Assembly: GCA_045537795.1 (NCBI GenBank) | Contig: JAZSQE010000033.1 | Location: 17,469 to 81,468, forward strand | Origin: Kiritimatiellia bacterium | GTDB taxonomy: Bacteria > Verrucomicrobiota > Kiritimatiellia > RFP12 > UBA1067 | DNA: 64,000 nt | Direction of reading: 5' to 3' | Shown here: piece after piece, positions 1 through 64,000 of the stretch | How the letters are laid out: each line of letters starts with the position of its first letter | How positions within the stretch are numbered: the stretch's first letter is position 1 | The notes under the pieces: generated by a model | Told to the model about the DNA's origin: nothing | Databases searched by the model: none | What the model saw: only the letters and a program-made list of their open reading frames with translations | Program-made: the position numbers and the translations under genes

Positions 1-1
1 T

Positions 2-2494
2 GACGGGCTGGAGGACTCCATCGACACGAATCCGCTTCAGCCAGATTCGGACTCTGACGGCATGAATGACGGTTGGGAGTATCGGTATGGATTCGATCCG
101 ACAGTCAACAACGCCTCTGACAACGACCCTGACAACGACATAGGGGCTGATCCCGACGGCGATGGACTGACGAACGGGCAGGAGTGCAACTTTGGCACAG
201 ACCCGCTCGATTCCGATACGGACGGCGATGGTGTGAGCGACGGTGCAGAAGTTGGGCAGAACAGCGATCCAACTGATTCTGCCGACGGCGGGCAGCCAAA
301 TAGCCGTGTACCTGCTCCGTTCACATTCGGCGATCCAAGTGGCAGTCATTCCGAGAAATATACTCTTGAGGTCACGCCGGTTTCAGGGGATGGCGAGACC
401 CCGTCATCGTTCTCTTGGCTCAACGAGAATTATGGACAATGCGAGACCAAGATTGCAATGCTTAAGCCGGGATGGAAGTATGAAGTCAGACTGTACCACT
501 CGGGGACGAACGGCTCCGGCGATGGCTATCCCGACTATGACTACGAGCTTGATTTTGCAGGAAACGATACGACCGACGGCGTCATAAAAGACGATCCTGA
601 TGGTTTGTTCGGAACCGACTATACGAGTGATTCCTTTGCGGGAGAAGGCAAGGTCGCATACGTTTACGCGCTTGCGCCGCCAAAGCTTGTGCCAGATTAC
701 AACCGCGACAGGGCAATCACGGATGATGACGTGAATAAAGTCATGCAGAAGAAGAAACTCCGCTTCTGGATAAACGATGACGAAGACGACGATTCCACCG
801 ATGGCAAGTACGCCGAATCGCCCAGTGTTGACATCCCCGGCGCTCTGACGGGCTGGTGGTTCGAGTTTGATGGACGTGATCCCGACTGGAACGACAGCAA
901 AGTGAACGGCTACCGCGATCTCATCGACTTTACCCCGGTGTTCATGGATGTCTCGACGATCCAGATGCTCCCGGAGAGGATTCGCAACAGTCTAACGTTC
1001 AAGCTCAGTCACGCTGCAGGGGCTGTAAACGTTGTGTGGTCTGACCTGCCGAAGTCATCCGTTGGCTTGTTTCAGAGAGGTAATGTTGGCGTGTGTGGAC
1101 GGAATCTGAACGAGGACTCCTACGAAGCGGAGACCGAGCGGGTCGGAGCCGACGGCATCGCCGTTCCTGATGCGCTTGTGGCGCAGATGAAGTCCTCTTC
1201 CTCAAACAAGGGAGTCGTGTTCATAGAGGGGCGCGAAGCGACTTCTGCTCCGCTGAAACTTGACATCTACTACAACGGTCAGAAGGTTGTGACTGGCGAG
1301 TTGCCTATGGATATTTCCTCTGTCGAGGAGATGTATCGTTGGCTTAATTCACGTGGGCTGTCTGGTGAGGGCGTGGATTTCCCGTCAAGGCTTGGCGAAC
1401 CACCCAATCGTCCAGACAGTGAGACTTCCGATCGCCACCTTGTGTTTGTTCATGGTGCCAATGTCACGCAAGACGGTGCACGGGGATGGGCGGCAGAGAT
1501 TTTCAAGCGCATGTGGCAGTCGGGGATGACGGCGAAGTTCACGGCCGTGACATGGAGAAGTGACATAGGTTCGGACGCGAACTATCAGGAGAATGTCTCG
1601 AACGCCTTTTTTACGGCAAGCGCCATCGCGCAGCAGATAAAAGATCTGCCGGGGGCCAAAGTCCTCATGGCGCACTCGCTCGGTAACATGGTTTGCTCAT
1701 CTGTGATACAGGACTACGAACTTGTGCCTGATTGCTATCTTATGTGTAATTCCGCTGTTCCAGCAGAGGCGTATGACTCAGACTCGTCCCTTCGCGTTCC
1801 GCAGCTCGTACATCCCGAATGGGTGGAATACCCGACGAACTCGTGGGCGTCGTGCTGGCACTGGCTGTTCAGGAACGAACCGAACGATGATCGCAGACTC
1901 CTTGGATGGCCGGGGCGTTTCTCCAATGTCGCGCAGTATGCGTTCAATTTCTATTCGACAGGAGACGAGGTGCTGGAACTCGCAAACAACAACAATGTCC
2001 ATTCTTGGACAGGCGTTTCCGATTCATGGGGCCATTATGCGTGGCACAAGCAGGAGTTGTTCAAGGGCAGAGGCGGCGTTGGCGGCACCGACTGGGCGGG
2101 CTGGAACATCGAGGAAAACAGGCTTGGCATCAACAAGATTTCGGTCACTGAGGCTCAGTCTATGACGGAGGCCGACTTCAGGACAAATACCGTTTTCTAC
2201 TGCTATCCGCCGAGCATGAACTCGACCAACATCGCCCTGCTCGTCAGAGGCGCGCATCTTGCGCAGGGGATTCCGGCACTTACGTCGGCGGCGGGACAGA
2301 TAAGATTCGGAGATACGAGATTACGCAACGATTCATTTGATTGTAACACAACCCTACAAATTCCTCGTCCTAATGGTTGGCCAGAGCGATCAGACTACCA
2401 AGGGCAATGGTGCCATTCCGACATGAAGGATGTCGCGTACTTCTACGTGTACAAGTTTTACGATAAAATAATCGAGAAAGGAAACCTGAAATGA
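2..2494 (+). CDS. Large secreted effector-like protein (5' end outside window): thrombospondin-type-3-like Ca-binding repeats plus a C-terminal DUF900/lipase-like alpha/beta-hydrolase module
   Basis: The frame is open from nt 2 (DGLEDSIDTNPLQPDSDSDGMNDGWE...), so ATG 62 is internal. Several DxDxDGxxDxxE-type repeats are present. The C-terminal third has HLVFVHGANV...TWRSDIGSDANY...LMAHSLGNMV (Ser nucleophile elbow) and QWCHSD near the end (candidate His). The stop overlaps the next ATG. Confidence 0.7.
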   Translation, partial: DGLEDSIDTNPLQPDSDSDGMNDGWEYRYGFDPTVNNASDNDPDNDIGADPDGDGLTNGQECNFGTDPLDSDTDGDGVSDGAEVGQNSDPTDSADGGQPNSRVPAPFTFGDPSGSHSEKYTLEVTPVSGDGETPSSFSWLNENYGQCETKIAMLKPGWKYEVRLYHSGTNGSGDGYPDYDYELDFAGNDTTDGVIKDDPDGLFGTDYTSDSFAGEGKVAYVYALAPPKLVPDYNRDRAITDDDVNKVMQKKKLRFWINDDEDDDSTDGKYAESPSVDIPGALTGWWFEFDGRDPDWNDSKVNGYRDLIDFTPVFMDVSTIQMLPERIRNSLTFKLSHAAGAVNVVWSDLPKSSVGLFQRGNVGVCGRNLNEDSYEAETERVGADGIAVPDALVAQMKSSSSNKGVVFIEGREATSAPLKLDIYYNGQKVVTGELPMDISSVEEMYRWLNSRGLSGEGVDFPSRLGEPPNRPDSETSDRHLVFVHGANVTQDGARGWAAEIFKRMWQSGMTAKFTAVTWRSDIGSDANYQENVSNAFFTASAIAQQIKDLPGAKVLMAHSLGNMVCSSVIQDYELVPDCYLMCNSAVPAEAYDSDSSLRVPQLVHPEWVEYPTNSWASCWHWLFRNEPNDDRRLLGWPGRFSNVAQYAFNFYSTGDEVLELANNNNVHSWTGVSDSWGHYAWHKQELFKGRGGVGGTDWAGWNIEENRLGINKISVTEAQSMTEADFRTNTVFYCYPPSMNSTNIALLVRGAHLAQGIPALTSAAGQIRFGDTRLRNDSFDCNTTLQIPRPNGWPERSDYQGQWCHSDMKDVAYFYVYKFYDKIIEKGNLK

Positions 2495-3552
2495 AAATGA
2501 ATACAAAGATAGCTTTTGTACTTCTGCTATTGGCTCTGCCGTGCGCCGTGTTCGCACGGAAGCTTCCGCCAGAAGTTGAACACGCTATGGGGCATGGGGC
2601 CGAGGCGAAAATCCGCCTAAAGGTCTGCGACGATACTGGCGCACCAGTGTCAAATGCAAGTGTGTGCGCCGGATTTGACATGCTGCCCAGACCGCATTCA
2701 GTTTATGGAAAGACCGATACGAATGGCGTATGTGTCGTCAAGGGGAAAACAAACGGAAACAAGGTTGTTTTCCTTGTAGGCAAGGACGGATATTATGGTT
2801 CTCGGAAGGAAATATCGTATGTTCCTATGTGGAAGGAACATGATGTGAAGGACGGCAAGTGGCAGCCATATGGTGCTGTGGAAAGTATTGAATTGCGCAA
2901 AATACGCAACCCTGCGCATTTGACAGTCTCATACTCGCGCGAATTCAATAACACGAAGGTAATTAACGCTTGGATAGGGTTCGATCTGGAGAAACGCGAC
3001 TTCGTTCAACCATACGGGAAGGGTGAGATTGCAGACCTCGAAGTTCTTTTTGACTGGGATGGGAAAACTTTTGCGGACTACAGAGGAATAGCTATGAAAA
3101 CTAGGTTTACTGAGAAATTTTCCGGTTATTATCAATGTGTGGGCAAGACAGTTAGTGAATTCAAAGGGCCATATTTTGCATTGCCTGATGCCACATATCA
3201 GCAAGATGCCGATTTCTATGAGCGTGTGATAATTGACCCAAATGCCTATGGGCGACGGTATGACAGAAGGTTCTTTGACGAGAACAAGTGCTGGATTGTC
3301 CGCAGTCGGTGCAAAGTTGATGCCGAGGGCAATCTTGTGTCAGCACATTATTCCATTGTAAATAATATAGAATTTTGTTATGACAAAGGCGGCGTCGTGT
3401 GTATCTGCGTTACTGGCGCGTTCAACCCAACTCCCAACGATACGAATCTTGAGGACATCGTGACAGCCGAGAGGGCGCGTCATTTTATCCGCCAGTGTGA
3501 GCCTCCGCCACCGCCAAGGAAAAAGAAACGCAAGTCCCTTTGGCCATTTTAA
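2491..3552 (+). CDS. Secreted protein P1, paralogue family of unknown function (prealbumin/CarboxypepD_reg-like N-domain, polybasic-WPF C-terminus)
   Basis: Signal peptide MKMNTKIAFVLLLLALPCAVFA/RK. KIRLKVCDDTGAPVSNASV...TDTNGVCVVKGKTNG looks like a carboxypeptidase-regulatory-like fold. ATGA overlap with the upstream stop (2491-2494). Ends ...FNPTPNDTNLEDI...RHFIRQCEPPPPPRKKKRKSLWPF. Confidence 0.8.
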   Translation: MKMNTKIAFVLLLLALPCAVFARKLPPEVEHAMGHGAEAKIRLKVCDDTGAPVSNASVCAGFDMLPRPHSVYGKTDTNGVCVVKGKTNGNKVVFLVGKDGYYGSRKEISYVPMWKEHDVKDGKWQPYGAVESIELRKIRNPAHLTVSYSREFNNTKVINAWIGFDLEKRDFVQPYGKGEIADLEVLFDWDGKTFADYRGIAMKTRFTEKFSGYYQCVGKTVSEFKGPYFALPDATYQQDADFYERVIIDPNAYGRRYDRRFFDENKCWIVRSRCKVDAEGNLVSAHYSIVNNIEFCYDKGGVVCICVTGAFNPTPNDTNLEDIVTAERARHFIRQCEPPPPPRKKKRKSLWPF

Positions 3553-3577
3553 GTACGATCGAGAAGGATAACGAAAT
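3546..3577. repeat. 32-nt direct repeat, copy A (methyltransferase 5' leader/RBS)
   Basis: attttaagtacgatcgagaaggataacgaaat matches 8275-8306 at 29/32 positions (hand count), same orientation. Confidence 0.8.
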
Positions 3578-4442
3578 GTCAAAGAACAAGACACTGTCAG
3601 CCGCGAAGAGCGCGAAGAACGACGAGTTCTATACACAGTACGCCGACATACAAAAGGAAGTAAACGCCTACCTGGACTACAATCCCGATACCTTTCGGGG
3701 CAAGACCGTTCTCTTGCCGTGCGACGATCCGGAATGGAGCAAGTTTACCCGCTTCTTCGCCGAGAACTTTGAGCGGCTTGGGTTGAAGAAACTCATTTCC
3801 ACAAGCTATGCCGCCGCGAGCAAGAAGTTCAAGGCGCCATATCAACTATCGCTTTTTGAGTCAGGGTCGCCGCAGTTTGATGCCACTAAGACCGAAGTGC
3901 GTGGCAAGATATTCGTCCTCGACCACGACACGAACGCCAATGGGCGCATCGACCTGGACGATCTGGGATGGAAGTATCTTGACGGCGATGGCGACTTCAT
4001 GAGTGATGAGGTGTGCAGACTGCGCGACGAGGCAGATGTCATCGTCACCAATCCGCCGTTCTCGCTGTTCAGGGAGTTTCTGGCATGGATATTGGGGAGC
4101 GGGAATGTTGATCTCGTGCAGAGACGCAGAGGCGCAGAGGTAGGGTCATGCGTCCCGCGTGACCGTGATGGGAATGGTTTAGCCACAAAGAACGCAAAGG
4201 ACGCAAAGGAGTTTTTGATAATTGGGAACATGAACGCTGTTTCGTACACAGAGGTGTTTCCGCACATTCAGGGAAATACAATTTGGCTTGGTGCAACTGG
4301 TTTCGCAACAGATATGGTGTTCGCCGTGCCCAAGGGAACGCAAGTTTCGCCCGCAGACAAAGCCAAAGCCGAACGACTTGGATATGTTGGCGATTACACG
4401 AGACTTGGCAATTCGTGCTGGTTCACTAACATGGAACATTGA
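3576..4442 (+). pseudogene. EcoRI-methylase-like N6-adenine DNA methyltransferase, 3'-truncated, with an in-frame ~35-codon insert
   Basis: KNDEFYTQY near the N-terminus and DVIVTNPPFSLFREF (NPPF motif IV). The ORF ends at NSCWFTNMEH*, exactly where homology to the hydrolase 3' end begins. By my recollection family members continue well beyond WFTN. RBS GAGAAGGA precedes ATG 3576. No restriction enzyme gene is adjacent. Confidence 0.6.
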
Positions 4443-4824
4443 CGAGAACATCTTTGGCGTGAACAAGATTTCCGTTGCGGAGGCTCATACAATGACGGAA
4501 GCCGACTTCAGAACCAACACCGTTTTCTATTGCTATCCGCCAAGCATGAACCAACCGACAATTCCGCTTCTTGTCAGAGGAGCGCTTCTTGCGCAAGGAA
4601 TCCCGGCGTTGACGCCGCCAACGGGTGCAACTGCATTTGGCAACGAGTTCTACGACGACAAAATGATCAACCTTAATGACACCTTGAAGATCGAGCGCCC
4701 CAATGCGTGGCCAGACAGAAAGAAATAGACAGGACGTTGGTGTCATTCCGACTTGAAAGATGTCGCGTATTTCTACGTGTTCAAGTTCTACGAAAAAGCG
4801 ATTGAGAAAGGAAACCTCAAATGA
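4432..4824 (+). pseudogene. Orphan 3' cassette: decayed copy of the last ~130 codons of the hydrolase gene (2..2494)
   Basis: WNIDENIFGVNKISVAEAHTMTEADFRTNTVFYCYPPSMN... parallels WNIEENRLGINKISVTEAQSMTEADFRTNTVFYCYPPSMN... (49/64 identical in this block, hand count). In-frame TAG at 4726-4728. The same frame then continues WCHSDLKDVAYFYVFKFYEKAIEKGNLK* (24/28 identical to the full-length tail). No start and no upstream hydrolase body. Confidence 0.75.
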
Positions 4825-5861
4825 AAAAGTCAACTATTATAGTACTCTTGATCGTGGTGTTGCTGCCATGCGCTGTGTTTGCGCGAAAGCTTAATCCTGA
4901 AGTACGTGAAGCAATTGAAAATGGCGCAGAGGCAAAGATTATCTTGAGGGTTCACGATGACATGGACGAGCCGGTTGCGAACGCAAGTGTCCGCGTTGCC
5001 ATGGACATGCCAACAGGCGAACACTCCGTATATGGTAGAACCGACACGAACGGCGTGTGTACTATTATCGGAAAAACAAACGGCTTCTACCTTGATTTCC
5101 TTGTAGGAAAAGACGGATATTACGGATCGCGCAAGAAAATTATATTTGCGAAAATGGGGGCGGAACATGATGTGAAGGACGGCAAGTGGCAACCATATGG
5201 AGAGAAGATGTCCATTCTCCTTAAGCCGATAAAAAATCCATTGGAATTGTGTGCTGTGACTGTCAAGGATTATAAGTTTACAGATGCAATTTGTAAATGG
5301 ATTGGATACGATCTTGAGAAAAACGATTTTGTAAAACCTTATGGGGTAGGAACTGTGTCGGATTTTGAGGTTTATTTGGATTGGGACAGAGTATATTCCA
5401 TCATGGATTGCAAACAGGCAGGGTATAAAATTAGATTCTCAGAGCCGTGGTCTGGTTATTGTTTGATGCAGATAGATCCTGAGAGCGAATTCCCGACGCC
5501 ATATAATGCAGTAACGAATACTACATTTCTGCAATATGCAGAGTTCTATGATAGATATGAGGGTGAGCGGGTGAGGAACACATTTGACAAATCGAAATGC
5601 TGGGTGATCCGCAGTAGATGCAAAATCGATGAACACGGACGGTTGATTTCGGCAAATTATGCTGTTGTTCGACTTCTTGGAATGTCGGGCAGCCGAGAAT
5701 TGAAGGCTGGCTTTGGCTTCGTAGGTGCGTTCAACCCCACGCCCAACGACACGAACCTTGAAGACATTGAGACGGCTAAGCGCTCGCGTCACTTCATCCG
5801 CCAGTGCGAACCGCCGCCACCATCGCCTAAGAAGAAACGGAAAACAATTTGGCCGTTCTAA
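4821..5861 (+). CDS. Secreted protein P2, paralogue of P1
   Basis: Signal peptide MKKSTIIVLLIVVLLPCAVFA/RK. Collinear with P1 (DGKWQPYG, KPYG.G, RSRCK.D..G.L.SA.Y, FNPTPNDTNLEDI, RHFIRQCEPPPP). Ends SPKKKRKTIWPF. ATGA overlap with the orphan cassette stop (4821-4824). Confidence 0.8.
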   Translation: MKKSTIIVLLIVVLLPCAVFARKLNPEVREAIENGAEAKIILRVHDDMDEPVANASVRVAMDMPTGEHSVYGRTDTNGVCTIIGKTNGFYLDFLVGKDGYYGSRKKIIFAKMGAEHDVKDGKWQPYGEKMSILLKPIKNPLELCAVTVKDYKFTDAICKWIGYDLEKNDFVKPYGVGTVSDFEVYLDWDRVYSIMDCKQAGYKIRFSEPWSGYCLMQIDPESEFPTPYNAVTNTTFLQYAEFYDRYEGERVRNTFDKSKCWVIRSRCKIDEHGRLISANYAVVRLLGMSGSRELKAGFGFVGAFNPTPNDTNLEDIETAKRSRHFIRQCEPPPPSPKKKRKTIWPF

Positions 5862-5881
5862 TGTCTGTTAGAGGGAATATT

Positions 5882-6307
5882 ATGAAACGCCGTCGCTTTA
5901 TTGTTTTTTGCATTGCACTTGTTGCCGTGTCGTTAGTATGCGGCTGTATAAGCGATGTCCCAATCTTGCCACGCTACCGCCCTGTGGACAAACGCGATGG
6001 CCGTCTCTTCTGTTATACGCGTGATTTTGTCGATGGCAATGGCCGTCAGGTCTGTTTCTTCCGACAGCCTCTTGAGGCTTTGATGCCGGGCGGCAACGGA
6101 CAATGGGGGATAACGCCTATGCAGCTAGTTGTGGGAGTGTTTGTCGGTGTCCCGCTTGCATTGGCTGATTGGTTTGTGACAAGCCCCGTTGTTGATACAG
6201 TTCTCTTGCCGTATGATATCACGTGCAATTTCCAATCGGATAACGGGGGTGAATCGTTGCAGATTCCACATTCAAGGAATCCTCAAATCCAAGGAGGTGC
6301 GCAATGA
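5882..6307 (+). CDS. YceK/YidQ-like (DUF1375) lipoprotein
   Basis: MKRRRFIVFCIALVAVSLVCGC has a lipobox-like Cys. GVPLALADWFVTSPVVDTVLLPYDI resembles the YceK signature (...LDLPFSLVFDTLLLPIDI). ATG 5882 is preferred over the ORF-track start at 5849. The stop overlaps the P3 ATG. Confidence 0.55.
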   Translation: MKRRRFIVFCIALVAVSLVCGCISDVPILPRYRPVDKRDGRLFCYTRDFVDGNGRQVCFFRQPLEALMPGGNGQWGITPMQLVVGVFVGVPLALADWFVTSPVVDTVLLPYDITCNFQSDNGGESLQIPHSRNPQIQGGAQ

Positions 6308-7329
6308 AGAGGATGGAAATTATTATGTCGGTCGTGGTGGTATTCATCACGTCGTGCGCCATTTGCGATGAATCGACTGAATTCGCAAGGGCGTTGAATG
6401 CAGGTGCGAATGCAAAGATGATACTTCGCATAGTCAATGCGGACGGAGTTCCCATTCCTGATGCTGAAGTGGAGTTCGGCTTCTGGAACAACTATTCTCA
6501 AGGCGGATTCAAGAATTCCATATTGCGCTCTGGTACAAATGGAGAGTGCGTTGTGACTGGCCGTTGCAATGGTTCGTGTGTATGGAATGTCACAAAGCCG
6601 GGCTACTATCGTTCTCATGCCGAGTGGTCTTTGTCCGAAACACAGTCCGATCCGAAAGTCGTGGATGGTAAATGGCAACCATATGGTGCGACGAGAGAAA
6701 TAGCACTTAAACAAATCGTTTCTCCTGTGGATTTGCCCAGCCTTGAATACACCCTTATTAAGTGCCCGGTGTTTGACGAATGGCTGGGATTTGATCTTGG
6801 ATGTTATTCTTGGGTGAAGCCGTATGGTAGCGGTCTCCACTCAGATGTGTTGATTAGGCTCCATGAAGAAGGTAACGGGGACACGGCGTTTTCAGCCTCG
6901 CTTGAGTTGTGTTTTACCAATAATCCATTTGCAGGGGCATATGTCCTGAAAAAGGATGCTTATTCCGAAATGAAGAGTGTCTATCATGCTGACACCAATG
7001 CTACATATCAGACGAAGTTCCTGTACTCGTTAAGTGTGGACAGCAAAGGGAGGCGTAATGCAAACGAGTTGTCTGAAGACTCATATTTGGTATTTAGAAC
7101 AAGAACCGAAGTTGACAAAGAGGGCAATCTGCTTTCTGCTCATTACGGAAAGATATATGGAAAATGGGGTTTTTATGGTGGGATGCGGGCCGAGGCCTTT
7201 TTCTTTAATCCAACACCCAACGATCCCAATCTCGAAGATGCCAAAACCGCTGAGAGTTCGCTTCAGCGTCAACGCCAGCGTGAGGCACTCCCCTACAAAA
7301 AGAAGCGCAAGTCACTTTGGCCGTTCTGA
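6304..7329 (+). CDS. Secreted/lipoprotein P3, divergent paralogue of P1/P2
   Basis: MKRMEIIMSVVVVFITSCAICDE (lipobox-like ITSC). Shares DGKWQPYG, WLGFDL, KPYGSG, R.R.EVDKEGNLLSAHY, FNPTPNDPNLED and the terminal YKKKRKSLWPF. ATGA overlap at 6304-6307. Confidence 0.75.
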   Translation: MKRMEIIMSVVVVFITSCAICDESTEFARALNAGANAKMILRIVNADGVPIPDAEVEFGFWNNYSQGGFKNSILRSGTNGECVVTGRCNGSCVWNVTKPGYYRSHAEWSLSETQSDPKVVDGKWQPYGATREIALKQIVSPVDLPSLEYTLIKCPVFDEWLGFDLGCYSWVKPYGSGLHSDVLIRLHEEGNGDTAFSASLELCFTNNPFAGAYVLKKDAYSEMKSVYHADTNATYQTKFLYSLSVDSKGRRNANELSEDSYLVFRTRTEVDKEGNLLSAHYGKIYGKWGFYGGMRAEAFFFNPTPNDPNLEDAKTAESSLQRQRQREALPYKKKRKSLWPF

Positions 7330-7374
7330 TGTCAATGTCACAAGGAATGCGATAGCATCGAAAGGAGAAAACCG

Positions 7375-7890
7375 ATGAACATCCTAATTCTGCAGGGCTC
7401 GCCCCGTGCGAACGGTAACACGGCATGGATGGCCGAGGAGTACCGCAAGGCGGCAGCGGCTGCTGGGCACAAGGTGACGCTCGTCGACGTGGCGCACAAG
7501 AAGATCGCGGGCTGCATGGCCTGCGAATACTGCCACGGCAAGGGGAACGGAACCTGCGTCCAGAAGGATGACATGCAGGAACTCTACCCACTCCTGGACG
7601 AGGCGGAGGTTCTCGTCCTAGCGTCGCCAATCTACTACTTCACCATGTCCGCGCAGATTCAGGCACCGATCCAGCGCATCTATTGCATGAGCAAGCCGGG
7701 CAAGCTGAAGAAGATGGCGCTTCTCGCGTCCTCCTATTCGCCCGACGTATACGACGGCGCAATCGGCGAGTATCGCGGCATCCTCAACTACTGGGGTGTC
7801 GAGGATACGGGCGTCGTCACGGCCAAAAACGCCGAGCAGAAGACGGACGAGACCCGCGCCAAAATTCTCCAGCTCTTTGAAAAACTGTGA
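7375..7890 (+). CDS. Iron-sulfur flavoprotein (Isf-like), NADPH-dependent FMN reductase/flavodoxin fold
   Basis: MNILILQGSPRANGNT... is the FMN_red-type N-terminus. The compact Cys motif CMACEYCHGKGNGTC (CX2CX2CX7C) matches Isf proteins. RBS AAAGGAG lies upstream. Confidence 0.7.
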   Translation: MNILILQGSPRANGNTAWMAEEYRKAAAAAGHKVTLVDVAHKKIAGCMACEYCHGKGNGTCVQKDDMQELYPLLDEAEVLVLASPIYYFTMSAQIQAPIQRIYCMSKPGKLKKMALLASSYSPDVYDGAIGEYRGILNYWGVEDTGVVTAKNAEQKTDETRAKILQLFEKL

Positions 7891-7908
7891 TTACGTTTTT
7901 CGGGCGCA

Positions 7909-7937
7909 TTGACTCGGCAAGAGCGAGATGATAAAAT
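7909..7937 (+). promoter_or_regulatory. Predicted sigma70-type promoter TTGACT-17-TAAAAT (TG-extended) with no obvious gene
   Basis: ttgact (7909-7914), a 17-nt spacer ending ..atga, and taaaat (7932-7937). It lies in the 590-bp non-coding stretch after the flavoprotein gene. Confidence 0.4.
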
Positions 7938-8274
7938 CCCTTTGTGTTGAGTTTAGGGTCGGTATCGTATGGTCGTAGAAAAGCAGCAGATTCTCTACGG
8001 TTCAGATGTCGCCGCCCCGACCATCTTCAAACGGTACTAAGAGAATCTCTCCTTAATTGTTCAGTGTGTCAATAGGGCCATTGAAGCGGCGACGCCGTGG
8101 CTTGTCGGCACGGCTGCAGGATTGTTTGTCCTGTGGCTTATCATGCTCTGCTACAAGGCCAAGCCGTTTGCAAAGGAGCTAAAGTGGTTCTTTGGCCTGA
8201 CGCCCTTGCACAAGTTTGTCGTCATTTGCACCGTCAGCTTCTTCACCCTCTGGTGTACGGATGGAGGTAGTGCA

Positions 8275-8306
8275 ATTTTAAGTAAGATTGAGAAGGAGAA
8301 CGAAAT
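8275..8306. repeat. 32-nt direct repeat, copy B (solo copy of the methyltransferase leader)
   Basis: attttaagtaagattgagaaggagaacgaaat matches 3546-3577 at 29/32. Here ATC follows instead of ATG and there is no methyltransferase sequence. Confidence 0.8.
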
Positions 8307-8482
8307 CTTAGAACACGCCTTCTTCGCGTTCCTTGACATCGCCGCTCTTCCACGCCGAATCCGGGATCAAAAGGTCGTCGTCGAGCTTAACGCCCGAGGC
8401 GACAAGTTTAGAGCGGAGCGCCGCAGAAAAATCCCTTCTGCCGAAATCCATCTGAATCTTCCTTTTTCGATCCGGTCAGCCG

Positions 8483-9784
8483 CTACGGTTCCAGGAGAAT
8501 CCGGCGGAGTTTTTCGATATCCGCGTCGGTAAAGCCGCAGTCGCGAAAATAAGCCTCAGCCTTCTCGCGCGTCGTTTCACCGGGATAGCGCCCAAGAACA
8601 TCGTTGTAAAGCTGGAGAAAAAGATCCTTGTGGCAGAACCAGTTCCCGGGATTTGTAAACCCGGAACATTCCCAATCGCGGTAAAGCTCCTCGTCGTCGA
8701 CACCCAATACCGCTTCGATGATAAACGCGAGAGAGCCAGTGCGATCCTGGCCGCCGATGCAATGAAACACGATCGGATAATTGGACTCATCGAGAAAAAC
8801 ATCGAGACATGCCTTTGTCATCTTCATTCCGCGAGGCCTGCCGAAGCCGGAATATGCGGACGATGGCGAATGGATCCACTTCACGCGGTCCCCGAGGGGC
8901 GACTGGCTCATACCGGCGATCTCACCGTCATTGCGCAGATCGAGATCGGTTCGGATACCGAGAGTGTCGAGCATAATCGCGCGGGACTCGTCGCTCAGGC
9001 GCTCCCTGCCTCGCGCATTTGCAATCGGTACGCGATGCCAGTCGTTCGACGGCCATGAGCCTGAATATATCTTGGCCATGTGCTTCGCCTGCCAAGGAGC
9101 GCGGTTGGTCAGCGTTCCTGCGGCGAATTCAGCCCTGCATTCCGCCCATGTGAGAAAATCGATGTCTTCGGGATTGTTATTGAGACCCGCCGAACGGTAT
9201 ACGAGCCCCTGACGAATGCGCCGGGAGTTCATCGCGACGCGGCCTCCGATATCGCGGACGTTAGGGACGCCGGGAACGCGAATTAGACGAGGGGCTGTCG
9301 CGTCGGTTTCAAAATCGCGCACGGCTCTCGCGACCGTCCTACCGCCTACGACGGCAGAAACGATGACGCGATATTTCTCGCCGATCATGAGATTATCGAA
9401 GAACGCGTAAGGCTCGCGGGCGTCGACAACGCGCACGGCGCGATCTTCCCCGACTCCGACATGGCGAAGTTCGACTGAAAAGACAGGCGCAATGCCGCCC
9501 TTCTCGCCTGTCCACCGCCAGGAAACGAGAACCGGCTGCGGCTCGTTTTTGTCGAGCGCCAGCTGAGCGCGCTCACCCGCGTCGACGAACTTCTCAACCC
9601 TCTCTTCACGGGGCAGCTTAAGATATTCAAGCTGACGCTTCGAAAGGAGTTTCACCTTCTCTTCTCCGCCTTCAGGCTGAAGAATCTCAAGACTCGGCGA
9701 AGCCGAAGCCGCCAAGACGCCCATTCCTACAACGCCCGCCAGAAACAAACCTAAACTAAAACGCATTATTTTACCGCCTTTCAC
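8483..9784 (-). CDS. Secreted protein-tyrosine-phosphatase-like protein (CX5R P-loop; Y_phosphatase3-like)
   Basis: IVFHCIGGQDRTGSLAF carries HCxxGxxR(T). N-terminal signal peptide (MRFSLGLFLAGVVGMGVLAASA). The start is either GTG 9784 (GTGA overlap with the upstream stop) or ATG 9766. Confidence 0.65.
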   Translation of the reverse strand: MKGGKIMRFSLGLFLAGVVGMGVLAASASPSLEILQPEGGEEKVKLLSKRQLEYLKLPREERVEKFVDAGERAQLALDKNEPQPVLVSWRWTGEKGGIAPVFSVELRHVGVGEDRAVRVVDAREPYAFFDNLMIGEKYRVIVSAVVGGRTVARAVRDFETDATAPRLIRVPGVPNVRDIGGRVAMNSRRIRQGLVYRSAGLNNNPEDIDFLTWAECRAEFAAGTLTNRAPWQAKHMAKIYSGSWPSNDWHRVPIANARGRERLSDESRAIMLDTLGIRTDLDLRNDGEIAGMSQSPLGDRVKWIHSPSSAYSGFGRPRGMKMTKACLDVFLDESNYPIVFHCIGGQDRTGSLAFIIEAVLGVDDEELYRDWECSGFTNPGNWFCHKDLFLQLYNDVLGRYPGETTREKAEAYFRDCGFTDADIEKLRRILLEP

Positions 9785-12700
9785 TTTTCGGGATTCTCAG
9801 AGGAAAGCAAACCGAATATAAACATGGTATTGGCCATATTGTTTACGGTAGGCTCGTCCATCGCTATGGCAAAATGGACATCGGAATGCTGATATAAAAG
9901 AGCGAAGCGCTCGGCGCACCTCGGATACGCCGTATCGCGATAGGAATATCCGGCGAAGTTCTTGTTGGGCCCCTGCTCCTGGATTCCTTCGGCGGGAAGA
10001 CCTTCGGGGCGGTAGCGGCTATTGTGCAGCGGGCAGCGCACCGTGCGCGATCCAAGAGCGGTAATCCAGCTCAAACCCATCGGATTTGCGCCGAGCGTAT
10101 TGTCGCAGGTGCGAACGAGCCAGTCGCGCCACCTGTTCTCACCAGTAAGTTTCCAGAGATACGCCGCAGGCACGGCGTAATTCTCGTACGCGCCCGTACC
10201 CCATGTGATCGGCGCGTAGGGATGACGCAGAAACTTGTAGGCCATCTGCTCGGAGCCGCGCACGTACATTTCGCCCTCCTTGCGTATCGAACCGAGAACC
10301 GCGTCCCATACCGCGGCATCGGCCTTCTCGCGCGGAATCATCACGTACGCGTATGCGGCGAGCTGCAGGTTGAAGTAACCGTGGCTCATAAGTTCGGTTT
10401 CCGGCTTCTCGCGCCACGGCGTTGAAGCGATAAAATCGTCGTGGTACCTTTTTTCCCATGTCGTATGGTAGAGCTGCGCAGCCGCGTACGCTCTGAGCGC
10501 AAGATGATATTCACCCCAATCAGAAAGATCCTTCATGCCTTTGACTGGGTTCTTCACGGCCCACTCGTAAGCGCGGCGCGAGCGAAGAAGAAGCTCCTTC
10601 GAGCGCTTCGTCTTTCCACACTTTTCCAAAATACGCGACAACTGCGCGAAAACACCAGATGCAAGATACGACCCCTTCACGTCCTTGGCCCAGGCGTAGT
10701 CGCCCTTATCGTCAAGCTCGACCGTCTGGATAAAGTTGGGATCTCCCTGAGATTCCGTTCCGTTTCTGACGCCCCCGTCCGAATCCTGAAGGCCCTCCCA
10801 GAGCCTTACGGCCCAAATCGCCTCATCGACTATATCGGGAATTCCGTTGCCTCGCTCCGGAACGGAAAGCTGAGAATCTGTGAAATTTTCGGGCGAGAGC
10901 TCATACGCGTTCAAAAGCGCCTGGGCAACATCGATATGCGAGCGCGGATTGTAGTCGCCCGCGTCGTGATGGCCGCCCGTAATATGAAGACGATGAGGAA
11001 TCTTCTCTGGCACGGACGATGCGAGGTCTTTAAGCTCGCTCATATCGAGCGCTCGGTTAAATAGCATAGGGTCCGCCGTGTATAATCCCTCGGCCGCGCC
11101 CGAAGCCTTGGCGAATTCAATCTTCTGGGGCTTCGTCAGATCGACGCTCGCGGTCATGCCGCCCCAGCGCTGTCCGTCGTAAAACACGTCGACGGGATGT
11201 TTTTTGCCGGCGTCGGCGGGAGAAATCCGCACGACGACGCGATGCCATTTCTTGTCGTTAATCCGCCGAGAAAACTTCGGATGAAATTTAACAACGCCCC
11301 AGTTCACCCAAATCGCGAAAAGATTCCTGCCTTCCCCGATGCCGAAGAGCCGTCCGCCCCAATTGTTCCCTGCGAGAGAATCGTCGCGGCGCACCATGAA
11401 CGAAAACGTCAGACCCTTATCAGGATCGAACGCGATCGGAGATGTTTCAACGCCGTTGTTTATCTGATCATCACCGCAGGCAAAAACCTCTTTGAACGCC
11501 GCGTCGGAAACACGTTTCGTTTTGCCGACGATTTTAAACTCCGGCTTTAGGCGCGACGAATCGTTTTCGACCGCCTCGCGGCGCCGCCTGACCAAAGGAT
11601 AATCCGGATTCGGATCCATCTCCATATTATCGGTAAAATCTCCCCACTCACCCGCCGAGTGACGCTGGACAGTCGTTGTTATTACACCTTTATTATGGCA
11701 GGCTATTCGCTTCCAGCCGCCCGAAAGTTTGGGATCGATCTCGCAGCCGCAGCGCTGTAGGTAAATACCGCGCGCCTGGGCGAGAAACGCCTTTTTATAG
11801 ACATCAGATGAAATCTCAAACGGCAGGGATCTGCCGACGCCGTCAACTGAAAGAACATAAACACCGGGGTTTTTAAACTCCGTAAAATCTGCCTCGTAAA
11901 CATTCTCCGCCGAATGATTGGCTTTCCCGTCCATATCTAAACCGTTATGCACGAGCTTAAGCGCACCTTCAAAAACCCTCCTCCCGCTCGCTGCTTCCAA
12001 AAGCGCGAACGTGTGATCGCCGCGAAGTCTGAGAGCGTAAGGCGCGAGCGAATCGTAATCGTTTTCACGCGACGTTGGAGCCGCTGCCGTCGCAATCTTC
12101 TCTTTCTCGGCCTCCGCCGCCTTCTCCGCCGCTATTCTCGCGTTTTCGCGCTCCTCCTGAGTGCCCTTTCCCGCTTCGGCGTAGTAGGCCTCTTTTGAAA
12201 AATTCGTCGCGTCATCTCCCTTCGATTCAGAGGACACTACACCAGAGTCAGGCATTGACCCGAGCCAGCGCCCCACGTAGGCGACTTTCAGCGCGTCGGG
12301 CAGATATCCCACCTGATTGACCTTAATCGACTGCGAAAGCGACTTTGCGGGATCGAACCGCATCGAGGCTGAACGGGCTCCTGCGCACACGCCGGGCGAA
12401 ACTTCAACGACGACGTCATCGCCCTTTTTGAATTCCCCGCCGAGATCAAGAAAGATCGAATGCTCCAGATAGCCCTTGAACGGCCATCCCGTAGGTTGGT
12501 AGCACTCAAGCCGAGTACGGCGGCCGAGCGCGAGAATCTTTCGCTCTTCACCATTTACCAAGACCTTCCAGTTCGAAAGTCTCAAACCGCCGTCCGGGGA
12601 ATAACCGTGACCGAATTCGCAGAGCACCTTGCCGTCGCCGACGGACGAAATCCGCCTTAACCCCGTCATTCTCGCGGCAATCCTGTCGCCGTCATCGCCC

Positions 12701-13197
12701 GCGTCCGGCTTTTCTCCATAAACGAACGACGCGGCGCAAAGTCCCGCCGTAACCATGGTTCCGCCCTCACCCTGCGCGATGACATGATAACGCACGCCCT
12801 TTTTAAGCGGATAAGGCAGCTCAAGGGTAACCTCGGAACGGGTGAGCGACGTCGCGGCGCCCTTCGTTCTCACGCCTCCAGGAATGTCGAATTCATTCTT
12901 GGACGGTTTCGCGAGCAGAACCTTCGTAGGAGTGACGAACTTATGGTATGCGTAATTCGCGTCGCCGTCGCCGATTATGCGATACGATTTAGGCTGCGAG
13001 CGAACATGGGTAACCGAGCTTCCGATCACAATTCGGACAGTCTTCTCGTCCAGCGCGCGCGCGCTTCGTACACCGTACACGCGCATAACATCGCGTTTGA
13101 TATCGGGAACATCCGTAAAATCACGGGCGAATGCCACGCCCGACAGAAAAACGCCGAACGTGAAAACTCCAACCATTGACGAATACGATAATTTCAT
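9781..13197 (-). CDS. Glycoside hydrolase family 9 enzyme with N-terminal Ig-like domain and an inserted LamG/ConA-like domain
   Basis: IKVNQVGYLPD (CelD-type Ig domain). ITGGHHDAGDYNPRSH (GH9 DAGD motif). A C-terminal AMDEPTVNN region. Insert LTFSFMVRRDD...FAIWVNWGVVKF...KKWHRVVVRI looks LamG-like. Signal peptide present. ATGA overlap at 13194-13197. Confidence 0.7.
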   Translation of the reverse strand: MKLSYSSMVGVFTFGVFLSGVAFARDFTDVPDIKRDVMRVYGVRSARALDEKTVRIVIGSSVTHVRSQPKSYRIIGDGDANYAYHKFVTPTKVLLAKPSKNEFDIPGGVRTKGAATSLTRSEVTLELPYPLKKGVRYHVIAQGEGGTMVTAGLCAASFVYGEKPDAGDDGDRIAARMTGLRRISSVGDGKVLCEFGHGYSPDGGLRLSNWKVLVNGEERKILALGRRTRLECYQPTGWPFKGYLEHSIFLDLGGEFKKGDDVVVEVSPGVCAGARSASMRFDPAKSLSQSIKVNQVGYLPDALKVAYVGRWLGSMPDSGVVSSESKGDDATNFSKEAYYAEAGKGTQEERENARIAAEKAAEAEKEKIATAAAPTSRENDYDSLAPYALRLRGDHTFALLEAASGRRVFEGALKLVHNGLDMDGKANHSAENVYEADFTEFKNPGVYVLSVDGVGRSLPFEISSDVYKKAFLAQARGIYLQRCGCEIDPKLSGGWKRIACHNKGVITTTVQRHSAGEWGDFTDNMEMDPNPDYPLVRRRREAVENDSSRLKPEFKIVGKTKRVSDAAFKEVFACGDDQINNGVETSPIAFDPDKGLTFSFMVRRDDSLAGNNWGGRLFGIGEGRNLFAIWVNWGVVKFHPKFSRRINDKKWHRVVVRISPADAGKKHPVDVFYDGQRWGGMTASVDLTKPQKIEFAKASGAAEGLYTADPMLFNRALDMSELKDLASSVPEKIPHRLHITGGHHDAGDYNPRSHIDVAQALLNAYELSPENFTDSQLSVPERGNGIPDIVDEAIWAVRLWEGLQDSDGGVRNGTESQGDPNFIQTVELDDKGDYAWAKDVKGSYLASGVFAQLSRILEKCGKTKRSKELLLRSRRAYEWAVKNPVKGMKDLSDWGEYHLALRAYAAAQLYHTTWEKRYHDDFIASTPWREKPETELMSHGYFNLQLAAYAYVMIPREKADAAVWDAVLGSIRKEGEMYVRGSEQMAYKFLRHPYAPITWGTGAYENYAVPAAYLWKLTGENRWRDWLVRTCDNTLGANPMGLSWITALGSRTVRCPLHNSRYRPEGLPAEGIQEQGPNKNFAGYSYRDTAYPRCAERFALLYQHSDVHFAIAMDEPTVNNMANTMFIFGLLSSENPEK

Positions 13198-14813
13198 TTT
13201 ACTTCCACCTTAAACGGTTTATCAGACAAAACTTTAATGACGGACTTTTCAGACGGCGAAGAGCGCTTCTCGCATATAAGCGAAACGACATTCCCGTCTG
13301 GAAGAGTCAGATTCTCGATTCCGTGCCGCTCAAGGAGTCTCACGCGCCAGACGACCTTCCCCGGAGTAAACTCCATGCCGAACACGTCGCGCACGAGCAT
13401 CGCAATCGGCGTCACACCGGAAAAGCCGACAAAATCGCGGCGGACGCTCTGTCCGTAAAGCTTGCCGTGAGTAACCTTCTCCGGGTCGTAGCTCTCCCAG
13501 ACAGTCCCCGTATCGGCATACACCTTGGCAACAGCGCAAACATGGCGCATCGCAAGATTGTGGGCCTCTTCATATAAACCGCATTCAGCGAGCCCGCGCA
13601 CGATCGCCCAGTCGGTGATGCACCAGACTCCGCCGCGCCAGTAATTGCCGCCGTCGCGTTCATAGCCATCCTCACCCTTAACGAGCGAGCGCGTACCGCA
13701 AGGTGCGGCGAACGTCGCGCCGTCAGCGAGCGAGAGAGCGAGACGGCGCGCCCTTTCCGGCGGAGCGACGCGGGCGAGAAGCGCCCAAAAGCCGCCGATA
13801 TGACGCACAGGAACGCGATTGCCTTCGCGGTCCAAATCGTGATAAAGGCCGGTCGCTTCGTCCCACATTTTTTCATTGACGGTTTTCTCAAGCGCGGTGA
13901 TTTCGTCTTCAAGACTTTTATCCCGCTTGATCCCGGACAAGTCGGCGATCGCGAGCAGGTTTTTCGCATTGAAAATCTGCTGCATCGTCACGTCGACGAA
14001 CGAAATGAATCCGTGATGGAATTCGGCGGAATACTTAGTCGTGTCCATGCGGGGGATATTATCCATCCCACATCCCCAGCCCGACGAAAAATAAGTGCCG
14101 TCCTTCCATGTGCGGTTTTTGCGCATCCAATCATGATAGGCCATAAGTACGGGATAGACGCGCTTTAAACGCTCCTTGTCACCGCTGAATCGATACCACT
14201 CAAGTTCGGCCCACGCGAAAATATTGCCGCCGACCGAAGATAGGTCGTTGCGTTCAAACTGGCTTCGCCCATCGTAGATCCCCAGTTGCCTCGGTATGAA
14301 TCCGTCGGGAGTCTGAGCAGCGTAGAAGTTATCAAGCTGCTCGATGAACGGAAACACGTTCGAAGCGTATTGCCCGAACATCGTAATGAACGAGCTGCCC
14401 CAGACGAAGACGCTTTTACCGAACGGGGTATAAACGAAATTCCGTTTGAAATTCGTATTCGCCTCCGGCTTGTGCAGTTTGGCGCCAACCATCTCCCACG
14501 AATTCGAAAACGCGGCGACCTCATTTGGATGGCCGTCCCATATCGCTCTCGGCACGGCGCTGCGCCATAAATTGGCGGACGGCAATGGACGATTGTCGAC
14601 GCACTCTGAGATAAACGTATTTTCTTTCACTCTCGCGTCGCGAGCATAAGTGCCAAAATAATAGTCCTTGCGCGAGGCAGGGTCTTCGGCGGCGGGTGTC
14701 GTGTGGCCGTTGCCGCTCGTACCTATAAAAGGGACTACGTATTCGACGGCACGGGCGGCAGACATTTCGAATGCCGCCATAGATCCGAACATAAGAAAGA
14801 ATAACTTTTTCAT
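13194..14813 (-). CDS. GH63-like / MGH1-like (alpha/alpha)6-barrel glycoside hydrolase
   Basis: SSGWGCGMDNIPR and GGNYWRGGVWCITDWAIVRGLAECG resemble the GH63/mannosylglycerate-hydrolase-like motifs (GMDNSPR, YWRGPVW). Signal peptide MKKLFFLMFGSMAAFEMSAA. Confidence 0.6.
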   Translation of the reverse strand: MKKLFFLMFGSMAAFEMSAARAVEYVVPFIGTSGNGHTTPAAEDPASRKDYYFGTYARDARVKENTFISECVDNRPLPSANLWRSAVPRAIWDGHPNEVAAFSNSWEMVGAKLHKPEANTNFKRNFVYTPFGKSVFVWGSSFITMFGQYASNVFPFIEQLDNFYAAQTPDGFIPRQLGIYDGRSQFERNDLSSVGGNIFAWAELEWYRFSGDKERLKRVYPVLMAYHDWMRKNRTWKDGTYFSSGWGCGMDNIPRMDTTKYSAEFHHGFISFVDVTMQQIFNAKNLLAIADLSGIKRDKSLEDEITALEKTVNEKMWDEATGLYHDLDREGNRVPVRHIGGFWALLARVAPPERARRLALSLADGATFAAPCGTRSLVKGEDGYERDGGNYWRGGVWCITDWAIVRGLAECGLYEEAHNLAMRHVCAVAKVYADTGTVWESYDPEKVTHGKLYGQSVRRDFVGFSGVTPIAMLVRDVFGMEFTPGKVVWRVRLLERHGIENLTLPDGNVVSLICEKRSSPSEKSVIKVLSDKPFKVEVK

Positions 14814-14855
14814 AACAGCTTCACTCTATACTATCGCGCGGAAAGAATCTGCACG

Positions 14856-16448
14856 TTACAACGATATCGTCTGATTGCGCAGGGCGTTCTTGAACTCGTC
14901 AAACCTAAAAAAGCGCACAGGAACTTCGCCCTGGTAAAGCGTTCGAGGTGAATCAAACCGGAATTTACCCTCGGCGATGTAATCCATCAGTTCTCTCACC
15001 CTTGCGTTCGCCATATAAAGCGGCAGGCGGCGCGTCCGCCCGTCATCATACGAGACAATCAGAATATCGAGAGGCGAAACCTCAAGCGTCGCTGCCCCGC
15101 GCAACGATTTAACGACAGCTCCCGCCGCCGTCTCTATGCGCCAGCGGGCGTTCGTCGAGCGGGGGTCTTCTATAATAAGACGTGTCGTTACGGGTTTAGG
15201 CGGAACGCTCGCGCGATCAAGCCATGCGGGATTGGTAAGAGCGGATGTTTTTACCGCCTGCTGAGGCCCCGAGTGAGGATCGGCAACACCTTCACCGAAT
15301 GCCCGCGCGACAAACCAGCTGTCGCGCTCACGACTTGGGAATTCAAATTCATAAGTCCCTTCCTTGACATTCGTCTTAACCGCACGCACCTCACCGCCGC
15401 GGCCGAGAATTTCCACGAGCGCGAGCTCGCTCTCGCCGGCCGCAGGAGCGGCATACACCGTTACGGATATCTTGCCGCCCTTCTCCTCAAGCTTCAGGAT
15501 CCGCAGATCGGGTCCCGACGACATGACGACATTGAACGATCTTACAGCCGACTTGATTTCGGCCACGCTCGGCGCATGATCGCACGACAAAATGTAATTG
15601 AGAAGCCGCTCATCCTTCTTTCCGATTATACCGTGGGCAGGCGAAGAATCCTGTTCCGCAAGCCCCGGTACGCGATATCCCATGTCGAGAATCGCAAACC
15701 AGAGATTCTGATAATCGCGGTGATACGCGTCATAGCCCATTACCGTAAGCCCGTCTAAACCGCCGTCGGCAAAAAGCTGAACGGGCATATCGGCGGCGAT
15801 ATTGGTCACGAACGGCCCTTTAGGATCACCGTCTTTGGTCCACCAGCTCGTCGGATGGGCCCAGATAGCCAAAGCGCCCGCCTTGCGCTGTTCGGCGACG
15901 ACCTCGCCGTAGCTGCGTCGGATATGAGCCTTTCCGGTCAGAGTATTGATATCGCACGTGGGGTCGTCCAACTCGTCATCCGTGAACGCGGTGCGCCTAT
16001 CCTGGCTGTAATCGTGCCATCCGGAAACGATCGGACTGTAGCCGAGATACCAGATGTGGCCGTAGCGGTTTTTGGGCGTTTCGTTATCGAGAAAAAACGT
16101 CGTCCCTGAACATTCGTTCGAAACGGTCGCGAGCATTGCGCATAAATCCGCCTTATCCACAAAATCCTCTTCCTTAAACTCGCCCGCGTAATAACGGTGG
16201 CGATCCTGACGCTCGCAGCGGATCATCCTCGACGCCTGAAGCGGCGTCCACGGCGAACCGATGCCGAACGCCTTTACGTCGTGCTTGCGAACCCACCGGA
16301 CGAGATTCGAAACCGATGTTTCGAACGGCACGTTCCTTTTGCGGCACATGTGGGAATGCGCGGCGAATGCGACGCGCGGCGACGGCGCTTCGGCAAAAGC
16401 CGCAGTCGAGAATAAAACGGCTGTACCGATCAGCAGAATCCTTTTCAT
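14856..16448 (-). CDS. Secreted PHP/CehA-McbA-like metallohydrolase-domain protein (tentative)
   Basis: Signal peptide. The AAHSHMC (HxH), YGHIWYLGY and AIWAHPTSWW pattern is reminiscent of PHP-type metal sites. ATGA overlap with the upstream stop at 16445-16448. The function call is weak. Confidence 0.4.
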   Translation of the reverse strand: MKRILLIGTAVLFSTAAFAEAPSPRVAFAAHSHMCRKRNVPFETSVSNLVRWVRKHDVKAFGIGSPWTPLQASRMIRCERQDRHRYYAGEFKEEDFVDKADLCAMLATVSNECSGTTFFLDNETPKNRYGHIWYLGYSPIVSGWHDYSQDRRTAFTDDELDDPTCDINTLTGKAHIRRSYGEVVAEQRKAGALAIWAHPTSWWTKDGDPKGPFVTNIAADMPVQLFADGGLDGLTVMGYDAYHRDYQNLWFAILDMGYRVPGLAEQDSSPAHGIIGKKDERLLNYILSCDHAPSVAEIKSAVRSFNVVMSSGPDLRILKLEEKGGKISVTVYAAPAAGESELALVEILGRGGEVRAVKTNVKEGTYEFEFPSRERDSWFVARAFGEGVADPHSGPQQAVKTSALTNPAWLDRASVPPKPVTTRLIIEDPRSTNARWRIETAAGAVVKSLRGAATLEVSPLDILIVSYDDGRTRRLPLYMANARVRELMDYIAEGKFRFDSPRTLYQGEVPVRFFRFDEFKNALRNQTISL

Positions 16449-18871
16449 GGCTTAACCCAATAACCGGGCAATGTGCGAATATCGTCGGCGGGTTTACGGT
16501 TGTATACACGCTCCGGAACCTTGTATCCTTCGGGTAAAATATAGGCTAAAACCGCCGCCGGCGGAAGAATCGTCTCCCAAACGGTATACTCGCTGGCGGC
16601 AACGGAGTATCTCTCGATATTTGCGTAACGTCTCCAGATCGGCCATGCACCGAGGTTGTCGAAGCCGTAAACGAGTTTCTTCGCATCCTGATTTACACCG
16701 AACGTCCAGCGGTACGGAGTAATACCGGCGACATATTCTCCGATATTGTCCGCGTAACTTTGGAGATCCAGAAACTTAACCGGATAGACGACTCCGAGTC
16801 CGCTCGTAAGAGTTTCCCCTTTGGGGTTGACGCCGTTATGGAAATCGTTGGCAAGGTAAACGCCTTCAAGAAAACGGCTGTCTCCGGTGCATGCGTGAGC
16901 GTAAACGAGCGTCTGAGCGCGGCGCATCGGGTGGCAGTTCCCCCAGCTCATCGTGTGGACATATCCGTGATCGCTGCGGAACCACGACGTGCGGTACGGA
17001 TACGCCTCTTCGAGATTCTTGAGCATACTTTCCGCCTCGTTGATTCTGCGGCGCTTGAAATTCTTCGCGTACTTCTCGATCTCGGGAACAAGCGGCTGAT
17101 CCTTGAGAGCGAACTCCATAAGCTCGTAACCGTTCCACCCCCATGACGATTTATTCGTCTCGTGATTAAGCTTATCGATGCGCTTAACGACAGAATCGAA
17201 ATATTCGGTCTTGCCGGTCATCGCGGAAAGATTGAGCGCGGCCGTGAGCATAAGTTTTACGGAATAATTCCCGTCTTCCCTGAAAACGACGTCGACTGCG
17301 TTTTCGGGAATCCATCTGCGGCTGGCGAAACTCTTCATCTTCTTCTCGACGGGCGGATTGCGCTCGGCCCAGCGCCAGGCGCGTTCCGCACGCTCAAGAA
17401 GCTTCCGGGCGATTTTCTCCTTGCCGGCCGCGCGGTACGCCCGGGCGACAAGAGCGACGGTGCCCGCAAAATCATAGCACGAGTTGTGTGTCGGTATAGC
17501 GATAAAATAAATATGGTTTGTGCTGTCGCGCTCGGGGCCGTCATATTCGCCGCCGGGATGGCCGGTAGTCTCGATCCACGTTCCAACGCCGCCGTCTGCT
17601 TGCTGAGCCTTTATCAGATGACGGACACCCCATAGCGCTTCGTCGAGAATATCAGGAATACCGTTGCCGGACTCGGGAATCGAAAGCTGGCCGTCAAAAA
17701 ACTTGGCGGGATTCATGAGATAAACGAGCGACAGAGCGCGCGGGATTATCAGGTGCATGGGACGACGGTCGTAGTCCGCCGCGTCATGATAGCCGCCAGG
17801 CAGATGAAGCACATTATTCGTGTCGCACATCCCCATGCTGGCTTTGATCGTCGGAAAATGCTTGAACTTGTGAGGCTTTCTGTTCTTATCGACGATCGGC
17901 TTGCCGTCGGCGGGAAACATCATTGAACCGTAAGTCCACTCGTCCGGAGGATGAACGCCGCGATAAACGTTCATGTGACAGGCATCCGCCGTCCACTGCG
18001 TCCACGGAGGACGCTTCTCGATGCCGCAGCGCTTATTGAAAAGGCCCTGCATGTGAATACCCCACGCCTCAACTATCGCCTCGTCCGAAACCTTAAACGG
18101 CATGCTGGAGCCGATGCCGTCGATCACGATGCGGTATTCGCCTTCGTCGGAGAGCTTCGTTAGATCGGCCTCGAGAACCTCCTCGCCCGTAAATGGCGTA
18201 TCCTTTGTTTTCGGATCTTCGCGCCGAAGAGCGAGAGAGCCTTCAAGTCTGACGCTGCCGCCCGCGTTATCCACGACGCGGAACTTCACTGCGTCGAAAC
18301 TTTTGAGCGGCAACGCGCCCGAAAGACCGAGCCACATTCCGACATACGCATACTTGCGGGCTTTCGGCGCATAGCCAACCTGATTGACCTTGATGACGGG
18401 CGTGGGGATGGCGGGATCGTAGGTGAACTTACCCGCGACGCCCAAATCTACAACCGTACCTCTCTTCATTTTCGGCACTTTGACGAAAGCGTTATGGATG
18501 ACATCCGCCCCCCAAACCACAATCCGTCTGCCATCCTTCTCGACATAGCGTTTAACGCCGTTCGCTTCCTGCCAATAGGAGATAAAACCTTTTATCGTTT
18601 TCATCTTTTCGACAAGTGCCTGCCTGACGTTCTTTTCGACATCGCGCTGGATTTCGTTGCGCTTTCTGGCTTTCTGCCAATCCTGCCATGTAGGTTTGAT
18701 ATCCTCCTGCCGGCTGTCGGCGTAAAATGCTACCCTTTCATCATCGGAGCCGTCAGCCTGAACGAGAATATATTCCGGCGTAAGCGCGGTGATCTTCCAT
18801 TTCACTTCGCCGTGAACGAAAGGCGCTAAGGAAAAAGCCGCAACAATGACTAAAAGTTTTTTCATATCCAT
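16445..18871 (-). CDS. Glycoside hydrolase family 9-like enzyme with N-terminal Ig-like domain
   Basis: IKVNQVGYAPKARKYAYVG. LPGGYHDAADYDRRPMH (the DAGD position reads DAAD). GNGIPDILDEALW matches the same block in the 1138-aa GH9 (GNGIPDIVDEAIW). Signal peptide MKKLLVIVAAFSLAPFVHG. Confidence 0.65.
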   Translation of the reverse strand: MDMKKLLVIVAAFSLAPFVHGEVKWKITALTPEYILVQADGSDDERVAFYADSRQEDIKPTWQDWQKARKRNEIQRDVEKNVRQALVEKMKTIKGFISYWQEANGVKRYVEKDGRRIVVWGADVIHNAFVKVPKMKRGTVVDLGVAGKFTYDPAIPTPVIKVNQVGYAPKARKYAYVGMWLGLSGALPLKSFDAVKFRVVDNAGGSVRLEGSLALRREDPKTKDTPFTGEEVLEADLTKLSDEGEYRIVIDGIGSSMPFKVSDEAIVEAWGIHMQGLFNKRCGIEKRPPWTQWTADACHMNVYRGVHPPDEWTYGSMMFPADGKPIVDKNRKPHKFKHFPTIKASMGMCDTNNVLHLPGGYHDAADYDRRPMHLIIPRALSLVYLMNPAKFFDGQLSIPESGNGIPDILDEALWGVRHLIKAQQADGGVGTWIETTGHPGGEYDGPERDSTNHIYFIAIPTHNSCYDFAGTVALVARAYRAAGKEKIARKLLERAERAWRWAERNPPVEKKMKSFASRRWIPENAVDVVFREDGNYSVKLMLTAALNLSAMTGKTEYFDSVVKRIDKLNHETNKSSWGWNGYELMEFALKDQPLVPEIEKYAKNFKRRRINEAESMLKNLEEAYPYRTSWFRSDHGYVHTMSWGNCHPMRRAQTLVYAHACTGDSRFLEGVYLANDFHNGVNPKGETLTSGLGVVYPVKFLDLQSYADNIGEYVAGITPYRWTFGVNQDAKKLVYGFDNLGAWPIWRRYANIERYSVAASEYTVWETILPPAAVLAYILPEGYKVPERVYNRKPADDIRTLPGYWVKP

Positions 18872-18879
18872 AGCCTTTC

Positions 18880-21864
18880 TTAACGAATGATAACGAGCAG
18901 ACCCTCGGGGTGCAACTTAGGCTCCTGGGCTCCGACATAATTCGGATAACCGCCAACGGCCGCCGAAAACGGATAATCACCCTTTCGGGCTCTCGGCCTC
19001 ATAAAATCAGGCGAATTTACATCCGACGACATAAAGCGCGTCGCTTCTGTAATTACGGTATTGTTCTCAACTTTCAGGCCCTTGGAAAGATCATATCCTT
19101 CAAGCGACAAAGCAATGCCCGCGACAAAATTATCAGCCATATAAACGTTGTTTGTAAATGCGGCTCCTCCGTCGGTTTTAAATGACGAAAAAGTATCTGT
19201 GTTGAATTTGGGTTCATCCTCCTGGAACAAAGAGCCTCCTGGAGCCAACAGAACAAGATTATCATAAATTTTCGGCCGCCAAGGAGACCGAACATCTCTG
19301 GCGACGCGGACAAAATTCGTAGATCCTACAACGGTATTGTGGTGAATAAAAACATTCTCATGCAATCCGTCATGCTCTTTCGTAAGAAACGGCTCTCCAT
19401 ATTCCGTAATGAATGTGTTATATGCAATCTCCGCATGAGGCAATTCATTATATCCTCCAGAATTTGAATACATGGAACGACAATTTACCATCCTGTTCGA
19501 TATAAACGTAAAATCACAGGTCAACTGCTTGACCGGATAATACATCCAATAGCAATTGGTAAACACATTCTTTATAATTTCAGTATCCTTGCCGCACTTA
19601 ATAGTCATCATATCATAACCGGGTGTCCGACCCTCAAAGCGACAGTTAACAACTTTAAGATATAGTCCATATTTTTCACGTGCATCGACTACATCCTTGG
19701 TTGCTCTCGTCGCCACTGCACAATGTCCAACCTCGCCTCGCGAAGGATTTTTCATTTCCCCTTCCTGAACAAATACACAGTTAGAAACAATGGCATAGTC
19801 CCCGTAAACATCAATGACCCGACCCTTATCACCAAGAGACTGATCAGCATATTTCCCGTTATTATTCCCGTAATAAGTAAAATCAAATCCGGTAATTGTT
19901 ACATGATTTACATCTTCCGCAATCGTAATGACCGAGGGATTGTTGGTGTTTGCGTTAAGCGACGGATCAATGTCGACTTTGACGCGACCAAAACCTTCCT
20001 CCTGAGTTAAAAGAACATTGCTGAAATTAAACTGCACCAAATCGTCCACCGTAACAATATTATACACGCGATCGTCACCGCCCTTCACGTGCACTACGCC
20101 GTTTTCGCCGCAAACCGCTACTCCCTCACGAATCGTTCTTAAAGGTTTTTCCTTTGACCCGTCTCCGCCATTATCTGCAAGAGCATCGACATAAACATTT
20201 TCAAGGCTTACAACTATAGCATCAGAAACCAACGGCATTGTAAGTATTTTACCTGTACCATTATCTTTCACGCGAACACTTGGGAAATAAACACCTGGCT
20301 TCGCATAAACATAAGACACTGATCTCTCGACGCCCGTTTGATCGTATTGCCCATCACCGTCAAAGTCCCACTGAACCTCAACTTCCCCTGCATTTTGCGA
20401 GTAACCTACTGTAAATGTAGCGCTTACAGGCGCGAAAAGCGAATCATATTCAACAGCAAAATTATCAATCTGAAAATACGCCCCCGCTTCCGCTTCAATC
20501 GCCTTAGGCGGAACGGCTCCTATGTACTCTCCTTGATAGCCCTCGGCTCCGGTCGCTTGAAAAATCCACGGATATTTAGTCGAATTGATGCGGTAAAAAT
20601 CTTCACTCGTTATATCTGTTGTATTAAGGAACTCGGGCACAACTGCTAATTGAAGATTGTCCTCGCAGATCAGGCCCTCTCCTTGAAGATCGTATCCATC
20701 TAAAAGGCTCGCCGAGCCGCCAGAAAATGCCTGCGCGAAATACGCATTGCCCGTCATCAGCGGCTTGTAGACAACTTTATCTAATTTTTGCGTCACAAAC
20801 GACGTCGAAAATGAACCTAAGGAATCATTCTCCATCTCCTTTAAGACAACACCGCCCTCCTTAAGAACGATCAGATTATCGAACGCCCACGGCGTCCATT
20901 TTTTTTGAGACATATCCTCTACATAAATAAAACTTTCACATCCGACAACTGTATTATGATGAATCTTCGGCACCTTATTCATACCGCCGCCGTTGTTGCA
21001 GATAAACGCAGTCGTCGAACCGATAAAGATGTTGTACGCTACTTCTGCACTGCCGATTTCATTGTAATTTCCGCCTCTGGTGTTTATAGGATTGCTGCAA
21101 TTCACGACGCGATTGGAAATAAAAGATCCGCCTGACGTTTGCTTCATGGCGTTCATATAATCACCGGCACAATTCTTAAACACATTTCTGATAACTTCAG
21201 AATCAGATCCGATTCTCACGATTTTTTCATCCTCAAAACCGACTCCCTCAAACCAGCAATCGGAAACCGTCATGCTTGTTGCCTTTTTCCCTCCTTCCGG
21301 CGTCTCATTATAAATGACACCGCCGCCGGAAACATAACTGCTGTTTCGTCCGCTTCCATCCCCTTCATGACGAAACTCGCATCCCGTCACGGTACATCTG
21401 TGTCCATTAACGGAAACAACCCGCCCCGACTTGCCAAGTGAATTGCCTTCTCTTTGCTGCGTATTCACTGAATAATACTTAAACGAGAGATTTCTTATCG
21501 TGCAATCATCCGCTCCTTCCGTTATCGCAAACACCTTAGGATCATCGACATTCAAATTTGCACTTAAAGCACTTGAAATTTCCACAAGCGGTTTTACATC
21601 ACCCCATGCGCGAATTGTCATGCCGGTAGCGGTGACAGTTACTAAATCATCTTCGCCGTCAATCAAATGATTGCCCTTTACAAAAACGGTACTTGTCTCT
21701 TCCGTCAACAAGTTCGCCGCATTCACCGCCGCTGCTATCGTTTTATACGCAGACTCCTGCTTGCCGTTAGGCGTTTCTGCCGTCGACGAAGCATCGACGT
21801 AAATGTCAGCGGCAAAAGCCGGTATCGCAAAACCGAACGCCAATACAATACATAATTTTTTCAT
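18880..21864 (-). CDS. Secreted tandem right-handed beta-helix protein with central PKD domain (polysaccharide lyase/hydrolase-like)
   Basis: Start taken at MKKLCIVLAFGFAIPAFA (ATG 21864). Two collinear modules share IYVDA.../VYVDA..., FISNRVVNC/FISNRMVNC, IHHNTVVG x2 and FDNLIVL/YDNLVLL. The PKD-like block is VQWDFDGDGQYDQTGVERSVSYVYAKPGVYFPSVRVKDN. Confidence 0.65.
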   Translation of the reverse strand: MKKLCIVLAFGFAIPAFAADIYVDASSTAETPNGKQESAYKTIAAAVNAANLLTEETSTVFVKGNHLIDGEDDLVTVTATGMTIRAWGDVKPLVEISSALSANLNVDDPKVFAITEGADDCTIRNLSFKYYSVNTQQREGNSLGKSGRVVSVNGHRCTVTGCEFRHEGDGSGRNSSYVSGGGVIYNETPEGGKKATSMTVSDCWFEGVGFEDEKIVRIGSDSEVIRNVFKNCAGDYMNAMKQTSGGSFISNRVVNCSNPINTRGGNYNEIGSAEVAYNIFIGSTTAFICNNGGGMNKVPKIHHNTVVGCESFIYVEDMSQKKWTPWAFDNLIVLKEGGVVLKEMENDSLGSFSTSFVTQKLDKVVYKPLMTGNAYFAQAFSGGSASLLDGYDLQGEGLICEDNLQLAVVPEFLNTTDITSEDFYRINSTKYPWIFQATGAEGYQGEYIGAVPPKAIEAEAGAYFQIDNFAVEYDSLFAPVSATFTVGYSQNAGEVEVQWDFDGDGQYDQTGVERSVSYVYAKPGVYFPSVRVKDNGTGKILTMPLVSDAIVVSLENVYVDALADNGGDGSKEKPLRTIREGVAVCGENGVVHVKGGDDRVYNIVTVDDLVQFNFSNVLLTQEEGFGRVKVDIDPSLNANTNNPSVITIAEDVNHVTITGFDFTYYGNNNGKYADQSLGDKGRVIDVYGDYAIVSNCVFVQEGEMKNPSRGEVGHCAVATRATKDVVDAREKYGLYLKVVNCRFEGRTPGYDMMTIKCGKDTEIIKNVFTNCYWMYYPVKQLTCDFTFISNRMVNCRSMYSNSGGYNELPHAEIAYNTFITEYGEPFLTKEHDGLHENVFIHHNTVVGSTNFVRVARDVRSPWRPKIYDNLVLLAPGGSLFQEDEPKFNTDTFSSFKTDGGAAFTNNVYMADNFVAGIALSLEGYDLSKGLKVENNTVITEATRFMSSDVNSPDFMRPRARKGDYPFSAAVGGYPNYVGAQEPKLHPEGLLVIIR

Positions 21865-21914
21865 AACATTGCTATCCCATAGGCGGAATAGAACCCTTTC
21901 TTTGAATGTCACTT

Positions 21915-21923
21915 ATTGTATCA
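21915..21923 (-). promoter_or_regulatory. Extended -10 element TGATACAAT upstream of the beta-helix gene
   Basis: The minus strand reads ...gttaTGaTACAATaagtgac..., about 50 nt upstream of ATG 21864, inside the 85-nt gap after the GH127 stop. Confidence 0.35.
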
Positions 21924-21949
21924 TAACATAACAGCAGCGGCGCGCCGGT

Positions 21950-23845
21950 TTATTCGTACGGTTCGAGTTCTACGGGGAACCATGTACGGTAATAGTTGTC
22001 GCGCATCCACGTGTTGCCGGCCGACGCGTAATCGCAGAAGAATACGGTCGTAGGCAGGCTCCCTTCCGGATTTTCGTGGTGCGAACCCATGTCAAGCGTC
22101 GCCGAAAAAGCCATCCACATCGCATCGCAGGGCGTGCGCACCGCACAGAAGCCGCCCATCCGCTGTCCGTCGCGGATTCCCCTGCGCAAAGGCTCCGTGA
22201 GATCTCCGTCGCCGAAACGGCTGTCTCGCGCCATAAGAACGGGCCCGCGGGTGAACGCGACATATCTGTCGAGCCTGTGCGCCACGACTGGCATGTCGAA
22301 ATGTATTTCAACGACATCCCCGTATTTCCATTCGTGCGAAAGCGTGAAATATTCACCCGGCTTCACCCCCGGAAGGTTCTTGCCGTTGAGCCTGACGCTC
22401 GTGCGGTCGCTCCACGCGGGAATGCGCAGCTTCACGGCAACGGTACCCGCCCCTTCTGTGTGGCTGACTATGCGCGCGAAGTTGCCGCGGGGATACAGCG
22501 AATACATATCGAACGCGACGCTCTTGCCGTCAGGCAAGGTTCCTTTGACGAGAGCCGACGAATAAAAATTGAAAACCGCCGCGGCGTCCTTCATCTTGAA
22601 GAACTCCTTGAGAAAGCAGAGATAACCGCGCGACCCGTTCGCCGTGCAGCAGTCGGTGTGCATGTAGCAGTGGTGCATGCCGTGCCAGCGGTTCCCGGAA
22701 AGCGGCGTGTACGCCGCAAACTCCCCGCCGTCCGCCCTGAGCGCGCCGAGATACGCGTTGTAGAACGTGCGCTCGAGCTGATCGGCCCATTTCGGATCGC
22801 CCGTCACGTTCAGAAGTTTTTCGCACAAGCGCATCCACGTCGTCGTCACGCACGTCTCCTGAAGCCGCGTATACGCGATATGCTGTTTCCTCGCCCCGTG
22901 AAACCATGCTTCGCTCGACGCGCAGCCTCCGGCGAGATTCACCTCCTCGCGGATGATATCCTCGCCCGTCTTTATCGCGGCCTCGATGAGATCCTTGTGG
23001 CCGGCGACTTCGCCGTATTCGAGAAGCCCCTGATAGCAGCTCATCATTTCGTAGGCCTTCCAGCGGTTGTGCTTCATCACGTACCCCTTGTGCCTGTCGA
23101 CCTTGTTGCCATGACCGTTGCGGTCGGCGACCGAAACGCCCTTGAGCGCAAGATCCAAAAGCCGCGGACCCGCCGGAGGCTCCGTCATGCCTTTGACGAG
23201 ACAATGCGCAAAATCGAGATAGCGCTTTTCTTTCGTGCGTCCGTAAAGCCACATGACAGGTTCGAGAATCGACGAACTCGCGTAACCCGACCAGTTGCCG
23301 GTCTGCCAGACTTCGCGGCGGCGCCTCCCGCCGGGACCGAGCTCGGCGATCACATAATCACAAAGCCTTTTGCACGCCTCCAGAGCTCGCTGAGCGCTCT
23401 CTGAACCGCGCTTCGCGTCATAATAATGCAAAAGCCCCATCATCGTGTATTTCATGCCCCAGACGTCCCACCCTTCGCCGCAGCGGAGCTCTTCGGGATA
23501 ATTGCCTATGTACCCTGAAGGCTCCTGCGTCGAAAGAATGCGTCTTATGCCGCGCTCGACGGAAGTCTTGAGTTTTCCGCTTTCGGCATATTCGAGATAC
23601 GGCATCGCCGAATGCATCCATTTGCCCCAGAACTCGGTCTGCCAGCGCCACTGTCTTTCGGTCTTTTCGAAAAACGGCGCCGTGATGTAGTCGACATCGC
23701 GAGCGGCGACGTGGTTTTCAATCATCCTGTCAAGTCTGTCCCCGAGATACCCCTTGAGCTTGACATCTCCCAGATCCGCGAAAGATGCAAATGCGGCGAG
23801 AACAATCTGAGCGAAAATGGCTTTTTTGTACTTGATGCCGATCAT
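21950..23845 (-). CDS. GH127-like (DUF1680, beta-L-arabinofuranosidase family) glycoside hydrolase
   Basis: LQETCVTTTW and HTDCCTANGSRG correspond to the Cys-rich Zn/catalytic motifs of GH127 as I recall them (ETC..., CC..N). Length 631 aa. N-terminal hydrophobic signal. Confidence 0.6.
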   Translation of the reverse strand: MIGIKYKKAIFAQIVLAAFASFADLGDVKLKGYLGDRLDRMIENHVAARDVDYITAPFFEKTERQWRWQTEFWGKWMHSAMPYLEYAESGKLKTSVERGIRRILSTQEPSGYIGNYPEELRCGEGWDVWGMKYTMMGLLHYYDAKRGSESAQRALEACKRLCDYVIAELGPGGRRRREVWQTGNWSGYASSSILEPVMWLYGRTKEKRYLDFAHCLVKGMTEPPAGPRLLDLALKGVSVADRNGHGNKVDRHKGYVMKHNRWKAYEMMSCYQGLLEYGEVAGHKDLIEAAIKTGEDIIREEVNLAGGCASSEAWFHGARKQHIAYTRLQETCVTTTWMRLCEKLLNVTGDPKWADQLERTFYNAYLGALRADGGEFAAYTPLSGNRWHGMHHCYMHTDCCTANGSRGYLCFLKEFFKMKDAAAVFNFYSSALVKGTLPDGKSVAFDMYSLYPRGNFARIVSHTEGAGTVAVKLRIPAWSDRTSVRLNGKNLPGVKPGEYFTLSHEWKYGDVVEIHFDMPVVAHRLDRYVAFTRGPVLMARDSRFGDGDLTEPLRRGIRDGQRMGGFCAVRTPCDAMWMAFSATLDMGSHHENPEGSLPTTVFFCDYASAGNTWMRDNYYRTWFPVELEPYE

Positions 23846-23864
23846 CGGATCGCTCCTTTCTCTC

Positions 23865-24440
23865 TCACTTCACCACGTTCAGCGTCATACGCCCCGCAAG
23901 GCCTGTCGCGATGTCGGTCAGACGCAGTTCGTACCGGCCCGGAGCATCGTTGAACGGAACCTGATAGGAGCGCGCTTTACCGTCAGCGGCGAAGACTTCC
24001 TCGCGGCAGGATATAACCTTTCCGTCGGGGGCGATCACTTCGAATCTGTACACGGACTTCGCGCGGAGATCCTTCGTGATAAGTTCGGCGCAGTCGTTCC
24101 AGTATACGGCCCCGTCGTAGTTCTTTGTCGCCGAGCGCGCAAGTTTCTGAGGGAGATCTTCGTAATTGCGTACGCCGACATAGAACCCCTTTTCGTTGTA
24201 GGCTATGCGAAGTTCTGTCGGACAGTCCACGAGTTTCGGGTTGTTCGGCTCGATATGCACATACTGGTAGTAGTTCGTGTTGGGCACGATCTCCTTCCAT
24301 ATCGCCTCATCGAGAACACCGTCGATCTTCGGTGCATCCTTGACCGGCGTCGCCGTGAAAAACGCGATTTCCCTCATATCGAGCGCCGACGCGACGGCGC
24401 CGCACACCATTGCCATGACGGCAACAATGACTTTCGTCAT
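23865..24440 (-). CDS. Secreted CBM9/DOMON-like carbohydrate-binding protein
   Basis: Signal peptide MTKVIVAVMAMVCGAVASA. PKIDGVLDEAIWKE is the typical CBM9-like IDG.LDE..W signature. Confidence 0.5.
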   Translation of the reverse strand: MTKVIVAVMAMVCGAVASALDMREIAFFTATPVKDAPKIDGVLDEAIWKEIVPNTNYYQYVHIEPNNPKLVDCPTELRIAYNEKGFYVGVRNYEDLPQKLARSATKNYDGAVYWNDCAELITKDLRAKSVYRFEVIAPDGKVISCREEVFAADGKARSYQVPFNDAPGRYELRLTDIATGLAGRMTLNVVK

Positions 24441-24474
24441 CTTGATCCGCCTTTCTTTTGTTTCGAATTGTGCT

Positions 24475-25806
24475 TCAAATCTTCGGTTCCCAGCCCTTCT
24501 CGTATTCGCGCGACCAGAGCTTTTTGACTTCGGCCTGCGTATTGAGAAGCTTGCCCGTCTCGCTGTCGAGAAGAATCTTCTCTCCCGTGTCGGCCGCCAT
24601 GTTGGCGGTGTGCGCCATCATCGTCGAAGCGCAGCCGGTAACGACCGGCGAATAGCAGCGATCGGGATTGTTGCGGCGGATCGCTTCGCAGAAATTGGCG
24701 AGATGGTTCGTATCAAGATAGCTCGCGCCGGTCGTTGACTGGATCCACTCGTCGCAGCTCGGATCGGCCTCCTCGGCGATCTTGCGGCCCTTGTTGTCGT
24801 AGACGTAGACGGCGTCTTTCGGATGGAAGAAAATCGCTCCCGCCTCGCAGTACACGACCGCGCCGGTGCCGATGTTCTCGGGGTTCTTCCAGTTGGCGTT
24901 GCAGTAGCAGTCGAACGTTACGGTCTTGCCGTTGGCGAACTTGTATATGGCGCTCTGCGTATCGGCCCATTCCCAGTTCTTATCCCCGTCGTGATAAAGT
25001 TTCGAGCCGATAGAAACCGTCTCAGTGGCGAAGCCGACGTCGAGCGCCCAACGCGCGATATCGAGGAAGTGCGGCGAGTTGTTGCCCATCTCCCCTGTTC
25101 CCCACTTGCGCGTCCAGTGCCAGCCGTAGTGGACGAGCCCGGTCTCGTAGGCCTGACGCGGCGCAGGCCCCTGCCAGACGTCCCAGTCGAGCCACTCGGG
25201 AACCGCCTGCTGAATGCGCTCCGGGCCTCTGCCGCGGCGGCTCGTATACCAGCAGCGCGCAAATTTCGCCTCGCCGATAAGCGACGGAAACGTTTTTATC
25301 CACTTCTGATACGTGGCGGATGAGCGGCGTTGGCTGCCCATCTGAAAGACCTTGCCCGTCTTCTTCTGCGTGGCCATGAGGATCTGGGCCTCTTCGCCGT
25401 TGAACGTGCAGGGCTTCTCGACATAGATGTGCTTGCCGGCGTTCATCGTCATCCACGCGGCGGGAGCGTGCCAATGGTCGGGCACTTCGCAGAGGATCGC
25501 GTCGATTTCGGGATCTTCGAGAAGCTTGCGCATGTCCGTCGTCTTCTTGGGCATCTTGCCCGTCTTTTCCTTAACCTCGGCGGCAGCGGCGTCAAGCCCG
25601 CGCAGATCCGTTTCGCACACGGCGGCGATTTCGGCATCCTTCATAGCCATGCCCGCGCGCATGAGCCACACGCCGCGGCACTGCGGACGGCAACCCATGA
25701 TGGCGAGTCTCACGCGGTTGGACGGCGCGCCCGCGCCGACGGCCTTGCCAGAAGAAGCGATGAAGCAGGCGGCTGTGCTATTCTTGATAAACTGTTTCCT
25801 CGTCAT
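24475..25806 (-). CDS. Gfo/Idh/MocA-family NAD-binding protein with Tat-like signal (possible GH109-like glycosidase)
   Basis: MTRKQFIKNSTAACFIASSGKAVGAGA has a Tat-like RKxFIK. A Rossmann start (VRLAIMGC) follows. The protein is 443 aa and sits at the head of the glycan cluster. Confidence 0.65.
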   Translation of the reverse strand: MTRKQFIKNSTAACFIASSGKAVGAGAPSNRVRLAIMGCRPQCRGVWLMRAGMAMKDAEIAAVCETDLRGLDAAAAEVKEKTGKMPKKTTDMRKLLEDPEIDAILCEVPDHWHAPAAWMTMNAGKHIYVEKPCTFNGEEAQILMATQKKTGKVFQMGSQRRSSATYQKWIKTFPSLIGEAKFARCWYTSRRGRGPERIQQAVPEWLDWDVWQGPAPRQAYETGLVHYGWHWTRKWGTGEMGNNSPHFLDIARWALDVGFATETVSIGSKLYHDGDKNWEWADTQSAIYKFANGKTVTFDCYCNANWKNPENIGTGAVVYCEAGAIFFHPKDAVYVYDNKGRKIAEEADPSCDEWIQSTTGASYLDTNHLANFCEAIRRNNPDRCYSPVVTGCASTMMAHTANMAADTGEKILLDSETGKLLNTQAEVKKLWSREYEKGWEPKI

Positions 25807-25921
25807 GGGTTTTTCTCCTTTTGTTCAGGCTAAGCCCTATTTCGACTTTCGCCATTATACTCTACCCCTCCCCCTATCGTCAAGCCCCCTGAAACTTTTG
25901 TTTCATCTTATCAGCAGCATT

Positions 25922-27217
25922 TCACCTGCCCGCGAGATTGCGTATGCGCTGCGAGGTGCGTACGGCGCAAAACTCCTTGCCGCACATCGAGCAATGGTCG
26001 TCGCAATGCTTCTCGCCGGCGAATGCTCTCGTTCTGAGCCACCGCTCGCGCGCCCGCTCGGGGTCGAGCGAAAGAGCGAACTGTCTCTCCCAGTCAAACG
26101 CCGCGCGTGCGTCGGACATTGCATCGTCGCGTTCGCGCGCGCCGGGAAGAGCGCGCGCGACATCGCCCGCGTGCGCCGCTATTTTGTAGGCGATACATCC
26201 GCGATGCACTTCGTCGCCGTCCGGGAGTCCCAAATGCTCGGCGGGCGTCACGTAGCACAGAAGCGACGCTCCATACACCGCGGCGGCCGTCGCGCCGATG
26301 GCGCTCGTAATGTGGTCGGAGCCGGGGGCGATGTCGGTCACCACGGGGCCCAGCACGTAGAACGGAGCTCCCTTGCAGACCGTCTGTTCGCGCTCCATGT
26401 TCTCGCGTATCTGATTGAACGGCACGTGCCCCGGCCCTTCGACCATGACCTGCACGCCGCGCGCGCGGCAGCGCTCGACAAGTTCGCCGAGAACGTCGAG
26501 TTCGCCGAACTGCGCCGCATCCGAAGCGTCGGCGAGACATCCGGGGCGCATTCCGTCGCCGAGCGAAACTGTAACATCGTATCTGGCCAGAATCTCGAGA
26601 ACCTCGTCCCAGCGCGTATAAAGAGGGTTCTCGAGGCGATTTTCCATCATCCATTCGGCCATAATCGCCCCGCCCCGGCTTACGATACCCATCTTGCGGT
26701 TCATCGCCGCGGGGATGTCCTTCAGCAGAAGCCCTGCGTGAAGCGTCATGAAATCGACCCCCTGCTCGGCCTGCTCGCGGATGACGTCAAGAAGGAGAAC
26801 GGGATTCATGCGGGGCATGTCGCCTTTGAGGCGCGAAATCGTCTCGTATACGGGGACTGTTCCCAAGGGCTTGGGACTGGCGTCGAGCATCCCTTTGCGA
26901 ATCGCCTTCACGTCGTCGCCGACGGAGAGGTCCATCACGAAGTCGGCGCCCGCCTTGAGGGCGATATCGAGTTTTTCGAGTTCGTCGCCTTTTCCCGAAT
27001 GTGTCACGCTGCGTCCGAGGTTGGCGTTGATTTTGGTCGCAAACATACGTCCTACGCCGACGGGCCGCGCATTTTTATGATTGATATTGAGCGGAATTAC
27101 CGCCGTTCCTTCGGCGACGGCCGCTGCGACGGCATCGACCGGGACGTTTTCTTCCGAAGCGACGATTCGCATCGCTTCGGTTACGATGCCCTTGCGGGCA
27201 GACTCCATCTGCGTCAT
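25922..27217 (-). CDS. thiC: Phosphomethylpyrimidine synthase ThiC
   Basis: MTQMESARKGIVTEAMR... Full-length collinearity with ThiC, including C-terminal CSMCGKEFCAVR (the Fe-S Cys motif). Preceded by a TPP riboswitch. Confidence 0.95.
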   Translation of the reverse strand: MTQMESARKGIVTEAMRIVASEENVPVDAVAAAVAEGTAVIPLNINHKNARPVGVGRMFATKINANLGRSVTHSGKGDELEKLDIALKAGADFVMDLSVGDDVKAIRKGMLDASPKPLGTVPVYETISRLKGDMPRMNPVLLLDVIREQAEQGVDFMTLHAGLLLKDIPAAMNRKMGIVSRGGAIMAEWMMENRLENPLYTRWDEVLEILARYDVTVSLGDGMRPGCLADASDAAQFGELDVLGELVERCRARGVQVMVEGPGHVPFNQIRENMEREQTVCKGAPFYVLGPVVTDIAPGSDHITSAIGATAAAVYGASLLCYVTPAEHLGLPDGDEVHRGCIAYKIAAHAGDVARALPGARERDDAMSDARAAFDWERQFALSLDPERARERWLRTRAFAGEKHCDDHCSMCGKEFCAVRTSQRIRNLAGR

Positions 27218-27227
27218 TTCATTTCCT

Positions 27228-27310
27228 CCGCAGGTATTACCCTGATCAGGTTTTACGGGTATTTTCTCAGCACCCGGACCCCATGTCCGGCAGCACCCCG
27301 ATACTGGCGA
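27228..27310 (-). promoter_or_regulatory. TPP (THI-box) riboswitch controlling thiC
   Basis: The minus strand reads ...GGGGUGCUGCCGGACAUGGGGUCCGGGUGCUGAGAAAAUACCCGUAAAACCUGAUCAGGGUAAUACCUGCGGAGGAAAUGA. It has the CUGAGA, ACCUGAUC and UAAUACC signature elements. The SD GGAGG is part of the 3' stem region. Confidence 0.9.
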
Positions 27311-27312
27311 TC

Positions 27313-27321
27313 ATTATATCA
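27313..27321 (-). promoter_or_regulatory. Extended -10 (TGATATAAT) of the thiC/riboswitch promoter
   Basis: The minus strand reads ...gaatttaTGaTATAATgatcgccagtatcGGGGUGC, which places a transcription start a few nt before the riboswitch. Confidence 0.5.
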
Positions 27322-27372
27322 TAAATTCCCGTCGCGATAAATTCACCGCTCCCGTCACGCGACTACCCTCCA

Positions 27373-28587
27373 TCACGATAAATTCACCGCGCTATCGCGC
27401 AAAATCCCCCTCCCGTCACGCGAAAGATTCTCTCCGCCCTGCTTTCGATATCCAATCTTCATGAATCGCCTCCACCACTTTGATTTATTCCGCACTGTAA
27501 TCTCATTTTTGTACCGTTCCCGCCAGACAGCAAGAGTAGTCGCCTCCTCCACCCGCGCAGGATCGAGAAAGGCGTCGATCCTCTCCATCATCTGCGTCGC
27601 GCCGCGCACGCCTTCTGCAAGTTCGCGATAAATCGCAATCGCCCTCAAGACCTTCTCGTCCGGAACCCTGCTTTTCGAATCGGAGACATTCTTGTTTCCA
27701 TCGGGAGAATCTTCCCCGACGAGCACCGCTTCCGCAGGTTGCGGATCTTGAAGCTCCGTCAACTGCTTCAACTTCTTTGCGGCCGCTTTATAGCGCATAA
27801 TGGTCGTATACTTGCAGACCAAAACAGGGATATTGTCGGCGAGCCATCCTTTCACGCCTTGGTTGCGGCCGATTATCCGCCCTTCCGCGAAGCGAAGAGA
27901 ATTATCAACATAACATTCAAGGTCGTGTATCATGCTCCCGAACCGTATCGCGGCTTCTTTTGAATCCTTACGATGAATATACGCCTCGAGAACGGCCTCT
28001 TTCGTCGGACAGACATTGACCGTCGTACGCTTGACAATGCGACGCCGATCTGCGGCCAGCGCCCGTCGACGCGCAGTTTCGCGCTCGTAATAAAGCGGCC
28101 GAATCGCGCGATGCTTCAAATTGGCGAGTGCCATACCGGCAAGTGTCGTTATCAATTCAAGTGTGCAGCAACTTGCCACTGCGCCGACGTTGAGCGTCAA
28201 TATAAAATGCATCAGTATAAGCGCCGAGACGATGTCGGTGAAACGCGGCAATCTTGGAGCGTTTTGGCCTGAAAGCTTAAAATACCGCTGCGCCGTTTTA
28301 CGAACCCAGACATCTGTCGCCATTTCAAACGCCATTTCCATTGAGGAAAACCCGTTTTCGCGCCAAGAAATCGCCCGACCCTCGGTGGCCTCGCACAAAT
28401 CACCGAATGCCCGTGCGAGAGCACGGTTGCGATTCTGGCGCCGCTGCCAACGATGCTCCTCACGCCTATCTCGCTCAGCCATAATTTCACGCTCGGCAAG
28501 CAGATAACGAGCCATCCAGCGATGATATTCAACATCTGTCATTTCAACGCAAGACGCTTTATTGCGGGAGAATTTATTTGTTTGCAT
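27373..28587 (-). CDS. Hypothetical protein (405 aa), no recognisable family
   Basis: Start chosen at ATG 28587 (MQTNKFSRNK) with SD GAGGG 6 nt upstream. The ORF-track start at 28695 is a TTG lying upstream of a predicted promoter. Arg/Glu-rich N-region, one hydrophobic stretch (IVSALILMHFILTLNVGAVASCC). Visibly lower GC than its neighbours. Confidence 0.6.
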   Translation of the reverse strand: MQTNKFSRNKASCVEMTDVEYHRWMARYLLAEREIMAERDRREEHRWQRRQNRNRALARAFGDLCEATEGRAISWRENGFSSMEMAFEMATDVWVRKTAQRYFKLSGQNAPRLPRFTDIVSALILMHFILTLNVGAVASCCTLELITTLAGMALANLKHRAIRPLYYERETARRRALAADRRRIVKRTTVNVCPTKEAVLEAYIHRKDSKEAAIRFGSMIHDLECYVDNSLRFAEGRIIGRNQGVKGWLADNIPVLVCKYTTIMRYKAAAKKLKQLTELQDPQPAEAVLVGEDSPDGNKNVSDSKSRVPDEKVLRAIAIYRELAEGVRGATQMMERIDAFLDPARVEEATTLAVWRERYKNEITVRNKSKWWRRFMKIGYRKQGGENLSRDGRGILRDSAVNLS

Positions 28588-28612
28588 ATCAATCCCTCGT
28601 GTTTTCGGCAAC

Positions 28613-28641
28613 ATGATAACAAATAGGGCGATGAAAGGCAA
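28613..28641 (-). promoter_or_regulatory. Predicted promoter TTGCCT-17-TATCAT (TG-extended) for the 405-aa orphan gene
   Basis: The minus strand reads ...ggTTGCCTttcatcgccctatttgtTATCATgttgccgaaaacacGAGGGattgatATG. Confidence 0.35.
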
Positions 28642-28768
28642 CCCAAAAATGAGATTACAGTGCGGAATAATCATATACGTCGTATTCGGAAGCAAATGCG
28701 AGAAAACCGTGCATATACTTCAGGTGATGCCGCAATCAAAAAAGACGAGATAAGAACGCCCTAAGGGC

Positions 28769-28885
28769 GACTACTGCTGATGACTACAACGAACGACTAT
28801 GACGGACGACTATGGCGAACGACTACGACGGACGACTACAGAAGATGACTACAACGGACGACTACAGAGGATGACTATGATCGGT
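28769..28885. repeat. Perfectly phased 13-bp x 9 tandem direct repeat (GACTAY-N7)
   Basis: GACTA recurs at 28769, 28782, 28795, 28808, 28821, 28834, 28847, 28860 and 28873 (units gactacaacgaac, gactatgacggac, gactacgacggac ...). A 13-nt period is not a multiple of 3. The array is intergenic between divergent genes. Confidence 0.9.
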
Positions 28886-28899
28886 TGGCGTGGTATAAT
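28871..28899 (+). promoter_or_regulatory. Predicted promoter of the VIT1 gene: extended -10 TGGTATAAT, with the -35 position inside the last 13-bp repeat unit
   Basis: tggtataat at 28891-28899. The hexamer 17 nt upstream is atgact (28871-28876). Only 10 nt (acacgcacat, no SD) separate the -10 from ATG 28910. Confidence 0.5.
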
Positions 28900-28909
28900 A
28901 CACGCACAT

Positions 28910-29785
28910 ATGAAAAACGATACAAAAGAAGAAGCTGTCCTCATTTCACAGCTACGCAATGAATGTACGGAAGCGGCGGTCTACGCCCGGCTCGCAAAAC
29001 TCGAGAAAAATCCGAAAAACAAGGAAATCCTCGAGCGCATCAGCGCCGATGAAGAGTCCCACGCGCGCATCATAGAGGACATTCTCGGCCGCGAGGCCCG
29101 CCCCTTGAACTTCAAGACGACATGGATCGTTTTCTGCGCCCGCGTTTTCGGCGTGACATTCACCCTCAAATCGATGGAGCGCGGCGAAAACACCGCAAGC
29201 ATAACATACCGCAAAATCCTGAAGAATTATCCGCAACTCGAGGTAATCGCAGAAGACGAAGACCGTCACGAGGCGGAACTCATCGAAATGCTCAACGACG
29301 AAAGACTGAACCACATGGGAGCCATCGTTCTCGGTCTCAATGACGCTCTCGTCGAACTTACCGGCGCGCTCGCCGGATTCACGTTCGCGCTTGGTGAGCC
29401 CCTGAAAATCGCGAAACTCGGCCTTATAACCGGATTCGCAGCGGCTATGTCGATGGCGGCGTCCGCGTTTCTTTCGGCCAAGGCCGGCGAAAGCGGTAGC
29501 GGCGAGAAAAACGCCCCGAACAGCGGCGCACTGAAAACGGCCGCCTACACCGGCATCGCGTATATCCTCACGGTACTTGTTCTGGTCGCACCGTACGCGC
29601 TTGTCCCGAACGCGACGTCAGCGCTCGCGGCAATGCTCCTTTCCGCGTTAGGCATCATCGCGTTTTTCAATTTTTATCTGAGCGTAGCGCGCGGGACGTC
29701 CTTCTTCCGAGGGTTTTCCGTGATGGCGGGAATCTCCACTCTCGTCGCGCTCATATCGTACGCCTTCGGATATTTCCTGCGCTGA
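28910..29785 (+). CDS. VIT1/CCC1-family Fe/Mn transporter with N-terminal ferritin/rubrerythrin-like domain
   Basis: EAAVYARLAKLE...ISADEESHARIIE (ferritin-like). MGAIVLGLNDALVELTGALAG plus C-terminal TM helices (VIT1 domain). ATG 28910 is used because the longer track ORF (28799) reads through the 13-bp array. Confidence 0.75.
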   Translation: MKNDTKEEAVLISQLRNECTEAAVYARLAKLEKNPKNKEILERISADEESHARIIEDILGREARPLNFKTTWIVFCARVFGVTFTLKSMERGENTASITYRKILKNYPQLEVIAEDEDRHEAELIEMLNDERLNHMGAIVLGLNDALVELTGALAGFTFALGEPLKIAKLGLITGFAAAMSMAASAFLSAKAGESGSGEKNAPNSGALKTAAYTGIAYILTVLVLVAPYALVPNATSALAAMLLSALGIIAFFNFYLSVARGTSFFRGFSVMAGISTLVALISYAFGYFLR

Positions 29786-29795
29786 TTCCAGATAG

Positions 29796-29832
29796 AGCGG
29801 ACATTTTCGAAACAGCCTCGGAAATGTCCGCT
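29796..29832. terminator. Strong hairpin between convergent VIT1 and pdxS genes (candidate bidirectional terminator)
   Basis: agcggacattttcga (29796-29810) pairs with tcggaaatgtccgct (29818-29832). This gives a ~15-bp stem (one G-U) with a 7-nt loop aacagcc. There is no clear U-tract. Confidence 0.45.
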
Positions 29833-29849
29833 GACCGATGTCCGAAGAT

Positions 29850-30722
29850 CTACACTCCGCGCGCTTCCATAATCGTCTTGATTTCGTCGGCGTTGATTCC
29901 GACCATCGCTTCGCCAAGATCGGCCGAGAGTTCCGCGAGAAGCGAGGCGTCGCGCCAGTTCGCGACCGCACGCACGATCGCCGAGGCGCGCTTGACAGGA
30001 TCGCCGCTTTTGAAAATGCCAGACCCCACGAACACGCCGTCGGCGCCGAGTTCCATCATGAGCGCCGCGTCTGCGGGCGTCGCCACTCCGCCCGCCGCGA
30101 AATTGACGACGGGGAGCGACCCGTTCTCATGAACGTGCTTCACAAGCTCCAGCGGTGCGGCGAATTCCTTCGCGGCTTCATAAAGTTCGTCCTCGCGCAT
30201 CGAAACGACTCTGCGAATATCGCTTTGCATGCGTCGCATGTGGCGCACCGCCTGCACGATATCGCCCGTCCCGGCCTCTCCCTTGGTGCGGAGCATCGCC
30301 GCGCCTTCTCCGATACGCCTCAACGCCTCGCCCAGATCGCGCGCTCCGCAGACGAATGGCGTCGAAAACGCGTTCTTGTCGACATGGTAAAGATCGTCGG
30401 CGGGCGAAAGGACTTCGCTCTCGTCAATGCAGTCGATTTTCATGGCTTCGAGAATGCGCGCTTCGACCGTGTGACCGAGACGGCACTTGGCCATCACGGG
30501 AATCGACACCGCTTTCTGGATCGACCTTATCATCGCCGGGTCGCTCATTCTGCTCACGCCACCCGCCGCGCGGATATCCGCCGGAACGCGCTCTAAAGCC
30601 ATAACCGCCGACGCACCCGCCGCCTCGGCTATCTCGGCCTGTTCGGGCGTAGTCACGTCCATGATGACCCCGCCCTTCAGAGAGCGGATTATTCCGATTT
30701 TCCTTTCGAAACAGTTTTTCAT
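29850..30722 (-). CDS. pdxS: Pyridoxal 5'-phosphate synthase lyase subunit PdxS
   Basis: [47 protein letters not shown]... is near-canonical PdxS. Start taken at [10 protein letters not shown] (ATG 30722). No pdxT is adjacent. Confidence 0.9.
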
Positions 30723-30741
30723 TCCTTTTTCTCCTTTTCCG

Positions 30742-30771
30742 TTGGCATATAGTTTAGCATCATGGTATAAT
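30742..30771 (+). promoter_or_regulatory. Predicted promoter TTGGCA-18-TATAAT with extended TGG (regulator gene)
   Basis: ttggca at 30742-30747 and tggtataat at 30763-30771, in the pdxS/regulator divergent spacer. Confidence 0.5.
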
Positions 30772-30772
30772 A

Positions 30773-30794
30773 CATACAATCATAAACTTGTATG
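30773..30794. promoter_or_regulatory. 7-bp perfect inverted repeat (CATACAA-N8-TTGTATG), candidate operator
   Basis: catacaa (30773-30779) and ttgtatg (30788-30794). It lies immediately downstream of the -10, over the predicted transcription start. Confidence 0.35.
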
Positions 30795-30807
30795 GAAGAC
30801 AATAAAA

Positions 30808-32175
30808 ATGCCCGTCAACTCATATAGCGACCGTCCGCTTTCCTGGACTCCGTCCGCCGGTGCGAGGGCGAAACGACCCGTCTATCTCTCGCTCGCCGCC
30901 CAACTCGAAGACGACATTCTCTCCGGCACGCTCCCCGAAGGCGTCAGACTGCCGCCGCAACGCGAACTCGCCGATTTTCTCGATATCGACTTCACGACCG
31001 TCACGCGCGCATACGGCATCTGCCGCGACAAAGGTCTCATAACCGGCGTTACGGGGCGAGGAACGTTCGTCACGCCTCGCGACTCCTCCGACGCCGCCTC
31101 CGGCATCGTCGATTGCGGAGTCGTTCACGGCTTTCCCGAATCAGGCACGGCCGAAATCACGTCTGCCGCGCGCGATGTCCTCGCCCGATCTTCAGCCGCG
31201 ACCATATTCTCATACAAGAACCGCGACGGCTCGCCTTCGGCCATGGCGGCCGCAAAAAAATGGATGGCCCTCAACGGTGTCGACATCGGCGAAAACCAAA
31301 CGGCCGCGTTCCCTGGGGCGCAAGGCGCGATCTCGGCCGCGCTTCTCGCGCTCTTCCGTCCGGGAGACGGCATAGCGACCGATGAATTCACGTATGCGAA
31401 CTTCATATCGCTCGCGCGTCTCGCGCACCTGAGACTCGTTCCTGTCGCGGCGGACAAATGCGGCATGCGTCCGGACGGGCTTGAGGAAGCGGCCGTCTCG
31501 CAAAATCTGAAAGGCATATTCCTTATGCCGCGCAACGCGAACCCTACCGGACTTTCGCTTTCAGAAACGCGAAAGCGCGATCTTGCCGGAATCATCCGCG
31601 CGAAGAATCTTCTGCTTATCGAAGACGACGCAAAACTCCTGCTCGACGGAAAGCCGGAAAAGACGCTCTTTTCCCGGATTCCCGGACAGACGGTATACAT
31701 CGCGGGATCGACGCGCATAATCGCGCCGGGCATCCGCGCGACGTTCATGGCTTTCCCCGAATGCCGCTCGGAACGCATCCGCGCGGCTCTTCATCATCTG
31801 ACGATCAAAGCGAGCGCTCTCGACACCGAAATACTCTCTGAACTCATCCTTTCCGGCCGCGCCGAAAAGATACTTGCCGCCAAGGCGAAAAAGGCACGCG
31901 AGGCAAACGCGATTTTCAACAAGATGTGTCCGGACGCTCCGCGGCGCCCGGACACATCCCTTTTCCGCACGCTCCCGCTCCCGGGCACTTCGGGGCACGG
32001 CCAGACGATCGAGGCGCGGTTGCGCGCGGCAGGCGTATCGGTCTGCCATTCCGACCGCTTCAGCGTCAAGCCCGGGCGCGGCGATTCCTTCCTTCGCGTT
32101 TCTGTCTCGTCGGCCTCGACGCCCGCTCAACTGAGAAAAGGTCTAAAAATCATTTTCGCTTCCGTGCGCCGGTGA
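30808..32175 (+). CDS. MocR/GntR-family transcriptional regulator with aminotransferase-like domain (PdxR-like)
   Basis: The N-terminal winged HTH reads LPPQRELADFLDIDFTTVTRAYGICRDKGLITGVTGRGTFV. It is followed by a ~350-aa fold-type-I aminotransferase-like domain. The gene is divergent from pdxS. Start at MPVNSYSDRPL (ATG 30808). Confidence 0.75.
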   Translation: MPVNSYSDRPLSWTPSAGARAKRPVYLSLAAQLEDDILSGTLPEGVRLPPQRELADFLDIDFTTVTRAYGICRDKGLITGVTGRGTFVTPRDSSDAASGIVDCGVVHGFPESGTAEITSAARDVLARSSAATIFSYKNRDGSPSAMAAAKKWMALNGVDIGENQTAAFPGAQGAISAALLALFRPGDGIATDEFTYANFISLARLAHLRLVPVAADKCGMRPDGLEEAAVSQNLKGIFLMPRNANPTGLSLSETRKRDLAGIIRAKNLLLIEDDAKLLLDGKPEKTLFSRIPGQTVYIAGSTRIIAPGIRATFMAFPECRSERIRAALHHLTIKASALDTEILSELILSGRAEKILAAKAKKAREANAIFNKMCPDAPRRPDTSLFRTLPLPGTSGHGQTIEARLRAAGVSVCHSDRFSVKPGRGDSFLRVSVSSASTPAQLRKGLKIIFASVRR

Positions 32176-32299
32176 AAAGCCCGCCGACAACCGCACCAAA
32201 GCCGTCTCCATCGCCCTTCGCAAGCAGCTTCTCAAAGGCTGAAACCGCCGCGACGGAAGGAGCCGGCGAGCGAAAAGCGCGGGCGCCGACCCGAAGGCG

Positions 32300-33250
32300 T
32301 CAGAAGCTTAAGTTGGCCTGAAAGCCGCCCCAGACGCAATCGTCGTCGTAGTGAGAGCCCCAATATTCTCCGCTGTCGCGATAGTTTTCGCGGATGGACT
32401 CGTTGAGCAGCGAGGTGAACGCGATAACGCCGCCGACGGAGAAGTTGTCGCAGATCTGCCAGGTGAGCGTAGCCTTTATGGTCGTGCCGCCGATGCCGTC
32501 CTTGTTGCCGCGGGTGAATTCGCCTTCGTCGCCGACGTTCTCGTCAAAGACGCGACCGACGCCGTAGAGATAATCAAGATACTTGCCGCTGCCGAAGTTG
32601 ACGTTCCAGTCAAGGCCGAGCGTGAGAGAATCGCCGATCGACATTTCTTCGAGAAGAACGAAATCGCGCTTAAGCCCCAATTCGTAATGCGTCCCGTCCA
32701 TATTGCGATACATGTGGCTTATCATGCCGTAAGGAGTGACGAAAGGATTTTCGAATTCCGCCTTGACGTAGATCTCGCACGAAGAGGCGTAGTCCTTGTC
32801 ATATTCGCTCTTGACATCGTTGACGAACCATTCGTGTCCGACCTCGAGCGTGAGAGTCATCGTCTCGTCATCGTTCGACCAGACGCTCGCGCCGAGATGG
32901 ACGTTGTAGTCGGTCTCGTTCCACTCGCCGCGCATCTCTTCGCGACGGCGGTTCGTGAGATCGTAATTCTGCCATACGTAAAAACCGAGATAGAAGGGAT
33001 CAAACGCCGTGAAATCGGCCCACACGCAAGGCTGTGCTACAGGACGATCGTTGTACACCTGATTGCGAAAGATATATGCCGAGTAGAAGCCCAGATCGAA
33101 ACCAGCCTCAAAAAGCGCGTCTTCCGATTCTTCGGTTTCTTCCTCATCAGCCGTAACGGCGGCGGTCGCTGTCTTGTCTTCAGCGGGTTGCTGAGCATCC
33201 GCGAAAGCAGAGCATGATGCGACGAGAACAGCGATTATCAGTTTCTTCAT
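32300..33250 (-). CDS. Putative outer-membrane beta-barrel protein
   Basis: Signal peptide MKKLIIAVLVASCSAFADA. An acidic linker, then alternating aromatic/Gly beta-strand pattern. The terminal ...GGFQANLSF (C-terminal Phe) is typical of OMPs. Confidence 0.55.
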   Translation of the reverse strand: MKKLIIAVLVASCSAFADAQQPAEDKTATAAVTADEEETEESEDALFEAGFDLGFYSAYIFRNQVYNDRPVAQPCVWADFTAFDPFYLGFYVWQNYDLTNRRREEMRGEWNETDYNVHLGASVWSNDDETMTLTLEVGHEWFVNDVKSEYDKDYASSCEIYVKAEFENPFVTPYGMISHMYRNMDGTHYELGLKRDFVLLEEMSIGDSLTLGLDWNVNFGSGKYLDYLYGVGRVFDENVGDEGEFTRGNKDGIGGTTIKATLTWQICDNFSVGGVIAFTSLLNESIRENYRDSGEYWGSHYDDDCVWGGFQANLSF

Positions 33251-33334
33251 TCTTAGTAATTCCTTTCTTTTCTGATTGAACGCGCGAATTATATCACCAA
33301 GAGCGGTCCCATGTCTACCGAAAATAACAGGCGA

Positions 33335-34117
33335 TCACTTCGCGTGCGCTTTTTTAGCTTCGCTGAACGACATGCCGCACGCGCGCGACATTCCGTCTAT
33401 GTTGGAACGGAGCGTCGAGAGAAGCTGCTTTTTCTCGTGCTCGATCTCCGCGGGGACTTTCGTTTTTTCTATTTTGGCGCTGAGCACCTTCATGCTTTCC
33501 AGAATTTCCTTCAGCACGGCGACGCTCTTTTCGTATGCCGCACGCTGCTTATCTTCACCCTTCTGGGAGAATGGATTGCCGATAGCCACGAGTTTCCCGT
33601 AGTAAGGCTTCATCAATTCATTCAACTCGTCAGAAAGCGGCGTTATGTGCTTGTCGATCAGCGGACGCAGCTTCAACTCTTTCGCGAGCGATTGAGCATA
33701 AGCCTTGGGCGTGGCGCCATTGCCCGGACGAGACGCTTTTGACGCCTTGCCGTCGGCAGAAATGAACTTAACGGTCGGAAAACCCCTGATGCCGTATTTC
33801 CGCGTCAGTTCAGGATTGCGCTTGGCCGCCTTCTCGGAAAGCTTCGACTTATCGCGCGGCGAATCGATATACACGAGTTCGAAATATTTAGACGCCTCTT
33901 GCGTAAACTCCTTCTTGGACAGATAATCCTTCTCGAGCACCTTGCACCAATAACACCAATCGCTGCCGGAAAACACGACATACACCGTTTTGCCCGATTT
34001 TTTGGCGGCGGCGAGCGCCGCGTCTAAATCATCCGTGAATCCCGCGGGAGTGGATGTGCCGGCCAAGGCCGAGAGAGCGAAAGCCGAAAGAACTGCCGTC
34101 ATCATTGTTTTTCTCAT
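33335..34117 (-). CDS. Secreted thioredoxin-fold protein (WCYWC active site)
   Basis: Signal peptide MRKTMMTAVLSAFALSALA. VYVVFSGSDWCYWCKVLEKDYL is a thioredoxin-like CxxC. Confidence 0.7.
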   Translation of the reverse strand: MRKTMMTAVLSAFALSALAGTSTPAGFTDDLDAALAAAKKSGKTVYVVFSGSDWCYWCKVLEKDYLSKKEFTQEASKYFELVYIDSPRDKSKLSEKAAKRNPELTRKYGIRGFPTVKFISADGKASKASRPGNGATPKAYAQSLAKELKLRPLIDKHITPLSDELNELMKPYYGKLVAIGNPFSQKGEDKQRAAYEKSVAVLKEILESMKVLSAKIEKTKVPAEIEHEKKQLLSTLRSNIDGMSRACGMSFSEAKKAHAK

Positions 34118-34262
34118 TTTCAGTTTCCTTTCCGCGGCTCAAGCCGCTGTCTTGCCGTCAGCCTGAAACCCGGATCAAAAACGACCGCGTCTCCGGCTTT
34201 GCGAGCATTATGATATCATGCTTTGCCCAAATAATCAACGGCTATGTTCGCAACGGCTCTTA

Positions 34263-34271
34263 TGGTATAAT
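34263..34271 (+). promoter_or_regulatory. Extended -10 element TGGTATAAT upstream of the thioesterase gene
   Basis: taTGGTATAATg at 34263-34271, 35 nt upstream of ATG 34306. Confidence 0.45.
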
Positions 34272-34305
34272 GATGATCCGACCGAGAACCACAAAGACAA
34301 ACGCC

Positions 34306-35064
34306 ATGAACAAAGGAATTTATTCTTTCAAAGTGCGCACCTACGAGTGCAGCGCCGACGGATACGCGACGCTGGCCACGATATGCAATTATCTTCAGGA
34401 GGCGGCCAGCGTAAACGCCGGAGAACTCGGCTTCTCGAAAACCGATTTCGATGCCGCGGGAGAGAATATCTCCTGGGTGCTCACCAGACTGTGCGTAAGG
34501 ATGAAATCCTACCCGCGCTGGGAAGACGAAGTGACGGTGGAGACATTCCCGCGGGGAGGCCGAAAAATCGTCGCTTGGCGCGATTTCGAAATCAAGGACG
34601 CCTCAGGCAAGACGATAGGAGCGGCATCGAGCGAATGGATGCTCATCGATCTGCAGACCCGCCGAGTCAAACCCGTGCCACAGGACGTGCTCTCCTTCGC
34701 CGATCCGGCTAATATCCCCGTGCTGGGAGACGAGCCGTTCGCAAAGTTCCGCTACCCCGCGCCCGCCGGCTCGGCGGACGCTTCGTTCAGAGCGGCAAAA
34801 TTCCACATAGATCTCAACGGCCACGTCAACAACGTCCATTACATCGAATGGATGCTGGAGCCTTGCGCCTCGCTGCGGCCCTGCGAGGCGGATATCGTGT
34901 TCAAGGGCGAAACCCTCATCGGCGATGAAGTGAAAGTCGCGCTCTGTACGGACGCAGGCCGGACATATCACCGCGTGTTCTCCGCCGACGGAAAGGACCA
35001 CGTCATCGCCCGGACTTCCGCCGCCCCCGACGCTTTCACGTTCCGCGCCGAAGTCGCGGACTGA
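34306..35064 (+). CDS. Acyl-ACP thioesterase
   Basis: MNKGIYSFKVRTYECSADGYATLATICNYLQEAASVNAGELGF... with ...HIDLNGHVNNVHYIEWMLE shows the double-hotdog acyl-ACP thioesterase pattern. The track ORF start at 34054 overlaps the upstream gene and was rejected. Confidence 0.8.
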   Translation: MNKGIYSFKVRTYECSADGYATLATICNYLQEAASVNAGELGFSKTDFDAAGENISWVLTRLCVRMKSYPRWEDEVTVETFPRGGRKIVAWRDFEIKDASGKTIGAASSEWMLIDLQTRRVKPVPQDVLSFADPANIPVLGDEPFAKFRYPAPAGSADASFRAAKFHIDLNGHVNNVHYIEWMLEPCASLRPCEADIVFKGETLIGDEVKVALCTDAGRTYHRVFSADGKDHVIARTSAAPDAFTFRAEVAD

Positions 35065-35088
35065 AGGACAGGCATCGGGCGACAACGC

Positions 35089-36171
35089 TCAACGGGACCG
35101 GCCGTTTTCGAGCTCTCTGACTCTCTTGAAAACCCGCTCGGCGATGTCGAGGCGGCCGATCTTTTTAAGACACACTCCGAAATTATTCAGCGGCGCCGGA
35201 TTGTCGGGGTTTATAAGAACCATCGTCTCGTAACACTTCATCGCCATCAGAATTTTGCGCACCTCGAAAAACCCTTTGGCATTTCTGTCGAGACGGTCGA
35301 GGCGCTCGAGGACGAAAAGATCCCGCGCATTGCGCTTCGACGCTCGGCTCCACGCGTCGATCGCCTCCTTTTCACGCCCCGCTTCGGCGAGCATCGAGCC
35401 TTCAATAGCCAGACGTCTGACGACCTGCATGGAGCGCGCCTCGGCGAAAAACCTGCGCGATATATCTTCGTCGACATCTCCAACGTCGATCCAATCCAGA
35501 GAAGGTATCTCCTTGGTGACGAAATACTCCGGACGGACTTCGGCGTTCTGATCGCCTTGCGAAAACGCCGGCATGACATCCTCGCGAGTTCCGGCGTATG
35601 AGGCGAAAAGGTGATGCGCGGCCGGGCATCTCGCGGTCGCGAGAGCGTCAAACACCCCTTCTCCCGAAAAAAGCCCGAAAAGATCGTCGAGCGGCGTTGT
35701 GCGCTTCGCCTTCGAGCCCGTAATGAGCCACTGCTTCTCTCCCGTCATCCACACCCGCACGTGCGGAAGGTCGAAATCCTCGAGAATCTCCCTGAACCGC
35801 GACGACGTGACGCCTCGCACGTCAATCATCCACGCGAGAACTCCACCATCGTCGAGAAAACCCGCCACCTTCGCGCAGGATTCCCTCGACATTCCGCTGC
35901 ACGATACCAGAACGATTCCATACCTGCCCGTGGGCATCAAATGGCTTTTTATTCCGGCGCCGTCGAAAAACTCCGCCGTTTTTTTCGCGCTCTCCCCGAT
36001 CAGCAGCGCATTCGCGGCGGAAGGATTTTCCGCCATGGCGATGAACGCACGCTGAATGTCCACCGGAGGGAAAACGTACGTATCCTGCGGCGAAGATGCT
36101 TCATCCTCCTTTCTGGAACAGCCGAAAAGCGCCAGAACCGCCACGAGAAACACCGCCGAGAGACGTCTCAT
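35089..36171 (-). CDS. Lipoprotein with spermidine-synthase-like middle region and C-terminal TPR repeats
   Basis: MRRLSAVFLVAVLALFGCS (lipobox). C-terminal AIDAWSRASKRNARD...AMKCYETMVLINPDNPAPLNNFGVCLKKIGRLDIAERVFKR is TPR-like. ATGA overlap with the waaA stop (36168-36171). Confidence 0.5.
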   Translation of the reverse strand: MRRLSAVFLVAVLALFGCSRKEDEASSPQDTYVFPPVDIQRAFIAMAENPSAANALLIGESAKKTAEFFDGAGIKSHLMPTGRYGIVLVSCSGMSRESCAKVAGFLDDGGVLAWMIDVRGVTSSRFREILEDFDLPHVRVWMTGEKQWLITGSKAKRTTPLDDLFGLFSGEGVFDALATARCPAAHHLFASYAGTREDVMPAFSQGDQNAEVRPEYFVTKEIPSLDWIDVGDVDEDISRRFFAEARSMQVVRRLAIEGSMLAEAGREKEAIDAWSRASKRNARDLFVLERLDRLDRNAKGFFEVRKILMAMKCYETMVLINPDNPAPLNNFGVCLKKIGRLDIAERVFKRVRELENGRSR

Positions 36172-37442
36172 TCCATTCCTCTCCTCACGGCGGCAAGGCA
36201 TTTCACGACCACGCCCTTGCGATTTTCAACGGCGGCGGCGGCACGGCGGCCGAGCCCCCCGTCGTCATCGAGAAGCGCGCCGAGACACCGCTGCAGCTCC
36301 TCCCCGTCGGAGACCTGCACGATCGCGTCGGCCGCGAGAAGATCGCTCATCACCGGACGGAAATTCTCCGTATTAGGGCCTACGACGACAGGTTTTGCGC
36401 AAAGACACGGCTCTATCATGTTCTGGGAACCGTGCGCCGTCAGAGATTTGCCGACAAAAACGACGTCGGCCGCCGCGTAAAGCCCCATCAGCTCGCCGGT
36501 CGTGTCCGCGAGATAAACGCCCCCGGGCGCGGGCGCGTCCGCACGCGAACGCCGGATGCATCTGTAGCCGGCCTTCAGGATGTTCGCCTCCACCGCATCG
36601 GCTTTTTCGAAATGCCGCGGAGCGATGACAAGTTTAAGATCCTCATGTTCGCGCGCAAGATGCCTGTAGGCCGAGAGAAGCACTGTGTCCTCGCCCGGCC
36701 AAGTCGAACCTCCGAGAAGAACGCGCCCTTCGCCGATCCATTCGCGCATTTCGCGCTCCTTCGCTTCGTTCCGGCGCGCGACGTCGAACTTGAAACTGCC
36801 GGAAACCTCCACCTTCGAAGCGGGCGCGCCCGCCGCGACAAGACGCTCCTTGTCGAGATCGGATTGGGCGAAAATTCGGGTGAACGAAGAAAACACGTCC
36901 GCAAACCAGTATCTGGCGAGCCGATAGCGCGGCGCGCTCCGATCGGAGACACGGGCGTTGACGAGATAGAGGGGCACGCCCAGTTTCTTCGCGCGCAGTA
37001 TGAATTCGGGCCATATTTCGGATTCCGTCAGGACGACCGCGCGGGGTTTCACGGCGGCGAAGGCGGATTTCACGAAATTCGGGAAATCGAGCGGATTGTA
37101 TATCAGGACGTCGCGCGCGCAGATCTCCTTCAGCGCGCACTGCCATCCCGTGGAGGATGTCGTGGAAAAGCAGAACGCGGTCTCCGGATCGGCCCTGCGC
37201 CATTCGCGCATAAGCTGCCCCGCCACCTGCACCTCTCCGACGGAAACGGCATGAATCCACACGAGGCCCTTGCCCGAAGAGTTCGCGCGTCTGAACGCGT
37301 CAAGGACTTCATCGGGATAAAGGGCGAACCTGTCGCCCATGCGCGCGGCGTATCCGCCGCGCCTGAACATCCTGACGAGAAAACCCGGCAGCAAAAACGG
37401 ATATGCCGCCAGAAATCCCACTCTGTACAAAAGCCACTTCAA
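36168..37442 (-). CDS. waaA: 3-deoxy-D-manno-octulosonic acid (Kdo) transferase
   Basis: LVWIHAVSVGEVQVAGQLM is the Kdo-transferase signature. Start uncertain. TTG 37442 (LKWLLYRVGF...) gives a TTGA overlap with the upstream stop. The track start at 37520 would overlap the upstream gene by 82 nt. Confidence 0.8.
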   Translation of the reverse strand: MKWLLYRVGFLAAYPFLLPGFLVRMFRRGGYAARMGDRFALYPDEVLDAFRRANSSGKGLVWIHAVSVGEVQVAGQLMREWRRADPETAFCFSTTSSTGWQCALKEICARDVLIYNPLDFPNFVKSAFAAVKPRAVVLTESEIWPEFILRAKKLGVPLYLVNARVSDRSAPRYRLARYWFADVFSSFTRIFAQSDLDKERLVAAGAPASKVEVSGSFKFDVARRNEAKEREMREWIGEGRVLLGGSTWPGEDTVLLSAYRHLAREHEDLKLVIAPRHFEKADAVEANILKAGYRCIRRSRADAPAPGGVYLADTTGELMGLYAAADVVFVGKSLTAHGSQNMIEPCLCAKPVVVGPNTENFRPVMSDLLAADAIVQVSDGEELQRCLGALLDDDGGLGRRAAAAVENRKGVVVKCLAAVRRGME

Positions 37443-38080
37443 ACCGGCCTGCTCTTGAGAATGTCGGAAAGCGAATACGTCGTGCCGGGCGCCACATCCG
37501 CGAGAACCGGCGTTCCGCACGCGATGCTCGCGCCGTCTCCCACATGAACGCCGGAGGCGGTGGAACCGTTGGCTTCGATTGTCACGTCACATCCCGTCGT
37601 CGTATGGCCGGAAAGCGAAACTCCCGGACCGATGTTCGAAAAATCGCCCACGACGGAATCGTGCCCTACTCCCGCACGCGCACTGAGTATGACGAATTTG
37701 CCGATCTCCGTCCCTACCGAAACGACGACCTCGGGCGCGATGAACGTACCGTGCTTGAACTCCGTCGTCGGTGAAACCTGAGCCGACGGATCGATGAATG
37801 CGGGAAAATCGAAACCTCTGAGCTTGGCGTATATCCTGCGCCGCACGGCATTGTCGCCGATGGCTATGAGCACGGAGGCGCCCGGATGATCCTTCGCGGC
37901 TTTTTCAACCGATCCGAGAAGCGGATATCCCTCGAAATTGCCTTGCGCTTTCGCCGGATCGTCGTCGGCGAAACCTACGACTCTCCACAACGGCTGCTGC
38001 TGGGCGGAGTTTATGCGCTCCACCGTCCAAACCGCCTCGCGACCGAAGCCGCCGGCACCGATGATGAACAAATCTCTCAT
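37439..38080 (-). CDS. NeuD/PglB-family sugar O-acyl/acetyltransferase (left-handed beta-helix)
   Basis: MRDLFIIGAGGFGREAVWTVERIN... followed by hexapeptide-repeat C-terminus (IGKFVILSARAGVGHDSVVGDFSNIGPGVSL). Confidence 0.7.
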   Translation of the reverse strand: MRDLFIIGAGGFGREAVWTVERINSAQQQPLWRVVGFADDDPAKAQGNFEGYPLLGSVEKAAKDHPGASVLIAIGDNAVRRRIYAKLRGFDFPAFIDPSAQVSPTTEFKHGTFIAPEVVVSVGTEIGKFVILSARAGVGHDSVVGDFSNIGPGVSLSGHTTTGCDVTIEANGSTASGVHVGDGASIACGTPVLADVAPGTTYSLSDILKSRPV

Positions 38081-38112
38081 TTATCAAGTCTCCGTGATTA
38101 GAGTGCGGAACA

Positions 38113-39177
38113 TTATAGCAGATTGGCTACAATGTTGCCAACGCAGTCTCCTTCGGCGCGCAAAAGCCGCACGGTGCGCTCCAGATCGGCAACCGCGCGC
38201 GCGCGCGCCTCGTCGTCAGTCAGCCACAGAGAAAGTTTCGCCGCCACCGCTTCGGCGGTAAAATCTTCCTGAAGCAGTTCCGGCATTGGGCACGCGAGAG
38301 AGGATTTTTCGGCGATTATGTTGACAAGCCCCACATGCTTGACGCCCTTTACGACGCGGCGCGCGAACCATGCCAACAGCGCGCTTACCTTGTATACGAG
38401 CACGCTCGGACACCCCGCAAGCGCGGCTTCGAGCGTCGCGGTTCCGCTGGCTACCGCCGCGCAATCCGCCGCCGCGAGGATGCCTCGGGCGCCGCCGTCG
38501 CGCACCTTAACGCGGCCTTCAAGCCCCGAGGCGGCGACGATTTCCCCGATCAGTCTCTTCGCCTGCCCGTTAGCGGCGGGAATGACGGCGTCGACGTCCC
38601 CGCCGAGCATGCGAAACGCATCAAGAAGAACAGGCAGGATTTTTCCGATCTCGCCGATGCGGCTACCGGGAAGAATCGCGAGCGTTTTTCTTCCGGGAAC
38701 GCGGATCGTCGTGTCGGCTTCGAATTTTTCTCCCGCCAGAGGATGCCCCGTGAACCGCGCGAACCCCGCCTTGAACAACCCCGGCTCGAACGGGAAGAAA
38801 CAGCACAGCCTGTCTATGGACGCTTCGATTTTCGGTATGCGCCCGGGCTTCCACGCCCAAACCTGCGGACAGACGACGTGAACGGCTCTGACGCCTTTCG
38901 ATCTGGCGTACGCGGCGAGCTTGAGATTCATGCCCGGATAATCTATCGTGCAGACGACATCGGGCCGCCACGAATCGATCGCCCGCTCCATCGTCTTTTT
39001 CACGCGCATGAAAAAGAATATGCGTCTGAGGACGGCACCGAAACCCATGACGGCGAGATCCGACGTTTCGAACCCGTAATCGGAATATCCGCGCACCTCG
39101 TGACCGGTCAGCCGGCCGCGGATCATGCCGGCGTAGATCATGCCGCTTTCTTCTCCGGCGAGCAAAAGTATCTTCAT
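38113..39177 (-). CDS. lpxB: Lipid-A-disaccharide synthase
   Basis: MKILLLAGEESGMIYAGMI... is a GT19-type N-terminus. The 354-aa length and the context with waaA fit lpxB. Confidence 0.7.
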   Translation of the reverse strand: MKILLLAGEESGMIYAGMIRGRLTGHEVRGYSDYGFETSDLAVMGFGAVLRRIFFFMRVKKTMERAIDSWRPDVVCTIDYPGMNLKLAAYARSKGVRAVHVVCPQVWAWKPGRIPKIEASIDRLCCFFPFEPGLFKAGFARFTGHPLAGEKFEADTTIRVPGRKTLAILPGSRIGEIGKILPVLLDAFRMLGGDVDAVIPAANGQAKRLIGEIVAASGLEGRVKVRDGGARGILAAADCAAVASGTATLEAALAGCPSVLVYKVSALLAWFARRVVKGVKHVGLVNIIAEKSSLACPMPELLQEDFTAEAVAAKLSLWLTDDEARARAVADLERTVRLLRAEGDCVGNIVANLL

Positions 39178-39215
39178 CTCTCAACTTCCGTTGCGCGGAC
39201 ATCGCGCCGCATCAT

Positions 39216-40244
39216 TCAGCGCTGGACGCGGCCTGTGCCGTTGCCTCCGGCGAGCGTTTCAACTTCGGCGACGCTCATGTGGTTGAAATCGAGTTCGACC
39301 GAATGTTTTAGGCACGAAGCCGCCACGGCGAAGTCGATGGCCTTCTGCGCCTTCGCGCCGTTCGCGAGCGAATAGATGAGACCGCCGCCGAAGCTGTCGC
39401 CCCCGCCGACGCGATCGACGATATGCACGTCGTATTCCTTCGAAAAATACGCTTTCCTGCCGTCGTAAAGCATCCCCGCCCACTTGTTGTCGAACGCCGA
39501 GAGCGACGTCCTCAGGGTGATGGCGACATTCTTGCAGCCGAAACGTTTCACGAGCTGCCGCGCTACGGAGATGTAGCCGGCCTTGTCGAGCTTGCCGCTT
39601 TCAACATCCGAGCCTTCACCGACAATACCGAACACGTCCGCCGCGTCCGCTTCGTTGGCGATGAGAACATCGACGTATTTCACGAGCTTCGACATGCATT
39701 CGCACGCTTCGGCCCTGGTCCAGAGTTTCGCGCGATAGTTGAGATCGCAAGAAACGGTGATCTTGTGCGCCTTGCAGTACTTGAGCGCGTCGAGACAGAT
39801 CGCCGGCAGTTCGCCGCCGAGCGCGGGGGTGATGCCGGTAAAGTGGAACCACGTCGCGCCCGAAAGGATTTTCTTCCAGTCGAAATCGGAACGTTTCGCC
39901 AGAGCTATCGAACTGCCGGCGCGGTCGTAAACGACCTTGGACGCGCGCTGCGAGGCGCCCTTCTCCACGAAATAAATGCCCATGCGCGGCCCGCCGAAGA
40001 CGATCTGCGAGGTGTCGACGCCGTATTTGCGCAGCTCATTGCGGCCCGAAACTCCGAACGGATTGTCGGGAAGTTTCGTCGCGAAAGCGGCATGCATACC
40101 GTAGTTAGCGAGACTCACGGCGACGTTCGCCTCGCCGCCGCCGAACGACATTACGAGCTTCTGCGCCTGAACGAAGCGCAGATACCCTTCGGGGTTGAGC
40201 CTCATCATCAATTCACCGAACGTGACCACTTTGTTCTTTTTCAT
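39216..40244 (-). CDS. kdgK: 2-dehydro-3-deoxygluconokinase (PfkB family)
   Basis: VVTFGELMMRLNPEGYLRFVQAQKLVMSFGGGEANVAVSLANYG and C-terminal VDRVGGGDSFGGGLIY (PfkB motif). Confidence 0.8.
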   Translation of the reverse strand: MKKNKVVTFGELMMRLNPEGYLRFVQAQKLVMSFGGGEANVAVSLANYGMHAAFATKLPDNPFGVSGRNELRKYGVDTSQIVFGGPRMGIYFVEKGASQRASKVVYDRAGSSIALAKRSDFDWKKILSGATWFHFTGITPALGGELPAICLDALKYCKAHKITVSCDLNYRAKLWTRAEACECMSKLVKYVDVLIANEADAADVFGIVGEGSDVESGKLDKAGYISVARQLVKRFGCKNVAITLRTSLSAFDNKWAGMLYDGRKAYFSKEYDVHIVDRVGGGDSFGGGLIYSLANGAKAQKAIDFAVAASCLKHSVELDFNHMSVAEVETLAGGNGTGRVQR

Positions 40245-40304
40245 GATTTCCTTTCGCTTTCGCGTACGTGGAGCGAGAACGCACCGCCTTCGCCCTTTGT
40301 TGAG

Positions 40305-40313
40305 ATTATACCA
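40305..40313 (-). promoter_or_regulatory. Extended -10 element TGGTATAAT upstream of kdgK
   Basis: The minus strand reads ...gaaataTGGTATAATctcaacaaaggg... about 60 nt upstream of ATG 40244. Confidence 0.45.
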
Positions 40314-40331
40314 TATTTCAAACCGGGCGGA

Positions 40332-41600
40332 TCAATTCTCCCGCCTGCGCATCACGAACGCGGCGGCAAGAGAAAAAAGCGCTCCGAGAAAAACGAAGTC
40401 GACCAGCACAAGACGCAGCGTCTGCGCCGTCTCGACACATTCGTCGCGCGAGAGCGCTTCAAGCGGGGAGGAAGACGACAATGAGCTCGTCAGAGAGGCA
40501 GAAAAACGGGTTATGTAAAGACCTATGCGGTCGGCGACATCAGTCTCGAGGCGGTCGGGATACTGCTCCACTACGCTCGGGCTTATTTCGGCGACCACAA
40601 GCAGCACGACGGCCGTGAAAAGCGCGACCGGCCGGCTGAGGGACGCCGAAAGGAAAACGCCGAACGAAACGAGAAGCGCCAGAAGCGAAAGCATCACGGC
40701 GTACGCTCTGAGGAGATTGAAAACGAACGCGTCCGCAGGAATCATAAGGTGGATGTCCTGCCGGGGACGAAGCATTATCGCGAGCGCGCTTTCGTTTTTG
40801 AAGACCATCACGGCATTGTCGCGCTCTCCGGCGGACGCGACGGCGTTCGTAAGGGGAACTTCGATAAACGTGCGCGTCATCGACGAAAAGCGGCCCGAAC
40901 GGGAGCCCCATCTGACATGACCCTTGACATCCTGCCGCATGTCGGTCGCATTGGTGAGTTTGAAGCGCACCTTCGCCGCGCCGTCCGCGCACGCGGCATA
41001 AAGCGCAGCGTCGAACTTCCATTCGGCGATCGAGTTCGTGGCGATCGTCTGATACCTGTCTTTGGCGCGCTGCGAGAGAATGCGCATGACCGTCGCCTTT
41101 TTCGCTCTTTTCACCGGCTCGGGCGTATCGGGAGAATTCATGAATACGTTATACATCGTCCGGGCTTCTTCCTGCGGCGTCGGAAGAAGCGGCGAATAGA
41201 GATGGCTGCACGGACGCTCGAGCCCGGTTTTGAAAAGGAGTATCACCGAAGCGAGGGCGAGAACGGCCGCTCCGATGACGACGTGCGCGAGGATCTTCCC
41301 GAGAGCGACGGAAAAGAACCGCACGGGCCTCACCATCGTGAGATCGAGCCTCTTCGCCGATCGCTCGGCCGCTATCGACCCCGTGGCTGAAGCGAGAAGA
41401 GAAACGGCAAGCAGCGTGAAAACTCCGCCGAGGGAAAAGCGGATGTAAAGCTCGAGCTCGCCTTCGGCGGTGCCGTCGCCTTTCACAATATGCGGAAAGA
41501 CAAGCATCCACGCGGCGCTCGCGAGCGCGAGAAGCGCGAAAGTCTTCGACCTGACGAGAGATATCAGCTCAAGAAAGAAAATCCGCAAGAACGAATTCAT
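40332..41600 (-). CDS. ABC-2-type transporter permease-like membrane protein
   Basis: Multiple TM helices at both ends (MNSFLRIFFLELISLVRSKTFALLALASAAWMLVF...; ...VLLVVAEISP...LVLVDFVFLGALFSLAAAFV) flank a large extracytoplasmic loop. Overlaps the ATPase gene 3' end. Confidence 0.6.
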   Translation of the reverse strand: MNSFLRIFFLELISLVRSKTFALLALASAAWMLVFPHIVKGDGTAEGELELYIRFSLGGVFTLLAVSLLASATGSIAAERSAKRLDLTMVRPVRFFSVALGKILAHVVIGAAVLALASVILLFKTGLERPCSHLYSPLLPTPQEEARTMYNVFMNSPDTPEPVKRAKKATVMRILSQRAKDRYQTIATNSIAEWKFDAALYAACADGAAKVRFKLTNATDMRQDVKGHVRWGSRSGRFSSMTRTFIEVPLTNAVASAGERDNAVMVFKNESALAIMLRPRQDIHLMIPADAFVFNLLRAYAVMLSLLALLVSFGVFLSASLSRPVALFTAVVLLVVAEISPSVVEQYPDRLETDVADRIGLYITRFSASLTSSLSSSSPLEALSRDECVETAQTLRLVLVDFVFLGALFSLAAAFVMRRREN

Positions 41601-42327
41601 TGACGTTACCCACTTTCGCGAGGAAGAACTCTTCGAGACTCTCTCCGAGCGACGCGACGTCGCCCTCGGCCGCAGTGCGGCCCTTGTCGAGAATCATGAC
41701 CCTGTCGCAGATATCCTGAGCGTCGGCGAGAAGATGGCTCGTCGTGAGAACGCTCATACCCCCTTCGGCGAGTTTCTTCACGAGCGTCTTGACCTCTTTC
41801 GTGGACACGGGATCCAACCCGCTCGTCGGTTCGTCGAGAATCAGAAGTTCGGGCTTTCCGATAAGCGCCGACGCGAGCGCGACACGTCTGGCCATACCCT
41901 TTGAAAATCCGCCGACGGGACGATTGGCCGCATCGGCGAGAGAAACCATCTCGAGAAGCTGGCGGGTGCGCTCCTTCGCCTCGGCGCGGCCGAGGCCCGA
42001 AAGCCCCGCATAATAGCCGAGCGTTTCTTTCGCGGTGAGAAAGGGATGTAGATAACTGAGCTCCGGCAGATATCCGAGCTTGGCGCGCGCCTCGAGAGAG
42101 CGCGGCGGGCGGCCGAAGAGCGAAACCTTGCCGGAATCGGGTTTGAGCAGCCCGAGAATCATCTTAACCGTCGTCGATTTGCCCGAACCGTTAGGACCGA
42201 GAAGCCCGAACACCTCCCCTCGCCTGACGTTCAGCGAAACGTCTTTGACGGCGGAAACGGTGGGTCTCAGCCAAAAATCACGGAACGTCTTCGAGACGCC
42301 CTCGAGTTCTATCACGTTCTCGTTCAT
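41569..42327 (-). CDS. ABC transporter ATP-binding protein
   Basis: Walker A GLLGPNGSGKST, signature-like FSKGMARR, Walker B LLILDEPTSGLD. Start at MNENVIELEGVSKTF (ATG 42327) with an ATGA overlap to the upstream stop. The longer track ORF was rejected. Confidence 0.9.
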   Translation of the reverse strand: MNENVIELEGVSKTFRDFWLRPTVSAVKDVSLNVRRGEVFGLLGPNGSGKSTTVKMILGLLKPDSGKVSLFGRPPRSLEARAKLGYLPELSYLHPFLTAKETLGYYAGLSGLGRAEAKERTRQLLEMVSLADAANRPVGGFSKGMARRVALASALIGKPELLILDEPTSGLDPVSTKEVKTLVKKLAEGGMSVLTTSHLLADAQDICDRVMILDKGRTAAEGDVASLGESLEEFFLAKVGNVNEFVLADFLS

Positions 42328-43211
42328 GCGACATCCTTCGAGTTCATGAGATAAACACCCGCGAGAAGCGCGGCCGCCAGCGCCGGAATTGCCGCCAGCA
42401 GCGCCCGCAGACCATACGCGGCGTCCATGGAACCGCCCTTGGACAGCGTCTCGCTTAAATAATAATTGCCGAGAGCCGGCAACGACAGCATGATAAGAAA
42501 ACCGCACACCGAAACCGCCTGATTGGCTTTAAGTCTGACGGCTGCGGCAGACGCGACCACAAGAAACACCGCCGCGGGGACGGCCGCGAGAAACGCGACG
42601 GGCAGATACCTCGCGGCAAGCGCGGGGTTGAAACGGTAGAGCGACGCCGCAAAGGCGAAAAGCGGCATCAGCGTCACCGCCGTCAAAACGAATCTGAACG
42701 ACGCGAAACGGTTGAGCAGCGCCGCCAAGGCCAGAGGCATGACCACGCTCGCCGTTGAAAACGCGAGCGAGAAACCCCATATTTTGGCGATGGCGCCCGT
42801 CCCCGCGACAAGTTCGCCGCCTATTTCGGCGCCTCGCACAACGGCGAGAGTGTTGAGCGCGACAGTCGCCGCGAAAAGAAAATACGCGGCGGCGACTCCG
42901 CAGCATTTGGCGACGAAAAAGCCTCCCCGGGTAACGGGCCTCACCAGCGCCATCTGCACCGTGGAACTTTCGATCTCGCGGCGCATCGACCTCACGGCGC
43001 CGAAGACCACAAAAGGCAGGCCTCCGAGAAGCATCACGGAAATCCCGGCGTCGCGAGACATGCGCGTGGGATCTCCGAACTGATGGTAATGGAACGCGCT
43101 CGCGAAAATCGAAAGCGCGAGGGCAGCCATTAAAATCAAAAGCGACAGCGGCTCGGAAAGAATCTCAAGCGCCGTCGCTTTGACGATGGAAAAACGCCGC
43201 CTCACATGCAA
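42324..43211 (-). CDS. ABC-2-type permease (polytopic membrane protein)
   Basis: 295 aa, at least 6 hydrophobic helices. Immediately upstream of the ATPase and coupled to it. Confidence 0.6.
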   Translation of the reverse strand: MHVRRRFSIVKATALEILSEPLSLLILMAALALSIFASAFHYHQFGDPTRMSRDAGISVMLLGGLPFVVFGAVRSMRREIESSTVQMALVRPVTRGGFFVAKCCGVAAAYFLFAATVALNTLAVVRGAEIGGELVAGTGAIAKIWGFSLAFSTASVVMPLALAALLNRFASFRFVLTAVTLMPLFAFAASLYRFNPALAARYLPVAFLAAVPAAVFLVVASAAAVRLKANQAVSVCGFLIMLSLPALGNYYLSETLSKGGSMDAAYGLRALLAAIPALAAALLAGVYLMNSKDVA

Positions 43212-44476
43212 CCGCCGCAGTAAAGCGGCAACTGGAAGTCCTGATAAAGGAACCAGGCGAGCGCCGCGATCGCGACAGATGCGGCGATTTCAACGATTAC
43301 ACCGAGCGCCGAAGCCCAGCCGGGGACATCGCTGTTCTGCGCCGTATCGACGGGCGGGAGCGGCGCGACAGGAATATCGGGAATATCGGGAATATCCGCT
43401 ATGTCGGCGCCGGCGGCGGACGCCGCAGGTTTTTCCTCAACCTGTGTCGAGGTCTGCGCGCCCGATGTTTTTGGACCGGGACGTTTAACGCCGAACTTGC
43501 CGGCGGGTCTTACGCCGGCCGCGCCGGGGCGTGTGATTTTAAGAGTCTTGCGCTGCGTGATCGTCGGCGAAGCGGCGGTAGGCGCGGCCGCTGGCGCGGC
43601 GGCGGGAGCCTCAGAAGAAAGGACGCTCTTCGCATCGCTTTTCTCCGTGGGCATGGGCGGCACTGGCGCATCGACGGGCGCCGGCACGGCGGCCGGAGCG
43701 GCAGCGGCGCCGGACGGCGGCTGCGGAGCGAGCGGTTTCGTCGCGCCTGGGATATCGATGGGACGCTTGATGCGGATCGTCTTCATCGGGGCGCTCTCGT
43801 TCTTGACGGGAGCGACGCCCATCGCGTCGGAAAGCGAGATGCGCGCGGTCTTCGATTTCGCGGCCTGCTTCTGCGAATCGCTCATCGCCGCGTCGGAAAT
43901 TATGCCCGTTTTATGGAGAATCGCCTGCGCGGGGATCTGCTGGGTGATGCCTTTGAGCTTCTGAGTGACGGATTTGAGAGCTTCCATCGGCTTTGGCATT
44001 TCGGTCACGACGGGCGCGGTATCGTCACGCGGCACCGCCTTGGCATCGACCGTGGGGAGCTTGCCCACGCCTTGCGCGTCGACCGCCACCGGTTTCGGCA
44101 CCGGCACGGAAGAAACCGTTTCTCCCGGCTTGCGGATGACGGGTTTCGGCGGGAGTTTGAGCCCCGGTCTGAGCGCCGACTGCGTAGCGCCGGCCGCAGG
44201 CGCCGCGCCGGGTTTCGGCGGGAGTTTGAGCCCAGGCCTGAGAGCCGACACCGTCGCCCCCGTCTTGGGCGGAAGCTTCAACCCCGAAGGGAGGCCGGGC
44301 TTCGTCGGGAGCTTGAGCCCCGGTCGGAGCGCCGACTGCGTAGCGCCCGCTACCGGCTTGCGCACGACAGGATTCAGCTTCAGCGTCTTCACCCCTTCGG
44401 CAACCGGCTTTGCCGTCGGATCTGCCTTCGGAGGCTGCGCCTCGCTGATGGGACTTGCCTGGTTTTCTTCTGCCAT
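43202..44476 (-). CDS. Pro/Ala/Lys-rich repeat protein with a single C-terminal TM helix
   Basis: ALRPGLKLPPKPG-type unit repeated about 4 times. DIPDIPDIP. Recurring K-T-[IL]-[KR]-[IL] motifs. C-terminal WASALGVIVEIAASVAIAALAWFLY then ...LYCGGCM*. 10-nt overlap with the downstream permease gene. Confidence 0.6.
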   Translation of the reverse strand: MAEENQASPISEAQPPKADPTAKPVAEGVKTLKLNPVVRKPVAGATQSALRPGLKLPTKPGLPSGLKLPPKTGATVSALRPGLKLPPKPGAAPAAGATQSALRPGLKLPPKPVIRKPGETVSSVPVPKPVAVDAQGVGKLPTVDAKAVPRDDTAPVVTEMPKPMEALKSVTQKLKGITQQIPAQAILHKTGIISDAAMSDSQKQAAKSKTARISLSDAMGVAPVKNESAPMKTIRIKRPIDIPGATKPLAPQPPSGAAAAPAAVPAPVDAPVPPMPTEKSDAKSVLSSEAPAAAPAAAPTAASPTITQRKTLKITRPGAAGVRPAGKFGVKRPGPKTSGAQTSTQVEEKPAASAAGADIADIPDIPDIPVAPLPPVDTAQNSDVPGWASALGVIVEIAASVAIAALAWFLYQDFQLPLYCGGCM

Positions 44477-44517
44477 CTTTTTTCTCCCGCGGGAAATTTA
44501 TCGGATCTATATCTCTC

Positions 44518-45081
44518 TCAGACCGCCATCACTTCGGCTTCTTTCGCCTTGAGCTCGACGTCGATCTTGGCGATGCCCTCGTCGGTCGCCTTCTGAATCC
44601 TGTCGAGCCCGAGCTTCATGTCGTCTTCGGAAATCTTCTTGTCTTTCTCGAGTTTCTTGACGGCGTCGTTCGCGTCGCGGCGGACGTTACGCATGGCGAC
44701 CTTCTGGGCCTCCGCCTGCGTCTTGGCGACCTTTACGATCTCCTTGCGGCGCTCTTCGTTGAGTTCCGGCACCGTGATGCGCAGGACCTTGCCGTCGGTC
44801 TGGGGCGTGACGCCGATGTTGGCGGCGAGAATCGCCTTGTTCATCGCGTCGAGCACCGTCGGATCGAAAGGCGTGATCTTGATCTGACGAGGCTCGGGCG
44901 TCGAAATGGTGCCGAGATTCTTGATGGGCGTCGGAGCGCCGTAATAATCGACCTTGATCTGATCGACCATGGCGGGCGTCGCCTTTCCTGTCCGCAAGCC
45001 GGCGAACTGCGACTTGAGGGTTTCGAAACTTTTTTCGATTTTCGACGACGCGTCGCCGAGTACTTCTGCTACGGTTTCCAT
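44518..45081 (-). CDS. frr: Ribosome recycling factor
   Basis: ...LRTGKATPAMVDQIKVDYYGAPTPIKNLGTISTPEPRQIKITPFDP...LNEERRKEIVKVAK... is canonical Frr, 187 aa. Confidence 0.95.
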   Translation of the reverse strand: METVAEVLGDASSKIEKSFETLKSQFAGLRTGKATPAMVDQIKVDYYGAPTPIKNLGTISTPEPRQIKITPFDPTVLDAMNKAILAANIGVTPQTDGKVLRITVPELNEERRKEIVKVAKTQAEAQKVAMRNVRRDANDAVKKLEKDKKISEDDMKLGLDRIQKATDEGIAKIDVELKAKEAEVMAV

Positions 45082-45086
45082 TTTAT

Positions 45087-45815
45087 TTACCTCACTATCG
45101 TTCCTACTGCTTCTCCCTTGACAACTCTCTCAAGGGCGTTTTTGTCGAAGAAATCAAACACAACTATCGGAATGGCGTTGTCCATGCAAAGCGCGAAAGC
45201 CGCCGAATCCATGACCTTGAGACGCTTCTCGAGCGCGACTTCGTATTTGAGAGCGTCAAACTTCTTCGCCTTGGGATCCTTCTTCGGATCGGCCGTGTAG
45301 ATGCCGTCGACCTTCGTCGCCTTGAGAACCGCGTCGGCGCCTATTTCGCTCGCTCTGAGCGCCGCGGCGGAATCGGTCGAGAAATACGGATTGCCGGTAC
45401 CGCCCGCGAAAATGACGACGCGCCCTTTTTCGAAGTGCCTCAATGCCTTGCGCTGGATGAACGGCTCTGCGAGTTTGGGCATCTCGATTGACGTCATCAC
45501 GCGCGTAGGTACGCCTATCGATTCGAGAGCGTTCATCATCGCGAGCGCGTTGATGATTGTCGCGAGCATCCCCATCGAGTCGCCCGTCACGCGGTTCACG
45601 CCTTTACCCGCCCCTGTAAGACCGCGGAAGATATTGCCGCCGCCGAGAACTATGCCCACTTCGCACCCCATCGCATGTATTTTCTTCACGCGCTGAGCCA
45701 TAAAAGAGAGATTTTTCGGATCGATGCACTCGCCCGTTTCACGATTCGCGAGCACCTCGCCCGACAGTTTCAAAAGGATTCTTTTGAACTTCAGCCTTTT
45801 CCCTGTTTTTTTCAC
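45087..45815 (-). CDS. pyrH: UMP kinase
   Basis: KRILLKLSGEVL..., GNIFRG, and FAGGTGNPYFSTDSAAALRA are canonical PyrH. Start uncertain. GTG 45815 (VKKTGKRLKFKRILLKLSGE) gives a normal length. The ATG at 45935 adds 40 non-homologous residues. Confidence 0.85.
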   Translation of the reverse strand: MKKTGKRLKFKRILLKLSGEVLANRETGECIDPKNLSFMAQRVKKIHAMGCEVGIVLGGGNIFRGLTGAGKGVNRVTGDSMGMLATIINALAMMNALESIGVPTRVMTSIEMPKLAEPFIQRKALRHFEKGRVVIFAGGTGNPYFSTDSAAALRASEIGADAVLKATKVDGIYTADPKKDPKAKKFDALKYEVALEKRLKVMDSAAFALCMDNAIPIVVFDFFDKNALERVVKGEAVGTIVR

Positions 45816-46075
45816 GCTCGCAATTGTATCATTTTGTACGCAAAAGCGCAATAACCCCGTCAGAAACTCCGCAAAAGGATGTGCCGAGATTTTTATGGGC
45901 AAAAGCACGGTTTGTAAGCATCGCCGCAATTCCACATATACTGTTCCATTGTTCCGACAGATTCGATTTACGCTGGCGCGCGACCACGAATCGCGGCACG
46001 AATGCCGTCTTCACGGCACACGAATATCCACGAATAAGCCGATTGCAACCCTCTTCCCAAGGTGTGTCTTTTTAG

Positions 46076-46151
46076 ACAGGATTAACAGGATTTACAAGAT
46101 TCTTGCAGTGTGCAAGTGTTTTCAGAGATTTCATAATCCTGATAATCCTGT
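46076..46151. repeat. Composite inverted repeat built from four CAGGATT heptamers (17-bp arms, 42-nt spacer)
   Basis: acaggattaacaggatt (46076-46092) matches the reverse complement of aatcctgataatcctgt (46135-46151) at 16/17. The spacer contains the small palindrome cttgca-gtg-tgcaag (46102-46116). It lies in the 420-bp pyrH-parB spacer. Confidence 0.8.
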
Positions 46152-46356
46152 AAATTCCGCCTTTTGATAATGCCGACGGCGGGAATGTTGCCGATGTGAC
46201 AGTGTTGACGCTTGCCGATGTTGCCTGTTGCCCATTCTGCGGCGCAACTTCAAGTAATATCGGCACCGCAAACCGGTCGGAGCGCCCTACCGACCCGGCA
46301 ATCCGAAAACCGGAAATCAGAATACGGCGACGACAGCCGCGACGTTGCACCGACTA

Positions 46357-47367
46357 CTACTCTACGACGACGCCGAGCATTTTGAGCACGCGATCAAGAT
46401 CGTCATTGTCGAAAAAATCTATCTCGACGACGCCCTTGGTGTGCTTGCCGTTGGGATGGGTAACGCCGCTCGTGATGCGCACCGCACAACCCAGATGACG
46501 CTTCATCTTTTCGGCAAGGCTCCTCACGTATCCGTCGGGAAGATCAGGAGTGCCGCGCGGTTTCGCCGCCACCGGGGCGATAATCCGGGCGATCTTGCGC
46601 TCCAACGCGCGCACCGTCAGCTGATCGTTCACGCAATCGCGCGCGAGGAGAATGCGGTCTTTTTCGTCTTCAAGCGAAAGAAGCACTTTCGCATGCCCGA
46701 CGGAAATGAGCGAAGATGAAACGAGCGCGCGCACCTCGTCGGGCAACTCGAGAAGCCGCACCGAATTCGCGACCGTGGCACGGCCTTTGCCGACACGCTC
46801 CGCGACCTGCTGCTGCGTCAGCGAAAAGGTGTCTTGAAGCGTCTTGTACGAAACGGCCTCTTCGATGGGGTTTAGGTCTTCGCGCTGAAGGTTCTCCGTC
46901 GTCGTCATCGTCGCCGCCGTTAGATCGTCGGCATCGACGAGAGTCACGCGAATCTTCTCCCACCCGAGCGACTGCGCCGCGCGGATGCGGCGTTCGCCTG
47001 CGATGAGTTCGTAGCGGCCCTTGGCGTTCTTGCGCACCGTGGGCGGCTGAACAAGCCCGTTGTTTCTGATCGATTCGGCGAGTTCTTTCAGTTCTTCTTC
47101 GCGAAAATCACGGCGAGGCTGATACGGAGAGCGCTCGATATCGTTGATTTTTATTTCGAGCGGAGCCCCGGGCTCTACTGCGGCGACAAACTGGGCGGGC
47201 GGCTGAAAACGCGAAGAAGCGGCGGGAATCGCCGCTTTCGTTTCTTTCGCCGCGCCTACGGGCATCAACGAGTCCAACCCGCGCCCGAGACCATGCTTCT
47301 TCCCTCCGGCGCCGACGCTCTTCATGCCGCCGGTAGCCTTCTTGAGGAATGGATTAGACTTCGCCAC
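46357..47367 (-). CDS. parB: ParB/Spo0J-family chromosome partitioning protein
   Basis: IERSPYQPRRDF...LKELAESIRNNGLVQPPTVRK...YELIAGERRIRAAQ (ParB box II GERRxRA), then HTH LTQQQVAERVGKGRATVANSVRLLEL. Confidence 0.9.
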   Translation of the reverse strand: MAKSNPFLKKATGGMKSVGAGGKKHGLGRGLDSLMPVGAAKETKAAIPAASSRFQPPAQFVAAVEPGAPLEIKINDIERSPYQPRRDFREEELKELAESIRNNGLVQPPTVRKNAKGRYELIAGERRIRAAQSLGWEKIRVTLVDADDLTAATMTTTENLQREDLNPIEEAVSYKTLQDTFSLTQQQVAERVGKGRATVANSVRLLELPDEVRALVSSSLISVGHAKVLLSLEDEKDRILLARDCVNDQLTVRALERKIARIIAPVAAKPRGTPDLPDGYVRSLAEKMKRHLGCAVRITSGVTHPNGKHTKGVVEIDFFDNDDLDRVLKMLGVVVE

Positions 47368-47379
47368 CTCGCCCCTCTA

Positions 47380-48093
47380 TCAGAAGTAGCAGTTGACGAA
47401 AGGCAGAACCTTGATCGCGTTGTCGAGAATGATGTTGACAAGACCGATCTGGAAGCCCCAAGGACAGGTGCTCGCGATGTTGACGAACGAAATCTGGCAA
47501 CCGTGAAGTTCAGCGGTGTAGTTGATGATAAACGCGAGCTGAAGACCGTAAGCGGTCGCGGCATAGTTGCCGAAGAGCGCTGCGGTCATGCCGTAGGACT
47601 GATCGCGCGCAACGTTGGCAAGGCCGGAAACCTGCACGCCGTTGAACTCATGCTGGTAGGCGCCGAGGAGGTTGACGTCGACACCCCACATCGCGTTGGG
47701 ACGATAAGCGGCGACACCGGCTTCGAGACCGTACGATTCACCATAAGCGACATTGGCGCCGAGGGTAGCGCGGATACCGTAAACATCGGCACTCGCCCAG
47801 TTGCAAAGGAGCGAAGCCTGAAGACCGGCAAGATCGTCGCGCGTAGCCATCGCGATACCGCCGACGCCGATACCGTACATCTTGGGAGCATCGCTGTAGA
47901 AGAGATTCATGTCAAGACCGAAAACGTCCCATACCGCACGCCCCCAGGGAAGCTGCAACGGAGAAGCGATACCGACAGCGATGGGAGTCCAACCTACAGC
48001 GCCATCATAGACCTCTTCTTTTTCGGTCTCCGCCATGGCGGGAACGGCAACCGCGAGCGCAAGCGCCGCGAGAACGTACTTATGCATCTTCAT
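47380..48093 (-). CDS. Secreted Gly-rich surface-repeat protein (LA_2272-like repeat pattern, tentative)
   Basis: Signal peptide MKMHKYVLAALALAVAVPAMA. Recurrent G.Q.....N motifs (GVQVSGLANVA, GLQLAFIINYT, GCQISFVNIA, GFQIGLVNII). Ends in ...FVNCYF. Confidence 0.5.
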   Translation of the reverse strand: MKMHKYVLAALALAVAVPAMAETEKEEVYDGAVGWTPIAVGIASPLQLPWGRAVWDVFGLDMNLFYSDAPKMYGIGVGGIAMATRDDLAGLQASLLCNWASADVYGIRATLGANVAYGESYGLEAGVAAYRPNAMWGVDVNLLGAYQHEFNGVQVSGLANVARDQSYGMTAALFGNYAATAYGLQLAFIINYTAELHGCQISFVNIASTCPWGFQIGLVNIILDNAIKVLPFVNCYF

Positions 48094-48130
48094 TTTGCTT
48101 TTCTCCTTACATGAGTTGAAATTTGACGAT

Positions 48131-48159
48131 ATTGTACACTATTTTTCGCCGCCACGCAA
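48131..48159 (-). promoter_or_regulatory. Predicted promoter TTGCGT-17-TACAAT (TG-extended) for the surface-repeat gene
   Basis: The minus strand reads ...acTTGCGTggcggcgaaaaatagtgTACAATatcgtc...gtAAGGAGaaaagcaaaATG. Confidence 0.5.
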
Positions 48160-48173
48160 GTATCCGAAACTTG

Positions 48174-49433
48174 TCAGCGTGAAACGAGGTACAAGGCCGT
48201 CGAAACGAGCGTCGAGACGAGACCGGGCAGACTGCCGTACGGGAAGAGCCGCAGGCGTTCCTTGACGCTGATGCCAACGGCGCCCGCCGTCGCGTGGAAA
48301 AACGACCCGTGCGGGAGCGCGTCGATGACGGTGCCGCCGGCGTGGATCATAGCCGCGGCGGAAATCGCCGGCACGCCCGACGCGGTGAGCGTGGAGGCGA
48401 ACGTCTGCGAGGCGATCGTCACGCCCGCCGTCGTCGAAGCGCTCGCGCCCGCGAGCAGAAACCCCGAAAGCGGCGCGAGAGCGAACGCGGGCAGATTGCA
48501 CGCCTTGAGGACGGCGACCATATCCGCGCCGAGCGACGAGCCTTTGATTATCCCCGCGACGCACCCGGTGCCGATGAGGAGAATCGCCACGCCGGTCACG
48601 CGAGAAAGCCCGTATTCGGAAAACGACACCGTCTCGCGCCATCTGCCGCAGGCGAACGCGGAGACGATGCCGCCCGCCGGAAGCGCGACGAGAGGATCCA
48701 CGGAGATGGAAAAAAGCGGCCTCAAGGCGAGAAGCGCGATGACGGCGAAAGGACCGGCGAGCGCGGCGGGCAGAGACGGCAGCGCGCAAGTCTCTTTTTC
48801 CTGAGCGCGGTCGAGAGACGATTCGAACAGATTCTTTTTGCGGCGCGCGAGAAACCCGGCCACAACGATTGTCGCCGCGAGCGCGGCGAACGCGGGTATC
48901 AGGTTCGCGGCCATGAGGGAAGTGAGATCAACCTTGAACGCGTCGGCCGCAGCGATCGTGTTCGGGTTGGGGGAGATGATGTTGCCGGCCTTGCCGCCGC
49001 CGACCATCGCCACGAGAAGCGCGCCGACGTTGATTCCGGCGCGCCTGCCCACCGAAAGCGCGACAGGCGCGACGGTGATGACGGCGATATCGACGAAAAC
49101 TCCGACGGCCGTCACTATCATCGTCGCGAGCGCGACGGCGGGCAGGGCGAAACGCCTGCCGAACGAAGAGATGATCGAATCGGCGATTTTCTCGGCGCTG
49201 AGCGTCTTCACGAGAGCGCCGGCGAGAACGCCCGAAGTAAGAATCCTGAGAACGCTGGGCATCATCGATTGGGTGCCCGAAATCATGGCTTCCACCGTAT
49301 CGGCGAGAGAACCGCCGCCGCAAACGCCGCCCGCGAGAGCCCCGAGCGCAAGCGCGTACGCCGGGGACATCTTGCGCACGATGAGAAATATCGCAATGGC
49401 GAGACCGATCAATGCACCGTAAGTCGTAAACAT
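48174..49433 (-). CDS. GntP-family (gluconate/glycerate:H+) permease
   Basis: 419 aa, polytopic. MFTTYGALIGLAIAIFLIVRKMSPAYALALGALAGGV... is a typical GntP-family N-terminus. Co-oriented with and overlapping glycerate kinase. Confidence 0.75.
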   Translation of the reverse strand: MFTTYGALIGLAIAIFLIVRKMSPAYALALGALAGGVCGGGSLADTVEAMISGTQSMMPSVLRILTSGVLAGALVKTLSAEKIADSIISSFGRRFALPAVALATMIVTAVGVFVDIAVITVAPVALSVGRRAGINVGALLVAMVGGGKAGNIISPNPNTIAAADAFKVDLTSLMAANLIPAFAALAATIVVAGFLARRKKNLFESSLDRAQEKETCALPSLPAALAGPFAVIALLALRPLFSISVDPLVALPAGGIVSAFACGRWRETVSFSEYGLSRVTGVAILLIGTGCVAGIIKGSSLGADMVAVLKACNLPAFALAPLSGFLLAGASASTTAGVTIASQTFASTLTASGVPAISAAAMIHAGGTVIDALPHGSFFHATAGAVGISVKERLRLFPYGSLPGLVSTLVSTALYLVSR

Positions 49434-50536
49434 CTGAATACCTGCTCCGCCGTAGCCGCGAGATTCGCGGCCGCGTTCTTTTTGTCGAGAGCCTCTTCGA
49501 GCGTGACCACCGAACGGATGATCGGGAAGAAGGCGTCTATTCCTTTGTCGTTCAGCGCCGAAGCGTCGTCCGAGACGACACCGGCGAAAGCAATCACGTT
49601 TTTGCCGCGGCGTTTCGCGGCGGCGGCAACTCCCGCGGGAGCCTTGCCCATCGCCGTCTGCGCATCGAGTCGGCCTTCGCCGGTAACGACGATATCCGCG
49701 TTTTCGACATAAGAATCGAAGCGAGTTTCATCGAGAACGAGCTTTACGCCGCTTTGAAGCGCCCCGGAAAGAAAGCGCATGAACGCGAACCCGAGACCAC
49801 CCGCCGCGCCCGCACCGGGTGCGTCGCGATCGCCCCCTGCGACATCGGCGAAGCGCGAAAGCGCCGCATCGAGTTCGGTGACGATTTCGCCGGCGGCGCC
49901 CTTCTGCGGCCCGAACACGGCGCTCGCGCCCGATGGCCCGCACAGAGGGTTTTCGACATCGCAGGCTATCTTGAAAACGCATTCGCGCAAAGCGGGCTCC
50001 GCGGCCGAGGCGTCGATGGAAGCGATCTTCGCGAGCGCGGCTCCGCCCCGCGGTATTTCCGCCCCGTCCGAGTCGAGAAGCCGGTAGCCGAGCGCCTGGA
50101 GCATCCCCGCGCCGGCGTCGTTGGTGGCGCTGCCGCCTATGCCGACGATAAAGCGCCTGCAGCCGTCGCGCACGGCGGAAAGTATCATCTCGCCGACTCC
50201 GTACGTCGTCGTCAAGCGCGCATCGCGGCGCTCGGGGGCGATAAGGGTTATGCCGGCGGCCTCGGCCATCTCCATGACGGCCGTATCACCGCCCACGATG
50301 CCGTACGTCGCGCGCACCGGATCGCCGAGAGGCCCGGTCACATTGATGGTGCGGTATTCTCCGCCGAGACCTTCGACAAGCGACACGACCGTGCCTTCTC
50401 CTCCGTCGGACAGAGGCCTCACCGTACAGATGGCGTCCGGGAAAACGCGTCTGACGCCCGCGGCTATCGCCTCGCCTCCTTCAACGGAGCCGAGGCTGCC
50501 TTTCATCGAATCGATCGCTATCAGCACTTTCAGCAT
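49409..50536 (-). CDS. glxK: Glycerate kinase
   Basis: MLKVLIAIDSMKGSLGS..., IVGIGGSATNDAGAGMLQALG, and GEGRLDAQTAMGKAP are glycerate kinase family motifs. Confidence 0.85.
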   Translation of the reverse strand: MLKVLIAIDSMKGSLGSVEGGEAIAAGVRRVFPDAICTVRPLSDGGEGTVVSLVEGLGGEYRTINVTGPLGDPVRATYGIVGGDTAVMEMAEAAGITLIAPERRDARLTTTYGVGEMILSAVRDGCRRFIVGIGGSATNDAGAGMLQALGYRLLDSDGAEIPRGGAALAKIASIDASAAEPALRECVFKIACDVENPLCGPSGASAVFGPQKGAAGEIVTELDAALSRFADVAGGDRDAPGAGAAGGLGFAFMRFLSGALQSGVKLVLDETRFDSYVENADIVVTGEGRLDAQTAMGKAPAGVAAAAKRRGKNVIAFAGVVSDDASALNDKGIDAFFPIIRSVVTLEEALDKKNAAANLAATAEQVFRCLRLTVH

Positions 50537-50547
50537 AACGACCGCTG

Positions 50548-50556
50548 ATTATACCA
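50548..50556 (-). promoter_or_regulatory. Extended -10 element TGGTATAAT only 11 nt upstream of the glycerate kinase ATG
   Basis: The minus strand reads ...gttaTGGTATAATcagcggtcgttATGctgaaag. There is no SD between the -10 and the ATG. Confidence 0.5.
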
Positions 50557-50614
50557 TAACTTCCATCGCGCGTCAGCATCGCGCGACGCGAACCGCCGTC
50601 GGGAAATTCGTTTT

Positions 50615-52774
50615 CTACATCATGCTTACCGCGTCGATGTCGATAGAAACGGCGAGCGCCGCGGGCGGACGGCGCTCCGAAAGAAGCCACTTCCACGCTT
50701 TCACGATCGAAAGAGCGCTCGCGGCCCTGACGACTATCTGCCAGCGATAACGCCCGTCGGCCTTTTCAAGAGCGGCAGGAACGGCCTCGCCCGCCGTTAT
50801 CCCTTTTATCTTTCCCAGCGATTTCGAATACATCGCCGCCCATTCGGCGACAAGAGACATGTCGGCTGCGCTCATGCTGACGAGCGCCAGACGGCAATAC
50901 GGCGGATACCACCCTTCGCGCCGCGCCGCCAGTTCCGATGCGGCAAAAGCCGCGTAATCGCCGCGAGCCGCAGCCCTTATGACTTCCGATGAAGGATTGT
51001 ACGTCTGTATGAAAACCTCCCCCGGGAGCTCGGCGCGACCCGCACGCCCCGCCACCTGCTGAAGAAGCTGGAACGTCCTCTCCGCCGCGCGGAAGTCCGG
51101 CATGTGAAGAGACCTGTCGGCGTTCAGAACCCCGACAAGCGTCACGTTCGGAAAATCAAGCCCCTTGGCGATCATCTGCGTGCCTATCAGAATATCGGCC
51201 TCGCGCATTCTGAACGCTCCGAGAATATCGTCGTGCGAGCGCTTTCTGCTCGTCGAATCGGCGTCCATGCGCAATATCCGAGAGCGCGGGAAACACGTTT
51301 TAAGAGCGGCCTCGGCGCGTTGCGTACCTATCCCCTTGTACGTGAACGATTTGTCGCCGCACCCGGGGCACTTTGCCGGCATCTCGATCCAGCCGCCGCA
51401 GATATGGCACCTGAGGCACCTGTCCGCCTGATGATACGTATATGCGACGGAACATTCGGGACATTCCAGCGCCGTGCCGCATCCGTCGCAGACCACGTTC
51501 GGCGAATATCCTCGCCTGTTCAGAAAAAGAATCGTCTGCTCGCCGAGTTCGAGCCTCGTCTTTATCGCGGACAGAAGATCCTTCGAAAAAATCCCCTTTT
51601 CGCCGCACGACATATCGACGAGATGTACGAGCGGGAGAGTTCCCGCGCCGGCGCGCTTCTTCATCGAGAAAAGAGAATACTTGCCTCTTTGAGCGTTAAG
51701 CCAGCTCTCGAGCCCGGGAGTCGCCGAACCGAGAACGACCTTGGCGCCTTCGAGCGAAGCGCGCAGAACCGCGACGTCGCGGGCGTTGTACCTCGGCATC
51801 GTATCCTGCTTGTAACTCGGGTCGTGCTCTTCGTCCACGACTATGAGCCCGAGATTGGAGAGAGGCGCCCAGACCGCGCTCCTCGGACCGATGACGACGC
51901 TCGCCTCGCCGCTTCGGATGCGGTGCCATTCGTCGTAGCGTTCGCCCTCCGACAATGCAGAATGGAGAACCGCCACCTTCTCGCCGAAGCGCGAAGCGAA
52001 ACGCTGCACAGTCTGCGGGGTGAGCGAGATTTCGGGAACCATCACGATCGCGCCGCGCCCCGCCTCGAGTTCGGATGCGATCGCCTGAAGATAAACCTCG
52101 GTCTTGCCGGAACCGGTGATGCCGTGCAAAAGAACGGGCTTCGTCTGCGAGAGAATCCCCTCGAGCGCCGCGCTCTGGACGTCGTTGAGCGGCAACGGCT
52201 TCGACGGAAGAATCCGGCGCGCAAGAAGCGGGTCGCGCCGCTTCGCTCTGGGCGCTATCGAAAGAGCGCCTTTTCCCGCGAGAATCTTCAATGTCGCAGG
52301 CGTCGTCTTCAGTTCGTTCGCCAGCTGATTGAGCCACCCGCCGCCGAGACGGACAACCTGCTCGCATATCCATTTCTGGCGCTTCGTGAGAGCGGATGTA
52401 TCGCACGGGAGCGAAGGCTCGACAAAAAGAAGTTCGCGCGCACGGGCGTTCTTTTTGACGACCGCCGCGGGCAGGGCCGTCCTGAGAACACTCTCTATCG
52501 GCGAGGCCGTGTATGCGGCCACCTTCTTCACGAGATCGAGCAGACGGGGAGAAAAAAAAGGAACCTCATCGACTATGGATGTCACGCTCTTTAGCGAGTA
52601 AGACACGTCCTGCTTCTGCCGGCTTGAAAGCGCCATCGCGAAACCTCTCGCCTCGCGATGACCGAACGGAACGCAAAGAAGCTGACCGACGGTCAGCTTC
52701 TTTTCCATGGCGCCCGGAACCTCGTAAGTGAAGAGCTTGTCGAGCGCCAGATCTATGGCGACGGATACCGTCAA
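50615..52774 (-). CDS. priA: Primosomal protein N' (replication restart helicase PriA)
   Basis: Walker A LHGITGSGKTEVY. DEEH box (IVVDEEHDPSYKQ). Cys clusters CDGCG...CPEC...CHICG...CPGCG. Confidence 0.9.
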   Translation of the reverse strand: MTVSVAIDLALDKLFTYEVPGAMEKKLTVGQLLCVPFGHREARGFAMALSSRQKQDVSYSLKSVTSIVDEVPFFSPRLLDLVKKVAAYTASPIESVLRTALPAAVVKKNARARELLFVEPSLPCDTSALTKRQKWICEQVVRLGGGWLNQLANELKTTPATLKILAGKGALSIAPRAKRRDPLLARRILPSKPLPLNDVQSAALEGILSQTKPVLLHGITGSGKTEVYLQAIASELEAGRGAIVMVPEISLTPQTVQRFASRFGEKVAVLHSALSEGERYDEWHRIRSGEASVVIGPRSAVWAPLSNLGLIVVDEEHDPSYKQDTMPRYNARDVAVLRASLEGAKVVLGSATPGLESWLNAQRGKYSLFSMKKRAGAGTLPLVHLVDMSCGEKGIFSKDLLSAIKTRLELGEQTILFLNRRGYSPNVVCDGCGTALECPECSVAYTYHQADRCLRCHICGGWIEMPAKCPGCGDKSFTYKGIGTQRAEAALKTCFPRSRILRMDADSTSRKRSHDDILGAFRMREADILIGTQMIAKGLDFPNVTLVGVLNADRSLHMPDFRAAERTFQLLQQVAGRAGRAELPGEVFIQTYNPSSEVIRAAARGDYAAFAASELAARREGWYPPYCRLALVSMSAADMSLVAEWAAMYSKSLGKIKGITAGEAVPAALEKADGRYRWQIVVRAASALSIVKAWKWLLSERRPPAALAVSIDIDAVSMM

Positions 52775-52775
52775 A

Positions 52776-53510
52776 TCAGAGATCGAGAATCTTGAGCTGG
52801 TTTTCGAGCGCCGAGTTGTCGAAGCTCTGCTTGTTGAAAATCACGTTGAGACGCGAGTACTTCGCCTTGATCACCTGCGCGGCGCCGCCCTTGCGGATAA
52901 GAATCCAGGCCTTGTTGCCGAAGGGAGTCGAAGTGTACTGACCGCCCGCCTTGCCGCATTCGATTTCGGTCGACTTGGTGCCGTCGTAGCTCGCGAGTTC
53001 GGAGTTGAGCGAATTGAAATCGACGTTGCGCGTGACGAGAACGGGGACGACGTCCGAAATCTCGCTCTGGACGTTCTGCGTGACGAGCCAAGCGACGTTC
53101 TTCTTGTCGAGCGTGTTGCCGGTCATGCCGGGAACGCCGCCGCCGGAAAGAAGGCTGATATCGCAGTCGACGAACGGCTTGCGCGACTTGGCGTCGGTCT
53201 CGAGATCGAAAAGATACTTGAAGAAGTCGGTGGAGCTTGAAGCGCCGATAACCTGCTTGTCATCGTCGTCAAGGCCGTCGGTATCCTGCTGAGGCCAGAC
53301 CGCCTGGAGTCCCGCGCCTTCGCGGTCGGTGTTCGTCTGGGTTATGGCGACAAAGAGATTACGCCCGCGCATCGACATCGCCGAGGTGTTCGCCGAAAGC
53401 ATCGCCGACGAGATTGCGGGAAAGAGAGCGCCCATCAGGATGCCGAGAATGCCGATAACCACGAGAAGTTCGACGAGGGTGAAACCTTTGTTTGCCTTTT
53501 TCATTTTCAT
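52776..53510 (-). CDS. Prepilin-type N-terminal cleavage/methylation domain protein (type II secretion pseudopilin-like)
   Basis: MKMKKANKGFTLVELLVVIGILGILMGALFPAI is the class III signal (G/FTLVE). Start at ATG 53510. The upstream track extension was rejected. Confidence 0.8.
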   Translation of the reverse strand: MKMKKANKGFTLVELLVVIGILGILMGALFPAISSAMLSANTSAMSMRGRNLFVAITQTNTDREGAGLQAVWPQQDTDGLDDDDKQVIGASSSTDFFKYLFDLETDAKSRKPFVDCDISLLSGGGVPGMTGNTLDKKNVAWLVTQNVQSEISDVVPVLVTRNVDFNSLNSELASYDGTKSTEIECGKAGGQYTSTPFGNKAWILIRKGGAAQVIKAKYSRLNVIFNKQSFDNSALENQLKILDL

Positions 53511-53553
53511 ATCCTTTTTTCCTTTTCGTTTTGGGTGTATTATCGCATAATTT

Positions 53554-54180
53554 TCATTTGCACGCAAGTGCCATCTTGAGATACGGAGCGTACGCTTTGG
53601 TATACGTATGCAGCGACACAAGAGTAACCGCGATCATGAAGCTTTCAAACGCGAAGCAGGTAGCGAGCCACGGAGCGCCCCACGAAACGGGCAGCATCGG
53701 GTGGAACGCGAGATACATGTACGTCCACCCGGCGCAGGGGAAAGAGAGCGCCGTTCGGATCTTGCCCAAACGCATCGCGCCGACGTCCGCGCCGTACATG
53801 GTGCCGACGCTGCGCATGAACGTGACCCACATGTCACGCCCGAGATAAAGAATCGTGAAGGCAAGCATCAAAAGCGCGTGCGCCTCGCACTCTCCCTGCC
53901 GCGCGATCTGCCATACAAGCGCGGGAAACGCCACGACGTAGAATATCTTGTCCATGAGCGGATCGGCCATCTTCCCGAGAGTCGAAACGACTTTCCATCT
54001 CCTCGCGAGCATCCCGTCGAAAAGATCGCTTATGCCGGAAAGGAACATCGAAAACAAGGCCCAGAAGCCGAGCCAGAAACCGCCGAGATACTCCTGCGCG
54101 ACGGCGAAGCCGAGCCACGCGAAAACGAGCGGCACGCGCAGAAAGGTGAGAGCGTTGACTATCGCGGACTTTGAACTCAC
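53554..54180 (-). CDS. pgsA: CDP-alcohol phosphatidyltransferase (PgsA-like)
   Basis: DLFDGMLARRWKVVSTLGKMADPLMDK fits D-x2-DG-x2-AR-x8-G-x3-D-x3-D exactly. Start inferred at GTG 54180 (VSSKSAIVNALTFLR), giving a GTGA overlap with the upstream stop. The Arg/Ser-rich track extension to 54462 overlaps the upstream gene. Confidence 0.75.
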   Translation of the reverse strand: MSSKSAIVNALTFLRVPLVFAWLGFAVAQEYLGGFWLGFWALFSMFLSGISDLFDGMLARRWKVVSTLGKMADPLMDKIFYVVAFPALVWQIARQGECEAHALLMLAFTILYLGRDMWVTFMRSVGTMYGADVGAMRLGKIRTALSFPCAGWTYMYLAFHPMLPVSWGAPWLATCFAFESFMIAVTLVSLHTYTKAYAPYLKMALACK

Positions 54181-54563
54181 GACTCGCTCAAACCCTCCGC
54201 AACGACTTCCTGCATGACGCCGAGCGCCTCCTGAAGCTGCACGAGACGCGCCTTGAGCGCGCGCACCATGAGTTCCGACTTCTGGTAATTGCGGCGCGTG
54301 GCGAAAAGCTGCTTGAGAATTTCGCCGGGATCGAGATCGAGATCGGTGAGCTGCATTCCGTCGGGAATGGGCACGAGCACCTCTTCGCCGCACTGGCTGC
54401 AGTTGATCTGAAGCCCCGCGCCGCGATAGTCGATGACGAGATTCTTTCCGCAATGCGGACAATCGAAAACGATGTCGGTATCGCGGATTTCCGAATCATC
54501 CGCGACCTGCGCTCCGGACGCGTCATGTCCGGCGGCCTGATCCAGCAATGTTTCATCTGTCAT
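54177..54563 (-). CDS. Zinc-ribbon protein with C-terminal coiled coil (hypothetical)
   Basis: CPHCGKNLVIDYRGAGLQINCSQCG (CxxC-x17-CxxC) followed by a heptad-like KSELMVRALKARLVQLQEAL. Confidence 0.55.
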   Translation of the reverse strand: MTDETLLDQAAGHDASGAQVADDSEIRDTDIVFDCPHCGKNLVIDYRGAGLQINCSQCGEEVLVPIPDGMQLTDLDLDPGEILKQLFATRRNYQKSELMVRALKARLVQLQEALGVMQEVVAEGLSES

Positions 54564-54636
54564 CCTATGTTCTCCTTCCGGCGTTGATTATACACTAATC
54601 ACGACGCGCGCGCAACCCTCCACGGGCAACGCGTCC

Positions 54637-57318
54637 TCACGCAAAAAGCTTCGCGAGCTTCTCGAGCTGCGCGACCTTTGCCCTGTTGTCTTCAAGCTTG
54701 CGTTTCGCTTCTTCGACGATGGCCGCGGGAGCATGATCGACGAACGCCTTGTTGGCGAGCTTCGCTTCGGAGGCCTTGATGAAGCCGGCGAGTCTCGAAA
54801 GCTCCCCCTCGATGCGCTTCGCCTCTGCCGCCTTGTCGACAAGACCTTCGAGACTTAGATAGACCGTGCCGAAAGCCGTCAGTCTGGAGGGCATCGCGAG
54901 ATCGCTGCCGGCTGCAGTGAATTCGACCGATTCAGCGCGCATCGCCTTCTTGAGAGATTCCGTCTCGCCGGCGGCGCGTTCGTCGTCCGTCGCTATCGTG
55001 ACCTTCACGAACGTCGCGGGCGTGACTTTGTACTCTGCGCGCAGCGCACGCAGAGCCGTGATGGCCTCGCGCTTCTTTTCGACAAAATCGTAGACCTCTT
55101 CCGTGAGCCCCCATGCCGCCTTCTCGGCATCGGAATACCCTTCGGGATACTTCTCGCGCATGATCGTCTCGCCGTCCTTGAGATACCCGAGCTGGTGGGC
55201 GACCTCTTCGGTGACGAAAGGCATGTACGGATGAAGAAGTTTGAGGGCCTTGCAGAAGACATCGCGCAGAATCGCGAACGCGCGCGTCTTGTCGGGGGCG
55301 TCCTTCGCGTATTCGACGTACCAGTCGCATATCTGCGTCCAGAAGAAATCGTACAAGGCCAGCGCGCCGTCCTGGATGCGGTAGTTCTCGAGGATTTCGG
55401 CGAGTCTTCTGCACGCCTTGTCGGTCGCGAGAAGGATATGCTTTTCGTCGGCCGTGAGTTCGCCTTTGATTTCCCCGAAGCCTTCCGGCGGGGTGTTCAT
55501 CTCGAGGAAGCGCGCGGCGTTCCATATCTTCGTCGTGAAGTTGCGCCCGATCTCGAATTTCTCCTTGTTCACCTTCGTGTCGCAGTCGAGCGAAGTTATG
55601 AGGGCGATGGAAAAGCGCAGCGCGTCCGCGGAGTACATGTCGATGAGTTCCAGCGGGTCGAGCGAATTACCCTTCGACTTCGACATTTTCGAGCCGTCGG
55701 CGGCGCGGACGATGCCGTGGATGACGATGTTCTTGAACGGCGGCTTCTTCATGAAGTGGATGCCGGCCATCATCATGCGCGCGACCCAGAAGAAAATGAT
55801 GTCCTGGGCGGTGACGAGATCGCTCGTCGGATAATAGTAATCGAGATCTGCCGTCTTTTCCGGCCAGCCGAGAGTCGAAAACGGCCAGAGCCACGAACTG
55901 AACCACGTGTCGAGAACGTCTTCATCCTGCACGAGGTCATCCAGAGTCAAAGCGGCGTTGCCGGTCTTGATCTTCGCCTCTTCGAGCGCCGCCTCCTTCG
56001 TCTCCGCGACAAAAACCTCTCCGTTCTCGGCGCCCTCGTTCCCGCGGACATAATACGCGGGAATGCGGTGCCCCCACCAGAGCTGGCGCGAAATGCACCA
56101 GTCCTGAATGTTCTCCATCCAGTTGAAATAGATTTTGCTCCAGCGCTCGGGCACGAACCTAACCTCGCCCGATTTCACGGCTTCGATGGCGGGAGCGGCG
56201 AGAGGTTTCATCTTCACGAACCACTGCTTCGAAAGACGCGATTCGACGACTTCGTGGCAACGATAGCAGTGGCCGACCTGGTTGTCGAGATCTTCGACAT
56301 GGTCGAGATACCCGCCCTCTTCAAGATCAGCGACGAGAGCCTCGCGGCATTTGAAGCGGTCCATCCCGGCGTACTTCGCCCCGGCGAGATCGTTCATAGT
56401 GCCGTCGCCGTTCATGATGTTGATCTCTTCGAGACCGTGGCGCTTGCCGACGAGGAAGTCGTTCGGATCGTGCGCGGGAGTGATCTTGACGATGCCAGTG
56501 CCGAATTCGCGGTCGACGTAATCGTCGGCTATGACGGGAATCTCGCGGCCCGTGAGCGGGAGAACGACCGTCTTGCCGAGGAGATGCGCGTAGCGCTCGT
56601 CCTTCGGGTTGACCGCGACGGCGGTATCGCCGGGCAACGTTTCGGGACGTGTCGTCGCGACCATGACGTAGTCGGCGTAGGGTTCGCCCCTGACGCCCTT
56701 CTCGGAACCGACGACGGGATAGCGAACGTACCAGAAATGGCCGTGGTTGGGCTCATGCTCCACTTCGTCGTTCGCGAGCGCCGTGCCGCATCTGGGGCAC
56801 CAGTTGACGATATAATTGCCCTTGTATACAAGCCCCTCGTCGAAGAGCTGCTTAAAAACTTTCGTGACCGCCTTCGAGCAGCCTTCGTCGAACGTGAAAC
56901 GCTCACGCGCCCAGTCGGTCGAGTTTCCGAGCATGCGCTGCTGATGTACGATCGTTCCGCCGTACTTTTTCTTCCAGTCCCACACGCGCTCGAGAAACGC
57001 TTCGCGCCCGAGATCCTGACGGCGCTTGCCTTCTTTTTTGAGGGCCTTCTCGACGACGTTCTGCGTCGCGATGCCGGCGTGGTCGGTGCCTGGCAGCCAG
57101 AGAGTGTTCTTCCCCTGCATTCTGCGCCATCTGACGAGGATGTCCTGGATCGTCTGGTTGAGCGCGTGACCCATGTGGAGAATGCCGGTGACGTTCGGCG
57201 GCGGAATTACTACGCTGTAGGGTTCGCCCTTGCCGGGCTCGTCGTGAAAATAACCGTTCTTTTCCCAGAGAGGATACCATTTGGCCTCCGCGGCCTTGGC
57301 GTCGTAATGTTTATCCAT
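54637..57318 (-). CDS. valS: Valine--tRNA ligase
   Basis: MDKHYDAKAAEAKWYPLWEKNGYF..., class I motifs PNVTGILHMGHA and SKMSKSKGN, and a C-terminal coiled coil. Start at ATG 57318. Confidence 0.95.
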   Translation of the reverse strand: MDKHYDAKAAEAKWYPLWEKNGYFHDEPGKGEPYSVVIPPPNVTGILHMGHALNQTIQDILVRWRRMQGKNTLWLPGTDHAGIATQNVVEKALKKEGKRRQDLGREAFLERVWDWKKKYGGTIVHQQRMLGNSTDWARERFTFDEGCSKAVTKVFKQLFDEGLVYKGNYIVNWCPRCGTALANDEVEHEPNHGHFWYVRYPVVGSEKGVRGEPYADYVMVATTRPETLPGDTAVAVNPKDERYAHLLGKTVVLPLTGREIPVIADDYVDREFGTGIVKITPAHDPNDFLVGKRHGLEEINIMNGDGTMNDLAGAKYAGMDRFKCREALVADLEEGGYLDHVEDLDNQVGHCYRCHEVVESRLSKQWFVKMKPLAAPAIEAVKSGEVRFVPERWSKIYFNWMENIQDWCISRQLWWGHRIPAYYVRGNEGAENGEVFVAETKEAALEEAKIKTGNAALTLDDLVQDEDVLDTWFSSWLWPFSTLGWPEKTADLDYYYPTSDLVTAQDIIFFWVARMMMAGIHFMKKPPFKNIVIHGIVRAADGSKMSKSKGNSLDPLELIDMYSADALRFSIALITSLDCDTKVNKEKFEIGRNFTTKIWNAARFLEMNTPPEGFGEIKGELTADEKHILLATDKACRRLAEILENYRIQDGALALYDFFWTQICDWYVEYAKDAPDKTRAFAILRDVFCKALKLLHPYMPFVTEEVAHQLGYLKDGETIMREKYPEGYSDAEKAAWGLTEEVYDFVEKKREAITALRALRAEYKVTPATFVKVTIATDDERAAGETESLKKAMRAESVEFTAAGSDLAMPSRLTAFGTVYLSLEGLVDKAAEAKRIEGELSRLAGFIKASEAKLANKAFVDHAPAAIVEEAKRKLEDNRAKVAQLEKLAKLFA

Positions 57319-57344
57319 TTTCCGTTCTCTTGTTTCCTTAAAGA

Positions 57345-57421
57345 TGGCGGGCCTGGCGGGACTCGAACCCACTACCCACTGCTTAGAAGGCAGTTGCTCT
57401 GTCCAGATGAGCTACAGGCCC
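57345..57421 (-). tRNA. tRNA-Arg (anticodon UCU), CCA encoded
   Basis: The minus strand reads GGGCCTGTAGCTCATCTGGACAGAGCAACTGCCTTCTAAGCAGTGGGTAGTGGGTTCGAGTCCCGCCAGGCCCGCCA. It folds into a full cloverleaf with a 7-bp acceptor, GCTC/GAGC D-stem, ACTGC/GCAGT anticodon stem, loop CTTCTAA and T-loop TTCGAGT. Confidence 0.95.
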
Positions 57422-57451
57422 TTATTGCGCAATTACGGCAATTTTTGACAG

Positions 57452-57481
57452 ATTATATCAAAAACCGGCAGCGTCGGTCAA
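57452..57481 (-). promoter_or_regulatory. Predicted tRNA-Arg promoter TTGACC-18-TATAAT (TG-extended)
   Basis: The minus strand reads ...gtTTGACCgacgctgccggtttttgaTATAATctgtcaaaaattgccgtaattgcgcaataagGGGCC... Confidence 0.55.
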
Positions 57482-57497
57482 ACGTCACGCGCGAACC

Positions 57498-57566
57498 GCA
57501 AAAATTACAAATGAGCCTGCGCGTCGCGCCTGAAGTCGCGCCCCGTGGCTCATTTGTAATTTTTGC
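57498..57566. repeat. Perfect 20-bp inverted repeat with 29-nt spacer
   Basis: gcaaaaattacaaatgagcc (57498-57517) and ggctcatttgtaatttttgc (57547-57566) match 20/20. The spacer carries gtcgcgcc twice. Confidence 0.85.
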
Positions 57567-57581
57567 CTTATCCTCTTACTA

Positions 57582-57611
57582 TTGGATAGCAATGGCGAAA
57601 AGTGGTATAAT
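57582..57611 (+). promoter_or_regulatory. Predicted promoter TTGGAT-18-TATAAT with extended TGG
   Basis: ttggat at 57582-57587 and tggtataat at 57603-57611. It points into the decayed regulator/lyase region. Confidence 0.45.
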
Positions 57612-57805
57612 TACGGGCGTTTGCAGAGTTGTCTGATGCAAGGTACGCATCTTCCGGCAATCTCGAATGCGGTGTCTGAAAGGTTTCTGAAAATGCAAAG
57701 GCAGTATGTGAAACGGATTATGCGACTGGCAGCGACGAAATGCGCCGGGTACTATTCCGTTTTGCTTTCTCAAAAGCATATTTCGTTTTTTCGTCGGAGG
57801 TCGGG

Positions 57806-58057
57806 ATGGAGAGGATGAAGGTGATTGTCGATCCAATAGTCTATGAGGACGGCGCGGAGAGACGTTCTCTCGATTTGCGTCAGGACGGAATCGCATGCAT
57901 TCCGCTCCTCGGATTGAGCAACTTTCAGTCGGTGCGCGCAGGGACGCAGGAGCATATCCATCCCGGATGTGTGGAGATATCGCTGTGTCTTCGCGGAAAT
58001 CTCATGTTTGAGTCGTTTGGAATGGAATACCCGTTTTTGCCGGGAAAGGACGCTTGA
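57806..58057 (+). pseudogene. AraC-type regulator remnant: N-terminal cupin fragment only
   Basis: SD GGAGG then ATG 57806. ...QEHIHPGCVEISLCLRGNLMFESFGMEYPFLPGKDA* matches the H.H..E....G......G.....PGD cupin pattern. It stops before the rest of the domain and lacks any HTH. Confidence 0.5.
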
Positions 58058-58878
58058 ATCTGGAGGCGGTCGATGCGCTTGTCGAGTACGGTCTTAAGGG
58101 TGGGTTGAAGGGCTTCTATCTTACCGGCTCGACCGGAGAAGGGATGCTGTTGACGCTTGAGGAGCGCAAGGAGATATACAAACGCGCGGTAACGGCGGCG
58201 AGAGGGCGCTGCAGGCTGATAGCGCAGGTCGGATGTGTGCGTACCGACGATTCAATCGAATTGGCGAAGGCGGCGGCTGACGCCGGGGTGGATTGGGTGT
58301 CCTCCGTGGCTCCTGTGTATTTCGGACAGAACTTTCCCTCTGCGATGCGGCATTACAAGGCGATAAGCGAGGCTACGGATCTGCCATTTCTCATATACGC
58401 TTTCAACAGTGAACTTGTTCCGGACCGTGACGCCAGACTTTTCGATCTCAAGAACGTAAAGGGCATCAAGTATACAGGGCGGAATTTCTATGTCTGCCAG
58501 CGTATCAGGAGAATGCTGAACAAGGAGACGGTGTGGTTCGCCGGTTGCGACGAGCTTCTTCTCTCCGCCCTTGCGCTTGGCGACACGTTCTCCGGCGGAA
58601 TAGGACTCAACTACAACATCATCCCTCGCCATTTCTCCAGAATCTGCGAACTGTGCGTCAAGAACGATTTCCGCTCGGCGGCGAAGTGACAGGCGGAGGC
58701 GAATCGCCTGGTGGATATTGTGGTGGATTCCTTTTCGGACAACTGGAGCGCGTTCAAGGTGCTGATGAAGGCTGTCGGCATCGATTGCGGCTATTGCCGT
58801 GCGCCATACGCCCCGCTCACCCGTGCGCAGGAGCGTGCCGTTCTTGCCCGCTTTGCCTCGCTTGGAATAGAGAGATAA
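58054..58878 (+). pseudogene. DapA/NanA-family (N-acetylneuraminate lyase-like) gene, 5'-truncated, with an in-frame TGA
   Basis: LNLEAVDALVEYGLKGGLKGFYLTGSTGE...VKGIKYTG... matches the family but lacks the roughly 18-20 N-terminal residues (..TPF..DG..). TGA at 58687-58689 is in frame. The same frame continues QAEANRLVDIVV...GIDCGYCRAPYAPLT... to TAA 58878. Confidence 0.6.
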
Positions 58879-59209
58879 TGAATTTCGGCGGAAATTTCCG
58901 TGAATTTTCACCGGCCCTGTTTGCGTCAGATCGGATCAGTCGGCAAACTGTGATATAATGACGTCGTTTAACGGGGAGATGGTAAAATGACTGAACCAAA
59001 AACCTAAGGATCAAAGAGTTTAGGGCGTGGTGTTGAGTGAAATGAGAGGGCAGACCTCTGAATTTTACAGGAAAGCTGATAAAATGGTTTCTGCGCGGGA
59101 AAGAATAATTGGGGTGTACCCCTGAAAAGAGTTTGATCAGCGGCTTGTATTTGCCGATTTTGGAATTTATCCCTATTTTCCGCACAATCCCATTTTTTTG
59201 ACAGGAGGG

Positions 59210-59238
59210 TTGACCATTTCAGAAAAAAAGAATAATAT
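59210..59238 (+). promoter_or_regulatory. Predicted rubrerythrin promoter TTGACC-17-TAATAT
   Basis: ttgacc at 59210-59215, a 17-nt spacer, and taatat at 59233-59238. It is followed by the tandem ATATACCCYGAACAAA repeat and RBS AAAGGAAA before ATG 59290. Confidence 0.45.
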
Positions 59239-59289
59239 ACCCTGAACAAATATACCCCGAACAAACAAACGATTAGAAAGGAAAACACC

Positions 59290-59823
59290 ATGGAACTCAA
59301 AGGCAGCAAAACCGAAAAGAACCTCTGGTATGCATTCGCCGGAGAATCCCAAGCCCGCAACAAGTACGACTACTTCGCGTCCAAGGCGAAGAAGGAAGGC
59401 TTTGAACAGATAGCCGCCATCTTCCAGGAAACGGCTCTCAATGAAAAAGAGCACGCCAAGCTCTGGTTTAAGGCATTAAACGGCATCGGCGACACGCGCG
59501 AAAATCTCCTCGCGGCGGCAGCCGGCGAGCACGAAGAGTGGACCGACATGTACAAGCGCTTCTCCGAAGAGGCGAAGGAAGAAGGTTTCGACGAACTTGC
59601 TTTCCTCTTCGCGAAAGTCGCAGAAGTCGAAGCGAACCACGAGGCGCGCTACCGCAAGCTCGTCGAGAACATCGAAAAGGGCGAAGTCTGGACGCGCGTC
59701 GGCGAAAACCGTTGGCAGTGCCGCAACTGCGGCGCGATCATCGAAGGAGAATCCGCCCCCGAGAAGTGCCCCGTGTGCGCACATCCGAGAGCGTACTTCC
59801 AGCTCGAAGCCGACAACTTCTGA
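59290..59823 (+). CDS. rbr: Rubrerythrin
   Basis: [26 protein letters not shown]... is the diiron ferritin-like domain ([19 protein letters not shown]). The C-terminal rubredoxin-like part reads CRNCG...CPVC. Confidence 0.9.
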
Positions 59824-59844
59824 TCATTTGCGCAGCGGCAAGAA

Positions 59845-59876
59845 AAGAAAGCGCCTCCGTCCGGAGGCGCTTTCTT
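59845..59876. terminator. Bidirectional intrinsic terminator between rbr and folE
   Basis: aagaaagcgcctccg (59845-59859) and cggaggcgctttctt (59862-59876) form a 15-bp perfect stem. It is flanked by an A-run upstream and TTCATTTT downstream. Confidence 0.7.
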
Positions 59877-60445
59877 CATTTTATGAGCGAGAGGAATTCC
59901 TGCCGCACTTTTTCGTCGGTTCTGAAAGACCCGAGAACGGCGCTCGTAGTCATGGAACTGTTCTGTTTCTCCACGCCGCGCATCATCATGCAGAGATGTT
60001 TCGCGTTGATGACGACGCCAACGCCTTCGGCCGACGTCTCCTTCATGATGGCGTCGGCGATCTCCTCGGTAAGACGCTCCTGTATCTGGAGACGGCGAGA
60101 ATACATGTCGACGATGCGCGCGAGCTTCGAAACCCCCAGAACCTTACCCTTCGAAATGTATCCGATGGCGCACTTTCCGTAAAACGGCAGCATGTGATGC
60201 TCGCAGAGCGAATAAAGCTCGATGTCTTTGAGAATCACCATGTGGTTCGTGCCGCTGGCGAAATACGCGCCGTTAACGACCTTCTTCACTTTCTGGCGGT
60301 AGCCGCGCGTCAGGAATGAAAACGCCTTGGCGACACGCATCGGCGTCTTGACGAGACCTTCGCGCGAAGGATCTTCTCCGAGCTCCACGAGCAGCTCCTT
60401 TACGAGCCGGGCGATCTTCTTTTCATCGGGCGTCTTCATCTTCAT
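59876..60445 (-). CDS. folE: GTP cyclohydrolase I
   Basis: ...[21 protein letters not shown]...LQIQERLT... is canonical FolE, 189 aa. Confidence 0.9.
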
Positions 60446-60460
60446 TTCTCCGTCGGCGCG

Positions 60461-61579
60461 TCAGTTGAACAGGAATTCGACGACGTCGCCGTCTTTCATT
60501 TCGTATTCCTTGCCTTCCGGCCTCAGCTTGCCCGCCGCACGGGCGCCCGCCACGCCGCCCGCCGCGACGTAATCGTCGTAGGCGATGACTTCGGCGCGGA
60601 TGAAACCTTTTTCGAAATCGGTGTGGATGACGCCCGCGCATTTCGGCGCCTTCCAGCCGCGCCTGAACGTCCACGCGCGCGCTTCCTTCGGCCCTGCCGT
60701 GAAATAGCTCGCGAGCCCCAACGTATGGTAAGCGAGGCGTATCGTCTTCTCGAGACTCGATTCGGAAAGACCGTAGCTCTCAAGAAATTCCTTCGCTTCA
60801 TCCTCGGAAAGCCCCGCGAGATCGGCTTCGATCTGCGCGCATACCGTCACGAGCTCCGCGCCCTGCGAAGCGGCGTATTGCCTCAATGCCGCGACGTGGG
60901 AGTTGCCCTCGCCCGTCACGTCGTCGTCCGCCACGTTGGCGCAGTAGATGACGGGCTTTTCTGTCAGGAAGTGGAGCTCCTTGATGACCTGGAGAATCGC
61001 ATCGCCCTCGCTCCTCGGGAACGAGCGCACGCTCCCGCCTTCTTCGAGATGCTTGAGAAGCGCGGCGCATGCCTCCGCCTCGGGTCTGAGCGGAGGCTTG
61101 GCCTGAGCCTCCTTCTTCACGCGTTCGTAGCGTCGCTGAAGCTGCTCCATGTCGGCGAGCACGAGCTCCGTCTCTATGACCTGCGCATCGCCCACAGGAT
61201 CGATGGGAGCCGACTTGTTGCCGCCTTCCTGCACATGGATGATGTCATCGTTCTCGAAACATCTGACGACATGGAGAATCGCGTCGCATTCGCGGATGTT
61301 GGCGAGAAACTTGTTACCGAGACCTTCGCCCTTCGAAGCGCCCTTGACGAGCCCGGCGATATCGGTAAAGTCTACCGTCGCGCGGACGATCTGCTGCGGC
61401 GAGACTATCTTCGCGAGCTCGTCGAGACGCGCGTCGGCGACTTCGACGACGGCGGAATTCGGCTCGATGGTGCAGAACGGATAATTCTCGGCCGCCGCCT
61501 GCTGGCGCTTGGTGAGCGCGTTGAAAAGAGTCGACTTGCCGACATTGGGCAGACCGACGATACCTACGGAAAGACTCAT
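60461..61579 (-). CDS. ychF: Redox-regulated ATPase YchF (Obg-like GTPase family)
   Basis: MSLSVGIVGLPNVGKSTLFNALT...FCTIEPN...DIAGLVKGASKGEGLGN... and the C-terminal TGS-like ...KDGDVVEFLFN. Start at ATG 61579 (ATGA overlap with the upstream stop). Confidence 0.9.
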   Translation of the reverse strand: MSLSVGIVGLPNVGKSTLFNALTKRQQAAAENYPFCTIEPNSAVVEVADARLDELAKIVSPQQIVRATVDFTDIAGLVKGASKGEGLGNKFLANIRECDAILHVVRCFENDDIIHVQEGGNKSAPIDPVGDAQVIETELVLADMEQLQRRYERVKKEAQAKPPLRPEAEACAALLKHLEEGGSVRSFPRSEGDAILQVIKELHFLTEKPVIYCANVADDDVTGEGNSHVAALRQYAASQGAELVTVCAQIEADLAGLSEDEAKEFLESYGLSESSLEKTIRLAYHTLGLASYFTAGPKEARAWTFRRGWKAPKCAGVIHTDFEKGFIRAEVIAYDDYVAAGGVAGARAAGKLRPEGKEYEMKDGDVVEFLFN

Positions 61580-62529
61580 TTCTTCTCCCCTTCGAATTTC
61601 CAATCAGGATAAAAGCTCCTGAGATTGTCTTTGTAGTATTTCGCGTCGACGACGCGGCCGTCCTTCAACGCTTCGACATAAAGGCCCTCAAGCGCCTTGA
61701 TGACCGCCGTGCGGATCTTGACGATCTGCGCGCTCTCGTCTTCGGCAACAAGCCGCTGCTCTTTGGCGAGAGCGCGTGTCTCTGCCGGAAGCTGCGGATC
61801 GTCTTCGGGACGGCGAGACTCTTCATCCTTTTTTTTCGCGGTTATTCCGCCCTTTTCGTCGAACACCTTGTCTTCGCCGCCTCCGACCCACGAGAGATCG
61901 GCTATCGTTTTCTCGGGCTTGAGCGCGCGCGCGCGCTCGTCGAGTTCCTGCTTAAATTCGAGAAGATCTCGCTCCCAAGTCTGAAAATCGATTTTCACAA
62001 GCTCCGCCATCTTCGCCTCGGCAATAATCTTCTCGCTTTTGAGTTTTTCCGCTGCGAGTCTGTCAGCCGCTTCCCGCGCCCTGAGGGCCGCCTCGTTTTC
62101 CTTGGCCTTCGCCTTGTCGCGCTCGGCCGCCGCCGCCGCTTCTTTCGCCTTGGCGGCTTCACGCCCGGCCTCTGCGGCCTTAAGCGATTTTTCCGCCGCC
62201 GCGGCCGCAGCCTCCTGAGCCTTTCGGTTCTCCTCTGCGGCAACCTTGTTTTTCGCCGCTTCTTCATTTGCGAACTTGACGGATTGAAGTGACGCCTTCT
62301 GCGCCTCTGCGTTCAGCTCCGCTTTTTTCAGTTCCGCCCGCGCTTTCCTCTCAAGAAGTTCATCCGACTTGCGTTTTTCAACCGCAGCATTCTCCTCGGC
62401 AAGCGCCTTGTCACGTTCAGCCTCGGCTTTCGCCTTCATGTCGGAGCTGTACCTAAAGGCAGCCGCAACACCGGCGAGAACCGCCGCCGAAAGCACAAGC
62501 AAACCGAGGTTTTTCTTTATAACGTTCAT
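61576..62529 (-). CDS. Membrane-anchored Ala/Lys/Glu-rich coiled-coil protein (hypothetical)
   Basis: N-terminal anchor MNVIKKNLGLLVLSAAVLAGVAAAF. About 170 aa of AEAK-type low-complexity coiled coil follow, then a globular C-terminal part. Confidence 0.55.
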   Translation of the reverse strand: MNVIKKNLGLLVLSAAVLAGVAAAFRYSSDMKAKAEAERDKALAEENAAVEKRKSDELLERKARAELKKAELNAEAQKASLQSVKFANEEAAKNKVAAEENRKAQEAAAAAAEKSLKAAEAGREAAKAKEAAAAAERDKAKAKENEAALRAREAADRLAAEKLKSEKIIAEAKMAELVKIDFQTWERDLLEFKQELDERARALKPEKTIADLSWVGGGEDKVFDEKGGITAKKKDEESRRPEDDPQLPAETRALAKEQRLVAEDESAQIVKIRTAVIKALEGLYVEALKDGRVVDAKYYKDNLRSFYPDWKFEGEKK

Positions 62530-62566
62530 GTCTGAAAGATAGATGTTTTAATGCGAGTTTCACGAT

Positions 62567-62575
62567 ATTATACCA
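62567..62575 (-). promoter_or_regulatory. Extended -10 element TGGTATAAT upstream of the coiled-coil/ychF/folE genes
   Basis: The minus strand reads ...ctttaTGGTATAATatcgtgaaactcgc..., 37 nt upstream of ATG 62529. Confidence 0.45.
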
Positions 62576-62645
62576 TAAAGACGGCAGAAACGGCGTTTTC
62601 ACGACATCGTTGCGAAAGCCGAAATCCCCTCCATGCCATGCTCGC

Positions 62646-63062
62646 TCAAGACGTAACGCCTGCGCCTTGAAGAAACGAAGCGGCCATGCCGGCGATAACG
62701 GAATATTCGAGAAACATACCGCTCATAGCCCAGCCGGCGACGACAAGAACTCCGACTGCGACACCTGTCAAAAAGCCGAATATGGAATCTGTCGGCTGCG
62801 ACAAGAGACCGTTCACGCATTTTTTTACGACCGCGCGCACAATACCGAACACGAGCAACGCCGCGACAAGAACGGCAAGCGCGCGAATCCAGATTACGTC
62901 GGTAAACGTCTGCGAACAGGGCCAGCCGAATCCGAAAGCCGCTCCCGCGGCGGCCAACGCCATAACAAAAGCGAGCGTCCCGGAAAATCCGCGGAAAAGC
63001 CCGGTAATCGCCGCGATTACGGTGAAAGCCGCCAACGCGTAATCTGAGGGCAGAAGATTCAT
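62646..63062 (-). CDS. cvpA: CvpA-family membrane protein
   Basis: MNLLPSDYALAAFTVIAAITGLFRGFSGTLAFVMALAAAG... Four TM helices, 138 aa, typical CvpA layout. Confidence 0.7.
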   Translation of the reverse strand: MNLLPSDYALAAFTVIAAITGLFRGFSGTLAFVMALAAAGAAFGFGWPCSQTFTDVIWIRALAVLVAALLVFGIVRAVVKKCVNGLLSQPTDSIFGFLTGVAVGVLVVAGWAMSGMFLEYSVIAGMAASFLQGAGVTS

Positions 63063-63063
63063 T

Positions 63064-64000
63064 TCACCTCTTTCTTGAAACAGGAATCGACTCGCGGTAA
63101 TTTTGGTACGCCGCGGCGATTTTCTGTTTTTCCTTCACGCCGGTGCGCCTCAAGGCGCGAATAAGGCCGTCGATCGCGTCGAGTTTCGACGGATCCGCCG
63201 CGAGGGCGCGGGAATAAATCGTGATCGCCTGCGCATAATACGAAAGGCTCATCGCGAGAGCACCCGCCTGAAGATGGGTCGATACGGCCGACGGACTCAA
63301 CTGGCAGGCGAGCTTGTAACTTTCAAACGCTTTCATCCTGCCCGGCTTCGACTTGTCGGACGCTTCATAAACCTTGGCCAAGCCAAGCGCGGCGGGATAA
63401 CTCAGCGGATCCGCCTTCAAAGCCGTCTCGTAGGCGATACGCGCCGTTTTGTAATATCCCTTTTTCATCGCGGCCTCTGCCTTTGCTATCGCCGCCGCGC
63501 TCGCCGCACTGTCGCGCTTCGACGCGCCAGGCCTGTCGGCGGCAGCGCGCGCGACAGCCTCCTGAAGTTCGGGGATATAGGTGCGCTGAACTTTCTGCAC
63601 TCGGGCATCGGCGATTTTCGCCAGCCTCACGTAAATGTTGAACTGCTCAAGAGCCGCCTCTTCGTAACCGAAGGCGTCGCGGTAGAGGAGACCAAGATGA
63701 TACCATGCCGAAGCGTTGCGCCTGTCGATTCTGATCGCGCGGAAAAAAGCTATGCGCGCAAGATCGTGTTCGCCGCGCGTCATCTCGACTATGCCGGCGC
63801 CGGAATAACCCTCGGACCTGACGGACGCGTCGAGCTTGCCGTCGTGGGCGATCGACTCGAACAGCCTCAGCGCGCGGTCGTAATCCTTCTGATGCCACGC
63901 GACCTGAGCGGTGAGCATTTTGACGTCCACGGCATCTTCATCGATGGCGTTCATCGCGCCTATCGTCTTGCCGGCCGCTTGAATTTCGCCCAACTCCACT
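63064..64000 (-). CDS. TPR-repeat protein (5' end outside window)
   Basis: The frame is open to the window edge. Repeated A..Y..A/L TPR-like units (AWYHLGLLYRDAFGYEEAALEQF; YYKTARIAYETALKADP; YYAQAITIYSRALAADP). Confidence 0.6.
   Translation of the reverse strand, partial: VELGEIQAAGKTIGAMNAIDEDAVDVKMLTAQVAWHQKDYDRALRLFESIAHDGKLDASVRSEGYSGAGIVEMTRGEHDLARIAFFRAIRIDRRNASAWYHLGLLYRDAFGYEEAALEQFNIYVRLAKIADARVQKVQRTYIPELQEAVARAAADRPGASKRDSAASAAAIAKAEAAMKKGYYKTARIAYETALKADPLSYPAALGLAKVYEASDKSKPGRMKAFESYKLACQLSPSAVSTHLQAGALAMSLSYYAQAITIYSRALAADPSKLDAIDGLIRALRRTGVKEKQKIAAAYQNYRESIPVSRKR

Follow-up and report, generated by a model that had tools for sequence, protein, structure and literature searches.

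Three paralogous genes (P1, P2 and P3) in a 64 kb window, meaning the whole stretch of DNA analysed, encode exported immunity-like proteins that all end in KKKRK[ST][LI]WPF, and this tail is a real, selected add-on that serves probably not as a general sorting tag and very probably not as a nuclear signal. We tentatively propose, as a possibility somewhat short of probable, that it is a lipid-free polybasic/aromatic membrane tether on immunity proteins. The toxin/immunity context in which the tail was found is probably the larger result.

The C-terminal tail of P1, P2 and P3

P1 has a Sec signal peptide, and its body consists of a transthyretin-like beta-sandwich and a beta-rich domain; a C-terminal helix and a PPPPP linker lead into the tail (Table 1). 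Translation of the three genes reproduced the full C-termini given in the original prediction, whose description of the tail as invariant holds for P1, P2 and P3 and fails for the family, as most homologues lack it. P3 is diverged and has nevertheless kept the tail, with overall identities of 37% for P1/P3 and 54% for P1/P2 against 8-10 of 10 identical tail residues. The block FNPTPND(T/P)NLED, which had been counted towards the same terminal tag, was indeed found in all three proteins about 32 residues upstream of the tail; it is a signature of the family core (FNPTPNDTNLE) that is also present in tail-less members and is therefore not part of the tag.

In the AF2 model of P1 (pLDDT 91.9) the tail is of low confidence: pLDDT drops from 71 to 49 past the confident helix, and the last 18 residues are disordered, with a tail that contains Pro and is not helical. 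A Pro-rich linker is followed by a disordered tail of ~10-18 residues, the last 10 of which form the conserved end; here a charge of +5 to +6 precedes a segment whose Wimley-White interfacial energy is favourable, at about -2.7 to -3.0 kcal/mol.

Table 1. Features of the tailed genes and their surroundings (positions in the window)
Feature	Position	Strand	Remarks
Giant TSP3-repeat protein gene, 3' part	2..2494	+	Frame open to base 2 (window start); Pfam TSP3_bac
Lipase-like alpha/beta-hydrolase domain, putative toxin, C-terminal ~410 aa	1262-2494	+	Pfam Abhydrolase_6, DUF900
P1, cognate immunity-like protein gene	2491..3552	+	ATGA start/stop overlap with hydrolase gene
P1 tail KKKRKSLWPF	3520..3549	+	Translation of 3520-3552 is KKKRKSLWPF*
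EcoRI-like adenine methyltransferase gene, truncated	3576..4430	+	Inserted between P1 and next cassette; Pfam EcoRI_methylase E 2.7e-77, partial model coverage
Pseudogenised hydrolase-gene 3' fragment, orphan toxin remnant	4429..4824	+	In-frame TAG 4726-4728; EKGNLK*/ATGA junction onto P2 kept
P2, orphan immunity-like paralogue	4821..5861	+	
P2 tail KKKRKTIWPF	5829..5858	+	Translation of 5829-5861 is KKKRKTIWPF*
Truncated lipoprotein-like ORF	5882..6307	+	Its family found after immunity genes elsewhere
P3, orphan immunity-like paralogue, diverged subfamily	6304..7329	+	
P3 tail KKKRKSLWPF	7297..7326	+	Translation of 7297-7329 is KKKRKSLWPF*

Putative toxin/immunity architecture of the locus

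P1, P2 and P3 belong to a large, Sec-exported and unannotated family, for which 744 homologues of P1 were found and whose immunity superfamily comprises ~2,900 clusters at 50% identity without a Pfam model. The hosts are gut and rumen Kiritimatiellae bacteria known only as MAGs. A Sec-type h-region is present in 236 of 241 full-length members, a lipobox-like motif in only 4.

The gene upstream of P1 encodes the C-terminal part of a giant protein, full-length homologues of which measure 1350-2450 aa, carry a two-TM hairpin at the N-terminus and are rich in acidic Ca-binding repeats. Pfam matches on its hydrolase domain were restricted to Abhydrolase_6 below the cut-off and DUF900 just above it. 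The Ser in AHSLGN (a lipase-type GxSxG) and the His in W.HSD are invariant. The best Foldseek matches, all weak, were phospholipase PlaB, bacterial lipases and cutinases, and no PDB relative was found by sequence. A single hydrolase fold accounts for all C-terminal domains seen on the giant proteins, on which only TSP3 repeats were detected when N-terminal trafficking domains (T5SS, T6SS, T7SS and others) were sought. Nothing on them matched a known secretion-system marker, and the locus flanks showed no VgrG, PAAR or Hcp.

Among 76 genome loci, 64 have a hydrolase C-terminus whose end lies within 200 nt of a family member downstream of it, the ATGA hydrolase/immunity junction recurs, at least two paralogues occur in 36, and short hydrolase fragments lie downstream of the first member in 13; L052 and L057 hold orphan members with no toxin nearby. 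The window has two orphan cassettes of its own, 4429-4824 with P2 and 6284-6307 with P3. The latter segment, the last codons of the lipoprotein-like ORF (...IQGGAQ*, in ATGA overlap with P3), is the 3'-end remnant of the P3-cognate hydrolase type seen in loci L009, L055 and L080. At other loci, an intact EcoRI-like methyltransferase and a GmrSD/HNH partner adjoin the arrays. Paralogues in tandem, together with residual 3' fragments of hydrolase genes, match a polymorphic toxin/immunity layout, in which a large multidomain protein with a C-terminal domain is followed directly by a downstream gene and accompanied by orphan fragments and polyimmunity arrays. On these grounds P1, P2 and P3 are putative immunity proteins for a putative lipase-like toxin, and the giant TSP3-repeat/lipase-like proteins and the immunity superfamily probably constitute a previously undescribed, unannotated and highly diversified system in Kiritimatiellae.

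Selection on the tail and its distribution

Lys, Arg, Pro, Phe and stop codons differ synonymously among the three tails of the window, and in 24 distinct DNA versions, a sample partly chosen by the motif itself, each conserved residue except the single-codon Trp uses at least two codons and all three stop codons occur. Selection therefore acts on the peptide, as had been proposed; tails are 8-10 of 10 identical to those of homologues in other genomes whose bodies are only 35-60% identical. Two other origins of the shared tail were rejected, namely chance, in view of 8-10 of 10 identical tail residues against bodies at 35-54%, and recent gene conversion, as codons and stop differ synonymously. 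No K-to-R swaps in the canonical tail were seen in samples chosen without the motif.

The tail is an accessory in a few subfamilies: most members end directly after FNPTPNDTNLE, and more than 90% of family clusters lack the tail, so any benefit that it brings is conditional. No other ORF of the window has a similar ending, and across the window and the 76 related loci the tail was absent from other ORFs except for one chimeric remnant. When 241 million metagenome records were scanned with a degenerate DNA pattern, the tail turned up almost only in the P1/P2/P3 family (15 of 20 matches). The suggestion of a sorting tag or regulon signal shared among proteins was not borne out, the tail being confined to a single family, in which only a minority of the members carry it; no regulon emerged from the window, the 76 loci or the metagenome scan, and no conserved processing-enzyme neighbour was found at the loci.

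Variants of the same composition and another sequence were also found (KKPRKWLPW, KKRGKWFPWW, NKRKFKLWPW, QKRKSFWQF, RKRKPIWPFR and KKKTRSKWVFW). The tail is kept across subfamilies with different linkers (CEPPPPP versus REALPY) and in many MAG species, and recombination at the CEPP junction often removes or replaces it. On the core tree the tail types are scattered, with 23 changes compared with 47 after shuffling; the GKGNLK endings are copied from the hydrolase-immunity junction. Presence of the tail is independent of hydrolase type, as identical tails go with hydrolases that share only 30-34% identity with that of the window, and about 33% with one another, while tail-less relatives accompany hydrolases 76-77% identical to it, and orphan genes without a toxin nearby retain the canonical tail.

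A possible membrane tether and the alternatives

Among the options raised by the original prediction, a membrane-binding anchor is the best supported, on account of the toxin/immunity context, composition, disorder, independence from hydrolase type, Sec export without a lipid anchor, convergent acidobacterial tails and the Tle1/Tli1a precedent described below. According to this proposal, P1, P2 and P3 would be Sec-exported, non-lipidated inhibitors of the C-terminal lipase-like domain of giant TSP3-repeat toxins, themselves presumed to be anchored in the inner membrane of gut Kiritimatiellae, with P1 as the cognate copy and P2 and P3 as orphans retained after decay of the toxin genes. The flexible Pro-rich linker would carry a disordered cationic/aromatic peptide whose Lys/Arg cluster makes electrostatic contact with anionic phospholipid and whose Trp, Phe and Leu insert in the interface. 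The immunity protein would thereby be kept on the membrane surface, the site where the lipase would act, and the tail would substitute for the lipid anchor of lipoprotein immunity proteins against other lipase toxins. Membrane binding is suggested here by composition, and several points weigh against it: KKKRK and WPF are stricter than a purely physicochemical anchor needs, and this strictness without K-to-R swaps hints at a specific protein partner; five hydrophobic residues and five charges predict only modest affinity; and the immunity role is itself putative.

Tails of the same kind were found on an acidobacterial SurA-like periplasmic chaperone, whose 26 closest homologues all terminate in a polybasic cluster placed between an acidic linker and a short hydrophobic end. 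These tails, from soil MAGs, include KKKRKWYWPF, KKRKKFLWIF and KKRKRILGIPMPW, some with KKKRK itself, and are convergent with the Kiritimatiellae tail. It is conceivable, if unlikely, that both represent an unrecognised class of C-terminal envelope-localisation signal in diderms, built without TM or lipid from a linker (Pro-rich or acidic), a polybasic cluster and a short aromatic terminus, which would be read by a specific envelope factor or bind a defined lipid and would have entered Kiritimatiellae immunity proteins and acidobacterial SurA-like chaperones in separate events.

Strict conservation across subfamilies would also be expected of contact with a conserved site, and the tail sits on the flexible linker of a protein thought to bind the hydrolase, so that WPF-COOH and the basic cluster might plug the hydrolase cleft (acyl pocket, active site) or dock on the acidic Ca-binding repeats abundant in the giant proteins, adding affinity to the immunity-toxin complex. 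We regard this as improbable, since the same tail occurs with diverged hydrolases and on orphans, most members and even relatives with close hydrolases do without it, and unrelated SurA-like chaperones bear its like; the hydrolase-specific docking first suggested is unlikely on the same comparison of hydrolases. A reader of aromatic-x-Phe-COOH ends in the envelope, either a PDZ protease (DegS/DegP/Prc/Ctp type) or BAM, could control turnover or placement, and the strict WPF and stop position of canonical copies suit such a specific reader. An aromatic-x-Phe terminus is typical of outer-membrane proteins, and W-P-F-COOH fits it. This reading is decidedly unlikely: apparently intact variants end in WPFR, WLPW, FPWW, WQF or WVFW, so a free Phe carboxylate is not needed, no beta-strand pattern precedes the end and the region is predicted to be disordered, and the loci revealed neither a PDZ protein nor a protease as a conserved neighbour. 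Very unlikely, too, is a new dedicated sorting signal for surface or vesicle export or covalent attachment by unknown machinery, for which the strictly conserved extreme C-terminus and the lack of a match to known signals speak; other Kiritimatiellae proteins lack the tail in the sampled loci and the metagenome scan, a TM segment and a conserved processing-enzyme neighbour are absent, and the tail is frequently lost or replaced at the CEPP junction.

The original prediction rightly observed PKKKRK in P2, where a Pro precedes the tail, and KKKRK in all three proteins fits the monopartite K-K/R-x-K/R consensus, yet the reading as a nuclear localisation signal of eukaryotic type, borne by a protein directed at the host, has a practically negligible probability given the Sec signal and immunity-gene context with no delivery system seen, gut and rumen MAGs with no sign of an intracellular lifestyle, the tail-less majority of the family and the periplasmic SurA-like chaperones with the same kind of tail. 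The family might instead specifically assist the lipase, as a foldase of the Lif kind or a partner in secretion, with the tail as its anchor, as lipases with a dedicated partner gene are known (LipA/LipB; the Foldseek list includes the 9g8u complex) and translational coupling is seen at the junction. Against this, and making it distinctly improbable, stand the beta-rich fold with a cleavable signal peptide in place of the N-terminally anchored all-helical Lif, and the divergent tandem paralogues, hydrolase-free orphans and decayed hydrolase 3' fragments, which are hallmarks of toxin/immunity diversification (PMC3482391). A functionless 3' cassette hitch-hiking by gene conversion would account for the recombination junction after CEPP, the scatter on the core tree and the copied GKGNLK endings; it is highly improbable, as synonymous tail sites appear to be saturated, the amino acids stay fixed and the tail persists across linker types and MAG species.

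Significance

If the peptide-only tether is true, bacteria would have a third means of keeping periplasmic proteins at a membrane, next to lipidation and to TM or amphipathic-helix anchors, in the form of a ten-residue module that is readily gained or lost by 3'-end recombination and directly usable as a tagging tool. Kiritimatiellae are a common, uncultured gut and rumen lineage, and interbacterial antagonism in the phylum becomes testable through a system that, within the loci examined, is associated with no known secretion machinery.

Comparison with known systems

The PKKKRK string of P2 is identical to that of the SV40 large-T nuclear localisation signal (PKKKRKV), whereas its context is bacterial and periplasmic. 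Like LPXTG, PEP-CTERM and GlyGly-CTERM signals and the T9SS CTD, the tail is a conserved extreme C-terminal motif with a basic cluster on exported proteins, and its exclusion from these classes in the original prediction was confirmed. Sortase and exosortase signals, PGF-CTERM among them, consist of a motif, a ~20-residue TM helix and a basic end and serve many unrelated substrate families of a genome with a cognate sortase, while the tail has no TM, inverts the order with its basic cluster before five hydrophobic residues, and is carried by one family; NCBIfam, which holds models of such signals, gave no match for P1 or P3. The T9SS CTD is a folded beta-sandwich of ~70-100 residues, in contrast to this disordered end without a Pfam or NCBIfam match. 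The C-terminal signal of outer-membrane proteins (BAM beta-signal or DegS-activating) has a terminal Phe with a free carboxylate behind an alternating hydrophobic beta-strand. WPF-COOH fits the last three positions, a beta-strand pattern is lacking in this disordered region, and some variants carry an extra Arg or a terminal Trp. Lif, with its N-terminal membrane anchor and all-alpha embrace, differs from a beta-sandwich and beta-rich body behind a cleavable signal peptide.

Lipid-free membrane-targeting peptides include the polybasic regions of K-Ras4B, Rit and MARCKS, the cationic Trp/Pro-rich peptides indolicidin and tritrpticin, and Pep-1, a designed carrier (a Trp-rich segment, a spacer and KKKRKV). 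The tail shares with them 5-6 Lys/Arg beside a short Trp/Phe/Pro segment, lack of structure and conservation of composition over sequence; they are free or act at the eukaryotic cytoplasmic leaflet, whereas the tail, whose binding is predicted, terminates a periplasmic protein of a bacterium. E. coli PBP5 and PBP6 have C-terminal amphipathic-helix anchors of ~18-20 residues and resemble the proposed arrangement in combining a Sec-exported soluble domain with a C-terminal membrane hold without TM or lipid, although the tail, at 10 residues and with a Pro among them, is predicted to be disordered, with no amphipathic helix.

Polymorphic toxin systems feature orphan toxin-CT/immunity cassettes, polyimmunity loci and lipase-like Tox-ABhydrolase domains (Zhang et al. 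2012, PMC3482391). The present system likewise has a large protein with a C-terminal putative toxin domain and an adjacent immunity gene, orphan immunity arrays with toxin 3' fragments, and recombination at conserved junctions; it differs in that no recognised trafficking domain was found and that a single hydrolase fold covers the C-terminal domains observed. In P. aeruginosa, Tle1 is toxic in the periplasm when membrane-associated, and the immunity protein that counters it, Tli1a, is a lipoprotein of the outer membrane (PMC13133936). Common to T6SS Tle/Tli pairs and the system described here are a GxSxG lipase-type hydrolase, whose lipase and membrane action is predicted here, an exported immunity protein encoded directly downstream, tandem or degenerate extra immunity copies, and a membrane-positioned immunity protein, likewise predicted here through the tether. 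Unlike in Tle/Tli, neither a T6SS marker nor any Pfam family of Tle1-Tle5 was detected. The putative toxin domain forms the end of a TSP3-repeat protein of 1350-2450 aa whose N-terminus is a TM hairpin, and the immunity family, which is not lipidated, bears no relation to Tli, its proposed tether being a peptide.

Gene context and protein architecture

The original prediction had placed three ORFs (P1-P3) with a shared C-terminal KKKRK-x-x-WPF motif in the window, and translation confirmed both their positions and the motif. P1 follows the 3' part of a giant TSP3-repeat protein gene whose C-terminal lipase-like alpha/beta-hydrolase domain is a putative toxin, and its start overlaps the stop codon of this gene (ATGA). 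All 744 homologues of P1 are unnamed and none has a Pfam domain, and Pfam and NCBIfam scans of P1-P3 matched neither a family nor a sorting-signal model. A profile search of 1.84 billion cluster representatives assigned 2,916 clusters to this immunity-like family at E<=1e-3, and an exact look-up of P1 returned one 1.6 kb contig as the sole match. According to the genome scan, the family is found in gut and rumen Kiritimatiellae MAGs, with a few MAG records under other names.

A hydrolase domain homologous to the one at window 1262-2494 lies upstream of a family member at 64 of 76 genome loci, its end at most 200 nt away. At 33 of those 64 it is visibly C-terminal in an ORF that reaches 900 aa or more; giant proteins seen in full length comprise 1350-2450 aa. 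At least two paralogues are present in 36 of the 76 loci, and short hydrolase 3' fragments lie beyond the first paralogue in 13. In front of P2, the window carries the decayed 3' end of a second hydrolase gene, and the few codons preceding P3 (...IQGGAQ*) represent the 3' terminus of a diverged hydrolase type, which also precedes P3-like genes in three loci from elsewhere (L009, L055 and L080). Tail-bearing members without a nearby hydrolase occur in some genomes (L052, L057). Since polymorphic toxin/immunity systems with orphan cassettes have the same layout (PMC3482391), we infer that P1 would be the cognate immunity protein and P2 and P3 orphan immunity genes. The surrounding toxin/immunity system, with its putative toxicity and immunity, is apparently undescribed.

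Invariant residues of the hydrolase include the Ser in AHSLGN and the His in the terminal W.HSD motif. A PDB sequence search with this domain found no relative; its AF2 model is of moderate confidence (pLDDT 66.8), and the closest folds, all weak, are the Legionella phospholipase PlaB, Pseudomonas and Proteus lipases and cutinases. At their N-terminus, full-length giant proteins have two hydrophobic helices with a basic loop between them, and by the positive-inside rule the bulk of the protein would lie outside the cytoplasm. Apart from the TSP3 repeats, no known trafficking or secretion domains were detected on them.

On the immunity-like side, a Sec-type signal is present in 236 of 241 full-length members and a lipobox-like motif in only 4 of 241. 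The tail is no simple swap for a lost lipobox, as lipoboxes are absent family-wide, from tailed and tail-less members alike. P1 was modelled confidently (pLDDT 91.9), with confidence dropping to 49 in the tail. When the P1 model was compared with PDB structures by Foldseek, the sole match was to the generic transthyretin-like sandwich at the N-terminus, and the main domain was without a solved relative.

Features of the window and of related loci (window positions unless a locus or residues are named)
Feature	Position	Strand	Remarks
Giant TSP3-repeat protein gene, 3' part	2-2494	+	Frame open at window edge; TSP3 repeats and C-terminal alpha/beta-hydrolase domain
P1	2491-3552	+	Ends KKKRKSLWPF* (translation of last eleven codons)
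P1 signal helix	residues 2-20		AF2 model
P1 transthyretin-like sandwich	residues 37-108		AF2 model
P1 beta-rich domain	residues 129-312		AF2 model; FNPTPNDTNLE signature at end
P1 helix	residues 323-335		AF2 model
Truncated EcoRI-like adenine methyltransferase gene	3576-4430		Within immunity array
Decayed hydrolase 3' end	4429-4824	+	In-frame TAG 4726-4728; EKGNLK*/ATGA junction onto P2 kept
P2	4821-5861	+	Ends KKKRKTIWPF* (translation of last eleven codons)
Truncated lipoprotein-like ORF	5882-6307		141 aa
P3	6304-7329	+	Ends KKKRKSLWPF* (translation of last eleven codons)
Short ORF	8122-8250		51% identity over 43 aa to N-terminal two-TM hairpin of L048 giant toxin
Signal-peptide protein	8483-9784	-	HCIGGQDRTGS, CX5R protein-tyrosine/dual-specificity phosphatase signature (read by eye from sequence)
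...CEPPGKGNLK* immunity gene ends	L003 11017-11035; L004 11017-11035; L011 2154-2172		Exact junction copy, next immunity gene after
HsdR_N chimera	L055 9577-9987		Ends ...PPYKKKRKPLWPF
SurA/PpiC-type chaperone	L093 4135-5268	-	C-terminus EEEEDVKKKRKWFWPF
Signal-peptide family of ~190 aa	L021 289-1068; L025 2171-2842; L045 4661-5266; L016 1678-2307		13 further loci

Conservation of the tail

P1 shares 54% identity with P2 and 37% with P3 over the whole protein, and the tails agree at 8-10 of 10 positions; the tail is equally conserved against homologues of other genomes with bodies 35-60% identical. Synonymous differences among the three copies in the window affect the stop codon and the codons for Lys, Arg, Pro and Phe, and each conserved residue except the single-codon Trp is written with at least two codons among 24 distinct DNA versions, a partly motif-selected sample. 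Conservation therefore acts at the peptide level and does not reflect a fresh gene-conversion tract, which bears out the proposed selection on the terminal peptide and conflicts with neutral hitch-hiking. No K-to-R swaps were seen in the canonical tail (KKKRKSLWPF type) in unbiased samples.

A DNA-level element as the reason for the tail was rejected: no terminators follow P1, P2 or P3, promoters and terminators are as numerous as in shuffled sequence, and similarity past the stop codons is weak and extends only ~25 nt. Nor do the A-rich Lys codons form a conserved slippery heptamer, as read from the tail codon alignment.

Distribution within the family

The majority of relatives terminate directly past FNPTPNDTNLE (...NLEPK/PKR), and the long form adds a helix, D.ETA.RSRHFIRQCEPP, followed by a variable end such as KKKRKSLWPF, GKGNLK, VLR, KQR or ERNRRKQ. 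Among 225 distinct members, a sample biased towards P1, 35 carry the canonical tail and 17 a variant; tail-like ends (KKKRKSLWPF, KKKRKKLWPFR, RKRKPIWPFR, KKKTRSKWVFW) occur in only ~4-5 of the 150 best cluster representatives. The canonical tail spans two or three deep subfamilies with differing linkers (CEPPPPP.. and REALPY).

Tail state is scattered on the protein-core tree (23 parsimony changes vs ~47 with shuffled labels), and the GKGNLK ends reproduce the hydrolase-to-immunity junction gaaaggaaacctgaaATGA letter for letter, with the next immunity gene following. These findings identify the segment after CEPP as a junction for cassette recombination, and the tail as a modular 3' cassette. 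At L003, L004 and L011, the copied junction consists of an RBS-like GAAAGG and then the ATGA overlap. The tail is an accessory C-terminal module that only some members of a new immunity-like family of Kiritimatiellae carry.

Occurrence outside the family

Within the 64 kb window, no ORF other than P1-P3 has the tail. A degenerate DNA pattern for KKKRK-x-x-WPF-stop, run on 241 million metagenome records, gave 20 loci, 15 of which belong to the immunity-like family; the tail is not a genome-wide tag. Four of the remaining five resemble chance matches, three of them in a 31-codon ORF or in sequence that is AT-rich or riddled with stops, and the fourth at the end of a low-complexity 137-residue ORF. 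The fifth, L093, encodes a SurA/PpiC-type periplasmic chaperone, whose 26 closest homologues (P0241-P0266) come from Acidobacteria or Acidiferrales MAGs wherever named. All 26 have the same C-terminal order, with an acidic linker first, then a polybasic cluster and last a short hydrophobic segment (KKKRKWYWPF, KKRKKFLWIF, KKRKRILGIPMPW and KKKKKRFIIF, for example); remoter homologues keep a Lys-rich tail only. We know of no description of this chaperone tail.

In the related Kiritimatiellae loci, a single ORF outside the family has the tail, a chimera at L055 in which a fragment of HsdR_N (type I restriction R subunit N-terminus) is fused in frame to ...PPYKKKRKPLWPF, what remains of the 3' end of an immunity gene that was disrupted; this ORF was rejected as an independent second tail family. 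An HNH_5 gene lies directly upstream, and L055 shares with the window the end of the immunity array and an FMN-reductase gene downstream of it.

Other features of the island

Intact copies of the methyltransferase that is truncated in the window adjoin arrays, together with a GmrSD_N/HNH endonuclease gene, at L002, L018, L049, L071 and L077; restriction and defence genes thus accumulate in these islands as well. The truncated lipoprotein-like ORF resembles the N-terminal parts of longer ORFs after immunity genes at L045 and L065 (292-373 residues stop to stop, with direct comparison to L045 only), its last codons are a remnant of an L055-type hydrolase 3' end, and its family may represent a further group of immunity or accessory proteins. 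The short ORF, on the far side of the FMN reductase gene, resembles what is left of the start of a further toxin gene. A signal-peptide protein family of ~190 aa (DTEVSTNV ... AFGRDADGDG ... WN..RV.RRG) without a Pfam family occurs at 17 loci, either directly before the giant toxin gene or just past the immunity array; it may serve as an accessory protein or as a partner in secretion. G+C in the toxin-3'/immunity island (window 2001-8000) is 0.48-0.51 vs 0.55-0.63 in most of the window, as would fit an island that is mobile or evolves fast; G+C is low again (0.45-0.48) at 18-22 kb, where a secreted repeat protein of 1010 aa is encoded.

Function of the tail

The tail may contact the conserved active site of the hydrolase, yet its role as a docking peptide is weakened by the orphan tailed genes and by its independence of hydrolase similarity: canonical tails accompany hydrolases only 30-34% identical to that of the window, whereas those of tail-less relatives are 76-77% identical, which also rejects a tie to hydrolase subtype. 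Recognition of an aromatic-x-Phe-COOH end by PDZ or BAM-type partners is weakened by the variants WPFR, WLPW and FPWW, and a dedicated sorting signal by the restriction to a single family and the lack of a conserved enzyme neighbour. The eukaryotic NLS first considered falls away, a string match being the only point in its favour, and a Lif-like foldase is at odds with the arrays, with the orphans and with the fold.

The most economical reading of the tail, held tentatively and somewhat short of probable, is a putative peripheral, lipid-free membrane tether. The linker-tail peptide (PPPPPRKKKRKSLWPF) is predicted to be disordered in the AF2 model and combines 5-6 positive charges with a Pro-rich spacer and with a five-residue Trp/Phe/Leu segment whose computed interfacial partitioning energy is favourable; tail variants keep this composition and not the sequence. 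An exported, non-lipidated immunity-like protein would face a presumed lipase acting on membranes, and the tail would hold it to anionic membrane surfaces, concentrating it at the site of hydrolase action. The acidobacterial chaperones, an unrelated periplasmic family in another phylum, appear to have converged on the same tail design. The canonical KKKRK/WPF is more tightly conserved than charge and hydrophobicity alone would need, which, with the absent K-to-R swaps, leaves room for a specific protein partner.

Nothing specific was found in the literature on Kiritimatiellae toxins or on periplasmic polybasic anchors. P1-P3 are predicted to be membrane-positioned immunity proteins using a polybasic/aromatic membrane peptide. 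Among T6SS lipase systems, Tle1 shows toxicity when associated with the membrane, and the immunity protein Tli1a is a lipoprotein of the outer membrane (PMC13133936); membrane positioning would be parallel in the two systems, achieved there by a lipoprotein and here by a putative peptide tether.

What the first reader, a model, noticed from the sequence alone, without database searches (positions are those of the whole stretch)
4432..4824. Orphan hydrolase 3' cassette with an in-frame TAG that keeps its coupling to a partner gene
Only the last ~130 codons of the hydrolase gene are duplicated. Identity to the full-length gene is high in two blocks (49/64 and 24/28 residues, hand count). A ~40-residue block between them is replaced (TSAAGQIRFGDTRLRNDSFDCNTTLQIPRPNGWPERSDYQGQ versus TPPTGATAFGNEFYDDKMINLNDTLKIERPNAWPDRKK*TGR).

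The copy has no start, carries TAG at 4726-4728, and still ends in the ATGA overlap with P2. The duplicated segment includes the candidate catalytic His (WCHSD).

This is the architecture of displaced toxin-tip/immunity modules in polymorphic toxin loci (established for Rhs/CdiA). It suggests past or possible C-terminal swapping by recombination. A simpler alternative is a tandem duplication whose 5' part was deleted when the methyltransferase segment arrived.
Basis: partly seen in the sequence, partly recalled or inferred. Interest (0 to 1): 0.65.

Follow-up and report, generated by a model that had tools for sequence, protein, structure and literature searches.

The report
Displaced hydrolase tip beside kept partner
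A broken-off tail end of a giant lipase-like gene sits beside its still-intact partner gene in a gut/rumen Kiritimatiellae genome; it is a leftover of cassette swapping in what looks like an undescribed family of bacterial toxin/antidote-type loci.

Summary
Window 4432-4824 repeats the last 130 codons of the giant hydrolase gene (2102-2494), with identities of 49/64, 14/38 and 24/28 residues. It has an in-frame TAG and an ATGA overlap with P2.

A congeneric MAG (UBA3750) carries this tip type, 95% identical, in an open 1396-codon hydrolase frame, followed by a P2-type gene. The match is 96.5% nt over 1357 nt and starts exactly at 4431.

The expressed gene of this genome and the UBA3750 gene are 97-100% identical across the catalytic core. 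Identity then drops sharply just after the catalytic Asp (about 1985). The other end of the 2.45-kb tipA-P1-methylase block is a 12/14-nt microhomology joint.

So the orphan is a displaced, truncated, stop-bearing old tip, kept with its partner. In related loci nearly every extra P gene examined is preceded by such a remnant (25-163 codons). The hypervariable tip block tracks the C-terminal domain of P (10/15 nearest-neighbour agreement, p about 2e-4).

Toxin and immunity roles are inferred, not shown. No CDI, Rhs or T6SS marker was found. Reads could not be checked.

The parts
2..2494 (+). Last 830 codons of the expressed giant hydrolase gene. The frame is open from contig C43 position 12799 (about 2345-2387 codons in all). 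It has two N-terminal hydrophobic helices, 18 TSP3 repeats and a C-terminal alpha/beta-hydrolase domain.
   Evidence: Pfam finds TSP3_bac (7.5e-82) and weak Abhydrolase_6/DUF900 matches.
1301..1985 (+). Conserved catalytic core with the nucleophile Ser (AHSLGN, 1676-1678) and Asp (STGDE, 1964-1966). It is 97-100% nt identical to the UBA3750 gene. Identity collapses just after about 1985, which marks the left recombination breakpoint.
   Evidence: Sliding identity. Invariant S126/D222/H372. Lipase/phospholipase-like fold hits (1ex9, PlaB).
1986..2494 (+). Type-A tip of the expressed gene, including the hypervariable block at 2294-2407 and the catalytic His at 2414-2416.
   Evidence: The same tip type occurs in L040/P0121-P0123.
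2491..3552 (+). P1, the partner of the type-A tip. It has a signal peptide and a 4-nt ATGA overlap with the hydrolase stop.
   Evidence: L040 pairs a type-A tip with a P1-type gene.
3543..3577 (+). P-stop/methylase 'leader': the last 8 nt of P1 plus the intergenic stretch. It recurs at 8272-8306 (89%).
   Evidence: repeat D8.
3576..4442 (+). EcoRI-like N6-adenine methyltransferase gene, truncated at its 3' end after WFTNMEH. Intact relatives have 412-452 aa and continue GRRHQP...
   Evidence: Pfam EcoRI_methylase 2.3e-77. PADLOC MTase_II. Intact homologues.
4426..4439 (+). Right-hand joint. It is a patch of 12/14-nt similarity between the methylase sequence (ATTGAACATGGACG) and the hydrolase sequence (ATGGAACATTGACG).
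   Evidence: Four-way alignment.
4432..4824 (+). Orphan type-B tip remnant of 130 codons plus stop. It has no start of its own and lacks the Ser and Asp of the triad. TAG is at 4726-4728, the hypervariable block at 4624-4737 and the His codon at 4744-4746.
4804..4824 (+). The last tip codons double as the P2 translation start region. GAGAAAGGAAACCT is the longest exact match (14 nt) between the two tip copies, and is followed by the ATGA overlap.
   Evidence: Even the shortest remnants elsewhere (25 codons, L038) keep this end.
4821..5861 (+). P2, the intact partner of the type-B tip. The predicted product has a signal peptide, a transthyretin/CarboxypepD_reg-like beta-sandwich and a beta-rich C-terminal domain with no strong PDB match. 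It is under purifying selection against the UBA3750 copy (dN/dS about 0.15).
5849..7329 (+). A small exported protein gene (5849-6307) and a third partner paralogue, P3 (6304-7329). No tip remnant precedes P3.
   Evidence: tblastn of the hydrolase domain finds only two hits in 1-9000.
8053..8306 (+). The first 67 or so codons of a second giant hydrolase gene (P0121/P0125-type N-terminus, start codon lost), joined to the second copy of the P-stop/methylase leader. This looks like the scar of another deleted locus.
   Evidence: compared with the P0121/P0125 N-termini.

Best explanation
**What it is.** Window 4432-4824 is a dead, 5'-truncated remnant of an older C-terminal 'tip' (type B) of the giant TSP3-repeat alpha/beta-hydrolase gene. 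It was left in place together with its cognate partner gene P2.

**How it arose.**
- Shown: an ancestor resembled the UBA3750 allele (core, then tip B, then P2).
- Shown: a 2.45-kb block now lies between the core and the rest of tip B. The block holds a different tip (type A), its partner P1 and part of an EcoRI-like methylase gene.
- Shown: the left boundary is a sharp break in an otherwise near-identical catalytic core, just after the Asp codon (about 1985). The right boundary is a 12/14-nt microhomology joint (4426-4439).
- Inferred: the block entered in one step, by homology-facilitated illegitimate recombination. Alternatively there was a displacement followed by a microhomology deletion that also removed the methylase 3' end and a DUF262/HNH gene. 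In UBA3750 contig C100 that gene still lies between methylase and orphan.

**What happened afterwards.** The old tip lost about 40 codons of its variable region and later acquired a stop. Its last 25 or so codons persist because they hold the ribosome-binding site and start overlap of P2 (inferred).

**What the system does (inferred, about 0.6).**
- The hydrolase is a secreted or surface lipase-type antagonistic effector.
- P proteins are exported inhibitors. Their C-terminal domain recognises the roughly 40-residue hypervariable loop next to the catalytic His.
- P2 is kept as protection against neighbours that make type-B enzymes.
For: **Homology and boundaries**
- establish the repeat and its limits.
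- UBA3750 holds the orphan-type tip (95% aa, no stop) in a 1396-codon open frame, followed by a P2-type gene with the same overlap.
- The nt match is 96.5% over 1357 nt and starts exactly at window 4431.
- The orphan differs from that allele at 11 codons only, one of them the stop.

**Breakpoints**
- The left breakpoint is sharp: 97-100% identity across 1300-1985, then 40-85%.
- The right joint is a microhomology patch.
- Direction of descent: UBA3750 retains about 40 type-B codons that the orphan lacks. The orphan therefore derives from an intact tip, not the reverse.

**Generality**
- Tip remnants of 25-163 codons precede extra P genes in L027 (two), L029, L038 (two), L028, L053, L054 and own contig C73.
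- The orphan tip in L029 is the main tip of P0125/L052 (96% in the variable block). The C-terminal domains of their P partners are 95% identical.

**Mosaic alleles**
- P0134, P0135 and P0138 are near-identical until just before the variable block, yet carry three different blocks.

**Tip-partner pairing**
- Nearest neighbours by tip block and by P C-domain agree in 10 of 15 modules (permutation mean 1.06, p about 2e-4). For the physically intervening P N-domain the figure is 6 of 15.

**Other support**
- P2 shows dN/dS of about 0.15.
- P copies outnumber hydrolase tips: 9 against 6 in this genome, with arrays of at least 6 elsewhere.
- Ser, Asp and His are invariant.
- P2 has an N-terminal signal-like helix.
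Against: - No toxicity, binding or secretion data exist for any member.
- No known delivery machinery is linked. TssC is absent from 60 of 61 related genomes, this one included. Pfam finds no CDI, Rhs or PAAR domain in the 2387-aa protein.
- The only near-identical intact type-B tip (UBA3750) sits in a frame that lacks the N-terminal 1000 or so codons seen here. That frame abuts restriction-modification genes, so the gene may itself be 5'-truncated. The next nearest full-length gene has a 78% tip.
- One locus (L038) pairs an E-type tip with a P1-type first partner. This could be a real mismatch or a metagenome assembly chimera.
- The first, wider co-variation test was only modest after controlling for relatedness (partial r 0.21).
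- The hydrolase model is poor in the tip region (pLDDT below 50 at 219-269 and 330-373).
- All genomes are MAGs or metagenome contigs, and reads could not be inspected.
Confidence: 0.75

Rival explanations
1. The tip+P module was duplicated in tandem in place. The copies then diverged, and the 5' part of the second copy was deleted when the methylase segment arrived.
For: The two modules are co-linear and ungapped over the tip. The 5' end of the orphan is indeed a joint with the methylase gene.
Against: The orphan+P2 block is 96.5% identical to the UBA3750 allele but only 69.6% identical to its neighbour. The type-A tip+P1 has its own close relatives elsewhere (L040). The two modules are therefore old alleles brought together by recombination, not recent in-place copies. 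The sharp identity break at about 1985 in the expressed gene is not predicted by duplication.
Confidence: 0.08
2. The locus is not a conflict system. The giant protein is a surface adhesin or lipase used for feeding or attachment. P is a dedicated folding, export or regulatory partner (as lipases have Lif foldases). The remnants are ordinary decay products of gene-family turnover.
For: The fold hits are generic lipases and phospholipases, including the LipA:LipB complex entry. There is no known antibacterial delivery system. P matches no known immunity fold. P has a conserved N-domain and a basic WPF tail suggesting a role beyond inhibition.
Against: P is all-beta and carries a signal peptide, unlike helical Lif. 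A hypervariable loop flanked by invariant sequence is typical of antagonistic pairs, as are mosaic alleles in near-identical genes and arrays of up to 6 or more P genes per hydrolase. So are systematic orphan remnants and tip-P C-domain pairing that persists across a freely exchanged intervening segment.
Confidence: 0.2
3. The orphan is a live reserve cassette. Recombination with the expressed gene can switch the tip (antigenic-variation style), and the TAG is tolerated or corrected in a subpopulation.
For: Tip swapping clearly happens in the family. Orphan Rhs/CdiA tips can be activated by recombination in other bacteria (PMC3150448, together with general knowledge).
Against: This copy lacks the first 40 or so codons of the variable tip. 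Its stop lies upstream of the catalytic His. It shares at most 14 nt of exact identity with the expressed gene, and otherwise no more than 11 nt. That is below the length usually needed for efficient RecA recombination (general knowledge). TAG is a normal stop here.
Confidence: 0.05
4. The arrangement is an assembly artefact: two strain alleles in the metagenome were stitched together into one contig.
For: The genome is a 77-contig MAG. Polymorphic loci with conserved stretches are prone to chimeric assembly. Contigs C73 and C74 break at such a repeat.
Against: The joint lies between unrelated genes (methylase and hydrolase) with only 12/14 nt of similarity. That is far shorter than assembler k-mers. 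Equivalent remnants occur in many independent assemblies. The contig is 91 kb long.
Confidence: 0.05

Closest known systems
Orphan cdiA-CT/cdiI modules downstream of cdiBAI loci (Poole et al. 2011, PMC3150448)
   Same: Arrays of 3' toxin-tip fragments lie next to intact partner genes downstream of the expressed gene. The fragments lack translation starts but keep some upstream homology. Orphan tips match main tips in other strains. The partner gene is intact and plausibly expressed.
   Different: No CdiB/CdiA two-partner secretion domains, FHA repeats or VENN motif are present. What is swapped is not a whole toxin domain. It is the last third of a single conserved alpha/beta-hydrolase fold, running from after the Asp to the His. 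The partner is an exported beta-protein of about 340 aa, not a small cytoplasmic CdiI.
Rhs/YD-repeat loci with displaced rhs-CT/rhsI orphans
   Same: A large repeat-rich protein carries a polymorphic C-terminus, the immunity gene follows directly, and successive displaced tips accumulate downstream.
   Different: No RHS/YD repeats and no PxxxxDPxGL demarcation are present. The repeats here are bacterial TSP3 calcium-binding repeats. No T6SS is present.
T6SS lipase effectors Tle1-4 with periplasmic Tli immunity proteins
   Same: Both have a GxSxG-type serine hydrolase (here AHSLG), a partner gene with a signal peptide immediately downstream, and arrays of multiple immunity genes.
   Different: No T6SS sheath gene is found in 60 of 61 related genomes. 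There is no match to the Tle Pfam families, only weak DUF900/Abhydrolase_6 hits. The effector domain is fused to a giant repeat protein of 1300-2400 aa.
Homology-facilitated illegitimate recombination (one homologous anchor plus a microhomology joint; described for naturally transformable bacteria, general knowledge)
   Same: One end of the 2.45-kb block lies in near-identical sequence. The other end is a short microhomology joint.
   Different: The process itself was not observed. A two-step route (displacement, then deletion) fits equally well.
Family I lipase with its Lif foldase (LipA/LipB)
   Same: A lipase-like enzyme has a dedicated, translationally coupled downstream partner. LipA structures are among the best fold hits.
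   Different: P is an all-beta exported protein with a transthyretin-like N-domain, not a helical membrane-anchored foldase. Lif genes do not form polymorphic arrays with orphan lipase fragments.

Membership tests
Polymorphic toxin system (general definition: Zhang et al. 2012; Jamet & Nassif 2015, PMC4436062) | Large multidomain exported protein with a conserved body and a polymorphic C-terminal region | tested here: met
   Alleles are near-identical upstream but carry different C-terminal blocks.
Polymorphic toxin system (general definition: Zhang et al. 2012; Jamet & Nassif 2015, PMC4436062) | Cognate partner (immunity) gene immediately downstream that varies together with the tip | tested here: met
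   A 4-nt overlap is present in nearly all loci. Tip block and P C-domain nearest neighbours agree in 10 of 15 modules, p about 2e-4. There is one exception, L038.
Polymorphic toxin system (general definition: Zhang et al. 2012; Jamet & Nassif 2015, PMC4436062) | Orphan tip/partner cassettes downstream of the expressed gene | tested here: met
   Found in the window and in L027, L028, L029, L038, L053, L054 and own C73.
Polymorphic toxin system (general definition: Zhang et al. 2012; Jamet & Nassif 2015, PMC4436062) | The C-terminal domain is toxic to competitors and is neutralised specifically by the partner | not testable with these tools
   This needs expression and competition assays.
CDI (CdiB/CdiA/CdiI) | TPS domain, FHA repeats and a VENN-type demarcation motif in the large protein; cdiB nearby | tested here: not met
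   The Pfam scan of the 2387-aa protein finds only TSP3_bac and weak hydrolase families. The neighbouring genes are unrelated.
Rhs/YD toxins | RHS/YD repeats forming a shell, and the PxxxxDPxGL motif | tested here: not met
   No RHS repeat family was hit.
T6SS Tle/Tli | Presence of a T6SS (sheath TssC/VipB) | tested here: not met
   PF05943 is absent from this genome and from 59 of 60 relatives. The positive control gave a hit.
T6SS Tle/Tli | Serine-hydrolase GxSxG motif and an exported immunity protein | tested here: met
   The AHSLG Ser is invariant. P2 has an N-terminal signal-like helix at residues 2-19.
Lipase-specific foldase (Lif) pairs | The partner is a helical, membrane-anchored steric chaperone | tested here: not met
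   The P2 model (pLDDT 92) is nearly all beta-strand.
Alpha/beta-hydrolase fold, lipase-like | Ser-Asp-His triad on an alpha/beta core | tested here: inconclusive
   The three residues are invariant and the core gives lipase/phospholipase fold hits. The model is low-confidence around Asp and His, so triad geometry was not verified.

The most novel reading that the evidence does not exclude
Gut and rumen Kiritimatiellae may carry a previously undescribed interbacterial (or host-directed) lipase-toxin system on giant TSP3-repeat proteins, delivered without T6SS, CDI or Rhs machinery. In this reading, specificity is diversified by swapping only the His-bearing third of one catalytic fold, including a roughly 40-residue hypervariable loop. 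That segment is swapped together with the C-terminal domain of a new class of exported beta-rich immunity protein. The remnants record successive displacements.
Probability: 0.5. Interest if true: 0.7.

Novelty: new variant of a known kind. Interest (0 to 1): 0.55.

Why it matters
Orphan tip/immunity arrays are the signature of CDI, Rhs and Maf toxin loci. Finding the same signature in uncultured PVC-group gut bacteria has three consequences.
- It gives a concrete candidate for how these abundant rumen and gut organisms compete. The enzyme family, partner family and (unknown) export route all appear unrelated to the known systems.
- The system shows an unusual form of diversification. The enzyme core stays constant, and only the loop-bearing end of the same fold is exchanged along with one domain of the partner. 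That makes it a clean natural system for studying inhibitor-specificity evolution.
- It provides hundreds of natural tip/partner pairs for testing.

For genome annotation, it explains a recurrent class of 'hypothetical' fragments that sit upstream of P-family genes.

Tried and rejected
- Sequence search of the hydrolase domain against PDB chains gave nothing (best E 1.2).
- NCBIfam and PADLOC gave nothing for the hydrolase or for P. Only the methylase was hit.
- Foldseek of the P2 model matched only the generic transthyretin/CarboxypepD_reg-like N-domain (TM about 0.2). There was no known immunity fold.
- The promoter/terminator scan of 2400-8500 was no better than shuffled sequence. How P2 is transcribed is therefore unresolved.
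- An exact search for the joint in JGI metagenome contigs found no match.
There is thus no read-level check of the TAG, the joint or recombinant subpopulations.
- The first co-variation test across all loci was confounded by relatedness (Mantel rho 0.53, partial r 0.21). It was replaced by a nearest-neighbour test within the close clade.
- TAG recoding was rejected, because TAG is a common stop here.
- The idea that UBA3750 arose by activation of an orphan like this one was rejected. UBA3750 keeps type-B codons that the orphan lacks.
- Literature searches found no paper linking Kiritimatiellae to polymorphic toxins, or to giant TSP3-repeat proteins.
Full report
**Context.** The window is contig C43:17469-81468 of a 2.36-Mb, 77-contig MAG with 56.8% G+C. 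Its closest public relatives are Kiritimatiellae MAGs, some of them from ruminant gut samples. The window opens inside a very long frame that is open from contig position 12799, about 2345-2387 codons in all. Its product has two N-terminal hydrophobic helices, 18 bacterial TSP3 repeats and a C-terminal alpha/beta-hydrolase domain.

The gene order downstream is as follows:
- P1 (2491-3552)
- a truncated EcoRI-like adenine methyltransferase gene (3576-4442)
- the fragment in question (4432-4824)
- P2 (4821-5861)
- a small exported protein gene (5849-6307)
- P3 (6304-7329)

- blastn pairs 2102-2873 with 4432-5200 (69.6%, E 4e-83) and pairs the P gene 3' ends at 76%.
The nt identities are 76.6, 45.6 and 85.7%.
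- TAG lies at 4726-4728, upstream of the His codon of WCHSD (4744-4746).
- The fragment ends in the same ATGA overlap with P2 as the full gene has with P1.
- TAG is a normal stop codon in this genome.
- Ser (AHSLGN), Asp (STGDE) and His (WxHSD) are invariant in 42 family members. The fragment therefore carries only the third member of the presumed triad.

**An intact counterpart exists.**
- A search of 60 related genomes with the fragment (X at the stop) found G034:C36, the public MAG UBA3750. There the same tip, 95% identical and without a stop, closes a 1396-codon open hydrolase frame. A P2-type gene follows with the same overlap.
- At nt level that contig matches window 4431-5787 at 96.5% over 1357 nt, up to the contig end. 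The match starts exactly at the 5' edge of the fragment.
- The fragment differs from the UBA3750 tip at 11 codons: 5 synonymous and 6 not. One of these is the stop, where UBA3750 has a tyrosine codon that differs by a single base. P2 differs at 32 of 322 codons, with dN/dS of about 0.15.
- Caveat: the UBA3750 frame starts in the middle of the repeat region, next to restriction-modification genes. It may itself be 5'-truncated.
- Among public proteins it is the only one with a true type-B tip. The next best is a complete 1360-aa gene (P0126) with a 78%-identical tip, seen on 6 contigs read. At the two places shown it is followed at a 4-nt overlap by a 348-aa gene, and in L050 that gene is 69% identical to P2, about 80% in its C-terminal half.

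**How the arrangement arose.**
- The expressed gene of this genome and the UBA3750 gene are 97-100% identical at nt level from about window 1300 to 1985. Identity then falls abruptly to 40-85%.
- The break lies just after the Asp codon (…STGDEVLELA|).
- The other end of the foreign block is at 4426-4439. Here the methylase sequence (ATTGAACATGGACG in an intact relative) and the hydrolase sequence (ATGGAACATTGACG) are alike at 12 of 14 positions, and the two homologies hand over.
- So a 2.45-kb block (type-A tip, P1, and a methylase gene cut after WFTNMEH) stands where UBA3750 has about 120 nt of type-B tip.
- UBA3750 retains type-B codons that the orphan lacks. The orphan therefore derives from an intact tip, not the reverse.

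Two routes fit these facts.
1. A one-step integration with one homologous anchor and one microhomology joint.
2. A displacement followed by a microhomology deletion.

The second route is suggested by UBA3750 contig C100. There an intact methylase and a DUF262/HNH gene lie between a P-gene end and another orphan tip plus a P1-type gene.

The in-place duplication alternative is disfavoured. The orphan+P2 block is far closer to the UBA3750 allele (96.5%) than to its neighbour (69.6%). The type-A tip+P1 also has its own close relatives (L040).

**The pattern is a family property.**
- This genome has five further hydrolase/P loci or pieces of them, on C50, C60, C73, C74 and C77.
- In related contigs, extra P genes are preceded by hydrolase 3' remnants of variable length:

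| Locus | Remnant length (codons) |
|---|---|
| L027 | 53 and 71 |
| L029 | 90 |
| L038 | 25 and 43 |
| L028 (UBA3750 C100) | about 160 |
| L053 | about 108 |
| L054 | 78 |

- Own contig C73 carries a gene with an internal deletion that fuses upstream sequence directly to a tip at the same D-EVF boundary. A P gene and a methylase fragment follow.
- Every remnant keeps the last 25 or so codons. In the window, the longest exact match between the two tip copies is GAGAAAGGAAACCT. This is the Shine-Dalgarno-like stretch 9 nt before the P start. I infer that the remnants persist because they carry the partner's translation start region.

**Mosaic alleles and pairing.**
- P0134, P0135 and P0138 are nearly identical through the core but carry three different hypervariable blocks. 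P0135 and P0138 diverge only after GIPALTPA.
- L038 and L039 are the same chromosomal locus, with the same upstream kinase gene, but carry different tips.
- Within the close clade, the nearest neighbour by tip block equals the nearest neighbour by P C-terminal domain in 10 of 15 modules (permutation mean 1.06, p about 2e-4). The P N-terminal domain lies physically between the two, yet agrees in only 6 of 15.
- Examples:
  - The orphan tip of L029 is the main tip of L052/P0125 (96%). Their P C-domains are 95% identical.
  - E-type tips in L030, L053 and L054 all have the AEWDGLPPWESCYCQG-type partner.
- Pairing that survives exchange of the intervening segment points to selection on the pair, not mere linkage.
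- One exception is L038, where an E-type tip is followed by a P1-type first partner. This may be a real recombinant or a metagenome assembly chimera.

**Function.**
- The hydrolase domain has no PDB relative by sequence. Its model is good in the core and poor in the tip (pLDDT 68 overall). The best fold hits are lipases and phospholipases, including P. aeruginosa LipA and Legionella PlaB.
- The P2 model is confident (pLDDT 92). It shows a signal-like helix, a transthyretin/CarboxypepD_reg-like sandwich and a beta-rich domain that has no strong PDB match.
- The P family has more than 430 members and the hydrolase family more than 300. The few source names are 'hypothetical protein' or look like mislabels.
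- P copies outnumber hydrolase tips: 9 against 6 here, with arrays of at least 6 elsewhere.
- No T6SS sheath gene occurs in this genome or in 59 of 60 relatives. No CDI, Rhs or PAAR domain is found.
- The toxin/immunity reading therefore rests on architecture and evolutionary pattern only. I put it at about 0.6.

**Comparison with known systems.**
- The closest analogue is the orphan cdiA-CT/cdiI and rhs-CT/rhsI arrays (PMC3150448). Those are start-less tip fragments with intact, expressed immunity genes, and they match main tips in other strains.
- Membership in CDI, Rhs or Tle/Tli fails on the defining features tested.
- The distinctive point here is that only the last third of a single conserved catalytic fold is exchanged, not a whole toxin domain.

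**Verdict.**
- The finding is real and its interpretation is supported.
- This particular copy is a dead remnant. It is unlikely to serve as a source for future switching.
- The roles of enzyme and partner, and the export route, remain to be shown.

Noticed in passing
window 8053-8306: A stretch of about 67 codons is nearly identical to the N-terminus of other giant hydrolase alleles (P0121/P0125: ...VNRAIEAATPWLVGTAAGLFVLWLIMLCYKAKPFAKELKWFFGLTPLHKFVVICTVSFFTLW), with the start codon lost. It is joined at 8272 to a second copy (89%) of the P-stop/methylase leader found at 3543-3577. This looks like the scar of a second, almost wholly deleted hydrolase locus. The promoter-like site at 7909-7937 would then be that gene's promoter.
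   Followed up: partly
own genome contigs C73 (10400-12805) and C74 (1-3300): The two contigs begin with 285 nt that are 95% alike. C74 then continues into a full hydrolase domain. C73 lacks about 1345 nt and fuses ...RIYD directly to EVF..., at the catalytic-Asp boundary, with a different tip (67% nt). A P gene and a fragmented copy of the same EcoRI-like methylase follow (84-87% nt to window 3562-4309).
   Followed up: partly
window 4100-4206; L048 (UBA3750 C100) 17-1375; L049 (G019 C54) 854-2092: The basic insert of about 35 residues in the methylase (…QRRRGAEVGS…ATKNAKDAKEF…) is also present in intact 412-452-aa homologues. It is therefore a family feature, not a scar of the truncation. 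In those genomes the methylase is followed by a DUF262+HNH gene.
   Followed up: partly
L040 8978-9271; L053 10456-12134; own C74 4111-6216: DNA-modification genes repeatedly flank the 3' end of hydrolase/P arrays. They are MmeI-type enzymes here and EcoRI-like methylases in the window, in C73 and in UBA3750 C100. The arrays seem to sit next to restriction-modification genes in variable islands.
   Followed up: no
L041 1251-1637 (JGI contig): This contig carries a P1 identical in protein sequence. It matches the window for only 24 nt past the P1 stop and then diverges, with no methylase. At least one strain therefore has the same tip-A/P1 module in a different downstream context.
   Followed up: partly
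window 3520-3552, 5829-5861, 7297-7329; L040, L054: P1, P2 and P3 end in KKKRK-[ST]-[LI]-WPF. The same tail is seen on P proteins of L040 and L054 but not on many other family members. Its role (sorting or anchoring?) is unknown.
   Followed up: no
G049:C35:3878-9832: A single hydrolase tip hit is followed by six to seven consecutive P-family matches. This was the longest array seen.
   Followed up: no
contig C43 3798-10775 (upstream of the window): Upstream of the giant gene lie a large predicted ATPase gene, further long uncharacterised ORFs and a gene for a putative ATP-dependent DNA-binding regulator. I read these as defence-type genes, but no family search was run on them. If correct, the locus sits in a variable island.
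   Followed up: no

Follow-up and report, generated by a model that had tools for sequence, protein, structure and literature searches.

The closest described counterparts of the arrangement reported here are the iterons that accompany a Rep gene, as in P1 (incC/incA), F (ori2/incC), R6K and RK2, and the parC site of R1 and pB171 with its protein ParR. Iterons combine a conserved core with variable spacer columns, their sequence is specific to the element that carries them, and they lie upstream and/or downstream of one gene, with one array reaching a promoter. All these features recur in the class of arrays represented by a tandem array of nine 13-bp units located at 28769-28885 of the 64,000-nt stretch of Kiritimatiellia DNA analysed in this study (the window), between a gene for a VIT1-type protein and a gene on the opposite strand that belongs to a family of hypothetical proteins (the family gene). 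However, iterons measure 17-22 bp and are set on a pitch of about 22 bp, while the unit is of 13 bp here and of 11-30 bp in the class to which this array belongs; moreover, the winged-helix fold of Rep is not that of the family protein, neither a DnaA box nor a clear AT-rich unwinding element is apparent beside the repeats, and the array is chromosomal, with no members of the family in plasmid and phage collections. The parC site is a row of about ten short direct repeats without gaps, which extends over the -35 region of a promoter and to which a small protein binds cooperatively as a coat. The contiguous short repeats and their overlap with a -35 region are found again at the present locus, but no parM- or parR-like genes are present, the promoter touched is that of an unrelated housekeeping gene and a 13-bp unit is not helically phased.

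The family gene itself recalls the insertion sequences, being a single gene bracketed by inverted repeats (IRs) of 24-27 nt, with the left arm at the -35 and the right arm in the 3' end of the ORF, and occurring as copies that are 90-96% identical in unrelated flanks and show a sharp left homology boundary at the IR. Unlike the products of insertion sequences, the family protein matches no transposase family or fold (DDE, HUH, serine, tyrosine, DEDD), and the homology of the module continues for about 25-60 bp past the right arm, which is internal. To our knowledge, flanking tandem arrays are not a feature of insertion sequences. A second likeness is to the invertible segments of the Hin type, in which a gene and promoter lie in a segment of about 1 kb between 26-bp IRs (hixL/hixR): here a promoter and gene occupy a segment of 1.13 kb between perfect 27-nt IRs, the arms of which evolve in concert. 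In contrast to the Hin type, no flipped copy is found among 80 loci, the fold of the protein is not that of a serine or tyrosine recombinase, the sequence beyond the left arm holds no alternative reading frame that is conserved and no neighbouring gene is conserved.

Finally, intergenic VNTRs or minisatellites have in common with the arrays described below the head-to-tail units, the copy-number differences between close strains and the higher-order dimers. They differ in that the arrays considered here keep to the vicinity of one gene family and do not occur in the remaining flanking DNA, and the 31 arrays retrieved from species genomes with a GACTAY pattern (see below) are near-perfect copies without the design of invariant core and variable spacer. 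On these comparisons, the arrangement would work most like iterons or parC, as rows of sites that are placed beside their own gene and reach a promoter. Membership of the iteron, parC, CRISPR and contingency-locus classes fails on defining features, which agrees with the statement of an earlier note on this DNA that no element of this form had been described; full-text literature searches brought up no description of this gene family or of tandem arrays in Kiritimatiellae.

Structure and Uniqueness of the 13-bp Array

The array was delimited by unit phase, TRF and a k-mer scan. The pentamer GACTA begins at 28769, 28782, 28795, 28808, 28821, 28834, 28847, 28860 and 28873, with a pitch of exactly 13 bp and no gap, so that the nine phased units without spacers read in the earlier note are confirmed. 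From the first to the ninth, the units are GACTAC TGCT GAT, GACTAC AACG AAC, GACTAT GACG GAC, GACTAT GGCG AAC, GACTAC GACG GAC, GACTAC AGAA GAT, GACTAC AACG GAC, GACTAC AGAG GAT and GACTAT GATC GGT, corresponding to GACTAY-NNNN-RAY on the plus strand and to RTY-NNNN-RTAGTC on the strand of the family gene. TRF calls the array at 28782-28877 with a period of 13, 7.4 copies and 75% matches, and also calls a higher-order form with a period of 26. The first five columns are invariant in all nine units and the remaining eight require at least 12 independent changes; by rough arithmetic, in which the 13 possible rotations of the unit are allowed for, an invariant GACTA core has a P of about 0.04. 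The longest exact repeat within the array is of about 12 nt. The absence of CRISPR design, already pointed out in the earlier note, is evident from the contiguity of the 13-bp units, in which only 4-7 positions are variable, versus repeats of 23-50 bp with unique spacers.

When any 5-mer recurring at least four times at a fixed period of 8-45 nt was sought, the GACTA array was the sole run in the 64-kb window. No second copy of the motif array occurs there, and the degenerate unit pattern GACTAYNNNNGAY has seven matches in the window (0.94 expected), six of which fall within the array. The search for further GACTA arrays, which the earlier note had suggested, was also carried to 185,579 species genomes, one for each species of bacteria and archaea, with the pattern RAYGACTAY x3, giving 31 matches, none of them in Kiritimatiellae. 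Since all 31 are unrelated, near-perfect 13-bp VNTRs of other phyla, a wider family of GACTA arrays is absent from these genomes. As for a possible RNA structure, the predicted folding of the two strands of the array is no stronger than that of shuffled controls (z = -0.5 and -1.1), and Rfam has no match at the array or in 20 related loci.

Candidate seeds of the array were also considered within the family gene. The units resemble neither the arms of the IR nor any part of the gene, and a seeding by gene-internal or IR sequence was rejected because arrays match their own gene no better than shuffles do, except where an array starts inside the variable tail of the gene. The same comparison with shuffles led to the rejection of the stretch 27525-27544, to which the first unit has an 80% match.

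The VIT1 Gene and Its Promoter

On the plus strand, the gene at 28910..29785 encodes a protein with a predicted Er-VIT1 architecture of the MbfA-like type, that is, a rubrerythrin/ferritin-like domain (Pfam Rubrerythrin, residues 15-96, 29 bits with a cut-off of 22.8) and a VIT1 domain (residues 137-192, 30.3 bits with a cut-off of 28.1), and its relatives are named Kiritimatiellae VIT1/CCC1 family proteins. Two longer ORFs extend this gene too far at the N-terminus, one of 328 aa from 28799 and one of 302 aa from 28877, the latter being the gene call in the database (P0001). Among its best 120 homologues, many are of 286-294 aa (the closest, P0002, is of 291 aa) and coverage begins from residue 1 of the 291-aa form; for this reason both upstream starts are regarded as spurious, as the earlier note had concluded for the ORF from 28799 that reads through the array. 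Exact-protein look-ups of the window's VIT1 protein with its three start choices, of the family protein and of P0131 matched no record.

A sigma-70-type scan, together with the comparison of orthologues, places the VIT1 promoter at 28871..28899 on the plus strand, with ATGACT as the -35 (28871-28876), a spacer of 17 nt and the extended -10 TGgTATAAT, whose TG lies at 28891-28892 and whose TATAAT lies at 28894-28899. The -35 hexamer therefore straddles the last two nucleotides of unit 8 and the first four of unit 9. The ATG, at 28910, lies 10 nt past the -10. The corresponding distance is of 9 nt in the orthologous loci L001 (TGGTATAAT) and L004 (TGGTATACT), and this retained spacing supports a leaderless VIT1 mRNA, in keeping with the earlier placement of the last unit at the -35 of a leaderless-type promoter.

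The orthologous loci are also informative on the relative age of promoter and array. L001, the closest VIT1 orthologue (86% identity), carries CTGACA-17-TATAAT with the same extended -10 and without repeats, L004 (76%) retains the extended -10 promoter without an array, and L002 (78%) is likewise without an array. Because all three are devoid of the repeats and L001 and L004 have the same promoter, the TGAC of the window's -35 is ancestral and the array was added upstream of it. Unit 9 and the L001 promoter have TGAC-A in common, as well as 7 of the next 13 positions. Comparison of the loci indicates that the VIT1 gene is apparently a neighbour, and not a partner, of this class of arrays.

The Family Gene and Its Protein

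The family gene (27373..28587, minus strand), characterized through homologue searches and structure prediction, encodes a protein of 404 aa. The earlier note had called it an orphan, a description that no longer applies, as more than 455 homologues are found in a 90% cluster database and the family comprises 610 clusters at 50% identity (E<=0.001). The named homologues are all entered as "hypothetical protein [Kiritimatiellae bacterium]". The protein is strongly basic and nearly all alpha-helical, and the motifs DLECYVDNSL, YTTVMRYKAxAKK and NEITVRNKSxWWRR are invariant in the family. A confident AlphaFold2 model based on 111 sequences (pLDDT 87, pTM 0.74) is made of long helices and one beta hairpin.

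The 404-aa protein has no Pfam, NCBIfam, PHROG or PADLOC match, and an informative Pfam domain is found in none of 80 diverse family members. A sequence search of the PDB gave no match, Foldseek of the model gave no PDB or BFVD match at E<0.3, and a DNA-binding fold is not recognizable from these comparisons with Pfam, PDB and BFVD. Furthermore, the family has no matches in 72,556 plasmids, 50,697 phages and IMG/VR, and an origin from a plasmid, a phage, a viral contig or a defence system was rejected because of the absence of matches in those collections and in PADLOC.

In the window, the neighbouring genes include VIT1, thiC and pdxS, and the family gene sits between housekeeping genes on a 91-kb contig. 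No partner gene is conserved across the family loci, the largest family of neighbours being confined to four closely related loci. The promoter of the family gene, found by a promoter scan at 28613..28641 (minus strand), consists of TTGCCT, 17 nt and TATCAT, with a TG, and its position is conserved in the related loci L036, L039, L040, L041, L119 and L120.

Layout of the Module

A perfect inverted repeat of 27 nt brackets 1132 nt containing the promoter and most of the family gene. The left arm (IR-L, 28644..28670) is directly upstream of the -35 of the family gene, while the right arm (IR-R, 27485..27511) lies within the coding sequence, 37 codons before the stop, where it provides the codons for KNEITVRNK. 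The window contains no further copies of this sequence. This IR had not been mentioned in the earlier note. In related loci, an IR of at least 14 nt is present at both positions in 55 of 69 cases, most of them of 22-30 nt with 0-3 mismatches, and the arms agree at about 24 positions, with chance agreement outside. At five variable positions, a base other than the majority one is shared by both arms in between 6 and 26 of the 49 distinct arm pairs, a sign of co-variation.

Between the array and IR-L, on the minus strand, lies a GC-rich, terminator-like hairpin (CGCCC-TTA-GGGCG, 28757..28769) followed by TTCTTATCTCGTCTTTTTTG. The same order, with an array, a GC hairpin and TTCTTAT, is repeated in L040. 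At the other end of the gene, the variable C-terminal tail and the 3' flank contain a weak degenerate repeat at 27327..27435 (minus strand; CGTGACGGGAG twice, GGTGAATTTATCG twice and GGGAATTTATGA), which runs up to the promoter of the neighbour on that side, thiC (27206..27321, minus strand; promoter TGATATAAT at 27313-27321 and TPP riboswitch at 27206-27310). Read on the minus strand, the module thus comprises the array, the GC hairpin, a spacer of about 85 bp, IR-L, the -35 and -10 elements, the 404-aa gene with IR-R and the variable tail.

Copies of the family gene are found in unrelated flanks at high DNA identity (96.5% for L069 and L073, 91.5% for L047 and L066, 90.7% for L060 and L065). 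The homology between near-identical copies begins at the outer edge of IR-L and ends about 10 bp past the stop codon, so that IR-L coincides with a homology boundary; conserved codons and homology extend about 25-60 bp past IR-R. The arrays sit outside the homology block of these copies, and in the window 98 bp separate the start of the array from IR-L, at which the closest copies cease to be homologous. No target-site duplication is evident at the boundaries of L069 and L073.

The position of the arms raised the possibility that an inversion between them swaps the C-terminal tail. This was rejected: the open frame beyond IR-L has a median length of 14.5 codons, versus 14 in the other frames (P=0.38), and among 80 loci none has a flipped gene segment with shared flanks. 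Inversion does occur in these modules, however, as L040 and L041 carry a separate 200-bp segment upstream of IR-L in opposite orientations.

Boundary Arrays Across the Gene Family

For the comparison of arrays, 80 related loci were fetched from metagenomes, of which 76 were left after the removal of duplicates. Arrays were called by TRF with a period of at least 10 and at least 3.5 copies, and the zone near the gene was set at 600 bp upstream or 350 bp downstream. In the 76 loci, 33 arrays were found in the 58 kb beside the family gene versus none in the 154 kb of farther flank, an enrichment that holds in DNA free of long ORFs (P=3.6e-5). Where both flanks are present, an array accompanies the gene in 21 of 48 loci with strict TRF settings and in 32 of 48 with relaxed ones. 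The window's 13-bp array thus belongs to a class of boundary arrays that recurs with a single-gene module, itself dispersed and bearing IRs. These arrays accompany the family gene on either side irrespective of the neighbour, with none farther out in the flanks, and the possibility raised in the earlier note that the neighbouring gene is the partner of the array is supported by comparative data that tie such arrays to its family.

The units of the class are of 11-30 bp, in 4-17 copies, with a sequence specific to the locus, and most of the periods are not divisible by three. On the upstream side, the distance from the end of the array to the start codon is 100-334 bp, except for one array that overlaps this codon; on the downstream side, arrays begin between 33 bp before and 191 bp after the end of the gene, which was mapped by tblastn. 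As in the window, the units elsewhere show conserved blocks and variable columns, often in an alternating two-unit order. The genes that face the arrays are divergent, convergent or co-directional and belong to no conserved neighbour family.

The unit length follows the clade of the protein. In the window's clade, the six loci have units of 13, 14, 14, 15, 15 and 15 bp with unrelated sequences: besides the window itself, L040 has 17 copies of a 14-bp unit upstream, L120 (77%) has at least 10 copies of a 14-bp unit downstream, and L036, L039 and L041 have 15-bp arrays downstream, the last preceded by a TGGTATAAT box. By a rough estimate, the chance of six out of six clade loci falling in one 3-bp band is about 1e-3. 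In the other large clade the unit is mostly of 18-23 bp, with periods that span 11 to 30 bp. A core CGTGnnGGGAG is seen in the downstream arrays of four loci only, the window included; as a general feature of downstream arrays it was rejected for that reason. The idea that the upstream and downstream arrays of one locus are the inverted ends of a transposon was also discarded, their consensus units being no more alike than shuffles.

Pairs of loci at increasing distance give a picture of how the arrays change. Genes that are 98-99.5% identical have 7.6, 8.6 and 9.6 copies of a 12-bp unit. At 92-93% identity the copy number is 8.6 versus 4.8 in one comparison and about 8 versus 4.5 in another, with the core retained, and at 80-85% identity the cores are still intact while other columns differ (CGTGTAGGGA, AGGGAGACC). 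Over the whole range of 80-93% gene identity, CGTGTAGGGA is kept in L042, L059 and L071 and ATCCTT in L082 and L105. At the same time, loci with proteins about 90% identical can have arrays of unrelated sequence (L084 versus L085, L047 versus L059). A segment of about 21 bp is present in four copies in L047 versus a single copy in the homologous upstream region of L066, from which it follows that arrays arise in place.

Origin and Possible Function of the Array

The explanation that we prefer, while giving it slightly less than an even chance, is that the array is the upstream boundary array of the module, which originated by duplication in situ and has been kept as a putative row of protein-binding sites, with the module's own protein as the likeliest binder. 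The array would have grown by stepwise tandem duplication at the junction between module and flank, first of 13 bp and later of 26-bp dimers, and may have been seeded by the -35 region, with its TGAC, of the ancestral VIT1 promoter. The invariant GACTA every 13 bp would then represent a row of candidate protein-binding sites, which could explain its retention. The very basic, helical protein of the module is the most plausible candidate as binder, and its binding might assemble a nucleoprotein block where the module meets the flank. Such a block would incidentally cover the VIT1 -35 and the region upstream of it, and could modulate the VIT1 promoter.

A row of binding sites is preferred because GACTA is invariant, cores persist in orthologous arrays and the pitch is clade-specific. 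On the other side, the fact that a clear array is recognized at only about half of the loci would count against it, and the pattern of conserved cores can partly arise from the duplication of already diverged dimers. Furthermore, since arrays are unrelated at proteins about 90% identical, one binding specificity cannot explain all of them, unless a variable segment of the protein sets the specificity. The lack of likeness between the units and the IR arms or the gene, and of a recognizable DNA-binding fold in the protein, also speaks against it.

The main competing explanation, which we consider somewhat less likely than the preferred one, is that the arrays are by-products, that is, functionless junction minisatellites left by a mutational process linked to the module. 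Two routes can be envisaged, namely iterated short target duplications by an enzyme that cuts with a fixed stagger, or slippage at a replication fork stalled by a tight complex on the IR; the overlap with the VIT1 -35 would then simply mean that the amplified DNA was the upstream edge of the promoter itself. Several observations are in line with it: the sequences of the arrays are locus-specific and unrelated even between similar proteins, amplification occurred in situ (L047 versus L066), the last unit shares homology with the -35 region in the ancestral form seen in L001, arrays are found on either side of the module, higher-order dimers are typical of satellites, and a unit length that is clade-specific with unrelated sequence fits a fixed stagger. 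However, the window's array starts 98 bp outside IR-L and thus does not abut the end of the module, the large clade alone has periods anywhere from 11 to 30 bp, the cores are still the same in genes 80-93% identical although the other columns have been replaced, and GACTA is invariant in nine units out of nine.

The remaining explanations fare considerably worse. According to one of them, which we judge highly improbable, the array is transcribed toward the family gene and terminated at the hairpin, giving a multi-site RNA that might, for example, guide the family protein or act as a sponge for it. The terminator-like hairpin with its T-rich tail after the array on the gene's strand, both in the window and in L040, would suit this possibility, as would the box before the downstream array of L041. 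Nevertheless, no promoter-like site is present upstream of the array on the minus strand, the folding of both strands is at the level of shuffled sequence, Rfam has no match in the window or in the 20 related loci, and the placement of the arrays relative to promoters is inconsistent between loci.

The earlier note had also proposed a contingency (phase-variation) locus that changes the spacing between divergent promoters; in the form considered here, slippage would alter the number of units and thereby switch one of the two divergent promoters. What speaks for it is that copy number does vary in other arrays of the class, as in the 7.6, 8.6 and 9.6 copies at loci 98-99.5% identical. Against it, the array lies upstream of the VIT1 -35 and about 130 bp upstream of the -35 of the family gene, so that the gain or loss of units leaves the -35/-10 spacing and the reading frames unchanged. 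In addition, units that are only about 75% alike, with a longest exact repeat of about 12 nt, are a poor substrate for slippage, and we regard a contingency locus as very improbable.

Control of mbfA by Irr is known in rhizobia, and exporters of the VIT1 type are metal-regulated in other bacteria; this general background and the contact of the array with the VIT1 -35 are what speak for control of the Fe/Mn exporter by a metal-responsive regulator with cooperative binding to the GACTA sites, as the earlier note had suggested. Such a role is scarcely credible in view of the orthologues without an array at 86%, 78% and 76% identity, two of which (86% and 76%) retain the promoter, of the absence from 185,579 species genomes of GACTAY arrays with a variable spacer, of the single occurrence of the motif array in the window and of the fact that it is the family gene, rather than VIT1, that arrays of other sequences accompany. 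The array thus apparently does not belong to VIT1 as a device. Equally hard to credit is a replication origin, in which an integrated plasmid-like element would have the family protein as its Rep-type initiator and the array as its iterons, and where a P1/F-like layout of a gene flanked on one or both sides by element-specific direct-repeat arrays has to be set against a protein that lacks the winged-helix fold of Rep and matches nothing in Pfam, PDB or BFVD, a family absent from the plasmid, phage and IMG/VR collections, the lack of a DnaA box near the array (the only TTWTNCACA of the window is at 16153), a period of 13 bp instead of about 22 bp and a gene embedded between housekeeping genes on a 91-kb contig.

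Implications for the Family and for Annotation

In a broader and more tentative form, which we rate as possible but clearly short of probable, the "orphan" gene would represent a previously undescribed class of dispersed, possibly mobile single-gene module, whose activity creates or requires boundary arrays derived from the flanks. Such a module would consist of a protein whose fold matches no known one and of co-evolving IRs of 24-27 nt, one of which is written into the gene's own codons, and the unit length of its arrays would be set by the clade of the protein (13-15 bp here). If this is true, it would be a protein-DNA system that reshapes the neighbouring promoters wherever the module lands, and at least 610 clusters of "hypothetical proteins" of gut/rumen-type Kiritimatiellae would form one coherent module instead of orphans. 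The DNA features linked to the gene, namely the inverted repeats, the fixed promoter and the boundary arrays, offer a concrete and testable handle on a protein fold without a known relative. The present module, located between the divergent thiC and VIT1 promoters, would show how a landing can rebuild the DNA directly upstream of both.

From a practical perspective, the arrays cause false N-terminal extensions in annotation, VIT1 being called 11 or 37 codons too long here, and they seem to break short-read assemblies. Most family members are found on contigs of 1-4 kb, and several contigs end at or in an array.

The inverted repeat of the family gene and its related loci

The family gene (27373-28587, minus strand), which belongs to a large family of Kiritimatiellae hypothetical proteins, has its promoter and most of its length bracketed by a perfect 27-nt inverted repeat, with arms at 27485-27511 and 28644-28670. 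One of these arms is contained in the codons for KNEITVRNK, while the other, IR-L, lies directly upstream of the -35 element. A co-varying inverted repeat is found at both corresponding positions in 55 of 69 related metagenome loci. Upstream of IR-L, two related loci carry a segment of about 200 bp in opposite orientations (L040, 2637-2831; L041, 2081-2275), the two copies matching on the minus strand with 72.7% identity. In L040 the segment lies between inverted ATCCTAAATTCGGCAGTTG-like boxes, an arrangement that suggests a small invertible element.

The contigs bearing family members are mostly 1-4 kb long, and in several contigs the start or the end coincides with an array or falls within one (position 1 in L036-L038; 1572-1713 in L120; also L090 and L042). 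Moreover, the three independent assemblies L036-L038 begin at the same point, 124 bp upstream of one and the same gene. Short-read assemblies are probably broken by the arrays or by the dispersed gene itself. Many family fragments of 75-77 aa, C-terminal pieces for the most part, are annotated as separate genes on contigs of up to 109 kb (database entries P0241 and P0245 and their cluster mates), suggesting that copies of the family are frequently frameshifted or split. In L119 (1-40, 1677-2276), a 74% homologue directly follows the 3' end of a pdxS-like gene and precedes a gene for Fe/Mn superoxide dismutase. The window also has pdxS nearby, with one gene between it and the family gene. In the same locus, a two-copy 13-bp repeat (GGCGTTCCGTGGC / GGCGTTTCGTGGC) is located upstream of the IR-L of the homologue.

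The VIT1 and thiC flanks

The VIT1 ORFs as called (28799-29785 and 28877-29785) are over-extended into the array, and the database entry for VIT1 (P0001, 302 aa) begins at an ATG within unit 9 of the array; the true start is most likely at 28910. On the thiC side, the part of the family gene that encodes the variable C-terminal tail is overlapped by a weak degenerate repeat (27327-27435, minus strand; CGTGACGGGAG x2, GGTGAATTTATCG x2), which runs up to the thiC promoter. The core of this repeat is similar to the CGTGTAGGGAG of the 22-bp arrays located downstream in L042, L057 and L071. The promoter and a TPP riboswitch upstream of thiC (Rfam RF00059, 57.4 bits) together occupy 27206-27321 on the minus strand, the extended -10 element TGATATAAT (27313-27321) being placed 3 nt ahead of the start of the riboswitch match.

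Other features of the window

Two short tandem 9-mer runs (46076-46101, ACAGGATTA x2.9; 46133-46150, ATAATCCTG x2), mutually inverted and separated by 30 bp, look like a putative composite regulator binding site. A perfect 9-bp tandem repeat (GGAATATCG x2.9) is present at 43371-43396. The G+C content drops to 0.45-0.48 between 18000 and 22000, as compared to about 0.58 elsewhere, in a region spanning a 1010-aa ORF (18880-21912, minus strand), and the sign of the GC skew switches at about 8 kb.
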